From Klebsormidium nitens (lineage: Eukaryota > Plantae > Klebsormidiophyceae): 64,000 bases of DNA. Location of the stretch: the NCBI GenBank assembly GCA_000708835.1, contig DF237133.1, positions 93,215 to 157,214 of the forward strand. Reading direction: 5' to 3'. The translations under genes were made by a program, and so were the position numbers. Shown in pieces: positions 1 to 64,000 of this stretch. Every line of letters starts with the position of its first letter. Position 1 is the first letter of the stretch. Under the pieces are notes generated by a model, which ran no database searches, was not told the DNA's origin, and saw only the letters and a program-made list of their open reading frames with translations.

Positions 1-436
1 ATCTTGCAGCACGGTCTGAGCGTCGGTCCGAGTGTTTTCAAGTCTGAGCTACACCCTTTATAGGACTGTAGTATTCTACACTACAAAGAAGGTATTATCC
101 GAAGGTCAAGGCTGCCGCTGCTGCTTTTGACGGGGCACTTTTCAGTCTTTAGAGACGTCATCAAGCCAGAAGACGCTTGGTATCACCAGATACTATACAG
201 GTAAAACTTGCAATCAAGCTGAAGTCATCGCTTTAAGAAACTCTAGCAAGCACACAAGCTTGTCAACGGAGACAACAAACTTATCCAACATATTCTGGCA
301 GCTCCTTTTGTCTCCGTCGACAATCAAACGTCAATGGCGATCGAAGGACCATCCAGAAAGTTCAACTTTCCATTGTAAACAAGCACCTCCGTGCCTATCG
401 TCCCCCCCAGAAGCCAGACCGTACTGATGCCCATCA

Positions 437-1686
437 TCATGGAACCAAATAAACCTCCCCGCTTGCCTCCGAACCGTTGCCTGCCCGCTCATCGATCCGC
501 GTGCACTCCTCCCAGGACGTCGCCCCTAGCTTAAGGGCCGTAAGGGTGTTCGTCGCTTGCGATGCAAGGTTGACACCGTTCACGAACTCAAGCAGGCCCA
601 GCCAGCCTGCCGCAAGGGCCGCCACATAAATGCTGACCGCGAGCCCAATCATTGAGTCTCGCGCGGAGTCAGATGCATAGCCTATCCCCATGCCCAACCA
701 CGTCACTATGTTAGCGACCACTAGGATCCCCCCGTACTGGGCATTATAATCTGCTGCGCTGGCAATCTTCTCAACGGCGGTTACGACGCTGTTCTTTGCA
801 GCTTCTCTCACTTCTTCTATCTGCGAGGAGCTCCAGGGCTCCTCATACAATATGGGTTTTTCGTCCAGGCTTCTGGGCTTGTCCTTGAAGGCCGCTTTGC
901 TCCCCCAGGGCTTCGGGCGGTCATTATCCCACTGCAGAAATGAGCCTGGGGGACCGTCGCCAAGGCTGTGGCAAATCATTCTGATGATACTCAAAGGCGG
1001 CGCAAGAGTACCACCGCGGGTTGATGATTCGTCAGGGAGCCAACACTGCGGTGCGTCAGCTTCTGGGCAGCTAAGAATGTACTGCATCCCGAGGTCGTCT
1101 CGGTACAATGCAGCATAAAAGATATACCCAAGGGCCGTAAGTATGGAGCTCAGAGGCACGAGGACCCCAGTCCACGCATATGTCGTCCGCCACCCAACGC
1201 TGTTGCCGCCATGGTTTTGACGCGGGAGCGCGGCAGCCACCCACAAAAACGCTGTCGTAACAAGCCAGGAGATGCCAACCAAAATCCCGCTCCGAATCAC
1301 TGCCCTCAGCTGAGGCCTCCCTGGCACCCCCGACGCGACAAAGTTGTACCGCACCTGGCCCACAGCGGCGCTGCACTTGTGCATGACTTTAGGTCCCGTT
1401 CGGCCGCGCAGCTCCACGCCGCCTTGTTTTTGCATAGGGACCGAACCCCGGTGTTTCACCGCTGCTCAAAGAAGTACCAGCACAGGTTGCTGTACACGTC
1501 GTCATGGTCCAGGATCGTGGCTTGGTCCGCCTTCTGGCGGGACGCCTGAAACAGGAACCAGGCGAGAATGTATGTGACAGGGGACGCGAATGCGAGCATC
1601 GTCAGCACAGTGCGCGGGCCCATACCATCGGGGCCCACGTCATCATTGGCGAATGGTGCATTTTCGCAGCTGCAGTTGGCAGCCAT
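437..1686 (-). CDS. Multi-pass (about 5 TM) membrane protein of unknown family, 2 exons (1686-1460, 1370-437), ~386 aa
   Basis: ORFs 1456..1686 and 437..1459 join in frame if an 89-nt GTGAAA...TGCAG intron (1459-1371, with a CTAAA branch-like motif) is removed. Five hydrophobic segments, e.g. TVLTMLAFASPVTYILAWFLF and MIGLAVSIYVAALAAGWLGLL. Confidence 0.6.
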
Positions 1687-3222
1687 GAGCTCCAGTGACT
1701 AGCTGCAGCTCTTTCAGCTGGTAGGATTAGATTGAGTCTGTGAATGGGCTACCGTGCCAGCTGTCTCAAGAGGGGCGCCCTGATGAGCGCACCCTTCAAC
1801 AAACTCCGAAACTTGAAAGCCGCCATCAGGCGCTAGGTCCCCCAATGAAACTTACTAGGGCAAACGAGGGGCGCATCACACAACGGAATCTGACATAAGC
1901 AGTAGGAGCACAGTCTGCATTTCCCAGCCATCCCGATCCTTCTCAGTCCACTTGCACCGGGTATTACTGATATGTGTACGGTCAGGTGCCGCCGGCAACT
2001 CTCCTAAGATACTTCTGCGCGCGGACCTTTTCTTCCTGAGTTTCGATCGTCCGATGACATCGCAAACTTCGGTCGGCCGTCCGATTTAGAAGCCTCTCGC
2101 GGGCCGCGGCCCAGCCGCGAGGGTCTGGGCCGCCGCCCGAATTCGGCCCGGCGGACTGCTGCCGCGAGTCCGGAGTAGACAGAAGTCAGCAAACTAATAG
2201 CACCAGGTAACACTGAAGCAGGTCCGGAATCGAAGAGCGGGTTGATAGGTTGATCAGGAGAGACGGCCGGCCTGTTTCGTCTTCCCGTATCGCTGCACTA
2301 CTGGCAGGATGAAAAGAAAGGACGCTCTGGTCGCAGCAGCTTTCTGATTCTCATAATGCATGTATACAGCTGGTGTTTGCGCCGAATTAGCTGGACCGAG
2401 TCTCTCTGATAATTGACCTAACGGGCGTTCGGTCAACCCCTGGTCAACCTCGTGGACTAGATATTTTTCGTGCGAGCAGCCATTGGCACGGAGTAGTAGG
2501 CTTGCTCTGATCATGCGGCTCGATCTAGCTAGCCAGATAAGTCTCCTTGAATCGGTTTAGATGCACACTTTCACTCTGTAATGGCGCTTCGCCATGCAGC
2601 CGCAATGGCCGCCGATATTGAACTAGGGTTCCTGGCAGAAGCCCAAGTAAAACGAACCACAGAGACCCGAGATGGTTCACTAAAAGCTTACTTTCACTCT
2701 GCAGTTCAAACGTTGTTATTCAAGATAGCGGACCTATTTGCAGAACTGTTTTAGTTTTCGAAAGGGCTGCTTGGTTGGATCGGCTGAGATGCGGTGTCTC
2801 GCCCTGCTCGTCACTTTTGAAGACTACAAGAAGCTGGAGAGGCATCTGTATTCCAAAGAATATGGAGGCAAGTTACGTGCCCACTATTTGGCGTCAGGTT
2901 TCCAGCCTTGGAATCAAAACCTACGTGTGAAGCAACGCAAACTGAAATTGAAAATTGTCAAATGCACAGGCAAAGTCAAAAGCACTTCGTGACATTTGAT
3001 TAAAAACGCGGCGCATCGGCACATAGCGGCGCTAGTCGCAGTTCGTCCACAGGCTGCAATCGTTTTTGTAGTCGATCGTTGCTCTGTCCTATTGATGGCA
3101 TGGGACTGGTTGCTAGCTTCTGTTCACAAAAGACTGGTCGCACTTTAAGAAAGAGCTCAACCTCGCACGCTTTCTCGTGTTCTCTTCAAATAGAGTCTAC
3201 TTGTCCTCCTAGATAAGGTTGT

Positions 3223-6200
3223 TTACTTGCACGGGTCCGGGCCGCTTGCGAGGAGGCTGGTCACGAGCCGGATGGCGCCCCCGCTTGTGTCGCTCGCGGT
3301 CAGCTGGCTGCCCGAGAAGCCAGCCGCGGCCACGATCTGACTGCGCGCGAGACAGAGAAGAGCGGCACGTCAGCAAATTTGGTCAGCGTATCCAGGTCTT
3401 TCTGACAAATTATGGTCGCGACCTGACTGCGGGGGCAGAAAAACGAGCGGCACTTCCGTTCCAATCCGATGAAAAGCCCACTTGCGGTGAAGGTTCGGTG
3501 CTTTAATCCCAGCTTTCAAAGACAGGAATGAGACACGGTTGCGGAAAAGTAGGATAATGGAAAGAGTAGAAGATGCACGTCGATCGTTACTAATCCTGTC
3601 TTCTTCCTGGCTTCCTCGGTAGGTAGAGCGTTTTTTTGACCAAAGCATCAGCATATGTGTTTCATGAGACCTGCTGGGCGAGACCTGGGTCTTTCTACAT
3701 GCTTAGAGGTATGTTATCCAGATAAAGCTTCACCCGAACAGATGGAGAAAAGTTCGACTCCCGAGGTCTTATCACCGAGACTCTCACTAACTCCTTCCGT
3801 GTTTTCCGGTGAGGGATCCTCATTATCCGTTTGGGCTCCTGTGTGTTACTCTTACCTGATGAGAACCTGCAGGTTCAAGGAGGCACTCATACTGAGGGTT
3901 CCCCCAGGCTGCGACACAGAGATGACGGTGATTAGTTATCCAGGAGAGACGGTGCTTCTGACGAGGCTCACTGCTCTAACATGGTGCAGAATCACGAGCA
4001 GTCTTTCCTGCTTTCGAACCCGAGTCTACTTCGCGAGAGTCCCGGAATGCAAATACAGAAGCAGTTTCTGACGCAAAGAGAACACAAGGACAGGGCCTAA
4101 AAGGTACGGACTGGGCGAAAGACGTTACGTTTGGGAGGAAGGTACCGATCAAACATGGAGTGCCAACGCTGAGGTTATTTAGCAATGATTCAGTCATAAG
4201 AAAGGCATCTTTGGAAAGAAAGGTCAAAGCTGCAGCTCACGTCAGCTCGTGACGGTGATTGCTTTGTACTTCGCTACAAGAAGCGCTTCCCTAGAAGGCA
4301 AATTCGAAATCAGATGCCCAGAAGTAGGAGCTTTTGAACGATAATTTTGGCTGCTTGCCCGGGCTCTGGATTCGACGGGCGGCTTTGCGTCTAAAATCTA
4401 TTGACCAAGTTGAAAAAGGATGGTGCCGGGCATTGAAAATTCTTGCGCTCAGAATTCAACATCGATCTGCATAGCATTTGACCTTCCCTTACCAGGGCCT
4501 TAAAGTTGCCGGTGACGGGCAGGCTGGGTGGGTTGCTGAAGGAGAACTGCTTGTTACTGAAGTCAAGAGGCCTCCCCGTCAGGGTTCCGTTCACACGGCC
4601 GATGAAGAGGGTTCCGTTGGATATTTCGACGGAATAGCTGCCGTCCGTCTGGTTGACGGGAAACGGCGGAGCTGCAGAAGGAGGAAGAAGCCAATATGGA
4701 GAGCAACACTTTGCTGATCCATTCCATGGCCAATCGTATGATGATCCCTCAGGGCGTTCGAATCAGGGGCTGCGGGGTGGCCATTTAGAAGAGCCCACGT
4801 GGCGTTCTCGCCGAGCCAGAACGATCGAACACGGACAACGATAGAGCATTTGTGGGCACTTCTGACACAAAGCTAGCAGCAATCATTCACAGGAAGCGTA
4901 GTCGAGACAGTCGTGGCGGCTCAAAGGTGAAGATAGCGAGACAAGGAAAGTACACGCCGCGCGGAAAGATGAGCCTGCAATCGTACGGGAAACGCAAGCA
5001 GCCACTAGGAGAGAGGACCAGGAACGAGAAGAATGAAAAGGCGAAGACTGGGCCAGCTAAAACGACGGTCAAGAAGAAAAACCGGAGCAGGAAAAAGAAG
5101 AAAAAGGGAAGACAACTCAGAAGAAAAGAACAAACCGAAAAGAGAGTAGGAACCCGAAACGTACTCGTCACGCTGAGGACTATGTTGGTGATGGTCACCG
5201 CTCCCGCAAATCCGCGGGAAGTGTTGGCCGACACAGTGTAGACCGCGGGGGTGGAGGTAATGCTTGTGTTGGCGATTGCCACCTGTCATCGGACACATGT
5301 CAGCGGCGCGCTTCTTTGTACGCTTACCGGATTGCATCATTTGTCTTCCTCGATCTCGAAGATAACCAAACAGCTTTCTGCAAACGGTCACGAAATAAGA
5401 CTTCCATCAAAAGTACGAGGGTTTTACTTTACGAAGCTTTTGAACTTCGGCTTTCCGTGATCAGATTGAGGCGAGTTCAGTCATAGGTAGACGTCCAGAG
5501 GAAAAGGTCCTTCCTGTATGAAACCTGGACACATGGTTGGGAAGTTGGGATTTGACGGGGCAGGTCTCTTGTATTCTGAAGTCCTCTCTGCCTTCCTCGA
5601 GTCTTTCCAAAAGAAAAACGTACAGATACTCAAGATGAGGCAGTGGGCGATTGAATGAGTATTTAGTGACGGCAGGCTTACGTTTGAGGGCAGTCCCGCT
5701 GATCCGCATGAGATGACGTTGGCATCAATCGTACCTGGAAATATGGTTTGTCGTAGTTCAAGCTCTCTGAATTATGTCACCGCTTTCTCATGTACAAGGA
5801 TACTGACTGATCCGCGTCACACGTCGTAAGCGGCAAAATCTGGGCTTCTCCTGTTGAGATTTTTCAAGCGTCGAACGAACAAGCCCTGGATCGGTGAAGC
5901 CGGCAGACATTACCATTAATGGTGGCAGGTTCCAATAAACCAGAAGCTGAAGATGTTTATGAAGGCGTTTGCCATCGGTACTTGCGATTGCTTCAGTTTG
6001 GAAGCGCTTCTTGGTGTTTCAGTAATAGATCTACACAAGGAGCTGGCTAATTCGACAATGTCAAGAGATGCAAAATCTGCGGACACTTCAGGTCCGCGGC
6101 TGAGCAAGTGAACACCAGTTTACGTCATGAAACTGTTGATACTATCAGACCTGTATGGGTCCTTTTGAAGAAGAAATTACTAAAAGATATTGCCTCTTTC

Positions 6201-6678
6201 TTGGCCTGCCCCTTGATGAACAATTTTCACAAAAGGCACTCTACTAAAACCTCTACATGATTCTGAGAATTCATAACAGTAGCTGTTCATGCTTCGTGTG
6301 ATTCCAGACACAGGTGGCATCAGACAAAGGTGTTCGCAACTTCTTTGACTCATCTTGAAAAACTTATAAGCTAAGACCTCGTTAGACACGGGAATTTGGC
6401 GGGACACGGAAACGAAATATGATCAAGAGGGTCCTTCAGGCCCCACAGTCCACTGATCTTTGTCAAAGCAAGAGCTGGTCCTTGAGCCCACCTGAAGTCG
6501 CCGTCTGGGGGGGGTTGAAGGTCAGGCCAAACCCCGTTGCACCACCCCCCTCCCGGGGTGTCACGAACGAGTCCGGGAACGAGATGCTCAGCGTGGTTGG
6601 CCCCTGGGCTGACACGTGGCACAGGCTCAGCAGGCAGAAGAGAACCACAACCTGCAAGAAGACGCTGCGAGCAGCCAT
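3223..6678 (-). CDS. Secreted Ser/Thr/Gly-rich, beta-strand-like protein of unknown family, ~266 aa, 8 inferred exons (6678-6492, 5850-5821, 5734-5682, 5282-5165, 4861-4799, 4671-4493, 3908-3856, 3340-3223)
   Basis: Signal peptide MAARSVFLQVVVLFCLLSLCHVSA/QG. All exons have GT-AG ends and compatible phases. Five N-glycosylation sequons (NTS x2, NQT, NGT x2). The small exons and the 3' end are my best-fit choices. Confidence 0.55.
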
Positions 6679-8341
6679 TGTTGGTGGGCTTTCAGGAGAT
6701 GAATAGCTGAGCCTTTGAATTGTGCGCTCTCGTATATTCCCTCTTTTCTCAGATTGCTTCCTTTGAGGGCAGAAATATTTGCACTCGTGGATTGCAGGTA
6801 AACGGAGCCGGAGAGAGGAGATTTCTGGAGAGCCTGTCAACCAGCTTCTCGAAGGGGCTCCTCGATTGCTTCTTTTACTAAGTTTGACGCTATGGTGAGA
6901 TAGTCCAAGCCTTGCAGACTTCAGATTATGACCAACTGATCATCAGTTCTGTCGGCCAGAATACCTCCACTGGTCATGACAGAGCTACTACAGTAGCTAG
7001 CTCTGGAGGTCGATGATGCAGCGCAGTCGATGTTCATGCACAAGTTTGTCAGACGGTCCCCCACACTGGTTTGCTCGCTATGTCAGAGGGCTTCCTTGAC
7101 TCTGTGCGGCGAAGGAGCGTCTATCGTCCAACTTGCATGGGCCCAGTCAAGTTGCCAGCTGGCAGCCTGCAGCCACTGCTTATGTCTGAAAACAGGCTCC
7201 TCATCACGAAGGGCTCTACATTAATATGCTAGTACCGTACGGAACCAATACGTCAATCTGACGAGTCAGAGGCTATTGAGATCCAGCAATCGGCTGGTCA
7301 AGATCGAATCATTAGCTTGATCAGTGGAACAGCTGGTTGCTTACAAAAGAAGTAACAGCAGAAGCCAAGAAGCCCTTGCCTTTGGGGCACTGCAGCACCG
7401 ATCCACCGAGTCTGGCTACCAGCTGCGAGCGTGCTGCGAGCACGTGCATGCTCAGCTGCTCAGCGTTTGTACGTCAATTTGAGCTTACGTAGACTACGTC
7501 TTCCAAATAGTGTGCCGGGCCTGAAGTCAGCTTGTGAAGCTCGTGTCGAAATTGGCGCATCACCGCTGCTTCGTGAGCTGCTTGTGGGCTGATTAGGGAG
7601 CGGCACGCAGGAGAGAGCGGCTGACGCATTGTGGCAAGCAGTGAGTCGACCGGACGCAAGAGCCTTACACAATATTAAACGATAAGGCTGTGCTTCTGCC
7701 GCCTTTTCAGCGCAGAAGGGGCGTCTTTCTCCTATCAGCGGACGGAGCTGGTCACGCGGGCGCGGCTTGCGAACATTGGCGGCCGCGCTGAACCAGTACG
7801 GCGCAGGGTTTGGGTCCGTAACTAATCCTCGGGGGTTTTGAGCGGTTTGCCACATGCCAAATATTGCACACGACACGGACCGTTGATGCCGCCCGAAGTT
7901 GCTCGCAATATATTCATCGCAGCCGTTGAAAAACCTGTTGTCTGGAGTGCCGTCCCGGCGTACCGTCTCCTTTTTTCTTTCACACCGAACCTTCTTGTGT
8001 CTGTTGGAGAAATATCTGAGATTGACCAGTGTCATTGACGTCGTATGGACGCTCTTCAGTCGTTATGCTTCTTGCACCGACGATGATGAAGCGTTCCAAT
8101 CGAACGGTTCACACATTCCCGCACCTAACTGCAGGACACCTGAGGTCCTGAGTCAGCTGTGGCTGCTTCGTAGCCAGCACAGTTCGTGCTCAGTCAGCTA
8201 GACAGAGTGCTGAAAAGGCTGACGCATTCACTTTCTCAGCAGCGCCCCCATTCTCTCGTTGAGAGGAGCAGTCTTTCTCATTCTATCCCTTCATTCTACG
8301 GAACACCCCTCATTTCTTCAGCGCACTGACCTGTCAACAAA

Positions 8342-11300
8342 ATGGCCAGTGTTCGGGTCCTGCTTCTTCTGCTGGCAGCCGCCTCTGCCGTGCAGCTGTC
8401 AATCGGTGCAGCGGCTGAAGCGGCAGCTGTACCAACTCTGGGACTTGACAATGGACTGGGCGGAAGGCCTCCAATGGGGTAAGATCAAAGTTGGGAGGGT
8501 TTATGTTGCCAGCAGCCTGCTTGCCGGTCTGTGCCATTGACTTTGACCATATCTTGCTTCTGTTTTCTCAACGATTGTGTCAGCCATTGTGTTCTGAAAA
8601 CTTCCTTGAGGTTTACCGTCGCTTCAACTTCTTCCTCATTTGATTGGTGCCTTAGAAGTATCCTTTCATGGACAACTTGAGCTCAATGTTTTTGACAAGA
8701 TTGAGCATGATTTGATTATTATGGTTAAAAGATTGAAGGTTTTGTCTATCATGTTACGCACTTCATTTTCTAGCAAGGAAGTCTTTCATATTGCTATGTG
8801 TGGAGTTGCTTTCCATCATTGCAATTATGAGGGCAGGGACTGCCCTGGATGCAATTGTTTCTTATGATTCAACTACGTTGATGATGGGCTCTTGTTTTCA
8901 TGTATCTATGAACGTCCTCTGTGTTCATAGATATGAACAATCAAATTGTCATATGAAGGCTCAAAGGGGGTGGTTACGAGGGTGGTTACAAGTTACACCA
9001 GATTTTCCTCGTTACATTCTACAAGGGAAGCCTTCTTGCTGTCTCTTTCTCCAATTGGTTCCAAAGGGAGCAATTTCCCAAAGGGAGAGTCTCATGGTCG
9101 TCTCCTTCATCCATTGGTCTTCCAGCAATTCAGCTACTGAAACCAATGTGTCCCAATACTGTCATCTTTTGGGTCAACTTGCACTCATTGGAACCTTTCT
9201 TTGCAGGTGGAACAGCTGGAACCACTTTGCTTGCAACATCAGCGAAGACCTCATCCGCGACACGAGTAAGTGACCTGGACACTCAATCAAGTACAGTAAA
9301 CTTGGAGGCGCCGTTGGTCATTGATATCTCGCTGTCAATCCTCACGATTTTGATTTCCCCTGTCCATATCGTATTTCCAGTGTTTGTGTTCCAGTCTCGC
9401 AGCCTCTCACTTCCTGTGTTCTGCATCCTTTCTCGAAACCCACAATCTCACCAATAGTCCTTTCTTAACATCCTCGGTCGAATTCTTTTGCAGTTGATTC
9501 CCTGGTGGAGACGGGGCTGGCGGAAATTGGCTACAATTACGTCAACATAGGTAAGGCAGTTCCTCACAGACAAGCTTCTGATGTACAGCTCAATCGCCAG
9601 GAGATGAGCTTGGAAGTTGAGCAAAGCTTTGCGGAGAAGCTTTGAGCTCCAGAAACTTATCGCCACCACAGCAACTTTCAGGCAAAGCTTATACAAGCAG
9701 GTGCCAGAGTGCCTCATTTTCCGGTTGCCAACGTTTGCTGACTTGAAAAGTCTGTCTGTCCTGCAGATGATTGCTGGCAGGCCAAGGCAAGAGACAGCAA
9801 GGTCAGTCCTCCTTGCTCTTTCACATACTATACCTGGACATTTTTCTGACCTCAGAACAGTTCCCGATTTCCCGAACGCATTTACGTTGCTTCAAGGGAT
9901 TTGTGCTACCTCAACCCTCCTTGTCATTGTTGCTTGGTCTGGCAAAGCATAGGTAATCGCATCACTTACTTCGAGGGTGACAGAAAAGGGGGGTGTCAGG
10001 ACTGGCTGCTGTCAGATCTCCTTTTTCATAAGTGCAGCATCTCAGTCTGCTCGAATTCAAATAGTGATAAGCTGGCGGTCCTTCTTTTCACAAAAGATTA
10101 TTTCAAGGGTTCCCAATGTGAGCCAAGACAGCCCATCAGAACACCCGTTGTACTTGGCTGCTCAGAACAATATGGACTCTTTCCTTGACCAGTCCTGAAC
10201 TTCCATTGCGCTATGGTGAACAACCCAAGTCGACAATCCGTACTTACAGGGCAACGTTTGACCCATTGCACTGCCTCTGTTTGATCACTCGACACGAATT
10301 GCCACACTGTCTTCAGAGTCCGACCTCTGGCAATGTTGGGGATCGCCTTCAAAAAAGGTTCCCTCGTGTTAGCCAAACTACTTCTCGAGACTTCCTAATA
10401 TAACACCCTGGTCTCAATTGGCTCTGCTTTCTCGTCCCACAGGGCAACCTGGTTGCGGACCCGGAGACGTTCCCTAGCGGCATCAAGGCCCTTTCCGACT
10501 ACGCCCACTCCAAGGGGCTCAAGCTGGGAGTCTACTCCGATGCTGGGTGAGAACCGCGGTCCAAATCGCCCATTATCGAAATCAATTCTCTTTGTGGAGC
10601 TTTGCTCGACCTGTTGTCAAGCGTTTTTGAAGTGTCCGTGGAGTGCATACCAACTGTTCGGTTTACTGTTTCTTTTGTAAGTGCAGAAGAAGAGCTCCAG
10701 GTTATGATCGGATCGATTTCCGAAAGAAGCTTTTGAATTTTGTGATTCTGAAATTGCATCAAACAGGATTGAACATTGTTAGAAACCGTCTCCAAAAGGC
10801 CTGTTCGGTCTTTATTTCCAACAGTTTCAGTGAAAGCCTGTGGGTTTGGTCCTTACGGACAATCGCAGTATAACATGAATTAGCAGAGAGCGCTATGTTT
10901 TCTGCCATCCCAGCACTTGGCTCAACGACGAAAGCTTGCCTATTTATGAAGGAAAGCACGCCTGGCTCTTGTTCTCAGGTACTACACGTGCCAGAGGCGG
11001 CCTGGGTCGCTTGGTTTTGAGATGCAGGACGCTGTTAAGTTCGCTGAGTGGGTAAGCCATTGCGCACTTTCGTAGACTTTTAAGGACTTCGGATGGTCTC
11101 GAGTGGACGTAGAAGGGTTAGGCGAATCCAGAAGTGACCAATTCCGTTGGGGCTGCCCTGGAAGACGGTCTCGGTCCTCCTGGGAAGCGTTTTCCTTTAT
11201 AGGCTTTCGTTATAATGTCACGCAGTTGTCTCGACGAACGTCATCTGCTTGACAATGCGCGGCCGCTTGACTTGGCGCAGGCGTAGCCGTGCGAAACGTT

Positions 11301-14300
11301 GTTGTTCCATCCTCAAAATTTCGCAATTCTTTCCTGCATGGCGCTGGCGAATATTTGTTTCTGCTTGTTGTTTTGAATTTCCTTTTGAACACTAGAAGGG
11401 GTGAGCAAGGTGGGGATAATTAAAAGCTCGCAATCGCCACGTACATATCACAGACTCCCGTAAGATGCCGTACAACGCCTGACGTTGACTCCCGCTCCGT
11501 TCTGCCTTGTTCAGGAAGTCGACTACCTCAAGTATGACAACTGCTTCAACGACCTGTCGAAGCCCGAGCTCAGGTACAGCCCACATTTTCCAACCTCAAG
11601 GCTGCTCGTCGAAATGTCTAAGAGCCCTTTGTCTAGTAAAAGCGGGCAGCATTGTTACTAAATACGATTGCATCACCAACGAGCATGACGTTACATTGAG
11701 CTAGTTGTGACGTGATTACTGTTTTCTTGCAGGTATCCAGTGATGCGGGATGCGCTCCTCAGCGTGGACAGGGCCATCTTCTTCTCCATGTGCGAGTGGT
11801 AAGATTCACTTGACCAATTTCTTCTTGACTTTCTGGCGCAAAGTTGACCTTTCACACTTGCAAAAACGTGCCTCGGTGCCCTGTTCAATGCAATTTGATC
11901 GCTTTTCCCTACCGATCGTCTGGTTCGGACTGTGCCTGGAGGGATCGAGAGCAACACAAGTGTAAGCGTTCCTGTTTGTCACATCTCGACAGATGCAGAG
12001 TGCGCGGACTTGGAGGTTGTGACAACTGGTAATGTGGTCTGTTGTGTCGCTTTGGAATATTTCCAATACTGAATTGCTTTCGACCTTGCGCAGGGGGGTC
12101 GACCAGCCTGCCACGTGGGCCTCCAAGGTGGGCAACAGCTGGCGGACGACGGGAGACATCCGGGACTCGTGGTACAGGTATGTGGCCGACAATGGTTGTC
12201 GAGTCTGGGTTGGTTAATGTTGTTTGAGGTCACATTCCTTTGCTTGCTAGCGCCATCGGGCCACTCTTTCTGAGGGAAGTCATTGTGTCTGCGCTTGTCT
12301 CCAGTCGACGAAGATCCGCAACGGCATCGTTCGCCATCAAGCTTGCAGGTTGCATTGGACTTCTGGAAAGCGTACCAAACCACTAGTATCTGCACGTAAG
12401 CAAGTGCTTTTCCGTGTGTGGTAACCGGTTCAACTGTCCATCTCTTCATGACTTGATACTCTCTGCCGGTGCAGCATGGTCGCCATCACGGACCAGAACG
12501 AGCCCTGGTGGCCCTATGCCGGCCCCGGCGGCTGGAACGGTGAGCGCCATCTGCTAAGCATGCCTCGTCACCTTTCTTTGTCGCCTTGAGCCTGATTGAA
12601 GCGGCCGCTGTTCTGAGAGTTGGAGTGATTGGGCGGCTGAAGATCTGCCATGCACCTTTTGACAAGCCTAGCCGTGCGTATTTGTTAAGTCAGAGAGGAA
12701 GCTTCGCAGTCTGGACGAGAATTTGTAGAGAAGCTAGGATTTGACCAGCTGGTTGCAATTGATTGAATACTTCTCGCTCTTTCACAAGATCCAAACAAAC
12801 GGATTGGCTTCTTTTTGCCGGCTACTTATGAGATCAGTAAAAATTCGACTTCTCTTGCTTACGAATCCGATTGAACAAGTCACTGGGTTCCAGCTTGCGA
12901 CCAGCAAGCTTTTGTCTGCCCAGTTTTGTGTCTCTTTTAGCAAGCCTGACCCCCTTGGTGGCTTGTTCCTTTCTACCCCTCCCTTAAGTGCTGTTTGAGT
13001 CTATTGTCCACGATACGCTTTGGTGGTCCATTCGCTTATGGGCCTTTCGTTTGCAGACCCCGACATGCTGGAGGTGGGTAACGGGGGCATGACCACTGCC
13101 GAGTACCGCGCGCACTTCAGCCTCTGGGCGCTTATGAAGGTACGTACCGTCAAAGCCTACATCCCCTGCATACACATACTTTTGAATCTATACCCCTGCG
13201 TACCATGAAACTCATGTTCCTGCACCCCTGGTGCCTCTTTGGAGAAACAGAAAGGAAGTATAACCAGATAATTCAACATACCGCGTTTCCGCCTCTAGGA
13301 GTCTCTGGAAAGTACGAAGTACTGGAGCTCTGAATGCGAGGACGTTTTTCTGTGCAGAGCCCGCTCCTTATTGGGTGTGACATCACAAACATGACCGAGG
13401 ACACCAAGAGCATCCTCATGAACAAGGAGGTCATCGACATCAACCAAGGTGCGTGCCCGTTTGCTTCGATGCTCCAGTCCCCTAACGGTCCAGGCATGCA
13501 TCCCGCCCTGAATCGTGAAGCTGCGTCTCACCTAGGTTCCTTTGGTTGGAAGTTCTGTCGAGGGCTAGCGCCAGAATTTTCAGGGGTTCCTGTGACTAAA
13601 AGGTCGTCCTCTGGGTGGAACAGTCAAACACGCTTCTCATCGAACAGTTCGACTTGCGCTCCTCATCCGTCCCTTCCATTTGCACATTAACCCACTGAAG
13701 CGATGTCGTTCCATAGTGTGAGTCTGGCTCCAACCTTCGCGCCAGCAAGGCTTGCCTCGGACCTTCTCCGGGGTCAACCATATCTTGCATAACGAGCCGA
13801 CACCCATCCTTCTCACTCACAAGGAACACGACCCAGCAGCCAAGAACCGCCCCATCTTCTGTGCTTCCGTTTCGCCGAATTCCGCTGACTCGTTCCGCTC
13901 CCCCTCCCCCCGCCGCAGACTCGCTGGGCGTGCAGGGCCACCGCGTGCTCAAGTCCGGCTCGGGGGGGCTCCTCGAAGTGTGGGCGGGCCCCCTGTCGGG
14001 AAACCGGACGGTGGTGGCGCTCTGGAACCGGGGCGTGTGGGGGGCCACCATTTCCGCGGACCTCGAGCTGCTGGGCTTCGAAGCGGGGTCGGAGCTGACC
14101 GCACGGGACGTGTGGAAGGTGAGGGGAATTGCTTTGGAATCCTTGTCTTATTCCGCATCGATTGCAAAGGCTGAGAATCCAACTCTCGCATTGGTTGCAA
14201 AGGCTGGGACATCACCGCCGTAGCTAACAGCTAAGACGAAGCCTGGTTTCAAATGTCGTCCCTTGGTTGCCTCGGAACCGAGCACGGCCATACTGGCGTT

Positions 14301-14694
14301 CCCAGTCTCACGAAAGCTGCAATGACTCTTCAGCTCGCCTTAGAAGCGTCCGACTTCACGCCCTCAGGAGCCTGTTCGAAGCCGAGTCTTTGATTCAGGC
14401 CCCGCGTCGCCCAAATCCTGATGGGCGCGTGCACTCTGGGCTTCTGGACTTGTGTTAACCTCGTTGATAGATTCCTGGTTTTGCTCAGCCGTCGCTGTGA
14501 CGTCACGTTTGCAGCACGAGGACGTCAGCAAGCCTGTCACGGGGAGCATCTCTGCTGACGTGCCCAGCCACGACGTGGCGATGTACATTCTCCGGGAGGC
14601 CGTTAAGGTGGATGCGAATGCGGAGAACGCTGAGAGCTTTGCACGCTTTGAGGACGTCCGGAAAGTTCGCGCGGGCAGGGCCTCGTCCGTTTGA
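8342..14694 (+). CDS. AGAL: Alpha-galactosidase (GH27), 14 exons (8342-8478, 9207-9265, 9494-9550, 9767-9801, 10443-10546, 10979-11051, 11515-11573, 11733-11798, 12094-12177, 12475-12539, 13057-13139, 13358-13448, 13919-14118, 14515-14694), 430 aa
   Basis: Signal peptide, then [43 protein letters not shown] (nucleophile), WRTTGDI (acid/base), [21 protein letters not shown] and a C-terminal beta domain. Exon lengths sum to 1293 nt in frame. Confidence 0.97.
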
Positions 14695-16004
14695 TTCGGA
14701 TTCATGTGCGAGGCTTTTTGGACCAGGTTTGGAGGGGGAGGGTTTGCAATTGTTTGGCATTACATTTGAGGAACCATATCAGCAGTAGATTTTCGGATTG
14801 CCTTGACGTAGGAGCTTTCAGCCAGAGCTGTTTGAGATTGTGACAGGAGCATGACCTGAATGTTGGATATGCCGTCCAATTCGGAACAGCTCTTTGGAGG
14901 CATGAAAGGATACTGGCCTTCATGTTGGGGCATTCGGTTTATGGGATAGGCTTCCAGAACTGGTTCTGAGTTAGAAGGATGAGAAGGGTGTAGAGGTCAG
15001 GTTGAGGTTTGGAGAGGTATTGATGCTGTGTACTTTAGATCGACAAATAGTACCCAGGAGCGCCTCGGTGGGTTTCACTAGTCATAGCTTCGTCATAGCC
15101 ACGCTTAGTCACGCACGCATTCACGTCAAGGGTACTTGCGAAGATTGGGGCAACACTCGGAACATTTGATCTCAGTCGAGAACGATGCGTACAACGTAGT
15201 GAACAAACAGGTGAATTGGAACATGCAGAAACCGAACAAGAACGACAACATGCGTCATTGTAGCTTTGATTGAGGAGCCCGTCCAATTTCCTTTCTAGTT
15301 TTGTATATGGTTCTTTCCGGAACAGCACTGGAAAGATACAAAAGCGAAATGATACTTGAGTCCATCCCACCGATTGGTACGATCGAATAAATCCGAATTA
15401 AAGCCTTAATTCCCTTCTTTGAAAGCTCCGCATGGGATCCTCGACGGTCCTGTGTTTAAGGCCATCAATATCAGCTGGTACAATCATGCACGTGTACTCA
15501 TGACGTACAAGTTGCATGAGTTGCCCCGCATGACTTGGGCAAATCTTAGACATGCCATGATGCAGAATGAATTAACATGCGTATACAGGTTCTTAGATTG
15601 CTAGCTTGTTACTTACACTGAACAACGTCGTAAACATTAAGCTTGCCACATAGATTCTGGCCGGCGTTCCATATGTCATGCGAATTTCGAAAACATCATG
15701 CAGCTGGCATCCAATTGATAATTATGTTTTGATCAGAACATGCAATCCGAGCTTATATACGGCACATGTGCGTAGATTTCCACGTCAACATTTCCGGGGC
15801 CAGTTTGATGATGACTACAATTGCAATATTCATCTGTTGAAGAAAGCTCAAGCTCCTGAATCATGTGTTGTTGAATTGACTATGAAATGGCGAACGACGT
15901 GTTTTTAGGTCTGATATCCAGACCGAAAATGTCATCATGTTTTGTCGTCAGGGCTGTTTATCAGATTATCTTTAGTCGTCAGGACTCTCATCGTCCGATT
16001 ATCT

Positions 16005-17354
16005 TCAAACTTTCTTGACCAAAACGCATTGTTTCGGCCACCGAACTACCACTTGAAGCCAAGGATGGAGTCTTTGGAATTGCAACAAGCGCATGACACA
16101 ATTATCTACGGCAATGTCCTCGTATGAAAGCTGAGCAAGGTCGATGTCAAGGTTCTCAAGCTTTGGGGCAAGCTTAGCAAGCTCCCGACATTTGGCAAAG
16201 TGCTCCTCTGTAATTGTGCGCCTAAAAACCAGCTTCAACCCCTTCAAAGTAGAAAACGACTTGGAAAGGATGGAGGTTTCTAGCGACATCGAAATGAACT
16301 CAAGGATGTGCCCAGACATCTCCAGATTTTCAAGACGCTTGAGGTGGTGTAGGAGTGATACCAAGATCACATCTTCTTCACTTAGATCCAAGATTAACAG
16401 GGCTCGTGCATCATTACACGCACGAAGTGTCGCAATGAGCTCCTCTTCACTTGTCCCAGCGACACCTGTCATTTTGATTTGCAAGTTGCGAAGTTTCCAG
16501 GGACCCCTCTTCACGATGCCCCAAGCACAATGCAGGACAAGGTTCACGAGGCGCGGCGCTTCAACTCTTAGCGTGGTCGTCCAAACAGCCTCCAAGGACT
16601 CCAGTTGTGGTGTTGTCAACTCCAGTGTGTTGGCTTCATCCTCTGGCCTAAAGACCAAAGTTTTCAAACTATTGGACGTTATGGTTGGGTCCGCTAGATT
16701 GTACACTTCGTCAATAAGCAGATCTTCCAAGCAAGGGCAACCTTGGATGATGCTTGCAAGGCAAGAATCTTGCATTCCAAGTGACATTAAGGTAAGCTTG
16801 ACCAGGGACGCAAAGGAACGGATGCTTGCCAAAGGCTTGCAAAAGTCCAAGAAAATACCGTCAATCTCCAATGACCTCAGTCGACCGCACGTCGAGAGGG
16901 TTTCCAAGAGATTCTGCTCATACTCCCCACCTTGCTTGTCCTCGATAGGAGAGTCCTGAAAAACCTCAAGGTGTTCCAACTTGGGCATCGTGCTTGAGAT
17001 GGCACTTAGAAAGGTCTTGGATATCCGCGCACCATGCAGGACCAGATTCTTCACCGCCTGATCTTTCTGAAAAAAGCGAAGCACGCTGGCCTCCATTGGT
17101 CCAGATTTGTCCAGAGCAGGGACGAAAATTTCGTTCGTCCGAGGTACAATCTCGTTGAAACGTTTACAGACTGTTCTCCATTGACAAAGCTGAATCAAGT
17201 TTCCCGCACAATTGCAGTTCTTGGAGGAGCACCAACTGTGGGGGCCCTTTCCTGCCATGGTGAGTATGTGGAGCACAATATCGTCTGAAAGCCTCTCAAA
17301 AGGATTCATCTTTCTCTCCGCCCTGTTTCCAGAGCAACGCCGCCGCCTGTCCAT
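16005..17354 (-). CDS. F-box/LRR (RNI-like) protein with an intronless CDS, likely start MDRRRR at 17354
   Basis: ORF 16005..17429. F-box-like FERLSDDIVLHIL...WRTVCKRF followed by LxxLxL repeats (LEHLEV, LRSLEI, LVKLTL, CPCLEDLLI, LKTLVF, LESLE). A TTTTCTGCAG acceptor-like site lies just before the second Met. Confidence 0.85.
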   Translation of the reverse strand: MDRRRRCSGNRAERKMNPFERLSDDIVLHILTMAGKGPHSWCSSKNCNCAGNLIQLCQWRTVCKRFNEIVPRTNEIFVPALDKSGPMEASVLRFFQKDQAVKNLVLHGARISKTFLSAISSTMPKLEHLEVFQDSPIEDKQGGEYEQNLLETLSTCGRLRSLEIDGIFLDFCKPLASIRSFASLVKLTLMSLGMQDSCLASIIQGCPCLEDLLIDEVYNLADPTITSNSLKTLVFRPEDEANTLELTTPQLESLEAVWTTTLRVEAPRLVNLVLHCAWGIVKRGPWKLRNLQIKMTGVAGTSEEELIATLRACNDARALLILDLSEEDVILVSLLHHLKRLENLEMSGHILEFISMSLETSILSKSFSTLKGLKLVFRRTITEEHFAKCRELAKLAPKLENLDIDLAQLSYEDIAVDNCVMRLLQFQRLHPWLQVVVRWPKQCVLVKKV

Positions 17355-17453
17355 TGTTGCTTCTGCAGAAAAGTGAACAAAGCATTCATAGGTATATGCA
17401 TGACATTGCATGACACTGTACGTGCGCACTGGGGCAAGAGCTTAGCTAGAGGC

Positions 17454-17748
17454 ACAAAGCAGCCGAACTTTTCTTCGGAAAAACGGACACGGTTTCAATC
17501 ACCGGGCACCTGTTGCAGCTACCGGGGAGCCGTTCAACACTAAAACCCTAAGAATATGCCTTAGCCGTTAGTATTAACCCTAATCGTAGTGCAGTTTGCG
17601 CGACCCTAACAAACCGTCACAGGCTTGCAACGTAACCCTAATGTCACAGGCGATGCCCGGTTGCTCGTCGGCTGTCCGAAGTCCGATCCCTGACAACCTG
17701 CGTCCGCAACTTTTTTCCGAAGAAAAGTTCGGCCGACGGCTGCTTTGT
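17454..17748. mobile_element. MITE-like element with terminal inverted repeats and internal telo-box motifs
   Basis: Perfect 22-bp inverted repeat GCCGAACTTTTCTTCGGAAAAA (17462-17483 / 17712-17733). It extends with ACAAAGCAGCC across a 7-nt insertion on the right arm. Four (A)ACCCTAA motifs lie inside. No clear TSD. Confidence 0.55.
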
Positions 17749-18776
17749 CCGTTTTGCCGCACTAGGGGCCCATTTTGTCGCGCGGCCGCGCGCGGCCACC
17801 CGCGGCCGCTTGGAGAAAGCAGACTTTGCGCGATTCTGCACGCGCGCCTTTCAATGACAATGTTGCCAGCAAGCTTGCAGCCGCTTTCCGTGTCACTGTG
17901 ATGTGTGGGTCCTCAATGCTCATTGCATTGACAAGTTGCAGGCTTGCCGTTCTGCGCCTGAGCCTGAGGCTGTCGTTTGCAGAAGCTCCCATTCATCGTG
18001 AGCATACATCTATCCTATGCAAGGGTGACACTCCACGGATTCTGAAAAAGAGGTATGTACAGTTTTCAACTTTCCTTTGCAAGAAGGTTTCTGTATGGTT
18101 GTCATTGTCGAAGGTTCCAATCCCCTCTTGTTTGAATGTGCTTCGTCGCTGGCATCTATCAACTCTCTGCGGTATTGAAGGGCTTTCATGCATATGTTTC
18201 TTCTGCAAGGTTTGACTCTAAAACCTGCCTTGCTATAGGCTCAGAAGGAGCTCTAGGAATGGGACAGCTTCAAAGCATGCTCCATGCAATATCGGCGAAT
18301 ATTGTGGCCTTCTTGTCTGGAATAATGAACATGCTGCTGGCTTGAATCAGTTTGGCGATAAGACACGGCTATGAGTCAATTCCTGATGGTCTTTTATCTC
18401 AGGTATTCAAAGGGAATTGCTTTCTACTGATGAATTACCAATCAGGTCTTTAAGCGATGTAGGTCTTGAAGCAGAGGAACAATGCCATGCCTATGATCGC
18501 TTCGTACCCGGCAACACGTGCAGAAGATTTGTTCCCAAGTATGGGCTTACTCCATGAGAAGCTCGCTCTCGCCAGAACGATTGAGCTGCTGGGTGTTGAC
18601 AAGATTTACTTTTGCTTACGCGTCTAGCATGGCTGGGCACTGCGGGCGTCTTCAAAAGCACCTTCAAGCACTGTCACTAGCAGGTGCGCACTGCAGGAAC
18701 TTAATCCTGCTCCGCCTTGCTGGTGCAGGCCCTTCCGAAAGAGCTCCACCACCCTTGTCGATCCCATCCAAGAACA

Positions 18777-21700
18777 ATGTCAGGCGGATTCGACATCCAG
18801 AGTTTCTTCAAGAGCGTGAGCTCCACGCCCCCACCCCAACCTCAGGCGGAGCATTCGGGACCCCCCCCTCCAACTTATGGTGGCCCAAATCAAGGGCCGC
18901 CGCCCCCCCTTCCCCCGGGCTTCGGGGCGCCCCCCCCGCCGGGCTACATGCACCCTCAGCAATTCCAGGGGCCCCCTTCTGGCCCTTTCCCTTTCCACCT
19001 GCTCGGGCAGCAGCAGCCGCCGCCGTTCCAGGGGGGTCATCGTCCCCAGCAACAGCACCCCCATTTCCAAGGGGGTAATCCTTCCCAGCAACAGCATCCC
19101 CCATTCCAGGGCCCTCCATCGGGGGCCCCAAACTCGGCGGGCGCCAACTTAATGGCCTTGCTTAGGGGACCTCCCCCAGCCTCTGCGCCGCCCCCGGTGC
19201 CGCAACATAGTCCTGAGGCCCCCCCCGCCGCAAATGGATTTGAGGCCCCCCCCATGTCGGCACCGGTGGCCACTCAGCCAAACCCACCTTCGCAGAGCGC
19301 GGCGCCGACCGCGCCCCCGCTTACGTTTGCTCCGGGCTCGCCCCCCGCTGCCGGCGCCAAGGCGAGCTGGTTCCGGGGGAAGGCGAAGAAAGGCACGGGG
19401 CGGGTGTTGAGCGGTGCTCACGTCGTGTACGACATCGACGAGAAGCGCGAGGGCGAGACGAAGCCGCAGCTGGAGGTGCACACGATCAGCAAGGTGCCGC
19501 TGGAGTACCGCTTGGAGCTGGGGCGCGAGATCGCGGTGAACCGGAACTACATCTGCTATGGGATGAAGACGGGGTCGGTGCGCATCCTGAGCCAGATCGA
19601 GGACGCCAAAGTGCTCCTCAAGGAGCATTCGCAGGTGAGGGCAAGGTCTGGAGTTCTTGAATTGTTCAAGGTCGTCGTTATATTGCTGTGCTGTCTTGTT
19701 TGATAGTTCAATTCTCATTACCAATACATGCAATCTCGTGCTCAGTGCAACTTGCGTGGGAACGAGTTGGAGTGGTGTATGGTGGCACAATCTCCTGATT
19801 GAATTCTCGAAGTTTTTGTATCATATAAAATTTTCGCAGCTTCAACATATCTGAGTGGGGCCTTACAATTGCTTCCGCCACGTATGCTAGTGCTCAAGAT
19901 TTTCAGACTCTGACTACTTCTTTGTGTGCAGAGGTTGACGGACCTTGCCGTCTTTGCCGAGGACGTTAACCTCCTTTCCAGGTGAGATATTTGCTGTTGT
20001 CTCCAAAAGACTAGATCGGCCAGCTAGACTTAGTGCTTGCCGGGTAGAGTGGCAAGTAAGAGACTCGATCAGCAGAAGATTTCCGCCAAGCAGTTGTGCA
20101 TTGGACACACTGGAAAGTCGCAATTGCCACACCGAAAATTACAAAGGGCTTTCACGTGCGTCCATCTCCTCTGCCCTCTTCCCATTAGAAGCTACCATCA
20201 CCGGCACTTTTATACAACTTCTCAGCCAACTTCACCGCGAAGATATGCAATGAGGTATGCAATAAGAATATGCATCTGGCAGCTTGCTTATATTGCTGAT
20301 GCCACGTAAGTTTGAAGAAAATCTGGTTTCCAATCTTCTGCATCTCCTCTCGTCCAGCGCTTCTTCAGACGGCCGCGTGTTCCTCCACGAGGTGGTGGGC
20401 CGCGGCAAGAAGGACACCAAGGCGCGGCCCATCATGGGCCTCCAGTGGCCCCCTGAGGGAGGCGCTTTGCACGTTGCTTGGAACCCCCGGCAACAGGTAA
20501 TTTCGTACCCCCAATTTGAATCTAACTGCTTACTGTTACCAAGCGATGGAGCTTCTTGACGGTTGCCTGCTACTTTGGGCAGGACCGGGCCCGTTCTGGA
20601 AGTGCGCTCTTGTCGTGGCCCGCTTTTGCCTGGACAGAGAATGGGCTTCCTGTATGATGCGTGGAGTTGCAGTTCGTGACATTTTCAAGCGATCAACGCA
20701 CTTGCGAGATGTGTCATGGGCAGGAATCGTCCGTGTAGCGGAGAGTTTTGCAGCATGCTACTTCCCATCCGATCAAGAGAACTCGTCACTAATTCTGCCC
20801 TCCTTTTCGCACCCCCCCTCGTAGGAACACCTCGCCATCGTCCAGGGCAACTCCTTCTACCTTGCTGAGGTCAGCCGCCTCCAGCAACAGCTCCCCCCCC
20901 CTCAGGACGGCGAGCCCGCCCCGCTCCTAGCCGTCGACCCCACAAACCCCGCTCCGGGCCTGCGCCTCGTCGGCACGCACGCTGACGTCATCGTCGACGT
21001 CAGCTTCTCGCCAGCTGGCGACCGCATCGCGTCCGCGTCCAGGGACGGGCGCGTCAAGGTCTGGGGCGGTGAGGGGGACCGGTGCTTGTCGGAACTGACC
21101 CCCCATTCCGGGGAAGCCGTCTGCAGCGTGCGTTTCGTCGGGACGGGAGACGAGATTGTTTTGGTGACAGGGGGGCCGGCAAACAGGGAGATTAAGCTGT
21201 GGGTCGCGGGGGGGGAGGGAGCGGAGTGGCAGTGCGTGCAAACGGTGGAGCTGACCAGCGCGGAGGGGGCGGAGGCCTTTTTCAACCACTTGCATGTGAG
21301 GGCCGTCATGGTTGCAGAGAATTTTGCCCAAGACTGTGTTAACTTTTTCCTCTACGGTTAACACGGAAGGTTGCGTGCAGTTCAGTGGTACCGATAAGTG
21401 AGAAGAACGCTTTCCAAGCGAACCAGTGCTCACTTCGTGATCTGCTGCAGTTACAGCCCTTCAAAAGCTGCCATCCAGGTTGTGTGAAGAAGTTGGAAAC
21501 CGCAGGCTTGCTTGCTCCTTCACCTGGTCTGACAATCTTGTCTCTAGTGAAGACGTCTCGTCTCCTCTTACACCTAACAACGCTGCCTGTCTTTCTTGTC
21601 CCAAGTCCTTGTAGACCACTGCCGTAACCTCCTCTTTCCGACTTGGATGGTTATCAACACCATATCCGATTGTTTTTACAATGTCTTTGAGAAGGCAGAC

Positions 21701-24700
21701 TTTTGGATTGTTCTGCCAGGTGGACCACCGCTCGGGCCTCCTCTTCCTGGCCAACACGCTGCGCAAGAGCATGTACGTCCTCAACCTGCGGCGCGGGGCC
21801 GGCTCCGCGCAGCCCCCCGCCTTCGACTATCTCGCTGAGTTCTCGTTTACGGCGCCGGTCCTCAGCTACACCACACTGAACGAGGGAGTGGTCGACGGGG
21901 AGGAGACCGTGGAGATCTACGCTGTGCAGCCAGAGAAGATCCAGCGATATGCGCTGGACGCAGCGTTGGTAAGCAGGATTCTGGTAACAAAATTCGGTGC
22001 GGGTGGACGGGAATGAATTGTCGGTTGTGGGATCGTTAGGCTGGGGCAATCGGGTTACAAGGGATTTGAGCTCGACAAGTGTACCGGGTTTAAGTGGACT
22101 CTGGGGTTGTCCGCAAGCTAGAGTGTTCTGCTTGGTATATTGGCAAAGTACTGGCTGCCTTCCTTTGCAGCGACGATTGATCCAGAGGACCATAGAACTT
22201 GGTGGCATATTGGCTCGGGCTTTATTTCTCGAGATGCACGGGCTGACATTTTGGACTTAAAATGTGGGGCCATAACCAGAGGAAGATGAGCACATTATTG
22301 CCGGCCGGCCAACTGTAAATACTTGTGTATTCAGCCCTTCCTTTGCGTTCTCAAGGCCCTCAAGACAGCCAACGACAGGTAGAAGAGGTTACGCAGATTC
22401 CTCTCACTTCTCATCACCTTCGTCTTGAGACTAAATATACATACATTTGTACAGTGCCGCCCACCTCCTGAAGAAGAAGCGGCCCCCCCTCAGGCCCCCG
22501 TGGCCGCGCCAGGGCCCCTTTCCCCCATGATCCTCTCCCAACTCACCGAAGCCCCCCCGACCGCGCACAAGCCCCTTGTTCCCGAAGTCCCAAGCGCCCC
22601 AACCGCTGAGCAACAAGCCCACCCCCCCGAACCGACACCGGAGAATGAACCGAGCGCTCCGGACGCCCCAGAGGGCCTGGACGTGTCGGTGCAGAAGCAA
22701 CCGGGGGTGAGCCCCGACCTGACTCGCGAGTTCTCGGGACGGGAGCACGGGCATGTGAACCTGGGCGTCGGCAGCCGGGGCCTTGTTCAGAACATGAACG
22801 AGCTGAAGAAGCAGGCGAGCAGGAGCCGGACGGGGAGCCCAGCCCGGCAACAGGGCCTCGAGGCGAAAACCGCCGGAACGAAAGAAGCTGAGGGGGTTAA
22901 GACGGAGGAAAGTGCAAAGGTGGAGACCAAAACCGAGCAGGGGGTTGAGAAAGCTCCGGAGATTCCCCCCCTGGAGGCCGCCGCTCCGGTTGCGGCTCAA
23001 GAGACGGCCACGGAAGAGGCTAAGGGGGTCGAAGAGGCAAGCTCACAAGAAGCGCCGAAGCTACCGGAAGCGCCAAAAACCTCTGAAGCCCCGAAACTGC
23101 TAACGCCAGCCATGCTGATGGGGGGCCCCAAGGTAGAAGAGCCGCAGCCTGCAGCGCCCCCCCAAAAGAAGGACGCCGGTGCTACAAACGGGGCGAAGGG
23201 GCGCCAGGGGGGTGCGAAGCAGCACGTGGGCAGCCCCCCCAGATCGAAGGGCGGGAACAACGTCAAGTGGGCGCCCAAAGTGGGGGGTCCGGAGGTAGTG
23301 TCGAGCGCGCCCCCCGTCGAGGGGCTCTCGTATGATGACGTCATGAAGGGCGTTGCGGCGAAGAAGGAGGAGCCCAAAAGTAAGAAAGAGCCAACAAAGG
23401 CGAACGCCGCGCCTCCGGCCACAGCGGCGGTGGCGGCGCTCGCCGTACCCCCCCCGGAAAAAGAAGACGGCGCGGTTCTCAAAGATTCGGAAGAGGCGGC
23501 GGGTCCGTCCGAAGGGGAGAGGGGCGAGCCCGAGAAGAAGCGCAAGGGGAAGGAGAAGGAGAAGGGCCCCGCTCAGGCGGAGGCGGAGGCCGCCACGAAG
23601 GCGGAAAAGCTGGAGGACGTGACGGCGGCGCTCCAGACCGGGGCCCCGGAGGCCCCCGCCGGGGAGGGGCTCGTGGACCCGGCCGCGCTGACATCTGGCG
23701 GCTTCCTATTGGCCGAGAAAGCGAAGGGCCGGAAGAAGAACAAGGGGGGGAACTTGGCGACTGCGGCTGCGGTCCCCCCCCCGCAAACCCCTGCGGAAGC
23801 AGCCCCCGGCCCCAGCGCGCCGGCACCCCCGTCGCAAGGAACAGTGGCGGTTCCTACGGATTCCAATGAAATGCTCCAGCAGGTGAAGCAGATTCCGGGG
23901 GGGGTTGCGACGGCGGTGGCGAAAGAAGGGAAGAGGATCGAGACGGCGCTGGCGCTCAGACTAGAGAAGGTGATCAAAGCGAACGCCGAGGCGCAGGCGG
24001 CGCGGGCCGAGGAAGAAAGGGCGAAGCGCGAGAAGGCGGAGAAGCTGCGGATGGACACGGCGCTGCAGGCGATCACGGGGGCGCTCAGCCGTGACCTCCC
24101 GGCACTTGTTGAGAAGGTGGGGATTGGTAAAATCAGTACGTGGAGAATCCTAGATACCTATCCTACTTAGCTAAGAGCATCCGTTTGAAGATTTGGTGAA
24201 CCACAAGATATGTGTTCTGCACTTCTGCTTTGTGGTTCCGAAAGTTTGTGTTCGTAAATCACATTTGGCCTTCACGGGGGCGCTCAGCCGGGAGCTCCCG
24301 GCGCTCGCCGAGAAGGTGGGCAATGCAATGGTTCTGTATTTTGCACTTCTTGGGTGGTGAGTTTCTTTGAAGATCCGTGGAATCGACTATCTTGTTTTGC
24401 GTCCCGGATCTGAGATTCTCGGCTGCAAACTTTGCTGACTGCTGATCAAGGTGCTATTGAAGAATGCAAATACCGTCTTCATAATTGAAATTCGTCGCAT
24501 AGAATGTCAATGATGCGTGGTTTGCTGTTGTTACAGCACCAAGGTTGTTGTGCTCGAAAGTCTGCCAGTCTGACAAGCCGACCTATGTTCACAAACCTGC
24601 TGTTATATCTAATTTCTGAACCCACTGCTCCTGTTAATGCAGTCTGTGAAGAAGGAGCTCGCGGCCGCGGCCCCCGCCATGTCACAGCTCCTGGGGCCCG

Positions 24701-27700
24701 CCATCGAAAAGTCGGTCCAGGATGCGCTGGTCAAAGGGGACGGGAACAAGGACCTCACACAGGTGTGGTGCTCAACCCGCTTTCAAAAACACTCCTTGTT
24801 TCAATTGCAAAGACTTCAGATGGTTTTCTGCTGCGAACGCTGCTCACCACATGACAGGTGAAACAACCGAAACAAAGTCTCATTCCATCAACTTTGCCCT
24901 TGAATGTTCTGTGATGCGACAGCCTTGGCCCCGCAAACAGAGTTTCGCAGAGCCGTCCCTTGGTTCAAAAGCCCTCGGACTTTTCCAATGTCCCGAAGGC
25001 CCAGTTTCGTTTCAGAAGTTCACCCCCTCGGTTTGGGCTTCACATCCGAGAAGGACGCCAAGCCGAAGGCGTGCCTGAGCCGGCTGCTGCGTGCATCTTA
25101 CTGATTACCAAGTTTTTCATTTCCATAGAGTAATATAGAATCGAAACCTCCCAAGATTTCAGCACTTGCAACCCTGAAAGCCAGAAGAACCCTGATGTTG
25201 CAGCTGGAGAAGGCGGTGGGCGCCAAGTTGGAGGCGTCCCTGAGCCGGCAGGTCCAGGCCCAGTTCCAGACTAGGCTCAAGGCGGCCCTTCAGTGGCTGC
25301 TGCGCACGTCATTCCCAAGCATTTCACGGGCGGAAATCTATTCTGAGTATGAATTCTAAGGCCCTAGAAACTCGCATTCGCAGCTGGAGAAGGCGGTGGG
25401 CGCCAAGCTGGAGGCCTCCCTCAGCCGGCAGGTGCAAGCCCAGTTCCAGACGACGCTCAAGGCGGCCCTCCAGGAGACGCTGCGCACGTCGTTCCAGGGC
25501 CTCCTGCTGCCGTCATTCGAGGCCGCCACGCGCGCCATGTTCGAGCAGATCGAGGGCGCGGTGCGGGGCGGCATGGCTGACCATGCACAGAACGCGCAGC
25601 ACGCGGGGGCGGCGGCCAATGGGGCGCTCGCGTCGACGCTCCAGGTTGGTGATTCTTCCTTCTCTGGGGGGGTTGGTCAGTAGACAAGGACGTTACTTTG
25701 CGTGAAGTGTTCTTGGGGTTCGAACCCTGGTTGTTTGGCTTGCCTATGCGACCTTTCGGTTCTGTTCTAACCCTGATTGGTCGCCCCTTTTACAGAACGT
25801 GGGCGTTGAAAATGCAGTTAGTGACTGGACGGCAGAAACACGGAGACTATGCATGGAAGGATCCTGAAATCTGGAAAATCTCAACAAAGAACGTTTGACA
25901 AGTCGTTAGAAGCCCTATATCTCTTCCTCTATAGGACACTATCACATCGGCCTCCGCCTTGGTGTCCACGCTACAGAGTGAGATTGCAGAGGGGCAGCGG
26001 AAGCTCGTCGCGCTGGCGGAGGCGTCAGGAAAGCAGCGCACGGCGAGCCTGACCAAGCAAGGAAATGGCGGACTGCCGGACGGGGCCATCAGCCTGCAGG
26101 TGGGGCCTATTTACACCCCTGCAAAGGGAAAAGGTTCACCTGGCCTTTTTCAAAATATGAGGAAGGAGGAGGCCGAGAGTAGCTTGATTGTTCACTCTTT
26201 AGGGGAAAACAGGGCCTCAGTACGGACTCTTGAATCCTGTCACCAAGACCTGACTTTGCTTGTGATCTAAAATCGCACTAGAGAAAATGTGACTCGGCTG
26301 ATTGTGGGACCCTTTCAAGCCCTGATTGGAGGATCACTTGCTTCTTCCAAGGCGGAGCAACCAGGCGAATGCGGTAGATGATACTCTAGTTTTGGGCACC
26401 AGGACAACCAAGAGGGGGCGCTTATCGCCAAGATTGCACGCTTTTAAGAAGCTCGCACCTTTCCCATATTGAGCGCGCCTTGCTTAGCGTGTGAAGGAAC
26501 GCCTATAGTGTAGCTCGGTTTCAGAGCTCGATCAAAGCGCTGGATTTTGAAATTGCAAACCCCTGCTTGCAGCACGTGGAGGAGAGCCTGAAGATTAGTT
26601 CAGTAGTGTGACTTCGCTTAAGAATACTCGAACAACCTGAGCGCTGAAACCCTTTTTTAAATCCCCGATCCCCCAAACCCTGCTTGCAGCACGTGGAGGA
26701 GAGCCTTTCACTAATGTGACTTAAAACATACCTTGAATGCCCTTAAGCGCCGGAACCCTTTTTCCAAACCCTCCTGATTCCCAACCCCTGCTTGCAGCAC
26801 GTGGAGGAGAGCCTGGACCCGACCAAGGAGCTGTCGCGGCTGCTGGCGGGCGGCAAGTACGAGGAGGCCTTCCTCAAGGCGCTCAACGCGTTCGACGTGC
26901 CCATGGTCACCTGGCTCTGCAACCAGGTGCGCAGTCCTTCTGTATACCGCACCCTCTCGAACCCCCTCAGAGTGTTTGTTCCCATTCTGAATGAGCGTAT
27001 CGGAAGCAAGAAAGCGGGCTTTGACGGAGCCCATACTCCGCAATTTGCACACGAGCCATGTTCTGGTGCGTCCCTGATTGACCAGCATCAATTTCAAAGT
27101 CGAGGTCAAGCTTCGCATCAAGCGGAGCCAAGAGTCTCATTGCAGCCGCTTCTTCGCTGACAAGAAGGTGTTGACCGAGTATGCGGCAGCAAGAGTAGAT
27201 GAGTGATAATACACCAACCTCCGGCAGCAATCCACTGGGGTGTATCTGCCCATACTGAGAAGGTGGAAAGCCTGCAGATCCGGCGACTGCTTATCGGATT
27301 TATATTATTGGCCCTCAGGTTGACCCCAACGCGATCTTTGCGAGCCACCCGCTGCCGTTGAGCCAGGGCGTGCTGCTCTGGCTCGTGTCGCAGCTCGGCA
27401 GCGAGCTCGCCAAGGACACCTCCAAGAAGCTGGTGAGCCGCCACGTGGCACTTCCGGGTTGGATGTCGTGGTCGAGGCTATCGTTCTTTTCTGCCCATGT
27501 GCGCACTTTAGGAGGCCAACGCAAGTCCAGATACGTTGTTCTTCTTTTCAAATGACGCGATGCCAAGCCGGCCTCTGAGGATGTCAGTAAGCATTATGCA
27601 TGGCTGTGTAGTCTTGGCTGTCTTTAGAATCGCTTGAACCCCTGTGACGCTTTACGAAGTTTTGACAAATAAAGGAGGCATACACGAAGCATTGGTTTGT

Positions 27701-28344
27701 TTATGGTCCGCAGCTCCTAAGGTTCGATGTAACAGACGGGCGAGAGACTGACCAGTTGCATTCGGGCCCCCAGGATTGGATCAGCCAGGCCGTGCTGGCA
27801 ATCAACCCGGAGGACCCGCTGCTCGCGCCGCACATGCGCCCTTACCTGGAGCAGGCAAGCCGCTTGTGCAGATTTGCAGCGCTTCTTGGAAGTCTTTGCT
27901 TCAGCTTCGGATGAGTAAAAATCTTTCCGACTTCTAGCGTACTGGAGCAGAGTCGTCTCCCCGGGATCAATCTATTCGTTCCTTGTTCCCACTACGAGTC
28001 TCGCTGTGACGTGCACTGCTTTGTAAAGCCGTTTAGCGGTGTCGTGGGCCTTACGCTTGATGAGAAGATGTCCCTGGCGGCCCGTTTTGGGTTCCTCCTG
28101 TGAGTCTCAAAGAAATGGGCGGAAAGTGTTTCCACACGGGCTGTGCCTAGGTGCCTAGCCTAGATCCCAAAGTACCGGGACTTGCAATTGAGTCGCTCAT
28201 TTCTGAATCAATTAGCTCCCGGTCTTACAGCTGTACCAGAGCCTGCACGCCCAGCTGCAGGCCGTGCCGTCTGGCGGCGATGTGTCTCGCTCTTTGCGGA
28301 CAATAATCCACGTTGTCAACTCGCTTTTGACCTCGTGCAAGTAG
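18777..28344 (+). CDS. VCS: VARICOSE / enhancer of mRNA decapping 4 (EDC4/Ge-1), 13 exons (18777-19634, 19932-19981, 20358-20496, 20825-21295, 21720-21968, 22455-24116, 24643-24762, 25384-25644, 25935-26099, 26798-26926, 27319-27432, 27774-27854, 28231-28344), ~1470 aa
   Basis: Pro/Gln-rich N-terminus; WD40 propeller (GREIAVNRNYICYG, SASRDGRVKVW, ANREIKLW, FDYLAEF); low-complexity linker; helical C-terminus (LDPTKELSRLL, YEEAFLKAL, LSQGVLLWLVSQL, IHVVNSLLTSCK*) typical of plant VCS. Exons sum to 4413 nt in frame. Confidence 0.95.
24272..24322 (+). repeat. Intronic partial copy of the 3' end of VCS exon 6, including its donor site
   Basis: TCACGGGGGCGCTCAGCCGGGAGCTCCCGGCGCTCGCCGAGAAG|GTGGG versus TCACGGGGGCGCTCAGCCGTGACCTCCCGGCACTTGTTGAGAAG|GTGGG at 24073-24121. 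Confidence 0.85.
25200..25320 (+). repeat. Intronic partial copy of the acceptor and first ~115 nt of VCS exon 8
   Basis: GCAG|CTGGAGAAGGCGGTGGGCGCCAAGTTGGAGGCGTCCCTGAGCCGGCAGGTCCAGGCCCAGTTCCAGAC... is nearly identical to the start of the exon at 25384. Confidence 0.9.
26555..26820 (+). repeat. Three ~110-bp tandem units, each ending in the VCS exon 10 acceptor plus ~17 exon nt
   Basis: CCCTGCTTGCAG|CACGTGGAGGAGAGCCT occurs at ~26561, ~26678 and ~26786 (the real exon). Confidence 0.9.
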
Positions 28345-29795
28345 GGTGGGTAATCGGAGGTGGCGGAAAAGAGCGTCCGCGGAGGATGATTGGATAGTTG
28401 GTAAGGAAGTGGTTAGTGAAGGCTTGCGGGCGCGTTAAGGGGACCAACATTTGGTGAGATGGGGATGAGAGGCTAGGCGAGTAATGAGGGCCGTGTCTGA
28501 GACAAACTGGTGGAAGGGCTAGAGAAGGTGGACATGACGAGGTTTGCGCTGTAAGCGGATGATGCAGTAGGTGCGTAAGACGGCCAGGTGACGAGAATTG
28601 AAACCGAAAACGGAGCGTACATTTGTGGGCGGCCGTCTTATGCACCTCAAGCCGTCTGCTCGGATGCTTCATGCAGTGGATTATGGTCACGTTGTCCTTG
28701 ATGGCTGAAAATCTCGTCAAGGGGAAGGCGAATGTTGAAGATCTTGGAGTTCGCTCTTGCTTGACAAGATAATGCATTTCGTTCACACCCTCGAATGCGG
28801 AAATGATAATTTAGCAGATATTTAGATCGATATGTCGACGTCCTACCACTAGCTTGATTAGTTTCTAAAGAAACAGCAGGTAGACTTAGTGAATCTAGCC
28901 ATGATTTCCACCGTCAAAATCAACCGTCAAAATTACATGATGGATCCTTGGAGTATACATGCTTGTTGCGAGCCTGTTGACAACAAAGTACGCTACCGTC
29001 AAAGAGACGGTATAGCGCTAGGACAAATTCAGGTGCTTGTGTGTGGGGGTATTACGAATGTTCGAACGGTAGTGCTTTTGAATCATGATGCATGTGGGCA
29101 AATGGGGGCTGCATGCCAGCTAGTGATGGTCTCCGTACGAATTGTCTGCCAGCATTGCAATCGATCAACGGATTGGCGGCCCGAGCTCAGGAGGGGGGGG
29201 GGGTGCGGGGGGGGCGCAGCCCCCCCGCGTTCTGCCAAATTGAGCGGGGGGCAAAAAAGGGTTGCTTGAAAGAAAGAATTGTCCTATGAAAAGGTGTCCG
29301 CAGTCAAAAGGGCTGTGTGTTTTCATCCAGGCTCGAACTGGAGACCTTTCGCGATCAACCGAAGCTGTGACTGCCTCGATGTTAGGCGAATGTGATAACC
29401 AACTACACCATGAAAACGCGGATGCCACAACGGGCAACTAGGAAAATATAAAGCAATCAAAACACACTCACTTCTTGCACCCTTTCTCGGGATGGATCTC
29501 CGCCCACCCTTTTGGCCTGAAGAACGGGGCCCCCCGTACCCCCCCGCCGGTGCCCCGGGCACTGGCCCATTATGATGGAGTCATGCAACCACTTGCTAGC
29601 TGGATGATGGCCTCACAGAGTCACACTAGCTCAGGCTGTGACTCGACATTCCTTGGATGATGGCCGCTGTCGCATTCTCCAGCAAGCTGACGGTCATTGC
29701 ATCCGCAGCCCTGTGCGGGGCTGCCCCTTTCTCTGACTTTTGGATTTGAAAGCTGGGCGCACTTCAGGATCACTTGGGGCTGAGGAGTCCCCGCA

Positions 29796-32700
29796 ATGAG
29801 CCACAACGACTCGGGCTCTCTGGGCCGGCTCGAGCGCGGGGACCGGCGGCGCAACAGCATCGGGGGCCTCAGCGGCGCGTCCTTCCCCGCCAGCGAGACG
29901 GACGACTCCGCGGGGATCGCTTCCAGCGCCCCCCCGCGCCCGAGCCACCGCCGCGAGGCCTCGGAAGGGGGGGCGCTGCGCTCGCGCCTGTCTCTGGATT
30001 CCACGTGGAGCGAGCTCCAACCCCTGGAAGAGAACGGCGCCTCGATAAGCGGGGCGGGCAGCAATGCGGACACGCCCACGAGCAACTTTGCTGCCAGTTT
30101 TGGGAAATCCTCCCCCCTGGAGGGAATGCTGTTCCGGTCACCCTCGGAGCGGCGAAGGGACTCGTTCGACCTGGCGTCGCCAGACTTTGCGGCCCGCTTG
30201 ATGAGGCGGGAGTCAATAGATGCGGGGACGGCCCCCCCTGATCTGGGCGGGGGGGGGCCGAGGCAGGCGGTGAAACGGTCGAGGAGCAGCGTGTCGATCC
30301 AGGTGCCTCCAGAGTTGCTGGCACAGTTTACGCCCCCGCCAAGCAGCTACCCCTCCCCCGCAATGGTGAGCTTTCTCTCTAAGTCCAGTTTCTTCATGCC
30401 TGAGCTCAGATCTAAGACCAGAGACTAGCTGTTTTTGGCTGCAATCTGGTCGACAATTTCCAGCTCACATAAGCTTCTTGGGGTGCATTACGCATAAAGA
30501 TGCAAGGTTGGACGGATGCTCTTGGCAATCGGAGGGTTTGCGGCAATTGCGTAAGATCTGTCGGGACGTCGCCGCTGAACAAGCAACACTCACGTGAGGA
30601 ATGTGGGATTTTGTTGAAGGGATTGCCAGTTGTGACTGGTCGCCGTTTGCTATGACGTGCTAAGATGGTGGGCATATAATTGCACGACATACCTTCGGAA
30701 GCTGACAAGGTCGTGTAGACGTTGAGCTCAGCAACACGATGTGACCAGATCAGGGTGCGATTGTATGGTGCCACTGAGTTAAACATCAGGCCAAAGCTCT
30801 GGGAAGCTGCATCTAGCATAAGCTGGCCTATTATGGCAGTCGGCGGGGGAGTGTTCTTTGAGATAGATGGACGCAGCAGAACCAGGCAGAGCAAATTTTT
30901 CTGGTGCTCTGTTTGAGGTGCAGCCTGATGTGAGTTGGTCGGTCACTTGGTTGACATTAGTCCTGCTCTGCTCTATTGGCTGTCCAGGAGAACGCTCACC
31001 TCATATTTTGACCTCTACTGAGCTGAGGGAGGTTCATTTGTTATGCTCACCAGGGGCAGAAAGCATCTCTTATTCAGCATACTAAAGTGTATGCAAATCC
31101 CCATTTAGGAAGGTGTAGGACTGTAGGTGCCCATCTAGCCTACCACTCAAGCTTTTACGGCTTCTTTGCGCCTGCCAAGTTTCTTTAAAGAGTTGCATCA
31201 GCTCCTTGCCCCAATTCACCGGGCGTTATCTGCTTGTTGCCTTTCTGTCTTTCCCGTTAAGCCCAATTCATCCTCTGTCTTCTTATGTAAGCTCATTGCT
31301 TATATGAGGCTATACGCGTGGCTGCAGATGGGGCCCTCCCCTCCAGGCACGTCGCCCTCCCCAGAATCGAAGGAGCGAACGCGTAAGCTATGGCTCATGG
31401 TAATATGCGCCGGAGGCATATACACGTGCTACATAACTTATGGCCTCCAGCAAGAAAAGCTGTAAGCGTTTCCGCTCTGCTCCTGTTCCTTGAAGCTCGC
31501 GTATTTAGGAGTGCTTGCGGTGCATCCGAAAACCGTCACAACGCCATTGAGATATTTGAAATAAGGCAGAGCCGTTGGCTTTGATAAGACTCCTCAAGCC
31601 CATCCAAACCACTTCCATCGAGTGGTTGCCGATCATCTCAGAAATTCTGGCTTGCGGGCAGTCCACCACGTTTCTGAATATCAGGGGGTTTGCGGGCAAC
31701 TGAAAGAACAAGTGCGCCTCGCTGTGTCTGCCTTTGCAAGGACTTGTTGAAAGAAAGAATGTAATATCTGCAGATCCTCGGAAGTATTCAGAGCAGAGAG
31801 GGAGTGTACTTTGGTCTCCATACCCTGGTTAGCTCAAGGCCACGATAACGATTCGCCAATACAGCCAGGTCCAAGGAAACGACCACATATTTTCCAGCGA
31901 TCAAGGGATCATCAAACAGCGAATGGGGACAACGAGATTCTATTGACTTTTTCAGATACACACAAGAAATTGTCAGATACGCAGTGACAGAGTATTCATT
32001 AACCAGAGTCGAGTTCAGCAGGTCTTCATGGAGTCTTGCAATTTCTGGCGCAGGTATACGACTGATTATTCAGAAGGACTGGGAGAGTACTTTGAGTACA
32101 CCCTCGTACTCGTCTTCATTCAGTGCATATTTAACGTCCTATTCTCCTTGATCAGTGAGTCGCCCTTGTCATCCTCTTGAGGTTTCTCATTGTTCGATTA
32201 GCGAGCGATCTGGCGACCTGCCTTGATGACACCGCCTCGTTGATCTCGTTTTATCTTGTCAGTGACTTGCATGCTTTACTCCTTGCGAACTGTAGTCTGA
32301 CGTACTTTTGCTGATCAGTATTCCGACTTCTCACTGGTTTCCTGTTGCAACTTTGCGTTGCTTGTCAGCTGAGACAATTGTCTAGTTGCTAGGAGAGAAG
32401 TCGCCCACTTCCAGTGTCGAGGGACTGGGGGCTCTTTAGTTGTTGCTCGCGAATCACCAAAGCAGCATCGTCATGAGGGAACGCCTCCGACGTTTTCTTT
32501 GGTCAATTGAACGATTTGTTTTCCTTATCTGCATACACTACGAATTGCTCGCGTCACTCGTCCATTGTGCCTCTCCTCGATCTTGTGTACTGGTCCAGGG
32601 AATATATCCCCGCGCCTCCGAGCTTTCCTGTGCTGACTTCCATCCGACCGAACGCTGACGTCACCCATCCTGCTTCTTTCCTCAGTCATGTTAGCCCAAG

Positions 32701-35700
32701 GCTTCGACCCCCGTGCCTCACAGCACCGGACCAAAGTCAAAGTCTTCACCGACTTCGCCCCCACGTCCTTCGCTTATATCTCCGCCACAATATGCTCCAA
32801 CGCCGCCCTACAGTACCTCAGCTATCCTACACAGGTGAGACTAATCTTCTGCACGCTTCATTTCTTTGGTACTGAGCCCTAGGTCTGCCTACATGTGTCA
32901 CGATTCTGCTTTGATCTACTTCATTGTGCTTCATACCGCCTTGCACCAATCTTAGCTACTCCACGCCTGTGCGCGTTTGGCTGATTTAATTTCCGATGGC
33001 TGTCCACGTGTCCTCCACGTCATGGAATCTTTTCTACTTGTTTCTGAGCTCGTAAGCTTCCCAGGACGTCGCTCTCTGGATTGCGGTTACTGACGCGAAA
33101 GGGCCTCGTCGGAGTCCCACTCAAAAACGAGAAAGCCAAAGGCGAATCCCTGAGATTCATTCGGTTGGCCTGTGATTGGCCCGGCAGGACGTTGCCGTCC
33201 CAGTCTCTTGTCGATACTGGATTCGGTTTGAATGCTGATTGAGGGGGCTCTTCCCATGCAGGTTTTGGGGAAGTCCGTCAAGATGATACCCGGTGAGTGG
33301 CTCTTGTTCCCCCTTTCCGCTGTTTTGATGTGCGTAGAATTGAACAGGTTTTGCCAACGGAGGTGAATTACTCCCCACTCAGCTGACTCCCCAATTCGGC
33401 CTGCTGCATCCCTTAAAGACCCAATCAGATCTGTTTTCGCACCGCTAGGCATCGGGGCTGTATTTGGGTTTGAAAATCACACCGATCCTCGTCTTTCTGC
33501 AGTTATGCTCTTCGGTGTGTTTTACAACCGGATTCGATACAGATGGACCGAGTACTTTTGCGTGCTTCTGGTCAGCGGGGGTATTGGGCTCTTCTTCCTG
33601 TCCAATAAGGTGAGCGTCATATCTATCTCCCCCAGACCGTCTGGATTTTTCATAATTTGTTACGGTAGGTACAGGCGAAGAAGTTAGAGGGACTAACAGC
33701 GGATTATTGGACGTGGAAAATGCACATTTGGACACAGTTGATCTCGCTTGGAAGCCTCAGAAAAACTGCAGACGAACTGTCAGGTCGCAGTCGGTGGACG
33801 AGACTACCATCACATTAAACGACCCTTTTGCGCGTTAAGGAAGAACATCGCAGGTCAACGGAAGTTTCTCCAGACCTTCCACTCGTCTTCCAGCCGACAG
33901 AAACACGCTGAGCGATTCGACCGGCTCCGTGTCTTGACACTACGCCTTACCATAAGCCAAGGAAAAGAACAGATTGGCATCCACAGTGTCGTGAGCACTA
34001 ACTCTTCGCGAACATCTTCGTTCAAACCACAACCTGGATACCGAGTCACCCGTTGTTGACACCACGCCTTTCCTCAGGTCAAGGAAGGAGACGAGGAGGC
34101 CAGCCATAGTGTCAAGGGGCAGCTCCTGGGGCAGCTGCTGCTGATCGCGTCGCTAGTGCTGGACGGTGTCACGGGGGCTACGCAGGATCGCATGGTGGCC
34201 AAACATTTGCCGTCTTCGCTCGAGCTGATGTTCTTCCAGAATTTGTGGGGGGCCATCCTCACGTTCTTTGGTGAGTACCTCAGAAATTTTAAACACCCTG
34301 GTAATGTAATTGAATCACATAAGATCATCAGAGTCCGAAAACTCAATCCTTGAGACACTTCGGTTCTGCCATCGGTGCTCGAGGACATGTTCTGGCATTC
34401 CCTGTGAGGCAATCATTTCACGTTTTTTGGTGACGCACTCAAGGATTCCGTTTATCCTCAGAAAGCCTGACTGCTGAGTTCCGAACCCGAACTTTCTCGA
34501 GTACCAGTAGCCCAATCTGACTCTAGCTGTGACGCTGATACGCTCGACGCTTCCCATCCGTTTCGGCCGATGCGGATCCTAAACGTTGTTGCTTTCTGGC
34601 TTACTTTCACACGAGGCACGGGCCCTCCGCTTGCAAATCAGATATGCACGCCTTTTTTTGGAGTCCCCAGTAGTCGGATGCGTTGAAATAAAGAACAGAT
34701 GCCGGTGCAGTCCGGTACTTACAATCGAGCGGATACTGGAGATCTGGGATGAAAGGTGGTGTTGAGAGGCTGGGCGCCGCAACGGCTGGACGTCTCCGGC
34801 AGTGTCTCTTCGAGATTCTCGAGCTTCTTCATTGCCGCCGATCTCAACCGTGGTTCCTCTAGGACTTGAGATTCCGAGACTTGCAAAGCTCAGAGCTTCC
34901 TGAAACCTGTTAAGCACCGAGTTTTTGGCTTGTGCTTCCCCATAGGATCTGCTTTCATTGACCCATGCTGCATGCCTCCTGTTCACGGGTCTGCTTCTTA
35001 CGTACCCCCTGCGTCCTCTGCAGCCTTGCTGTCGTCCGGGGAGTTCTTCCGGGGCGTGGCGTATTTATTGCGGTACCGCGTCGTGTTGCTGGACGTGACC
35101 GTTTTTTCCCTCACGAGCGCCGCCGGCCAGGTGAGCGTGTCTAGATGCTTGGACGGTTGACTTCAAAGAACCAATGCCTGGACCCCAAATCTGAAAAGTA
35201 GACCCTGAACTCAAACCAATCAGCTCGATCTTCAACAAACAGACCGTAAACGCCTTCAACACCTGAGAAAAAGTCTTCCTGTTGCAATACGACCATGGCC
35301 AAAGGAAACTTTTGTCGGCGAATCACTGTCTGCGTCGAATAATTGGAGGAGTCACGCTGCGCATATGCATGAGAATGCCAGTACAATGTTGGCTTCGTAT
35401 GACTGGTGCGACTGGACGCAAGTGCTGTCTACTCTGCACTGTGCTGGCTAGCTTCGTTGTGCTCTTTCGCAGCATGCTTGACAGAAAGGAAGAAAGTTCG
35501 AAAAACAGCTTGCACCTGCTTGTTCCTTTTATCAAGATAGAAACCATGCCTTGAGCACAGCAGAAATGGAGGCACTATTGCCCAGGGTACTTCCCATGGA
35601 CCAGTGACTAAGTTATCTCAACGGCGTTCCTCTCCGCTGTGCCAGTCCGTGTCTGACCACGGACATGGACTCTTTTGTTGCAGTTCTTCATCTTTCTGTG

Positions 35701-36708
35701 CATACGACACTTCGACGCCCTCTTCTGTGCGACCGTGACAACGACCCGCAAGTTTTTTACAATCTTAGGTGAGCCTTGTCCGAGTCGGTTGGAAAAATAG
35801 ACGGTCCCAGAATCCGGTTGTTGGAAGCTGCGACTTGTTGACAGCCGATTGTAACGCGGCCAAAGCAAGGATAAAAGTGCTTACGCGGACTAAAAGTCAG
35901 TTCTGAACAAGTGTTGTAGGGAACATCAAATTTCGACTTGCTTTCATGGAGACCGCCCACAAAGTTAAGCTGGTTCGACCGAGCTGGAGGGCTTCGTTCA
36001 GTCTATGCCGGCTGTTCGAATGGCGCCTCGATCTCGTTGTCTGCCAAGGCGAGAAGCGACCACCGATGCAGTTTTCCGGCTCGCACGAAGCTTTGGGAAC
36101 CCGGGAAAAAGGTCGAACTTAATCAGCCCGTAAACCCTGTCCGCAGCGTCCGTCGGGTGATACGGGCACCATTTGACGTCGTCCCACTGGCTGGGCGTGG
36201 TCTGCATACAATGCGCCCAGAAAAGCTCAAATCAATCAAAACTCTCTTCGCCAACAAAGAAATGATCGACAATTAGTTCCTTCATACCTTCCCTAGCGTC
36301 GGTCATGTGGTACGGGCATCATTGACGGCGTCCCACTGGCTGGGCGCGCTCTGCAAACACTGCGCCCAGAAGGTGCAAACCAGTCGAGACCCCCCTTCCC
36401 CAACAAACGATAAAAGCGATAAGAAATCAAACAAATCCCAATCTTGCTCCGCAGCGTCTGTTGTGTGGTACGGGCACCACCTGACGTCGTCCCACTGGCT
36501 GGGCGTGCTGATGGTCTTTGGCGGGCTGCTGGGCAAGATCTACGGCCAGAGCAGCAGCGGCGCGAGCAAGCTGCAGCCGGCCGCGGTCAACATCCGCAAG
36601 TCGCGCAAGTCGGACCCCCTCTCGCGCACGCAGTCCGCGACGCCCGGGGCGCTCACCACGCCGGAGTTCCTGCGGAAATTCAAGTCGCTGGCGGACCCCA
36701 AGAGTTGA
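29796..36708 (+). CDS. SLC35B1: ER nucleotide-sugar/ATP transporter, SLC35B1 / plant UTR1-UTR3-like (UAA family), 10 exons (29796-30365, 31328-31461, 32054-32154, 32686-32834, 33262-33292, 33503-33609, 34078-34270, 35024-35130, 35684-35768, 36455-36708), ~576 aa
   Basis: GIYTCYITYGLQQEKL, LVFIQCIFN, SNAALQYLSYPTQVLGKSVKMIPVM, SLVLDGVTGATQD, MFFQNLW, GQFFIF and TVTTTRKFFTILASV are family motifs. Exons sum to 1731 nt in frame. Linkage of exon 1 is inferred from phase. Confidence 0.92.
36135..36510 (+). repeat. Three ~155-bp tandem units carrying the acceptor and first ~55 nt of the transporter's last exon
   Basis: AG|CGTC...TACGGGCA...TGAC..CGTCCCACTGGCTGGGCG starts at 36147, 36297 and 36455 (the real exon). 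Confidence 0.9.
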
Positions 36709-36727
36709 AGAAAAAGGGTCTGGGATT

Positions 36728-36818
36728 TGGGGTCTGGGGTCTGGGGTCTGGGGTCTGGGGTCTGGGGTCTGGGGTCTGGGGTCCGGGGTCCGGGGTCCGG
36801 GGTCTGGGGTCTGGGGAC
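36728..36818 (+). repeat. (YGGGGTC)13 7-mer microsatellite, 20 nt downstream of the transporter stop codon
   Basis: Direct count: 8x TGGGGTC, 3x CGGGGTC, 1x TGGGGTC, 1x TGGGGAC. Confidence 0.97.
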
Positions 36819-37899
36819 GGGGTTTGCGGTTTGGGGTTTTGTGGACGGACGCAGAGGGCAGGGATTGGAGGTGGATGCAAGGGGGGTGGGGAAGTGAGGA
36901 AGTTCCGAAAGCCAGGGAGGAGAGAAGAGAGTTTTGGGGTTTGCGGGAAAGGAGGGGCGGCGCTAGAGGCGGGGGACGATGCGGTTTGGAAAGCTTCAGT
37001 ACTTTCTCAGGACAGGGCGAGAAGGGGGGCGGTGCGGGTGGGGTGCGAGGTGCTAATTCTATTCAGGCGGAACGTGAAGGGGCCATTTTATTGAAGCCAA
37101 GTCGGGGGCATTCTGAGCCAAGGGATGGGGCCCCTTTGACGGCAAGAAGAAAGGAGAGGATGCCGAGTGCTGGGGGTGCGATATCGGAGCGGGGTTCGAA
37201 AGGGACCGGAGGGGAGTGCAATGCAAAGCTCTAGATTGGGGGCTGACCAAGGGCTTAACAGGCACCTCTGATTGATGACAAATACAAAGGGCATTTTCCG
37301 CCTATTCAATAGGACTGTGTTGGGCGAAAGAAATCTCCGTTGCTGACGGCATCTCTAATCTCTCGTATTTATCTACTGGCTATATCGGATCGCTGACGTA
37401 CCGTATAACCGGGTCTGGATTACGTCCGGAAAGCGGACTCTTTCAGGCCAGCAGCAAGACTAGGGAGCTCGTATCATACACAAGACGCTGAATACTGCAA
37501 CTAGACTATTCTGCGGACTGCTAGTGGAAGTGGAGCAATGTGACATGGTTGTTGCTCTTCTCATGCAGCAACCCTCCTTACGAGGGAAATCAATCAAAGC
37601 AGACTTATTATGAGCTTGGTGATTTCCTCAGTTGATTGATCGAATCAAACGGTCCTGTTCAATCGACGCAGCCAAACTTACCTTGAAGATCTTTGGGCTG
37701 CGTCTTTGAAAGGTCGCAATTCGCGACACTCACTTACCATACAGGCTGGCCCGGCCGAAGCTACCTGGCCGAAAACGGCCGCCCGGGCATAGTTCCACTC
37801 TCCTCTCGTCTGCCGTCGCACAAGTTCAGTCTGGCATTTGGTGATTGAAAACATGCCTTTATATCCGTGAATTGACCGCCAGCCTCTATCCACAAGCCA

Positions 37900-38745
37900 C
37901 CTAGGGTGCAAAACCGGCTGTTACGGTTGACCGTCGAACCGGTCAGTACTCGTCAGAGTACCGTCGGTACTGGTGACGCGGTTCACGTCGATTGCAGGGC
38001 ATCCGTGTCACGGGCCCACGGCCCGTGACCGATCGGTCGCGGCAAAGTGACCGGGTGTCCACACTTTTAATTTTAGTGTCAGCTACGCAAGCAATTGGGT
38101 CACGATTTACACTATAAAACCCTAATTTGAGCAAGGCACCTAGGAACACATATCTTACTCAATTCTTAACCGATACACATGCTCTAAAATGCTGGACAAG
38201 CTACTAGAATAGAGTAAGCATAGAGGNNNNNNNNNNNNNNNNNNNNATTGGGCAAATTGTCAAAATTATTAATTTCTGCCCAACCGGCGTGTTGGTACGG
38301 TATGTACCGCACCGTACGGGTGAAAGTTTAAATTTTGCGACTTGCCGTCGGATTGTAAATATGGTTGACAATTACCGTCCGATCTCCGAAGAACAACTAT
38401 TGTCAATCATTGAGTCTGACATCAACAGCCACGCGTCGCACAATCCTCGATCAAATCCGTACGCTTGAAAAGGAGTGTTGGGTACTTGATAGAACCTGCG
38501 CTTCAACCTAGGTGCTACGGTATATCCGTGCGTTGATCAAATACCCAAACCTGGAATATCATCTCATCTACCGGGCACAGGTGTAGAATCCTTTCAAGAA
38601 CGCCGAATTTAGAATTGAAGGTCTGTTTCTAAAGAAATCGTAGGCTTCGTTGGCACGTGGGTGTTACCTACCCGACAGACCGGCGCGACACCCCGGTCAC
38701 GGCGGTCTGACAAATCCGTGACCGGTGTGTCACGGGCCAGAATGC
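37900..38745. repeat. Related hairpins on both sides of an assembly gap, probable DNA-transposon remnant
   Basis: GTCACGGGCC-CAC-GGCCCGTGAC (38007-38029); 16-bp stem 38687-38702/38716-38731 with one mismatch; 12-mer GTGTCACGGGCC shared by both sides. Confidence 0.45.
38227..38246. other. Assembly gap (20 N)
   Basis: Run of N characters. Confidence 1.
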
Positions 38746-39858
38746 CCCATAGGTGCCTTGTGTCTCAGTGCAGCTGAGCACGCCCTCAAGATCAGGCGGC
38801 CTAGCTCCAACAATATTGAACTGATTGCATGGGTTAGGCTTAGCTCATTGCATATGCATCATGGCGGTCCCCTTGGTAAACAACGCGCATCGCAAGCTCA
38901 TGCAGGCCCTCCGGGTATATATACTATTTATTTTTTAAAAACTGATATGCACATGTTGAGAATGTGCACGTGCCAGTCGGAGAGCTAGCCTGCCGTCCAT
39001 TCCTTAACGCTGGCATATGTACGCATGTGCCTAATTTGCACTTATAGTATAAGTCATGTCAGATGTATACACGCCATGAAGGATCGGTACTATAGTCTCC
39101 AGCTGGTTGCAATGATACTATGTTCGCGGCCATATGCATGCATGACATACTCATGCGCAAACGATCGATCATCAGATTGCCACTTACGTCGAGTGCTTAA
39201 TTTGAAAATGCAAGAGTATTAATAACGTGCCGCGATTTAATTTCGACCTGCAAAGCCTAGATCAGGTTTCACGTGCATGAAATGGTCTGATCGGATCGAT
39301 CTGAATTGTCACGAGAGCTGAGTCCTTGTCCCTTATGTTACAATCGTTGGAAGCTGAGCTAGAATGACCGGATGCCATGAGATCCATAACATTTGTGCCG
39401 AAATTTTTCAGCCCTACCCTACCTCTCAAAGCGCACAAGTTATATGACACCATCAATACATGCTGCCCGGCTTGACTTCATCGTAGTGTCTTTGCTGCCA
39501 GAATTGCGTCTCCTCGTTAAGAACCGTGCCGCGGCAAGCAATCAAAGACCTATGCAATTTGTCTATGGCTAGCGTGCTTCTCAGGTTTATCCGTTCTTGA
39601 TCCGGGCCACTTGATTGTAGACACAAGCGTATTATATATCGATCCGGCAAGCAGGACCGTACATGTCAGTTTTGGTTGACAACGGTGTTTCGAATTTCTG
39701 CTTTTTCTGGCACCTCGCCGCTGTGCAACAAAAAGAAGGTGTTGGGGTCAGCGGAGCATTGGAAGGATTGAGGAGAGGATGAGTAACGTCTTAGGTCTAT
39801 GTCAAACAATATTCTATGTTAAGAGGAAGCAACCAAAGCACTTACCGAAGATGACACC

Positions 39859-42800
39859 TCATAACAGAAGAGGCTGAGCGGCTTCGTCGGCTTGGCACAC
39901 AAACGGATGCTGTAGTAACTGCAACAGAGACCGAACGAGGAAGCTCACATGTAAAGATGCATCGGTTTAGTGGCCTGGGCAGGACTGGCAGTTCCTGAAA
40001 GCGAGCGACTCTTGTCATGACGCATACAACGTACATAGATTCAACACTTAACGTGGCTTCCAAAGGTCAACCTGAGGCACAGCGAAGACTAGCCCTCTAT
40101 GATAGTCCATAATCTATCACCGCTATGTTGTCTGGTCAGCCTGTGTGTGGCAAAGCTCTTCTCCTCACCTGTGTGGCCGTTGGACGTTCCTTCGGGTCTA
40201 GTGCAAAGCAAAGACTCAAAAAGTCATGTGCCAAGGGAGACGCGTCCTTCGGTGTTGGGGGTGCCATGGGAGACGCGTCCAATATATTCCTGGGCCATGC
40301 TTTGTCCACGGCACGGTAATAGGGCTCCGCCTTCCACGTGTACAAGAAGCTGCGCGAAGGGTAACTGCGGAGGCCAGTTGAAAGATTAGTTGCAAGAATC
40401 GAACCCTAAGCTGAAAAGATTTGAGGCTATCCAGACACTAAAGCATCCCCGTGTCGCTGCTGCAACGAGACGACAGGGTAGATGATTGAAGCGCATGAAA
40501 CATACTTGGTGTGACTCCCACATGAGCAGGAACAAACCCTGGGGCTTCCGGAAATGGTAGTGCGTTGAAACGGAACCGACGGAAAGGCTAAGACACCGAT
40601 CCTGGCCCGTCAAGCAAGCCTGTGAGAGAGAGAAAGCTGCGCTGGTGCACAGCTCCTCGCCAGGAGCACAACCAGGAGGGCAAGAGGAATTGTGCAAGAG
40701 TACTATGCGATTCCTTACCGTCCGGTCAGCATTTGAATGACGGTACAGCCTACGCTCCAGATGTCTGCTTTCCGACCATCTTTAGCGCCCCCGCTGACGT
40801 CCGGGGCCGGCCAGCGTCCCTCGAGCTCCCGGACCCTCCAGGAGGGCAGGATCCCCGTGTCATTGCGGAACGCCTGCCAGATTGGATTGTGTTGCATGAA
40901 ACAACCGGAGTTTAGAAACCAATGCTGTGCAAACAAGGTCTTCCGTATAGAAGCTCTTTCAAAGAATGGGTAATTGCTGGAAACTTCTAGCGAGAACTAA
41001 GCTGCATTCCCGCTCAACCGTTCGGCTCTGATTGTAAACAAGTGCTTCCGTGCATTGACGTTGTTGATGCGGCTCTGCACACCCCAATTGCATGGAACAT
41101 GCCGCTCACTTTCAGAGCGCCAAAACCAGCAAGCTTGATCACGCCGTCCCCATCCATTATAATGTTGCCGCATCTGATGTCCCCGTGAATGATGTTGCAA
41201 TCGTGCAGGTACTCTAGCCCCTGCAGCAGTTGGCACGTGTACACGCGCACTCGCCACTCGTCGAACCCGCCAGAGCAGGGCAATAATTGTTGAATCGACC
41301 AGGGACACACCCACTCCAAGAATACGTACAGCGATCCAGGGACGTCGTCCTCCTCCATGTTGATGAAGCTCACAATGTGCCTGGTACAATCGCATGTGTT
41401 TCGTTCGTTTGGTATTTGGTGCTAAGGAGGCTTCTAATGAAAAACAGGTGGTTTTGACAATAGTTCGGCCCTGCCTCATCGTCGCATACTCTATCCCCAA
41501 TTAATCTGCTCCCAAGAGGGATGCCTTGACAAACAGCGGGTGTTCATTTGATGGGCTAGCACTCCTTTGATGCGTGGTTCTGCTTCTAAGTAAGGATACG
41601 GTGCATTAAAACCAAGCCACGAAGCCGTCCCTTTCAGCAATGGTCAAGCCCACTAGGTCTGTGCCAGCATAGTCTTTGATCATCACGGCCTAAGAACCTC
41701 ACACACAGACACGTAAGTGAGAGCTGCCGAGGCCACGAAAGCATGAAAGGAGCAGATTTTCGAGGAACGAAACAACTCTCAGGCCTGCTGATACTAGGTT
41801 CTCTTCAAGCGATTGGCCTCTCACATAGACCCGTGGAGCTGCCCACCTGTGGTGCATCTTACACGACAATTCGTGCTCTAGGGCTTCCACGTGACGCTGG
41901 TACTCGCCGCCAGACCCGACGATGAGCTGGTGCATCCACTTTAATGTCTCTAGCTGCAACTCCAGACTAATTAGCTGCTTCACAATCATCAGCTGCCCAT
42001 TCTCCTGCACACAAACAAGCGGAAGCAGCGTCAAAAAAGGGGACATTGATCTCGAAAGAGGCGACCTTTTTTAGAGAAGTTGTTGGAGACTATTTAGAGT
42101 AACATGGAGCTCACCACCCTCAGCTGGCCGCTCATCTCGTACAAAAACAGGAGGCAGGTCAAGACCTTCAATTGATAACTAGTTCGTTTGTGCTTTGCAC
42201 AAGGAAAGAGACACGCAGTCAACAAGCACAAGGCCTGACGATAGTCGTTGTCCAAGATGAATGCGAAGCATCCATTGAAGTAAGGGGATCCTGTCAGACC
42301 CTAGCCTGACCGCTCACCTGATTCTTGCCCGCAAAAACCTTCCCATAGGGGCCCAAATGAATTTCCTTCCCCCGAGTCCACACAAGTGATCCCGTCTGTT
42401 CTGTCTCTCCCTCGTCAAACAAGCCTTCCGCACCGGGTGGAACCAGCGCCTTGGGCTTCTTGTTGGGATCGCAGCTGCCATTACACCCCACCTTCTCACA
42501 CGGCCCACCTTGAAGGCGCACGCTCTCAGTGAAAGGTCCCCCCCCAGCAAGACGGCCTTCAACCCCAGACTTCCTACAAAAGTCTGGGGTTGAAGGGCCT
42601 CCCCAGCTGCTGTCCTCAGCAAATGGATCCATCCACTCCAGCTGTACCCCCTCGCTCCTCCCGTAGGTCTTGCCCGCCTGTGTATCAACCTGAACCGTAG
42701 TCAGCAGTATCATAAGGCAGTCAGCAGCCATGAAGTTTGCCGGTTTCATAGCGTCAAAAGTCCTGCCGATGAGGCTTTGAAAAAAGACAATGTATCTACA

Positions 42801-44457
42801 AGTTGGCGCCAACTTTAATGATCAATGTGATGAGATATTCCTCCAACGCTGTAAGGCATGTCATTTGACTATCCTTGTACTGCCCTAAAGCTCCGTTGTA
42901 TGCGACATAGAAATATTCCACATCTGGTTTCCCCACATCCTTCGACTTTCAGCTCCAGCAAGGAAACATGAAAGTAAGATCTAGAACTGTCACGATCTAG
43001 GAAAACAAAGCCCTCTCACCTCTGTCATAGAAGGCAGCCTCAAACCATCGTTGATCTTGTCCCACCCAGCTGCATCCTCCTCAGCGGTTCCTGCTGGTAC
43101 ATTCTGCGACCCGTCTCCTTCAAGCTCCTGACAGTATCACACGAGTTGGACAAGGCTCACGATGATAAGAAGGTGGGCGTCAGTTCATAAAGTCAATAAC
43201 GGCAAAGTTTCACGTGTCCCTGATGTGTTGACAATGCTGTTAGAGCAACCACAATTTTTTACAATGCTAGAAGCCCTGGATCTTGTTCCTTCTCCTCAAC
43301 TGCCGTCCTGAGGGGATTATAACCTGAGATTGACATGCTCTACAAAGAACTACACGTTGATCCCCGTAAGGAGAGCTGAGCTTACCTCACAAATGTCCAT
43401 CGAAGACCCAAAATCAGAGAGACATTGAAAGGATGCCATCGGTGATACCCGCCAGCTCCTTGTCCGAGGAAATGTGGCAGTACAAAGCATTCCTGTTTCT
43501 GACAAGGACAGCCCTGCCAGAAACATAGATTATCTAGCGGTCAAACTCCATTGTAGAGTGCTTTTACAATGAACGATATGCAGAGCGTAGAAGGGCCAAT
43601 AACTACGATTGCTGCTCACCCAACAAAGTAAAGGTCCGGAGATCAGAGGTGCAAAGAATGTGTCATCCAAGCAAGAGCAGTCTTCAAGAGCAGCTGAAAT
43701 GATCATAAGCTATAGTATCAATTGAGAACCCGAGCTGACAGACGCTTACTTGAGGGGACCAGTTTTGAATGTGAAGCATTTTATTGCTAAACTAGGTTCA
43801 AGTCCATTTGCCACACCTCGCCACACTCTTCCCAAGAAAAGAAGCATATCACATGATGTCTGAACACCCACTTCATCAGTAGATTGCTGATGCAGGAGCC
43901 AGAAGAGTAGACCTGAAGAAAGCATTCAAAGGCTTACCAGATCCTACCATCCTTTTCAGGCTCCAGATGCTGGGAAGGGGGCTCGTCATCAAGGAATGAT
44001 TGCCGTCCTCTGCTTGCATTTCTTGCCAGTATACAGCCCTTACAAACCCCTCTCGCAGTTCCTTCTCCTTGTTGCCTAAACTCTTGAAGGTCTCAGGATT
44101 ATTGAGGGGGATCCCTTCGGGCCATCTTAGGTAGCTCCTCAAGACATTGCACTCGTCCGAGCAAAGCTGACTGCTGAGACACCCACGTCCAAGGTCTTCC
44201 ACATGCTCCTTGATATCACGGGTTATTGCCTCCTCGCTCCTCTCCGTCACAGGTCTCGGGTGCTCCAATGTCATAGCAGCACGTTTGATTAGCCACCAGT
44301 ATGCCAATCTCACCAACCGGTGCAGCCTGTCTGATGGCCTTCTCAACTCACACAGCTTGAACTTCGCTCTGTTCCCATCCTCCACCCTCCACTCTGTATC
44401 CCACTTGTCGAAAACTTCTGGGTACAGCTCAGTTAAAGCAGGCTCCGAGGCAGCCAT
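39859..44457 (-). CDS. MAPKKK (STE11/ANP-NPK1-like)-derived probable pseudokinase with an unknown N-terminal domain, 10 inferred exons (44457-43938, 43693-43620, 43498-43391, 43127-43020, 42689-42318, 42004-41847, 41380-41110, 40873-40719, 40289-40169, 39918-39859), ~648 aa
   Basis: WTRGKEIHLGPYGKV, IVKQ, LEHEL..HRHIVSF, YTCQLLQGLEYLH..IIHGDIRCGN, IKLAGFG, APD, KADIWSVGCTVIQMLTG, DFLSLCF..P.ERPTATQLLQHPF. GT-AG exons sum to 1947 nt without a stop. The N-terminal exons are linked by phase only. Confidence 0.82.
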
Positions 44458-45231
44458 TTAGAGCCGCCTCAAACCTTCCCACTTTCAGAGAGCGAGGAGC
44501 ATCAAGGCTGAGCGATTGAATGAATGAGGAAGGCGTGCTCCAAATGGCTCCCGGCACGCAGCGCTCACGACGCTCACCTGCTGCAGGAGCTGCAGGCTGG
44601 CGCATGGCGCCATAAGTGCAGGCCGTGAATGATATGACCTTCAGGCTTTGGTTGACGATCTCCGTCCGATGGATACGGCCATGTACGACCGTCGGATGAC
44701 AATGGTTGGTCAAGCTCGGTCTTCTGCTGCCTTATTACCGTAAATCAAAAACTTTCAGTGTTCCTATTGGATGATGAGCGTCGGCGGTCGCCATGTGGGA
44801 AAACCACATGACGCCCGTGAACATTCGCACTGATGCATGCGACCATCGATGGCTCATTCCGATCCGCTGCAATCACCGTCCGATAAGCCCATTCGCCAGT
44901 CGTCTTGGCCGGACCTTAATTGCATGCTACACTGTGACACTGTGCCCTGCAGCCCTGCTCTCCTGCTGGCCCGAGCTTGCATCAGTGTCTCTTTGTATCT
45001 TCGTATACCCCAGATGGACCCCAGATGGACGGACTTTGGACGCCTAATTTATGTTTTCTTGCTCAGGCTCCAAAGGAGTCCCAAAGCCCATGAATTTTCG
45101 TCAATGCGAGCACAGTGCAATCGTTGCCACCGGCCGGCCCTTATTTGATTGCCGGTCAATCGTCCTCCGATTTCCTGGGGTTGCCTGCTCGTGCCACGAG
45201 GGTTCCTTGACACCAAGACGGACCAAGGGAT

Positions 45232-45600
45232 TGTATAAGAGGTCTCTGACGTCACTAACCATAGGGTCCGGATAATTATAAAAGACGTCACTTTAGAATT
45301 GACTGGAATACTTGATACTTTTCCCGCTTACAGCGCTTATACCTTAGAACTTTCCTGATTTAACCAGAAGGCTAAGGACGGTTGTAGACTAGAAGTGGAC
45401 CTTCGTACCAGGCTCCGTGAGGCATTCAAGCACACCGAGTCACGACACCGGCCTCAGTTTTTCGGAGTATAAAAGCGAGCCGATCCAACTTTCTTTCCTC
45501 ACTTCCAGTTTTTCCTTTCGGGATTTCTAGTGGCAGAAGGCGGCGCCCAGGGTCGACGGGCACGGTCAAGGAGGTGACGTCAGCAGCTTGCTGACGTAAT
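45232..45600 (+). mobile_element. Possible solo-LTR-like fragment
   Basis: Starts TGTATAAG and contains a TATAAAAG box (~45467) followed by a pyrimidine tract. Ends near ...TGACGTCAGCA. No TSD found. Confidence 0.25.
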
Positions 45601-47117
45601 ATTTGGAATTAGACATTGTGTTACTTCGGTATGGCAGGCGTCAAATGGGGAGGTCGTTTTCAGCACCTCTCATTGCGCTGAGCAGACCTTTGGCAGCTAA
45701 ACTCGGAACTTCTGGCGATAGAGGTTGTCAATGAGGTGCATCAGAATTGCCCGGATTGCTAGACCAACTTGTCAAAGCCAGTCGATGTGAGTAAGTCATC
45801 TTCGTCGACTATCAACCGTTAGGGCATTGGTACCGCAAGTGATCAAAGCTGGCTAGCTTTGCATGTGAAGGCAGCTCTAAATCCGGTGGTCTCTACACTC
45901 TAGAAGTCCTAGAAGAAATGACACTTCAGGAATAGTAAGCTCAAAGACTAGTAAGATCACTAGCATGGGACGGGTTACGGGATATTCTGGGGTTTTCTAG
46001 GCCGGTGGGTACGGGTGCGGAGCAGGTAGATTTTTGTGTTTGAGCTTACCATTCATTTGAGCTTACTATTCCTGAAGTGTCGCGACTCCATTGGCAGTTC
46101 TAGCCACGCGGGAACGCGCCCGGAACGCGGCCGCAAAATCTTCGTCACAAGTGCCAGCCCAACCAAGCTGCGTGTGTTCAATGTTTTGAGACATCATGAG
46201 CGGTCACTTGGGTCGGAGGGACTCAACCCCACTGCACAGCGGCACATCATGCGCATGGGCCATGGTGGGTCAGGGGTCGAGTAGATTGGTCAGTGACCTT
46301 GGTTGGACTAGGATTGGCCATAATCACTTCATTTGATTGAACATGCCTTCTCTCAAGTACCTGTTGAGTCAACGAACATGTATATTGCTACACGCGTTTG
46401 CAGCGGTATATTAGGCATCTTATCACTCCTTGCTCGACTTTTACTACTCAGCGCTATAATTGATCTTTGCGGCGGGGTAGATAGCAATGGAGAGGCAATG
46501 GACCGTCGCCGACGCATGATCTGAATACGGCTGCAGTCTCACGTACGAAGTTGCAGTCCCGTTGTAGTTCAGCGTAGCATTTTGAATGCTTACGAGCCAA
46601 CGCAATTCTTGAGTTCCTCAGTAGCGCGTTCGCAGAAGTCTGGCCCGCGGCACTGTTGCACCGCGTCAACCAATCTACCTTCCATATTCCAATCTGGATA
46701 AACATGAAGATTGGATGATGTGGACCGAATGAGATGCTTCACAACCTTATATCTGCGGGTTCTCAGGCTTGGCCAGATTGGGAACCCGCTGGATATTCGA
46801 CCGATCATGGACAAACGAACCTTTTATTTCTGAAAATTGCCGCTCGCACGGAAGTAGCTGACGAACTGTGTGATTATACCCCCCTTATTAGTACCTTCTA
46901 TGAATGTTCCGTCCCGTCGGATCTCGCGTTTGCTACATCCCTAAGGCGCAACATGCTCGACTTGGGCGCTCCAGCACCCCTTGCAGGTGCGCCCCATCCT
47001 AGTCTCTGCACCACGATTAGGAGGATCGTAGCAGTAGTTCCTTACGACATTTATGATACAGTTGACTCGTTAGAAACCGCATCGACGACGACCTCTTCCT
47101 ATTTAAGTGACAGAGAA

Positions 47118-49884
47118 TCAGGCGGCCATATGATGGCCGCTCATATTCAGTGCGAGCGGACGCGGCGAGGCGGTCGTCTTAGCGTCGGCCCCGCTTTCTC
47201 GATCTCGCCGCTCTCGTTCTCGCCGGTACGCGTCCACCCGCCGCTCTTCCTCTTCCCGCAGCTTGTGATTCAAAGCGTAGATCTCGGCCCTTCGCTTCTC
47301 TCTGCAATGGTCCAATGGTCAGAGACTCGCACTGGCGCAATGACGTCCAGGTGGGAAACGTCTGCTCTTCCCCAGGCAATGCGTCGGGCGACTGGGCAAA
47401 CAGCTAGATGGGCCGAACTAATATCTAGAGTTTTTCCTCTTAGGAAAAGATAGAATTGGTTTTGTCCGAATCCAACTCCCATTGCAAGAGCCGACGAATT
47501 TAGATTCCCTACCTACAGAAGGAAGTAGGATCGGATGCTACGCAGGGAACGTCATAGAGGGGCACACGCCCGGGCCATCGAGGGCCGACTTCATCATGAC
47601 GCACGGGGAAAAGCATCGTGCTTCTTCGCCAATCACTGCGGACGTCAGCACAAACGGTCAGCAACGCTCACTTCAGTTCGAGCGCAGTCTCGCGCCGCCT
47701 CCGCTCCTCTTCCCTCTTGGTGTCCTCCAGCCGTTTGGCCTGAAAGGAGAGAAACGTCGTAAGTTAGCTAACCGTACTTACTCAACCGTTAACCCTTAAC
47801 CGTAGCTTAAATGGCCATGACTTCCTTGTGATTCTTCATGTACCCCTGCCCAAAAGTTGACCACTCACTTACGCCTCGATTCCAGATTTGACGGGCAATT
47901 TTTATGTGCAGCTTCATTGACAGGCTGAGGGTGAGTATGACGTAGCCACGGATAAGTGAAGTAAGGACAGCGCCAGGACCACACAAGAAAAGAAGGAAAA
48001 GCAAGACCGTCTGCCTTGTTGGACAAGACGGAACAGAGCGGAAGAAGGGAGACTGATATGGCACATTGCACAAAATGGATTGAGCGAAGCAAAGTACAAA
48101 CAACCGCGCAGCGTTCCCACCTTGAGCGCGCTCGCCTCCTGCTCCGCCCGCCACTTCTCCAGCCGCAGCTGCGTCGCGCGCTGCAGCGCCTCCGCCCGCG
48201 CCGCGCTCTCGGGCGAAGTGGACGGGCTGCCCGCCCCGGTCTCGCCCTCAGCCGGCAAGCTCAGCGTGGAGCTCCTCCTTGCCCCCCTGGGGGGATCCCT
48301 CGGAATCCCACCAGTGGGGCTCAGAGCGCCCCGGGGGCTCAGCGTTTTCTGGGGACTTTTAGGCCCGGGGGGGCTCATAGTGCCAGAGGGATCAGGGGAG
48401 CGTTTCGGTAGCGAGGCTAGGTGCAATGGTTGTGGGGTCAGAACGCCCCGGGGGTGCTTGGTAGGAGACGTTCCGGGATGGTTGGGGGAAGCCACGTGCA
48501 TGCGAATGCCCGGGGTTTGCGCCCGGGGCTTCGCTTCGGCAGCCGGGGACAGGGGCTGAGAGCTCACTGGGACAGGTTCGGGTGTACGGGGCTCTGAGGT
48601 TGGGTTCCGTTTGGCTGGTACCTTCATTCGGGCCTTTGCTTCAGTTGTGAGCGACGACATCCTTGGCGAGAGTGGGGCCTTTGCGGCAGTGTCGCCGGCG
48701 TTGGACGATGTGTTTGATTTCCGAGGATTCGCCTTCTGAGATATTGACGACGCTTCGCTTGGTGACTTAGCGGATGCACGTGGCTGGCTTGCCAACTCTC
48801 CCCGTAGTGATGCTTCTTCTCCCAAGCAATCGCTGGAGCGTTTATCACACGAAGCAGCTGAGGAGGCATCTGATTCCCTTGGGTTAGCAGTTTTGGAAGT
48901 AGCATGGGGTCCCGGCAAGGACCGAGACCGGGCCGTCCTGACTGGCGGGCTGAGCCTTGGCGAGCATGGCGGACTTGAGATCCTTCCCGTAGCTTCTGAA
49001 CCCTTTCGCCTACTGTTTAGAGAATTCGACCTGGGAGGCCGTAAAGTCTTCTCTTCCCTGACCAACGAAGTGCTGCGCCGCAGAGGACTTATGGGATTAT
49101 CTTTCAGGCTAGACTTCAGGGATTGTGGAGAGGTTGATGTGCATGATGGGTTGGAGCCTGTTTCTAATTGACCAAGCCGAGCAGACTCTGACTGGTGAGA
49201 ACTTCGATAGTCTACTGCTGAGCTACCTAATCTTGCTTTTGATGGGCCTGGTACTTGGGTACTAGTACTGGAAGCAGATTCCCCCTCTGCAACGTCCCCT
49301 TGGGAATTCATGGGTCTCCTACACAATTGCTCCTCAAGACCAGTGACCAGCTTTCCTGAGACAACTGCAGGACCGTTAGACCCGGTCTCTGCTTGCTCTT
49401 GAGGAACAGTGGGTCCAGTGTGCTTATCTGAACCGGCATACTCCTGGCTGTTCCCACCCTTTGCTTCCTCTTGCACGCCCGCAGATGTGACCCCATCTAT
49501 CAAACTCCTCGCCATGACGGGGGTCCCGGAGGCCCCTAAAAGAAAAGTGTCCTGACCGGTTTTTGACACCGCTGCCAACCCCTTTGCCACTACATCTGCA
49601 AGACAGACCGCATTCTGTCTCCCCCCTGCCTCCCCAGTTGGCCCCCTCTCCTTTCCACCTGCTGCCTTTTCAATCACAAAACCAGCCCCATCAAGATCAG
49701 CCCCAGAAGGACTCTTTCTCACTAAATGGTCCATCTCAGCTGGAAGACTTCGCCTGCTTTTCCTTCTGCCAGGAGAAGAGCTGGGGCAGCGAGCTGGTTC
49801 ATGTGCCGAAGCTGGTGAAGGGAAGGGGGAGCTGAGTCGCCTGACAGCGAGGGGGGCGCTCCTGCCCTGGAGCTCAAGCTTCTC
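47118..49884 (-). CDS. Long Ser/Pro/Arg-rich disordered protein with a C-terminal SVBP (CCDC23)-like helix; exons 49884-48121, 47739-47672, 47301-47118 (671 aa); 5' exon(s) unresolved
   Basis: ORF 47914..49734 extends in frame up to a TCTTCCTAG acceptor. ALK|GTGGGA, CAG|AKRLED...ELK|GTGAGC and [20 protein letters not shown] splice in phase (0, 2). Confidence 0.72.
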
Positions 49885-51047
49885 CTAGGAAGAGGATGGG
49901 AGACAGAAAAGAGCCTTTCTATTAATTCAGATCTAAAGGAGACTTTCAGGTTAAGGTACTGGTGTCTGCAGTTTAGGCTTGAAATGCCAAGATCCTTTCA
50001 GAAGAATTCAGGGAGAGTCTAATCATAGCTCTTGCAATGATATAAGGCTGCGTACTGCTCTTAAATGCTGTCTACTCAATGCAGCTACAGCCTTGATGTA
50101 TGCGGTGATGCGATTCTCAGTCTTCAATTGGATTCAACAGCTCAAGCCAGTCTGACCCAGAATCCGGAGATGGCTAAGTTTATCTTCATTCAGGCTATGA
50201 CAGAAGAGGGCTTGTAACGATCTTCGTATGCACCTCACCATGTAGTATCCTTCGAGTGCCGCTGTCAGGCCGCTGACGTTCTCAAGCAGGCTTCAGCATG
50301 AATTAGGGTTTCGGCAGTGGCCGTTGCTCCAGCTTTCTCAAACGAAGGAGCGGAGCAGATTCGCCCATTAAAAGATAGGGTTCTAGAAATTAAACGAAAA
50401 AATTCTAGAGGATACAGCGAGGACTTTGCTCCGCATTGCTATGCAGGTCGTGAGGGGGTTGTGCAGCTTCTTTTGAAACCAGTTCACTTTGAAGTTTGAG
50501 CATCCACAAGAGCCACTTGAAGTTGAACTTGAAGGCACTTGAAGTTGGAGGCCAAGCTGCGAAAACAGCTAAAGTATCGATGTTGCCGATCCGTCGTCGA
50601 AATTCTACATCGAAGTATCATCCAGGATACCACTATGGCGCCGTGGTTGTTGGGACGATTGATCACTCGACACGCTTCGACGACGATACGAAACCGTATT
50701 GAGGAAGCGTGATTCGACAATTCGGAGCGCTTGCTGCTTCTTCCTGCATGGAAGCACGGGCCCAGGCCCAGGCCCCAGGGCATACCCAGACTCTAGAGCT
50801 AGGTATTTGCGCCCTGTTCTTTGAATCGGAGCCAGAGTTGGCTTTTCTGATCACCCCTCAGGTCCTTTCTGCAGATTGAAAGCATTCTCCGTTGAATATC
50901 TCCATCGCGCATGCTTGCGAGGATACTAAGCGGGGATAGTGGCAGCTGAGAGCAAGGGGTTTTCAGAGATTGGTCATGGCTGGCAAGTCGCTGCTGCTGA
51001 AGTCATTTGGACAGCAATTATAGGCCTGATCCTAGCCGCCTGCATTG

Positions 51048-54000
51048 ATGGAGGCTAGCGGGGTCCAAAGAGGGCCCCCAGCCGGCTGGCTGCAGAGCTT
51101 CCTAGCCTCGGCATCTCGAGTGAAGGTTTATGGTGCATCGGATGCTCGCGAGCTTGCCCCTACCGATGAAAGCCTGCCAGTGCTGGCCAGGGGAAACAGC
51201 GTGTCAAGTTCAAGGTCAAGCACTGGGGAAGAGCAGGTATGTTTGAAAAGAAGGGTTGCAGATGTGAATGCGAAACCCCAAGCTGGAATGCCGTGCTCTT
51301 CAGCGATGAAGCTTCAATATGGGTCTGCATCCCTGAACTTGCATTTGTAGGGATTGAGGCACCTAAGCAGCTGATGAAGATTTTGAATGTGCTGAAAGTG
51401 AGGTTACAGCAACTGTGCATCTCGGATTAGTGGACTCAACACTGTCAACGACACCTTACATGAGTGTTGTCCATTTGGATTCAAATCCAGTCGCTTGGAA
51501 GGATCGAACCCTTTACAAATGTAAGCTGGACGGATGAAATCAGATGAAGAGATGGGAGACGATGGCTGCTTGCAGATACTAGCGCTTCCTGGACACACTG
51601 ATAACAAAGGCACACTTTTGAACCGCCCGAATACTCCAACATTTTCACCACTTTGGATGCTGCATCTTGAGCCCTTCGCCCTTGCATGGTACCGTAGACA
51701 TGACTTAGTCACCATCCATGTTCTACGAGTATCGGCCAAAAGAGCTGATTTTTCAATACAAAACAAGTGCAAGCTTCCCCCTTCAATTCTGCATCTGAAA
51801 GCTGCCTTCTCCATCCTAGTGCATATCCCCTTCAACCTGTCCATGTTAGGCAGACAAACCGAAGCTGAACACTAGCCCTCCTTCTGCAGGCAATCGCAGT
51901 CGACTCTCTCGCCACTCCCCGTCCATCTTCCAAAGACTCCCTTACACGAAGACTTGGCCCATGGGACCTCACCTTACTAGGCATCGGCGCGTCTATTGGG
52001 TCGGGGATCTTTGTCGTGACGGGCGTTGCCGCTCGGCAGGCTGGCCCAGGTAGAGCTCAACCCTTTTCTGCCCCCACTCAGTTTTCCTTTTGGGAGTTTG
52101 TGTCTGGCCGAGCTTGCCTCAAGACTCTGTGTCACATGTGCTGGCATGCTTCGCTCCCCTGCAGGCTTCTTCAAATCTGCTATGGAGGTGATCGGATATC
52201 TGTGCCAGTAGATGTGTCAGCTAGTGCGCCAGCTTGTGACCAAGTTTTGCACTGCCTTCAGTTTGGCTGCTTCCACCCTGGGGTCCCAATTAAACAGTAG
52301 GGGGGCACTTTCACAGATTTCGGTTAGCTCCACCCTTGTGAACGCAACCCCCCTCTTTGCTGTTGAGAACTACAGATCTTATCCCCCTTGCTTTCTGATG
52401 ACAGTACGCATCTTCTCCCGCATGTCTCGGTCGGACAGCGCTCACTCCTCTGGCCCACAAGGTTCAAGGCCTCAATCTCACTTGATATACCCACTTAAAT
52501 CCAAACTTCTACAAATTTACGTTACGGACCTCAACGTCTTCATTCCCTGGGGACTCACGTACCTCGCAGCCTCATACCCCCCCCAATCTGATCGAGTTTC
52601 GGATTTCACACCCCCTGCAGCTGTGGCCCTCAGTTTCCTGCTCGCTGGGCTCGCCTCCGCCCTCGATGCGCTGTGCTATGCTGAGCTGGCGGCTCGCTTC
52701 CCTGCCCTCGGCTCCGCTTACCTGTACACCTACCTCACGTTCAGCGAGCTCCCCGCCTTCCTCGTCTTCTCACACCTCATGTTCGACTACCACATCAGTG
52801 CCGCAAGCATCGCACGAAGGTGGGAAGATTCTCCTCTCTTTCTGCGTCTATGTTGTGTATTGCATTTTGCTTGTCTTGGATGACGATCTCGAAGCTTGCG
52901 GTAGCAATCTGTGAGTCTTAATCTGGCAAGCTTTGTCTTCCCAAATGACGAAGTCGAGGTTCTCGAACGCTGCCCTAAAATCCAGCCATCCTTAGCCTCT
53001 TTGATCTTGGCCTTGCTTTTGAAGAAGGCTGGCCAACAGGACGCGAATCTCTGGCTCATCATTTCTCTGCTAAAAATTAACACACCCCAACTGCGGCTCT
53101 TTCCTTCGTTAAGGCGACCACGCAGACACTCGGGCCCTTGACTGCTTGCTTTCAAGCGTCCGTCGGCGATTGAACAACGCAGTAGTCCGGAGCTTATTCG
53201 CGAACAAAAGCAACCACCTCGACCTCCGAAACTCCTCATGATGCTTGTTCTGCGCCATATCTCTGCTGAACACACGCCTTGACCTAGGCGCTCGATTGAA
53301 GCGAAAATCTCTTCACACGGCCCATCGTGGCACTCTCGCTGAAGCTCGTCGTATTGGTGCAGTCTGGCGGGCTACACCGTAAAGCTCCTGGTGCGGATTC
53401 TGCCCTTCACGGCGCCGTACATCCCGCAGTGGCTGGCCGGCGGGGGGCTGTCGCTGCTGGGGGGCCTGCTCTCGGTCAACTTCCTTGCGCCGCTCATCTT
53501 GTTAGCTCTCACCCTGCTCCTCTGTCAGGTGAGGGGAAAACGGATGCAAGTTGGATGTGGTGGAAAGGGAGCCCGGCTGAAAGTGGTACAGATGCTCCTT
53601 CCGAGGAGCTCAGTCGCTTGGAAGTTGAACGTACTCCAAAGGCAACGTCGGAGGAGGTCAACCGCTTAAAACTTCGATCGTGGCTCGAAGAGGACGTCGG
53701 CGAAGCCACGTGCTTGGACCTTGAAAATTTACACGGATGGCAACACAATGGAAACTGGCGAAGCTCGGATGGTCCGACGGCTTCCGTCAACGCAGTAAGA
53801 CAATTGGTACTGGGGGTTCATCACGTCTACCTCAAGAAAGCAACCGTCCTTCTTGCGACAAAAGTGCCTCCACCGCGCTCGCCAAAAATCTCGCAAGAAT
53901 CCCGGGTACCTATCGCCCATTGAGGTCCATCGCTTCCGGTTTGAGTCCCCTTCCCCTTCTCCTCTTCTCCCGGTACATCTCTCGGCTCACATTCACAAAA

Positions 54001-56795
54001 GACTTCCACAGCTTCCAGCTCAGATCCCTTCTTCCCTGCTCCAGGGCGTCAAGGAGTCGTCCACAATCAACGCCGTCATGACGTGTACCAAGGTAGCCAT
54101 CGTGCTATTGGTTGTGGCGGTGGGTACCTCCGAGGTGGACCCCGCGAACTGGGTACCGTTCGCGCCGTCCGGCCTACCCGCTGTCGTCAGCACGTCGACG
54201 CTTGTTTTCTTTGCGTACGTGGGCTTCGACGCGGTGGCCAACACGGCAGAGGAGAGCAAGAACCCGCAGGTGAGGGACGGAATGGATGTGAATCCATGTG
54301 AAGCTTTTTTAGAAGGATTTGAAGTCTTAGGACCTGAAAACGGTACCCCGGAAGCTGGAATGTTCGAGCGTTTTCTGAAAGAACAACAAAACAGTTTGCG
54401 GACCAGAAGTTACTCCAGATTCCCAGCTCCGACAACCCGCGCTTCAGGATGAAGATTGGATTCCGAAGGACGCCTGGGAGGTTTGGTGAAAAGGAATCGT
54501 GGTTTTAACGAGCTGCTTTTTCCATCACCCCTCTCACCAACGGCTTGGTTTGCTCTCCAGTGCAACTTCACGCGTCATCGGCACCCTGGTCGTGAACATC
54601 CGGCAGACGTTTCTGTCACCACTTTGCTTTTGTCTTTTGTACCCTTTACTCAACTCGCTTGCTCTCTCCCACCCCGCGCTTACCGCCTTTCCTCTCCACC
54701 AGCGACCTCGAGCTGAGCACCATTGGCTGGTTCTCCCTTCTCCCGTAGCCCTACTCAAGTCGGTTTTGATCTCTTAACCCGTGCTTAACCCCTTTTCTCT
54801 CCACCAGCGTGACCTCCCAGTGGGCATCATCGGCAGCCTGGCCGTGTGCACGCTGCTCTACGTCTCGGTCTGCCTGGTCCTTACGGGGATGGTTCCGTAC
54901 ACACAACTCGACCCCGAGTCCCCGCTCTCCTCCGCGTTTTCCGCTAAGGGTCTCGCCTTCATCGAGGGGATCATCGACCTAGGCGCGGTAGTCGGCTTGA
55001 CGACGACCCTGCTAGTGGGGCTGTATGCACAGTCCCGGCTGTATATGGGCGTCGGAAGGTAATTTTGATGACGGTGGTGCAACTGCTTGTCTCGCTTCGC
55101 TTCGGCGTCAGTGCTTTGCATTCGTCTCTGCTTTTGAACGCGTATTCACTCGCGATGCGTGCTTGATCTCGCTGTACAAAACTGCCCGGGTAGCTTCCAG
55201 AGTGCCTACATGCGGTCTGCTGCATTGAACGCCTCGCCGGACGTAACAGTCGTTCCATATGCACGCGCCCTCATATTCACGAAATGCCTGCTGTTGCTTC
55301 TGCTTAGCTTGAATCATCCTCTCAACCCACGCCACCCTTCACTGACACCCGAGCAAAAGCCTTACACCTAGTCTTGTTGTGATGTGGTCAATACCTTCGG
55401 ACACAATGGCTTCTCCTTTCAAACGATCCCCGTTCGTTCGACTGTGACGTTGGCGTCTGAAATGAATTCACCTGTTGTTTTCCTCTCCAGGGACGGCCTC
55501 CTCCCCGCCCGCTTCTTCGCCCAGGTCAGCCCGTTGCACCACACCCCGGTGCGCGCGCAGGCCTGGGTCGGCCTCGTCGCGGGCACGCTCGCGCTCTTCT
55601 TCGACGTCTCCCGCCTGTCGCACATCCTCTCGGTGGGCGTCCTCACCGCGTACGGCGTCGTCTGCATGTGCATCATCAGCCTGCGACTGGACCCGGGGCA
55701 CTGCCCCCGGGGGGGGCGGTTCGCTTTCCCGGCGCTCGACAACCTGACTAGGTACGTCTCCTCAGTCAAGGTGGAGAAAGCTTTAGGTGGAGGAAGCTCT
55801 TAGGCAACACTAGACCTCGATCCTAAAGTCACCGGCTCCGCACCCGTACCCACTCGAAACCCCAGATGAATCCGTTTTCCCGTCTCCGGCTGGTTAGTTT
55901 CTTTACCTAAAGCCTAATTCTATACCTAAGTAAGCTAACTATACCTAAGTGAGATCCTTCTCTTGTTCAGGTGGCAGGAAGGGACGCTGTGCATGGCCGC
56001 GGTCGCGGCGCTCGTGTTCGCGGGCGGGATCGCCGCACGGCTCGGCGGCGGGTTCGGGGTGTTGGCGCTCTTCCTCGCAGCCGCGGCCGCGGCCGCGCTG
56101 CCGCTGATTCTGAGACAAGGGTACAAGACCCATGCGGGGTTCTCGTGCCCGCTGGTCCCCGGACTGCCCCTCCTGGGGATGGCGTTCAACGTGTACCTGC
56201 TCGCACAGGTGAGGCGCCCTGTGCTGATTCCGCTGCGGAATTAGTCAGGTTGGTGGATTAGATGATGTGGGTTGTATAGTGGATGATATGCTGACGGATT
56301 GCTAAAATGGTCTTCAGCTGCATTGTCTGCGGTGAGAGTCCAGGTTCTTCGCGGTTTGACGTGTGTTCGCTTTTAGCACCAGCTTCGACATCATTGCAAG
56401 CTGAGACCCAGTGGCCTCGTAGCAAGCTTGCGAACGTCTTGCAATCGTTTCAACGATTCCTTTATGAGCTGCGATGCCCCTTTCTCGCCCTGACACGTCA
56501 CTATCTTGAGATTAATTCAATCGCGTGATCCCCTTCTCTCGTCACCAAATCAGGTGCACAACACGGTTCTATAATTTGGCATAGGAAAGCCTTTTTGCCG
56601 TTTGTGGCGACTCTTTTCTGATCAACATCACTTTCGATGCAGATGCATTGGGAGGCTTACGTAAGGCTGGTGGCTGTAACCATCCTGTCAATTTTGCTGT
56701 ACGCCTTTTATGGGCAGCACCATGGCGGATCCGGTACCATTTCCACCGCCTATCAGAAGATCAATGGCGGGGACAATAACCAGGAGAGCTCATAA
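51048..56795 (+). CDS. CAT9: Cationic amino-acid transporter, CAT9-like (APC family), 9 exons (51048-51236, 51890-52049, 52621-52819, 53363-53528, 54045-54269, 54808-55058, 55491-55751, 55971-56208, 56643-56795), 613 aa
   Basis: LGIGASIGSGIFVVTG, LCYAELAARFP, MFDYHISAASIARS, FFAYVGFDAVANTAEESKNPQRDLP, LYAQSRLY, DGLLP, SHILSVG, FSCPLVP, QMHWEAYVR and YGQHH match recalled Arabidopsis CAT9. Exons sum to 1842 nt. Confidence 0.95.
54665..54715 (+). repeat. Intronic degenerate copy of the CAT9 exon 6 acceptor
   Basis: CTTTCCTCTCCACCAG|CGACCTC versus CTTTTCTCTCCACCAG|CGTGACCTC at 54792-54816; the ~45 nt upstream are also similar. Confidence 0.7.
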
Positions 56796-58014
56796 AACGT
56801 CCTTTGCCGATCGCTAAATTCAATCGATTGCTAGCACTGGCATCGTGATTGCGAGCCTGTCTTACAAGCACGCATATGCAAGCGAGCGGAAGGCGCGCCA
56901 GGGAGTGGCGCTTGCCGGAAACGGATGACCACTAAGCCTTTATATACGGTGCAAATACCAAACAAGTATGCAGAGATGTTGGACGACTAACACAAGATCA
57001 TTGTTGCTAAACCGACATGGACAGAGGGTTTCATTCGCTCGTGAGTCGAAGAAGTTGCACATGTTTCCTTGCTAACAGCTTGATAAACGAAAATTACAGC
57101 AAGCTTAGAAAGGACATGGCCAGTATCGATGCGCTGCACACATGCCAGATTATGAATGATGCTGGATCGCCAAATTGATTCGACCGTCATGTGCACTGAA
57201 TGACGACTCGATGTTTGGAGCATGCATCTTTGAATCAAGGTGATGCATACGTATACGTGCACTTTCAGGCTCTCCGGACCTATATATTCCAATGCACGCG
57301 ATCAATGTTGCTTCGAGTGCGTCATGCGCGGCGGGCTTCAATGACCATATATAACTGCATGTACTCGAATCGACTTGCCGTTCAATGTGCTGAAGCGACG
57401 ATTGTGATTGGAGTGACTATGCCAATAGTTCAAGATTTGAAGATCATATGGCGCATGCCTGCATGCCTCGAAAATATATAGCGAGCTATAGACACTCAGT
57501 AGGTCTATATAGTGTAGAGGTGGCTAATACTGTAACCTGATTGTCCGCTCTGCATGTGATGTGCACCAGCTCACGGGCAACCATGAACCCTGCTCAGCTT
57601 GCCGAGCTTCATTTTTCGTCAGTATCTGGAGACTACTCTATTCTCTCACATCAACAGCGGCGCCAACTATCACGAGCGCCAAATTCCTTTGTCAAGCTCA
57701 AACTAAGTTCCTGCATGTCATATTCCGCTTGGCCTACTGACGGTGGTGCAAGCCCCAATTCTTTGCATCCGACCACCTTTTGTCAGTGAATCGGTCTGAG
57801 GATCTCTGCATGTAGGATGTTCTCATGAAACCATTGTTTTGATTCAAGTGCCGTCTTCCAAATCACGTAAAGCAGCCAGACCCCGCCCTTCTGCGACTCA
57901 GCTTTCACCTGTTCCGCAGGCAATCGTTCTCAACCGGAGTCAGCAAAGAAATGCATGACTCACGGTACATACCTGCTCGAATCCACTCAATCTACCTACC
58001 TGCCTATACTAGTT

Positions 58015-59353
58015 CTAAACTCGCAGTGCCCTTGCAGGAGCATGTATCGAGCTAGCTCCTGCGCGTCGCCTGGCTTTTGACTGCTCTTCATCCGGACTGC
58101 ACAGGTCTACAAAGCACCGCAGCATTCGCTCTGCTAGAGAGTCTTGCCGTGGCGGCACTCGAGGCTCTGCTGGCGGCCTTGGAGGGTGCCTTGATGTGGC
58201 TGACTTTTTGGGTTTCAAGGAGGGATCGAGAACGTTGGGAAGGTTCTTGACGGGCTTTTGACAGATTTCACAAGTCCTGGAGATGAGATTCGGAAGGTGT
58301 TGTGAGAAGTTGCAATCTGCGGCAGGAGACATAAGTCCAAAGGGAAGCATAATATAGATAGCACAGCCAGCGTAGTGAAGAGAGAGGGGCGTACAGTGGC
58401 CGCACAGAGAAAAGCAAACTGCTCGACAGTCTAGATTCAATTGATGTCCACAAGTACCAACGAAATTTCGTTCCAAATTGTGGCCCAGTAATGTCCCTTT
58501 GGGCAGAACAACTCTCAACCACTGGCTTCAGTTGGTTCATTCTGGATCAGTTTTCACGGATCAATTGGAAAGTGATGAGCTGGCCTCTGCTTGCACTTGA
58601 GCTGTTTGGCTGTATCAAATGTGGCTTAGTGCAGACACCAACTCTGCATCACTGCAAAGGACACCACCAGAAAGCATGTGCACAAGAAGCAACCTGCCTA
58701 CTTTGGCGACTGACAATCTCTGAGCTGGACAATGAGACAAGACTCTAAATCGAAACCAGGGCCCACCTGGTCTGTTGATAGGAGAACCACAGGAGTGCGC
58801 ACTCGCTATGCATGATTGCCAGCCCCTTGCTGTGGCAACCGCAATCCAAGACCAACATCTCTGAGGCTGTAACCTCACAGTGGCAAACCCTACAGATTGA
58901 GGGAGCTACATCTGCCAGCGTATTCCCACCATTGTCTTCCTGGTTTCTGTCAGCACACTCAGGTTCTGATGGCTGTTGGACTGAGCTGTTGAAGCCGCTG
59001 CCTACTTGAGCCTTGCATTGAACATTGCTGGAGTCTGAATGAAACTCCTTCTTGCTGGAGGACTCTTTCGGAGAGTCGCTGGTTTGCTTCACACGCCCAG
59101 GAGATTGTACAACCCAATTAGGCGCCCCTTGAGAATTCTCCAGGAACAGAAAGGGGGTGGTCTCCAATACCCTCACAAGCTGCTCTAGTGCTCTCTGCCA
59201 GTACCCCGTCTTCACGCCTTCCCTTCTGGTTAGCTTACAAGAAGGGACGTTGATTTTCTGAGAGGCGGCGCTCAGACAGCTTGAAGCATACTTCTGGTTT
59301 GCAAACGAGCAATCGGCGGTGCTTGGCTGAAAAGGCAAACCGATTGCATCCAT
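58015..59353 (-). CDS. RING-CH (RINGv, C4HC3) zinc-finger protein, putative E3 ligase; exons 59353-58767 and 58276-58015, 5' end uncertain
   Basis: CRVC...CGC...HSEC...WF in exon 1 is completed by TCEIC after a phase-2 intron (ACCAG|GTGGGC ... CTCCAG|G). Confidence 0.8.
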
Positions 59354-60536
59354 TGCTCGTCTCTCAGATATCTACAGTGTACGTCAGACAATCGGAGGTT
59401 CCCTGGAGAAGCACCAGGCCTGGAACTTGTAGGCCTTCGAATAAGAAACTCATTCAGAAGCCTTGGATGGCCTTGTGCCCTTGTCCAAGAGAGCGCACGC
59501 CAAAATAGAGCAGCTCAGCGTCCTTGCGGCACTTGTCTGCAGCAGCGAGCAAACCATGAAACTCAAAAGGGGCTCGAAAGTCGGAGCTGAGCACTCTGGA
59601 AAGAGGACATGCGTTCGCAGAGCTCTGGCACACCCATGTGAACCTGCCAGGGTGGAACTGAGGAAACCCTAAAACGGCTGGTGCCAACACCCAACTGCCG
59701 AAGGTTCGTAATCGAAGGCGCTTATGCCCGAACCGCGCATAAAAGAGTTCGACATATCGACTCCAAGTAGCCACGTGAAATGGCTTACGCTATGCACTTC
59801 GTTTGGGGCGTTCGATTGTACCCGGCCGCATCTTGACCGTCCACTCAGGATTTGCTTGGTGATCCCTCGCTAGGTCAGGGTACCGTACGCAACTACCTAA
59901 GGGCTGGATACGTACATCCACATTGGCCGTGACAATCGACTTGATGAAGCTATGAAGGTACTTTGCTGCTAATTTCGAAAGTATACTGAGTCATATACAG
60001 CTGATAAATGTTGTCTCCCAGGTGCGGCTCGAGCCAATAGAAACGAATTGGACAATAATTTTCAGAAGGGACAAGACAATTGGCGGACAATGCAAGCGTC
60101 AGTATGCATTGACGATATAATTCCATAATTCGACCAATAAGGTGTTTTCTCTGTAGGTCTCCAAGTAACAATCGTAGCGCACTTTGCAAGATGCCTGAGC
60201 TAGAGATTCCGCAGAATATTAGCAAGCTAAATGAAAGGCTGGTCTCATTCTGATGAAAGGACGTTTTGTAGTGACTTCTTAAATTGATATGAGCGTATTG
60301 CTTGGGTGGCGGCCTGCAATGAAGTTCCAACCCTCTTCTCTAAGCTCTAAGAGTATTTCAAGGATATGTTGCAAATGATGTAGTATAACATCCACAGTGC
60401 ATATAGGTCCATGGCGCACTAAAATCTCAAGTGGAAGGGAGGCATTTATGCATAAGCAGATTTGCAATACCACTGCCAAGAATCGTTTATAAGATCTGTA
60501 TCTTTACAATGCGTGCCAAGAAAAGTTTATCAATTC

Positions 60537-62536
60537 TCAGAAAAGAAATGGAAGAATGTTTTTCCTGTCCTCGGGAAACCCGTCGACCTTCTTGAGGTAC
60601 CAGTTTCTGGTAGCCACACTTCTACCCGACAGGTACCCAGTGGTGAACGCAAACCAACCAAATGCGTAGAAAGTCTGCGAGGCCAGTGCCATACCAAGAA
60701 AATCAACGATTTCGAAGAAGTAGTGGGGGCAAGTGACTAGCCCGAACAGGCCCCCCTGCGGTACCTGATACCCCCCATCCTTGTCCTTTCGCAGGCCTGC
60801 TAATATCCAATGGTGGTATAGGTTTCCAAGAACGCCTACTGTGAAAATTCCCACCCCCAAGGTGGTCAGATCCAAGGATGGTGCAGGGGAGTTTGTGCAA
60901 ACATAGTTCTGGACGTATAGCAAGGCGAAGGTGTTGAACGCGTAAGTGGAGCTGATGAAGATCGACGTGACCACGTCCTGCTTGCCTGAGAACCTGCATA
61001 ATCCGGAGTACGCTGTTTCAGCTCAACGTGCATGATTTGCAAGGTGCATGTTATCCACTGATGCTCTGACCAGTCCAGTATCCGAAGTTTCAACCTAAGA
61101 TACTTCAAGCCTCTACGCAGCAACCAGGTTTTAGCCAGAAGCTTGACGATCTGACTCTTGTTGAATGCATCAAAATCTAGATGCTGTGTCCGGAATCTGA
61201 CTGTTATATGATGCTTGGGGGCTGCGACCATGGTCAAGTTGACTAAACCTACTGGTCCATGGATTGCAAACCTGATACCTTGCTTCTAGTGTGAACTATT
61301 AAACATGTGTCTTGGTCAATCACAACCTTGATGAGCAAAGGTTGCAACCACACACGGCACTACAGAATATCAAAGGTCTACTTGCACCAAGCGGTTGCCA
61401 GGTGCAGTGAAAATTGGAGGTATCAGGACTCTGCAATGATCTACTGTGGCACAAGGCAAATTTACATGCGAGCACCCCGGGCTTTTTACTGTAAGACAAG
61501 GCACAGTCACATGCAAGCGCACTCTGCTCTTCCGCATCTAGACAACTCCCTAACAAGTGGTCAATAACGTGCAGACTTCTGATTGGTGACTTCTGTGGTC
61601 AGAAGATTGGCAGGTCCATCTGGCCAGTTTCACAGTGGAAGTGACAGTGCCTGCAACCACTTGCAACCATGTTTCTGATCACAGTGGAGGCAACACTCCT
61701 CTAGGCTGGATGCCAGTAGAAAAGCCCGGGACAACCACCTTGATGCCTCACAAAAGACGTTTATCCGTCAACACATTTGTCCAGATCTGTTCGGATGCGG
61801 GCCCAGAATACAGGGCCTTTAGGCCTAACGAACGAATGTCTCTGACCTGGCTAGCTGCGCATGTTGACGCACCACCGATGCAGTGTCAACATCTCCAAGC
61901 GACAACTCACTTGTGCAAAAAGAGGACCTCGAGCACCCGCTTCCAGAAGTGCACCACCAGGAGGCACCCCACCAACTGGACTCTCTCCAGATTGTCTGCA
62001 TCTCCCATGGTCAGGAGCCACCACAGCGCAACTAGAGCTGCGGGGAAATAAAGCAGGAACATGCCCCACTTTGAGGGCATTTGCAGCTTCTTGCTCCCCT
62101 GGGCAAACTTGGAGTACCCCATGTTCTGGCCAGATGTTTCCAGTTTGTAGGCATTAAGGGAAGCAAAAACGCTGCTAAGTGGGAGCGCAACGTTCCAGAA
62201 ATATTCTGTCCCGACCGGGTAGAAAAATGTCTCCATGGCCGAGGTGGCGGCGGTTACTGCGTCAATCGTCATGGCTTGGATTGCACCTTTCCTTTGCGAT
62301 GAGCGGGGTTGTACAGTTCCACTAAACGAAGTGCTTGGTAAGGACGTGCCAAAAAGGGCCTTTTTGCTGCCGCATTGATCAGCGAGCGGAAGCCGGCGCA
62401 GACAATCAGCTTGCTTTGCAAAGACAATGCACGGCAATCTCCTGACGTCTCCCTTCTCCAATGCTTCAGGCAATCTGGAACCTCCAAGACAAGGCTGCAG
62501 ACGAACCCTTGCTGGATTTAGTGTCGCAGCAGCCAT
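60537..62536 (-). CDS. 3-oxo-5-alpha-steroid 4-dehydrogenase / enoyl-reductase family membrane protein (At5g16010-like), 2 exons (62536-61911, 60993-60537), 360 aa
   Basis: MGYSKF, GMFLLYFPA, HFWKRVLEVLFLHKFSG, GNLYHHWILAGLR, YQVPQGGLFGLVTCPHYFFEI, GRSVATRNWY, FPEDRKNILPFLF*. Phase-2 intron CACAA|GTGAG ... ATGCAG|G. Confidence 0.93.
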
Positions 62537-62974
62537 GGCCCGTCTGCTCCTGAAGGCTGAAGACAAGCCTGATTTGCTAGGAGTCGGACTCTCTCCCAGA
62601 GGCTGTGTGGCAGCTGGCGGCTGTACCTGGCGCCATGGCGGGCGGGCGACGTGGCAGCATTCAAGTCGACCCCCAATATTGCAGGTTTGTAGTACGGCGC
62701 GGAACTCAGTGTCTGACCACACGCGGACAAGAATGCGCGAGTCGTTCAGCAAGCCAAATGAAGTTCGGTGTTAAATTTAGGCGAATCACAGCGCGCCACG
62801 TCATACCCCCCAAAGCCCAAAGGTGTGATGTTGTCCGGGAGGGTCGTACCAGGGGTCGAAACCTGAGGTCGGAGCCGGTACGGACCCAAATGGTACCAAT
62901 CCGATCACCGGGGCACTCCAATGCAATGCCTGTTCCCGCACAGGCCTAAGTAGGGTACTTAAGGGAGAATTTAA

Positions 62975-63295
62975 TCTTCTCCAACGAGTTAATTACAATA
63001 TTGCATCTTTTGCAGGTATGGCCTTACATACATACATATCACTGATTGGGAACCAACGGGAAAACTCTGCACTACTAATCTGTTATATTCTCTTCTCCAA
63101 AAAGTCAATTACAAGATTGCATCTTTTTCGGGTATGGCCTTACATACATACATATTGCTACTTGGGAAGCTAAGGGAAAACTCTGTACTACTAATCTGTT
63201 ATAATTCCTTCCCCGGAGAAGAAAAAAAATATAACACATTGTAGTACGAGAGTTTGGAACCCTTCGGGAGCTTGCTAATATGTATGTATGTAAGG
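62975..63295. repeat. Two ~116-bp direct repeats followed by an inverted partial third copy (foldback)
   Basis: The TCTTCTCCAA...GGTATGGCCTTACATACATACATAT...ACTACTAATCTGTTATA unit occurs at 62975 and 63091. Positions 63230-63295 are the reverse complement of the unit's last ~65 nt. Confidence 0.85.
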
Positions 63296-63562
63296 TCCCT
63301 TTGGAGGCAAAACTGGGGCGAGGGGGCCCCGCCTATACTAAGGTCGCCCCTTACCTTTCCCCTACGTGCTTGCCGGTTTTTGGAAGTGCTACTCCTGGAA
63401 ATGAGGGCCGACGACCCCCAGAAAAGCCTTTTATACTGGCGAATTTGGGCGCATCTGGCATTGAATTGGCTATATGCTGCCATTCAGCGCCACCAATTTT
63501 TAACCGGAGTTTGCGGCACACGGCGTCCCGAGTTGGCCGCATTATCCGCAGCGAAGTTGCAC

Positions 63563-63821
63563 TGTGCGGTGCGGCTCGGGTGGGTTCGGTGCGGTGCGGT
63601 GAGCCGCGGTGCCGACCAGTGCGAGCGGTGCCACGTGTACACTGTGCACCGATCGGCGCGGTGCGGTGTAGTGCGGTGCGGTGAGGTGCTTTGCGAACTG
63701 GCGCCACGTTTGCAGTGTGCACCGATCGGTGCGGGGCGGTGCGGTGCGGTGTGTATCCAAGATTTGCCAGCCAAATATTGTCCAGCCATATTGTCCAGCC
63801 ATATTGTCCAGCCAAATATTG
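63563..63821. repeat. (GCGGT)n-rich duplicated block plus a 13/15-mer tandem repeat (TCCAGCCA[AA]TATTG x4), resembling a DNA-transposon subterminal region
   Basis: Repeated GCGGTGCGGT; GCCACGT...GTGCACCGATCGG..GCGG duplicated (~63628 and ~63702); tandem units at 63766-63821. Confidence 0.75.
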
Positions 63822-64000
63822 CCGCGAGAGGGTCACCTGTCCAACCCGTTTTTCCTGTCCTCATGTCGATTCACGCGGTCAATCACAAAAATCACCATAT
63901 ATCGGGTGAAATGGTCAAACATAAGCGGGGACACAAGATTCACTTGTCCGTCCTGTCCTCCTTTCGACTCGCTCTGTTCGTAATATTCGAACATTCTACA

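Follow-up and report, generated by a model that had tools for sequence, protein, structure and literature searches.

An expressed Klebsormidium nitens gene couples a genus-restricted helical domain to a MAPKKK-type domain lacking key catalytic residues

We analysed a stretch of 64,000 nucleotides from Klebsormidium nitens (the window) and found that one expressed, spliced gene on its minus strand encodes a genus-restricted helical domain together with a MAPKKK-type domain without key catalytic residues. The data establish directly how its transcript is built, that it is expressed, how its domains are arranged, which motifs it has lost, what its nearest relatives are, how narrowly it is distributed and that its N-terminal module is under purifying selection. 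On balance, and with restrained confidence, we favour reading the product as a lineage-specific, MAPKKK-derived pseudokinase that serves as a scaffold or regulator and carries a shuffled orphan interaction module.

The coding sequence comprises 655 codons and begins with an ATG at 44457, immediately preceded by an in-frame TAA. The initial annotation had proposed a stop-free model of ten exons; a spliced gene with an intact 655-codon frame was recovered, but only nine of the exons are coding and the tenth, which is transcript-supported, lies in the 3' UTR. All nine introns are of the GT..AG type, and each junction was present in spliced RNA-type contigs of three to four runs from different studies. 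Together, in spliced contigs of four runs, these junctions link the N-terminal exon (44457-43938) with those of the kinase, which supports a single transcript for both halves and shows that the gene is expressed. Contigs retaining introns had a word depth far below that of the spliced contigs, and the four runs showed zero sequence differences. The features are as follows:

44458-44600, minus strand: 5' leader of at least 143 nt (unbroken contig cover of 43937-44600 in X1, X7 and X16)
43938-44457, minus strand: coding exon 1, residues 1-173 plus 1 nt, the orphan helical N-domain with a folded core at about residues 8-155 (ORF; AF2)
43386-43513, minus strand: coding exon 2, residues 174-216, conserved Ser-rich motif (..SW R.. 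FGSSMDI) in a low-confidence region (RNA joints; paralogue; pLDDT)
43020-43127, minus strand: coding exon 3, residues 217-252, acidic linker of net charge -7 with an AIM/LIR-like EEDAAGWDKI (RNA joints; composition)
42318-42689, minus strand: coding exon 4, residues 253-376, G/S/P/E-rich linker, then the start of the kinase domain with Gly-loop HLGPYGKV at 42336-42359 (RNA joints; splice sites; alignment)
41847-42004, minus strand: coding exon 5, residues 377-429, beta3 (IVK, Lys385), a 12-residue insert and alphaC with Glu421 (RNA joints; alignment)
41110-41380, minus strand: coding exon 6, residues 429-519, alphaD to alphaE, HGDIRCGN, and GFG replacing DFG (Pfam Pkinase, E = 1.1e-15; PDB matches; alignment)
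40719-40873, minus strand: coding exon 7, residues 520-571, activation segment without the P+1 GT-P, APD, and alphaF KADIWSVGCT (Pfam; alignment)
40169-40364, minus strand: coding exon 8, residues 571-636, diverged full-length alphaG region, alphaH and the subdomain XI Arg (RNA contig; alignment to NPK1-like kinases)
39846-39918, minus strand: exon 9, final 19 codons (LLQHPF...), stop at 39861-39859 and 13 nt of 3' UTR (RNA joints; splice sites; alignment)
39721-39845, minus strand: 3' UTR intron of 125 nt, GT..AG, 13 nt past the stop (joint in four of four runs)
39700-39720, minus strand: start of exon 10, 3' UTR (RNA contigs)

In the public record, GAQ84321.1, the exon bearing alphaG (exon 8) is mis-spliced and the C-terminus is mis-annotated. 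The analysis used the individual exons and protein P0001, which equals the RNA-based model up to residue 580. No paralogue of any exon was found within the window using tblastn, and a literature search found no paper naming GAQ84321 or A0A1Y1I579.

Pkinase (PF00069) matched residues 358-575 of P0001 with 107.3 bits, well over the Pfam gathering threshold of 31.7, and exons 6-8 each matched the profile in the right profile order. Exon 6 by itself matched MAP3K2 and the pseudokinase domain of GCN2 in the PDB, where the closest relatives by sequence were MAP3K2 (102 bits) and ASK1 (79 bits), with others at 71 bits or lower. Among named database proteins, a region search placed plant NPK1-like MAPKKKs closest (36-39% identity, 119-127 bits). 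By these scores the domain is assigned a descent from NPK1/ANP-MEKK-type MAPKKKs (STE11), in agreement with the STE11/ANP-like C-lobe noted initially. MEKK kinases led the 60 best PDB sequence matches, and no MLKL chain was among them. Just 19 residues follow subdomain XI in the protein, which lacks a C-terminal regulatory region beyond the kinase domain; NPK1 carries a kinesin-binding regulatory region in that position. An orthologue of the kinase half was not found by whole-protein word search, in Logan contigs or by region search. The word search returned generic weak kinase matches alone, since few words lay in the conserved C-lobe, and the region search performed better. Logan contigs L001 and L002, which carry copies of the N-domain, showed no kinase exons further downstream.

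Losses and retentions are interleaved within this domain. The four altered motifs originally reported were all located: HLGPYG, in which the first Gly of the Gly-loop is lost (G363H); HGDIRCGN (41164-41187), in which the HRD Arg is lost and the catalytic-loop Lys has become Arg (K498R); GFG (41119-41127), in which the DFG Asp has become Gly (D514G); and APD (40799-40807). Alignment further revealed replacement of the VAIK Ala by Ile (A383I), loss of two Gly residues after the hinge (G455P/G456W), deletion of the P+1 loop GT-P and the 12-residue insert that separates beta3 from alphaC. The beta3 Lys385 (41978-41980), alphaC Glu421, catalytic Asp496 and Asn501 are all kept, as are alphaE, alphaF and subdomain XI, which upholds the earlier statement that the beta3 Lys and C-lobe core persist. 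The accompanying claim that most of alphaG is missing was incorrect: ~35 residues lie between the end of exon 7 and the conserved DFL block, compared with 24 in NPK1-like kinases (~11 longer), the Pfam profile gap from 193 to 218 is filled one-for-one, and exon 8 is fully covered by one RNA contig (X20 record 17) with no internal joint. The region is thus diverged and not deleted. Overall, 48 of 69 columns invariant among six active-looking relatives are kept (70%), and changes at invariant positions affect about 7 of 17 catalytic and 14 of 52 other columns, with no clear concentration in catalytic sites.

By a sequence definition given in PMC13519141, a pseudokinase lacks one or more of three residues: the VAIK Lys, the HRD Asp and the DFG Asp. 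With Gly514 in place of the DFG Asp, the protein falls under this definition, while Lys385 and Asp496 are kept. Loss of this Asp is not proof of inactivity, because ILK1, one of the plant Raf-like ILK pseudokinases with GFG and a non-RD catalytic loop, is reported to keep kinase activity, and CASK requires no cofactor (PMC9403797). The K. nitens protein could likewise be an atypical but active enzyme that tolerates GFG and HGD, and it may use Mn or no metal to phosphorylate its substrates. Retention of Lys385, Glu421, Asp496 and Asn501 is in keeping with such activity. Against it, the nucleotide pocket is altered at several sites together (G363H, A383I, G455P/G456W, K498R and D514G) and the P+1 loop GT-P is deleted, and we consider an active enzyme unlikely.

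The N-terminal module has a narrow distribution. An exhaustive search of 1.84 billion representatives recovered six relatives of the N-domain: four come from named sources, in each case Klebsormidium, and two are Logan contigs of one sample; a profile search with the N-domain added no relatives. One K. nitens paralogue, GAQ84845.1 (P0002, annotated as 'PB1 domain-containing protein'), joins the same two-exon N-module to a PB1 domain. Between the two, exon 1 has dN 0.27, dS 0.53 and omega 0.52 (bootstrap CI 0.35-0.81, 1 of 1,000 bootstraps reaching 1), exon 2 has an omega of ~0.8, and the introns are unalignable. The N-module is therefore under purifying selection that is fairly relaxed (omega ~0.5; exon 2 ~0.8). 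These values, from the kind of paralogue comparison suggested initially, cover the N-module exons only, because the searches recovered no orthologue for the kinase half. A predicted heterodimer of the P0001 and P0002 N-domains scored 0.00, with the partner poorly folded, and carries no weight for or against an interaction.

These data bear on the simpler alternative raised in the initial annotation, a decaying kinase duplicate, here considered as a lineage-specific fusion that is functionless or slowly decaying and still transcribed. Neither the K. subtile transcripts nor the other alga-like sample yielded an orthologue of the same architecture, the kinase is strongly diverged (40% identity to its nearest relatives), and omega of the N-module is below 1 to a moderate degree only, all of which would fit decay. 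Conversely, the 655-codon frame is intact, splicing of the nine canonical introns is efficient in several studies, omega lies significantly under 1, and the family-invariant kinase columns that are kept include alphaE, alphaF and subdomain XI. Expression, the intact frame and the N-domain dN/dS together weaken the decay reading, which we regard as quite unlikely for the gene, and decay is a possibility for the kinase half.

The N-domain has no Pfam match. Exon 1 encodes 7 Trp and 20 Leu in 173 residues, and its AF2 model contains six helices (pLDDT 70.8), consistent with the helical, Trp/Leu-rich character first proposed. The extent given then, ~235 residues, was too large: the confidently folded part is ~150 residues, and residues 151-218 have pLDDT 25-36 in a second, poorer AF2 model that included exon 2 (three sequences; pLDDT 50.9). 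The ~200-residue linker between the domains opens with the conserved Ser-rich motif and continues for ~140 further residues; it is low-complexity and acidic/Ser-rich, 69% of the residues of exons 3-4 are disorder-promoting, and it is probably mostly disordered.

The initial annotation had suggested comparing this structure with four-helix bundle (4HB), HeLo and CC-R folds. No such match rose above helical-bundle noise with this model, whose moderate quality leaves room for a distant likeness. Foldseek against the PDB gave a best E-value of 0.7; VIA-align against 48,161 chains gave a best Z of 5.9, to an unrelated 75-residue protein, with the ZAR1 CC at Z 4.3, level with many unrelated rows, and no MLKL chain among the best 50 (lowest Z 3.5). 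Searches of the ESM Atlas by shape and of the Atlas by features yielded nothing above noise, with TM-scores of 0.45 or lower. HEPN domains recurred as weak rows (TM 0.21-0.29); this candidate was rejected because the R-x4-H motif is not conserved among the N-domain relatives.

The original proposal was an MLKL-like architecture, a convergent switch: the pseudokinase would hold back a helical executioner at the N-terminus, which on release would kill by attacking membranes. Its anatomical core stood, in that a single transcript encodes a helical N-domain and a MAPKKK-derived, sequence-defined pseudokinase; resemblance to MLKL beyond this layout found no support. The order of domains, with GFG/HG in the pseudokinase, recalls MLKL, which has GFE for DFG and HGK for HRD (PMC5104457), and the ZAR1 CC did appear among the weak structural rows. 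Executioner domains are often fused to different partners, and the N-domain is similarly modular, being joined to different C-terminal parts. Several features oppose the proposal besides the lack of a matching fold. Plant MLKLs described in seed plants combine a pseudokinase with a HeLo domain and a brace of five helices (10.1101/681015), whereas no helical brace was found here between N-domain and pseudokinase, the linker taking its position. The N-domain has a net charge of -2 and an acidic N-terminus, and its alpha1 is neither basic nor hydrophobic; the kinase ancestry is MEKK and not MLKL/RIPK-like. MLKL-like killing is possible but unsupported, and we judge such a switch very improbable. 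A broader variant, in which the Klebsormidium-only module would be a new, independently evolved effector or adaptor, exon-shuffled onto a pseudokinase, PB1, a membrane-anchored protein and stand-alone forms, and in which the pseudokinase form, by analogy with MLKL, would be a switch released by phosphorylation, strikes us as more speculative still.

We return to the MAPKKK-derived pseudokinase as the favoured interpretation. We infer that catalysis is absent, and the kinase domain would no longer be a conventional MAPKKK; within a MAPK-type pathway it may instead serve, without catalysis, as scaffold, decoy or allosteric partner. The two-exon N-terminal module, found also on the PB1 protein of the same genome, would be a shuffled module for targeting or interaction. 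Points against this interpretation are that the searches gave no orthologue for the kinase half, that the catalytic Asp, the Asn, the beta3 Lys and the alphaC Glu are kept, that ILK1 with its GFG and non-RD loop is reported to be active (PMC9403797), that the changes are not clearly concentrated in catalytic sites and that omega is fairly relaxed.

The locus, from a streptophyte alga that stands near the origin of land plants, adds a documented case of a MEKK/ANP-branch MAPKKK that has probably become a pseudokinase. It also shows a genus-restricted helical module shuffled between signalling domains (pseudokinase and PB1), and it corrects a public gene model. It provides no evidence for an algal necroptosis-like executioner. 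The gene is a modest curiosity, of value chiefly for annotating kinomes and as a minor illustration of how signalling innovates within one lineage.

With MLKL, whose pseudokinase controls its N-domain, the protein shares a helical N-domain followed by a pseudokinase and a Gly in place of both the DFG Asp and the HRD Arg (PMC5104457). It differs in having no detectable 4HB/HeLo fold and no brace helices, in its kinase ancestry and in keeping the catalytic Asp. ILK1-type proteins are similar in pairing a MAP3K-class domain of the plant lineage with GFG for DFG and a non-RD catalytic loop (PMC9403797), but ILKs are ankyrin-repeat proteins of the Raf-like (TKL) branch, whereas the K. nitens protein combines a MEKK-branch domain with the orphan N-domain. 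NPK1/ANP and MEKK2/3 have in common with it the conserved alphaE (YT.QLLQGLEYLH), alphaF (ADIWSVGCT) and subdomain XI. Relative to them, it has changed or lost the Asp of DFG, the leading Gly of the Gly-loop, the Ala of VAIK, the Arg of HRD, the Lys of the catalytic loop and the P+1 GT-P, and it differs in its beta3-alphaC insert, its unrelated N-domain and the absence of a C-terminal regulatory region. Finally, GAQ84845.1 shares the two-exon N-module at 60% identity with identical intron positions and phases, and continues into a C-terminal PB1 domain where the protein described here has a linker and a pseudokinase.

Contigs from four public runs (X1, X7, X16 and X20) were placed on 39700-44600 of the window, which is eukaryotic DNA with many introns and ~52% G+C. 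All four runs were RNA-like, with nine joints on the minus strand and GT..AG at each. In run X1, word depth was ~5-20 for intron-retaining contigs compared to ~100-750 for exons.

Exons and 3' UTR intron of the gene, from RNA junctions
44457 (ATG)-43938, minus strand, exon 1
43513-43386, minus strand, exon 2
43127-43020, minus strand, exon 3
42689-42318, minus strand, exon 4
42004-41847, minus strand, exon 5
41380-41110, minus strand, exon 6
40873-40719, minus strand, exon 7
40364-40169, minus strand, exon 8
39918-39846, minus strand, exon 9, with the stop at 39861-39859
39845-39721, minus strand, 3' UTR intron (125 nt, GT..AG) 13 nt past the stop, spliced in all four runs and followed by a tenth exon

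Summing the exon phases and translating each exon gave a single frame of 655 codons. Single contigs bridged exons 3-4 (X7 record 23), 4-5-6 (X16 record 11) and 5-6-7-8 (X20 record 17), and the joints between exons 1 and 2 and between exons 2 and 3 were present in three runs. Because these overlapping contigs bridge the junctions, splicing joins the N-terminal ORF to the kinase exons, as the initial annotation had proposed, with the chain built from overlaps of short assembled contigs and not from one molecule; a separate N-terminal transcript and an unexpressed gene both fail against RNA contigs spliced across the gene. The ten-exon model nearly held: nine exons are coding, and the tenth sits in the 3' UTR, after the stop. 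An intron within ~50 nt of the stop is usually too near to trigger nonsense-mediated decay, and the 3' UTR intron is therefore too close at 13 nt. An in-frame TAA lies immediately upstream of the ATG, and the start position is homologous in four of five relatives, the K. nitens PB1 paralogue (GAQ84845.1) beginning ~30 residues earlier. The probable 5' leader contains an ATG-started upstream ORF of 42 codons (44485-44613, minus strand), and contigs extend beyond 44600. Runs labelled as two organisms (codes A and B) showed no base differences over 4.9 kb (39700-44600), introns included, and probably represent one strain that carries two names.

Using an exhaustive phmmer search, the exon 1 translation (residues 1-173) was found at 100% identity in GAQ84321.1, a 631-aa record titled 'MEKK and related serine/threonine protein kinases [Klebsormidium nitens]'. 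This public protein is identical to the RNA-supported model through residue 580 (..SRSFLYT), past which it shifts frame, passes the true stop and continues into the 3' UTR exon (39859-40364 region, minus strand). Since RNA coverage of exon 8 is unbroken with zero joints inside it, and the translations of exons 8 and 9 match alphaH and subdomain XI of NPK1-like kinases in order, GAQ84321.1 mis-splices exon 8 and the correct product is 655 aa, ending LLQHPFVCQADEAAQPLLL (RNA contigs and homology). The tenth coding exon proposed initially may have originated in the same splitting of exon 8. Analyses drew on individual exons or on GAQ84321.1.

The kinase domain scored 107 bits against Pfam Pkinase, and its closest solved structures were MAP3K2 (102 bits) and ASK1 (79 bits); exon 6 alone matched a GCN2 chain best, mostly via the pseudokinase domain of the latter. 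When the kinase region was searched against 5.8 billion proteins, the best named matches were plant NPK1-like MAPKKKs (36-39% identity, 119-127 bits), with nematode MEKK2 at 89-97 bits. The description of the C-lobe as STE11/ANP-like therefore holds on best-hit evidence.

In an alignment with six active-looking relatives (A2), all of the motif changes read from the sequence were seen. The Gly-loop reads IHLGPYGKV instead of IGxGAFGxV (G363H), the catalytic loop HGDIRCGN instead of HRDIKGAN (Asp496 and Asn501 retained), and DFG is replaced by GFG (Gly514); the GTP of GTPYWMAPE is absent from the P+1 loop, and APE becomes APD. The beta3 strand reads IVK instead of AVK, keeping Lys385 with Ala replaced by Ile383, a 12-aa insert precedes alphaC (Glu421 retained), and CPWS follows the hinge in place of PGGS. 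Also retained are alphaF (KADIWSVGCT) and subdomain XI (DP.ERPTA..LL.HPF). The reported loss of most of alphaG was not borne out: Pfam matches stop at profile position 193 in exon 7 and restart at 218 in exon 8 with 26 residues between, and the interval spans ~35 residues compared to 24 in NPK1-like kinases; the region has diverged in sequence and is not deleted.

With its DFG Asp lost, the window protein qualifies as a pseudokinase by sequence. The six relatives are invariant at 69 columns, of which the window protein keeps 48; by our own count, changes affect ~7 of 17 catalytic and 14 of 52 other columns, and because this is no clear catalytic enrichment, we do not claim targeted catalytic loss. 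Nor do GFG and a non-RD loop prove inactivity, since plant ILK1 shares both with the window kinase yet is reported active, and CASK works without a cofactor (PMC9403797). An active kinase of an atypical kind nonetheless seems unlikely.

Exon 1 matched no Pfam family. Searching 1.84 billion representatives with phmmer, we found six proteins matching the N-domain:
The window protein itself (GAQ84321.1)
K. nitens GAQ84845.1, 60% identical, with a PB1 domain as its C-terminus
Two K. subtile transcript products, of 263 aa and 895 aa, the longer having a hydrophobic segment
Two ORFs on genomic contigs from one Logan sample

A profile search with the N-domain added zero members. Kinase exons were absent 3' of either Logan copy, and no full-length orthologue of the fusion appeared in a whole-protein word search or the 5.8-billion-protein kinase-region search. 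One Logan copy (L002:8419-8903, SRR23617307) is broken across two frames, perhaps by an intron or as a pseudogene, and a Sel1-repeat ORF lies ~2.5 kb 3' of it. Past its N-domain, the 895-aa K. subtile product continues with a long stretch rich in Ser and Pro, the hydrophobic segment, which may be a transmembrane helix, and a C-terminal region without a Pfam match.

The PB1 paralogue (L003:6001-7970, DF237157.1) has the same first two exons, and because intron positions and phases are identical, the N-module was duplicated as a unit and attached to different 3' parts; the introns themselves share zero similarity. Exon 1 gave dN 0.274, dS 0.527 and omega 0.52 (Nei-Gojobori; bootstrap 95% CI 0.35-0.81, 0.1% of replicates ≥1), and exon 2 an omega of ~0.83 over just 42 codons. 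As an average of the two paralogues, the N-module is under selection that is purifying but fairly relaxed. A decaying fusion strikes us as rather improbable.

The N-terminal domain was predicted to be helical, as initially supposed, in an AF2 model from the six sequences (pLDDT 70.8, pTM 0.68; helices at 13-27, 41-62, 75-89, 97-110, 121-126 and 129-155). The fold covers about 150 aa and not the ~235 first proposed, because residues 151-218 stay at pLDDT 25-36 in a second model that included exon 2. A linear motif in exon 2 (..SW R..FGSSMDI) is conserved and also present in the PB1 paralogue. A His-x7-Cys-x5-Cys-x3-Cys cluster at aa 85-103 of exon 1 (44149-44205, minus strand) is kept in four of five full N-domains, the PB1 paralogue being without all three Cys; it falls in the model's lowest-confidence loop and is a possible site of metal binding or redox chemistry. 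In exon 3 (43020-43127, minus strand), an acidic stretch leading into W-x-x-I (EEDAAGWDKI) resembles, at the level of pattern only, an ATG8-interacting motif (AIM/LIR).

We lean towards a MAPKKK-derived pseudokinase that would serve a MAPK-type pathway without catalysis, whether as scaffold, as decoy or as allosteric partner, with the N-module as a shuffled unit for interaction or targeting. A literature search found no paper on the window protein. Pseudokinases are a known kind, of which the attached orphan N-domain makes this one a variant.

MLKL, as initially stated, has GFE and HGK motifs behind a four-helix bundle (PMC5104457), comparable to GFG and HGD here. The proposed MLKL-like architecture stands as a layout, and its N-domain fold found no match above noise: Foldseek against PDB gave a best E of 0.7 (TM 0.24-0.29, HEPN toxins), ESM Atlas shape and feature searches yielded nothing useful, and VIA-align of 48,161 representative chains, where Z below ~13 carries little meaning for helical bundles, gave a best Z of 5.9 to a 75-aa archaeal protein, with the ZAR1 CC domain seventh (Z 4.3), level with unrelated bundles, and no MLKL chain among the best 50. 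The N-domain has a net charge of -2 and an acidic N-terminus. For these reasons, and because a linker replaces the brace, the two proteins are alike in layout only. There is a very slim prospect of a distant or convergent executioner, given the moderate confidence of the N-domain model and the weakness of fold searches for small helical domains. In animal and plant MLKLs a brace couples bundle to pseudokinase (10.1101/681015), whereas the window protein has a ~200-residue low-complexity linker there. By best hit, the nearest sequence relatives of its kinase domain are NPK1/MEKK-type MAPKKKs.

Follow-up and report, generated by a model that had tools for sequence, protein, structure and literature searches.

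Does a streptophyte alga possess a counterpart of SVBP, the small (66 aa) cofactor of the vasohibin tubulin detyrosinases in animals, and what would such a helix do at the end of a long basic protein? The question is raised by a locus in a 64-kb window (i.e., the whole stretch of DNA that was analysed, 64,000 nucleotides), where a preliminary description made from the letters alone had spliced two small exons into an SVBP-like peptide. The same description had taken the organism for a streptophyte alga, and the public protein KFL_001840210 indeed identifies it as Klebsormidium nitens. All coordinates given below are positions in the window, and all features lie on its minus strand.

An expressed four-exon gene

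The SVBP-like gene of K. nitens (50528..46809) is an expressed gene of four exons. Its splicing was established with contigs of transcriptome-like runs (one from each of four studies) placed on positions 46600-52400; such contigs attest to the presence of transcripts rather than to their levels, and minor isoforms may exist beside the form described here. The cultures from which these runs derive were probably vegetative.

Exon 1 (50239..50528) is a 5′ leader, the 3′ end of which is the annotated start ATG (50241-50239); four further ATGs lie upstream of it (at 50503, 50436, 50368 and 50299). RNA-derived contigs that carry the 50238/49883 joint reach 50488-50528 on the 5′ side. The corresponding intron 1 (49885..50238; 354 nt, GTGAGG..TCCTAG) is spliced in three of the four runs (joint 49883/50238), and unspliced contigs were also seen. 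Exon 2 (48121..49884) is a single open frame of 588 codons, covered end to end by one RNA-derived contig, which specifies a basic, low-complexity, predicted disordered chain rich in Ser, Pro, Ala and Arg; its 3′ end reads ..GCGCTCAAG|GTGGGA at 48121. Intron 2 (47740..48120; 381 nt, phase 0; joint 47738/48120) was again found spliced in three of the four runs.

Exon 3 (47672..47739) measures only 68 nt and encodes AKRLEDTKREEERRRRETALEL plus the first two bases of a K codon; it ends with GAACTGAA at 47672, after which the intronic GTGAGC follows. Intron 3 (47302..47671; 370 nt, phase 2), which interrupts the SVBP-like motif within the K codon of ELK, is spliced in all four runs (joint 47301/47672), and all three joints are of the GT..AG type. 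Exon 4 begins at 47301, directly after TTGCAG, with A GAG AAG CGA AGG GCC GAG ATC TAC; its coding part (47118..47301) comprises the helix and a disordered tail, closes with the stop codon TGA (47120-47118) and is followed by a 3′ untranslated region (46809..47117), within which the RNA-derived contigs reach 46809-46916. The main part of the SVBP-like core, as delimited by the alignments with CCDC23 and with solved SVBP, occupies 47226..47301, and its ELK starts at 47672-47680. Single contigs join exon 2 to exon 3, and one contig combines exon 4, exon 3 and exon 2; the long protein and the helix are thus encoded on one mRNA.

A protein search with exon 2 returned one public protein, KFL_001840210 of K. 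nitens, which is entered as a “hypothetical protein” (508 aa) and carries no Pfam annotation. It already joins the last three exons, and its C-terminus is exactly the spliced SVBP-like peptide, so the junction 47672/47301 that had been read from the sequence was right, as the RNA-derived contigs of all four runs also testify. Likewise, the motif is split by an intron as described (phase two, in the K codon), but the expectation that annotation would miss the split motif proved mistaken, as the public model had joined these exons and merely left the product unnamed.

The public model departs from the transcripts at an in-frame stretch of 492 nt (48833..49324; GTGTAG..CTCCAG), which it treats as an intron and the RNA contigs retain. 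As a consequence, 164 codons (48833-49324) are absent from KFL_001840210, whereas in all four runs contigs read through both ends of the stretch without a joint. Removal of these internal codons is therefore wrong for the main product, even if a rare spliced form may occur, and the main product is a protein of ~672 aa (1 + 588 + 83), not 508. Wherever the searches and the fold prediction presented below needed joined exons, public spliced products were used; for K. nitens this was KFL_001840210, in which the 164 codons are missing.

The C-terminal helix and its relatives

Over the 28 residues compared in the preliminary description, 14 are indeed identical to human SVBP, RAEIYALN included, when the human sequence is taken from solved structures. 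Searched against Pfam, KFL_001840210 matched CCDC23 (PF15674) as the sole family (E 4.6e-5; profile positions 7-58 of 63). At 23.7 bits, the score stays just under the 27-bit gathering cut-off. Exon 4 alone matched CCDC23 with E 0.003 and SVBP chains with E about 0.1. Among the solved structures, the best 13 matches to the single K. nitens sequence were all SVBP (E 1.5e-5; SVBP residues 8-61). A language-model search for look-alikes gave its first three ranks to clusters that carry CCDC23 (Oomycota, Chordata, Rotifera), with scores of 0.80-0.82, at which level they count as a lead only.

Two relatives emerged when the C-terminal 104 residues were compared with 1.84 billion representatives: a 99-aa metagenomic fragment (E 2e-13), which stems from two Klebsormidium-like contigs (L001 and L002), and the 319-aa protein Mv00727 of Mesostigma viride (E 4.6e-4). 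On its own, the Mesostigma protein matched CCDC23 in Pfam (E 9.5e-6, 26 bits, profile positions 3-61) and SVBP chains among the solved structures (E 2.7e-4). Furthermore, a pattern scan of metagenome contigs with the four-sequence alignment described below identified four additional loci (L003-L006; 67-75% GC). L003 and L005 each consist of one ORF without introns (529 and 548 aa, respectively), with the helix in the same frame; the ORF of L006 spans 347 aa, and only a fragment is available of L004. Their N-termini are rich in Pro, Ser, Arg and Ala, and the SVBP-like motif plus (L/I)(L/M)RE lies near the C-terminus. One relative in this set has a malonyl-CoA-synthetase-like gene as its neighbour.

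These relatives allowed us to search with profiles. The first, of four sequences (K. nitens, Mesostigma and the exon-4 fragments of the two Klebsormidium-like relatives), matched SVBP among the solved structures with E 1e-9, the next match being at 0.9. The second, of six sequences (Klebsormidium, Mesostigma and four metagenomic relatives), was compared with 177,635 solved-structure sequences and retrieved, up to E 10, only the 13 distinct SVBP sequences; its best E was 1.9e-10, with an alignment over SVBP residues 5-60, nearly the whole chain. Five sequences of the six-sequence set matched CCDC23 and no other family. Bit scores against CCDC23 were 19.5-23.7 for K. nitens, 25.1-26.0 for Mesostigma and 14.7-17.6 for the metagenomic relatives, so that none of the single sequences reaches the gathering score, which is an operational cut-off rather than a biological feature, and from which they fall 1-12 bits short. 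Word searches of 5.8 billion proteins with exon 2, the C-terminal region within the full protein or the 76-aa helix returned the gene’s own product or nothing; in a collection of that size, the E-value scale is too stringent for a match of 30 bits. Since the profile matches SVBP only and five of the six sequences match CCDC23 only, despite single scores under the cut-off, we regard the homology of the helix to SVBP/CCDC23 as real, beyond chance; in this, the Pfam, solved-structure and profile searches agree with what had been proposed from the letters.

The orthologous gene is complete in the contigs L001 and L002: its three coding exons correspond to those of K. nitens, and its introns agree with those of K. 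nitens in position and phase but are longer and unrelated in sequence. Identity to K. nitens is 91% for exon 3 and 62-65% for exon 4, within which the helix is nearly unchanged, and 37-38% for exon 2. Between L001 and L002, dN/dS amounts to 0.63 for exon 2, 0.24 for its last 100 codons and about 0.28 for exons 3 and 4 taken together. A long N-terminal region that is basic and evolves fast is common to all relatives. In Mesostigma viride, in two Klebsormidium-like metagenomic genomes and in GC-rich eukaryotic metagenome contigs, a long N-terminus predicted to be disordered is likewise followed by a C-terminal SVBP-like helix.

Fold prediction from the six-sequence alignment (AlphaFold2) gave one continuous helix (residues 2-96 of KFL_001840210 395-508; block-mean pLDDT 86-98) and a disordered tail after it. 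The predicted helix of ~95 residues (KFL_001840210 396-490) corresponds to positions 47175..48210, introns included. It contains a second motif, A.QR.A..RL..WR..Q, located ~35 residues upstream of the core, common to all relatives and absent from animal SVBP, as well as a highly charged middle, almost purely E, R and K, and the SVBP core; the last third of the helix is the part homologous to SVBP.

Like animal SVBP (CCDC23, PF15674), the K. nitens protein thus offers a single predicted helix with the core LK..R.EIYALN. Unlike it, the protein is about 10 times longer (~672 aa), as some 590 aa of basic, disordered sequence precede the C-terminal helix; furthermore, this helix extends over ~95 residues and has an extra upstream motif, and the equivalents of V45 and L49 are charged. 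The product is an SVBP-domain protein rather than a canonical small SVBP.

Proposed docking to a vasohibin and competing readings

Which part of the animal interface has been kept can be judged from the crystal structure, where Q35, R36, E38, I39, Y40, A41, L42, N43, V45 and L49 of SVBP contact VASH1 (PMC6937246). Numbered as in human SVBP, the columns that do not vary across the six sequences are K32, R36, E38, I39, Y40, L42 and N43, which include six of the ten named contacts (R36, E38, I39, Y40, L42, N43); in K. nitens, all seven residues R36, E38, I39, Y40, A41, L42 and N43 are identical. Set against the contacts in the structure, the invariant columns indicate that the polar network and I39 are kept everywhere. 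At Q35, V45 and L49, K. nitens has R, K and E, so that part of the animal interface has not been retained. Mesostigma and the metagenomic relatives have L or I at position 45, where the Klebsormidium lineage has K; L49 is kept neither in K. nitens nor in Mesostigma nor in the metagenomic relatives, and Q35 is kept in Mesostigma.

The reading we prefer, with a probability of roughly 0.6, is that the helix acts as an SVBP-type docking partner of an algal vasohibin, while the N-terminal chain would serve localisation or phospho-regulation. The helix would dock into the alga’s vasohibin-type detyrosinase via the invariant R-x-E-I-Y-x-L-N face and, once docked, stabilise or activate the enzyme. Three observations made elsewhere point to such docking: vasohibin ranges from green algae to bryophytes (Micromonas, Volvox, Physcomitrella and Selaginella, K. 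nitens not being listed; PMC4866520), K. flaccidum forms flagellate zoospores and retains ciliary genes (PMC4736243), and, when Chlamydomonas Cre05.g241751 (VashL) is disrupted, detyrosinated tubulin falls strongly and intraflagellar transport is disturbed (PMC11770126). Within the 64-kb window, no match to vasohibin was found in the SVBP-like gene or in the ten longest ORFs. Speaking against the preferred reading are the single-sequence scores under the gathering cut-off, the abundance of charged residues in the region, by which the similarity of one helix to another is inflated, the altered contacts at Q35, V45 and L49, and the fact that trypanosomatid VASH works without SVBP.

The N-terminal region conforms to the preliminary description of the helix as the end of a basic disordered region (~590 aa): the exon is open throughout, its product has a pI of 10.2 and a net charge of +29, with 16% Ser, 11% Pro and 1% aromatic residues, and the Atlas model of KFL_001840210 has a mean pLDDT of 0.45. 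The 140 residues adjoining the helix reach a pI of about 12. No Pfam family, microtubule-binding domains and repeats included, matched exon 2 at E up to 10. A vasohibin domain hidden in this region was considered and rejected, given that there is no Pfam match and that the sequence is of low complexity and poorly conserved.

Exon 2 retains conserved islands at the N-terminus (LELQGRSAPL.VRRLSSP) and in the middle (SSPPCSPR.S..VRTARS.SL), as well as in the stretch leading into the helix. The N-terminal motif LELQGRSAPLAVRRLSSP (49825..49878) includes an RxxSxP site and is nearly invariant in the two Klebsormidium-like orthologues; the island SSPPCSPRLSPPVRTARSRSLP (48913..48978) was delimited by alignment with the same orthologues, and RSRSLP within it fits the RSxSxP pattern of 14-3-3 mode-I sites, for which it would be a candidate. 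The N-terminal region, which contains 25 SP/TP sites as well as a conserved pair of RxxSxP motifs, may add localisation or phospho-regulation to a docked detyrosinase, and it might touch the acidic microtubule surface.

The mechanism originally put forward went further, in that the Ser/Pro/Arg-rich region was suggested to bind microtubules in the manner of a MAP and to hold the detyrosinase on the lattice. This we consider doubtful. The idea was drawn from composition, and the resemblance to MAPs of the tau/MAP2/MAP4 type indeed extends to composition alone (basic, Ser/Pro-rich). The charge and pI given above, most pronounced next to the helix, would suit a tether, as would the orthologues, which diverge in sequence but remain basic in composition; lattice binding by basic, disordered VASH tails in animals is, moreover, cited in PMC11770126. 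Nonetheless, the region matches no microtubule-binding family or repeat, its dN/dS of 0.63 implies little positional constraint, and basic SP-rich disorder is also common in nuclear and RNA-binding proteins.

Rather unlikely, too, is that the helix, although truly homologous to SVBP, has taken on a different function and no longer serves a vasohibin, or not a vasohibin alone; it would then bind some other partner or be a stiff spacer made of a single alpha-helix, in a protein that is a phospho-regulated scaffold. The replacement of V45 and L49 by K and E in the Klebsormidium lineage is what such a change might leave behind, and the conserved upstream motif not seen in animal SVBP, the almost purely E/R/K middle of the 95-residue helix and the expression of the gene in probably vegetative cultures would be in keeping with it. 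However, the invariant residues are those of the polar network with VASH1, which would be hard to keep without the same partner, and the hydrophobic character of position 45 is retained in Mesostigma and the metagenomic relatives.

That the likeness of a charged helix to SVBP is due to chance or composition, without homology, is very improbable: all single-sequence Pfam scores do lie under the gathering cut-off, the word search of 5.8 billion proteins yielded no match at its strict E-value scale and very many windows were scanned in the first-pass reading, but the six-sequence profile matches SVBP alone (nothing else up to E 10), Mesostigma matches independently, the alignment covers nearly the whole SVBP chain, and distant relatives have the core in common but differ in its flanks.

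Other vasohibin systems and what the gene means

Docking to an algal vasohibin, the preferred reading, can be set beside the few systems described so far. According to the legend of Figure S1 in PMC11770126, Chlamydomonas Cre05.g241751 is a large locus that aligns to both human SVBP and VASH2; VASH and SVBP may thus be united in one Chlamydomonas gene. The K. nitens protein resembles VashL in being a large protein of the green lineage with an SVBP-aligning stretch and differs from it in the absence of a detectable vasohibin domain; VashL itself is not among the matches to the K. nitens C-terminal 104 residues at E 0.001 or better. Among the papers found, algal SVBP is discussed only for this Chlamydomonas locus, and our literature search found no paper that connects vasohibin and Klebsormidium.

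Closer in build is Mv00727 of Mesostigma, where, as in K. nitens, a disordered Ser/Pro/Arg-rich N-terminus precedes the helix (QREEIYSLN in Mesostigma); unlike the K. nitens protein, it is shorter, has a longer acidic tail after the helix and keeps Q35 as well as a hydrophobic residue at position 45. In trypanosomatids, which are flagellate protists with tubulin detyrosination, VASH is an autonomous detyrosinase and no SVBP homologue is found (PMC11761321), so that VASH can function without a cofactor. K. nitens, unlike the trypanosomatids, does have an SVBP homologue; hence, the cofactor is not restricted to animals.

For the gene itself, the consequence is that the unnamed KFL_001840210 gains a name and a testable function, and that its public gene model is corrected. 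The poorly described VashL locus of Chlamydomonas gains context and, in turn, provides a precedent for the K. nitens protein. SVBP is generally regarded as a small cofactor of animals; with a clear homologue in early-branching streptophyte algae, its origin shifts much further into the past, and the constant attachment of the algal helix to a long, basic, disordered chain amounts to a natural experiment on how a detyrosinase is targeted or regulated, e.g., during the formation of zoospores or sperm. Tentatively, SVBP in streptophyte algae and GC-rich eukaryotes may be the C-terminal helix through which a long, basic, disordered protein, itself phospho-regulated, docks to the detyrosinase as its targeting and regulatory subunit; the partnership would then be older than the plant-animal split, and the 66-residue animal SVBP a trimmed remnant. 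The findings suggest a much greater age and a wider variety of the enzyme-cofactor pair than one would gather from the animal protein of 66 residues.

Internal 492-nt stretch and unspliced transcripts

The public model of the SVBP-like gene, KFL_001840210, treats as an intron an in-frame stretch of 492 nt (window 48833-49324, minus strand). This stretch is retained in RNA contigs from four studies and, therefore, the protein of 508 amino acids, as annotated, is probably 164 residues short of its true length; a rare, exitron-like isoform lacking 48833-49324 is possible. Introns 3 and 1 are crossed without splicing by low-depth contigs (window 47272-47701 and 49856-50267, respectively), which indicates intron retention or the presence of pre-mRNA in the runs.

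5′ leader and neighbouring genes

The 5′ leader exon of the SVBP-like gene contains four upstream ATGs (window 50299-50503, minus strand), each beginning a short upstream ORF 5′ of the annotated start. These ORFs may exert translational control of the gene, or translation may start farther downstream (Met at 49734).

A plus-strand gene starts ~190-270 nt from exon 1 (window 50528-50800), in head-to-head orientation with the SVBP-like gene, and the two may have a bidirectional promoter in common. The exons of this neighbour (~50715-51232 and 51886-52049+) are separated by a GT..AG intron (51233-51885), and its contig coverage is much higher than that of the SVBP-like gene. Downstream of these exons, the ORF 52212-52880 weakly matches amino-acid permeases (E 1.8e-5). 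Two long minus-strand ORFs, 16008-17429 (F-box-associated LRR repeats; E 7e-11) and 58748-59353 (RING-variant domain; E 4e-5), are neighbour genes without relation to the SVBP-like finding.

Metagenomic relatives and candidate phospho-sites

In the SVBP-like relatives on two GC-rich metagenome contigs (L003:124-1713 and L005:61-1707), a helical motif is repeated upstream of the SVBP core (EEILEFQQQAQCRVL.. and EEVVAFQRRAKARLSDWRRVQ), and each of the two genes is adjoined, tail to tail, by an ACSF3-like malonyl-CoA synthetase gene.

In K. nitens, two RxxSxP sites, RRLSSP (window 49825-49842) and RSRSLP (window 48913-48930), both on the minus strand, are located in the best-conserved islands of the disordered region, which is elsewhere fast-evolving. 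They are candidate phospho-dependent 14-3-3 sites.
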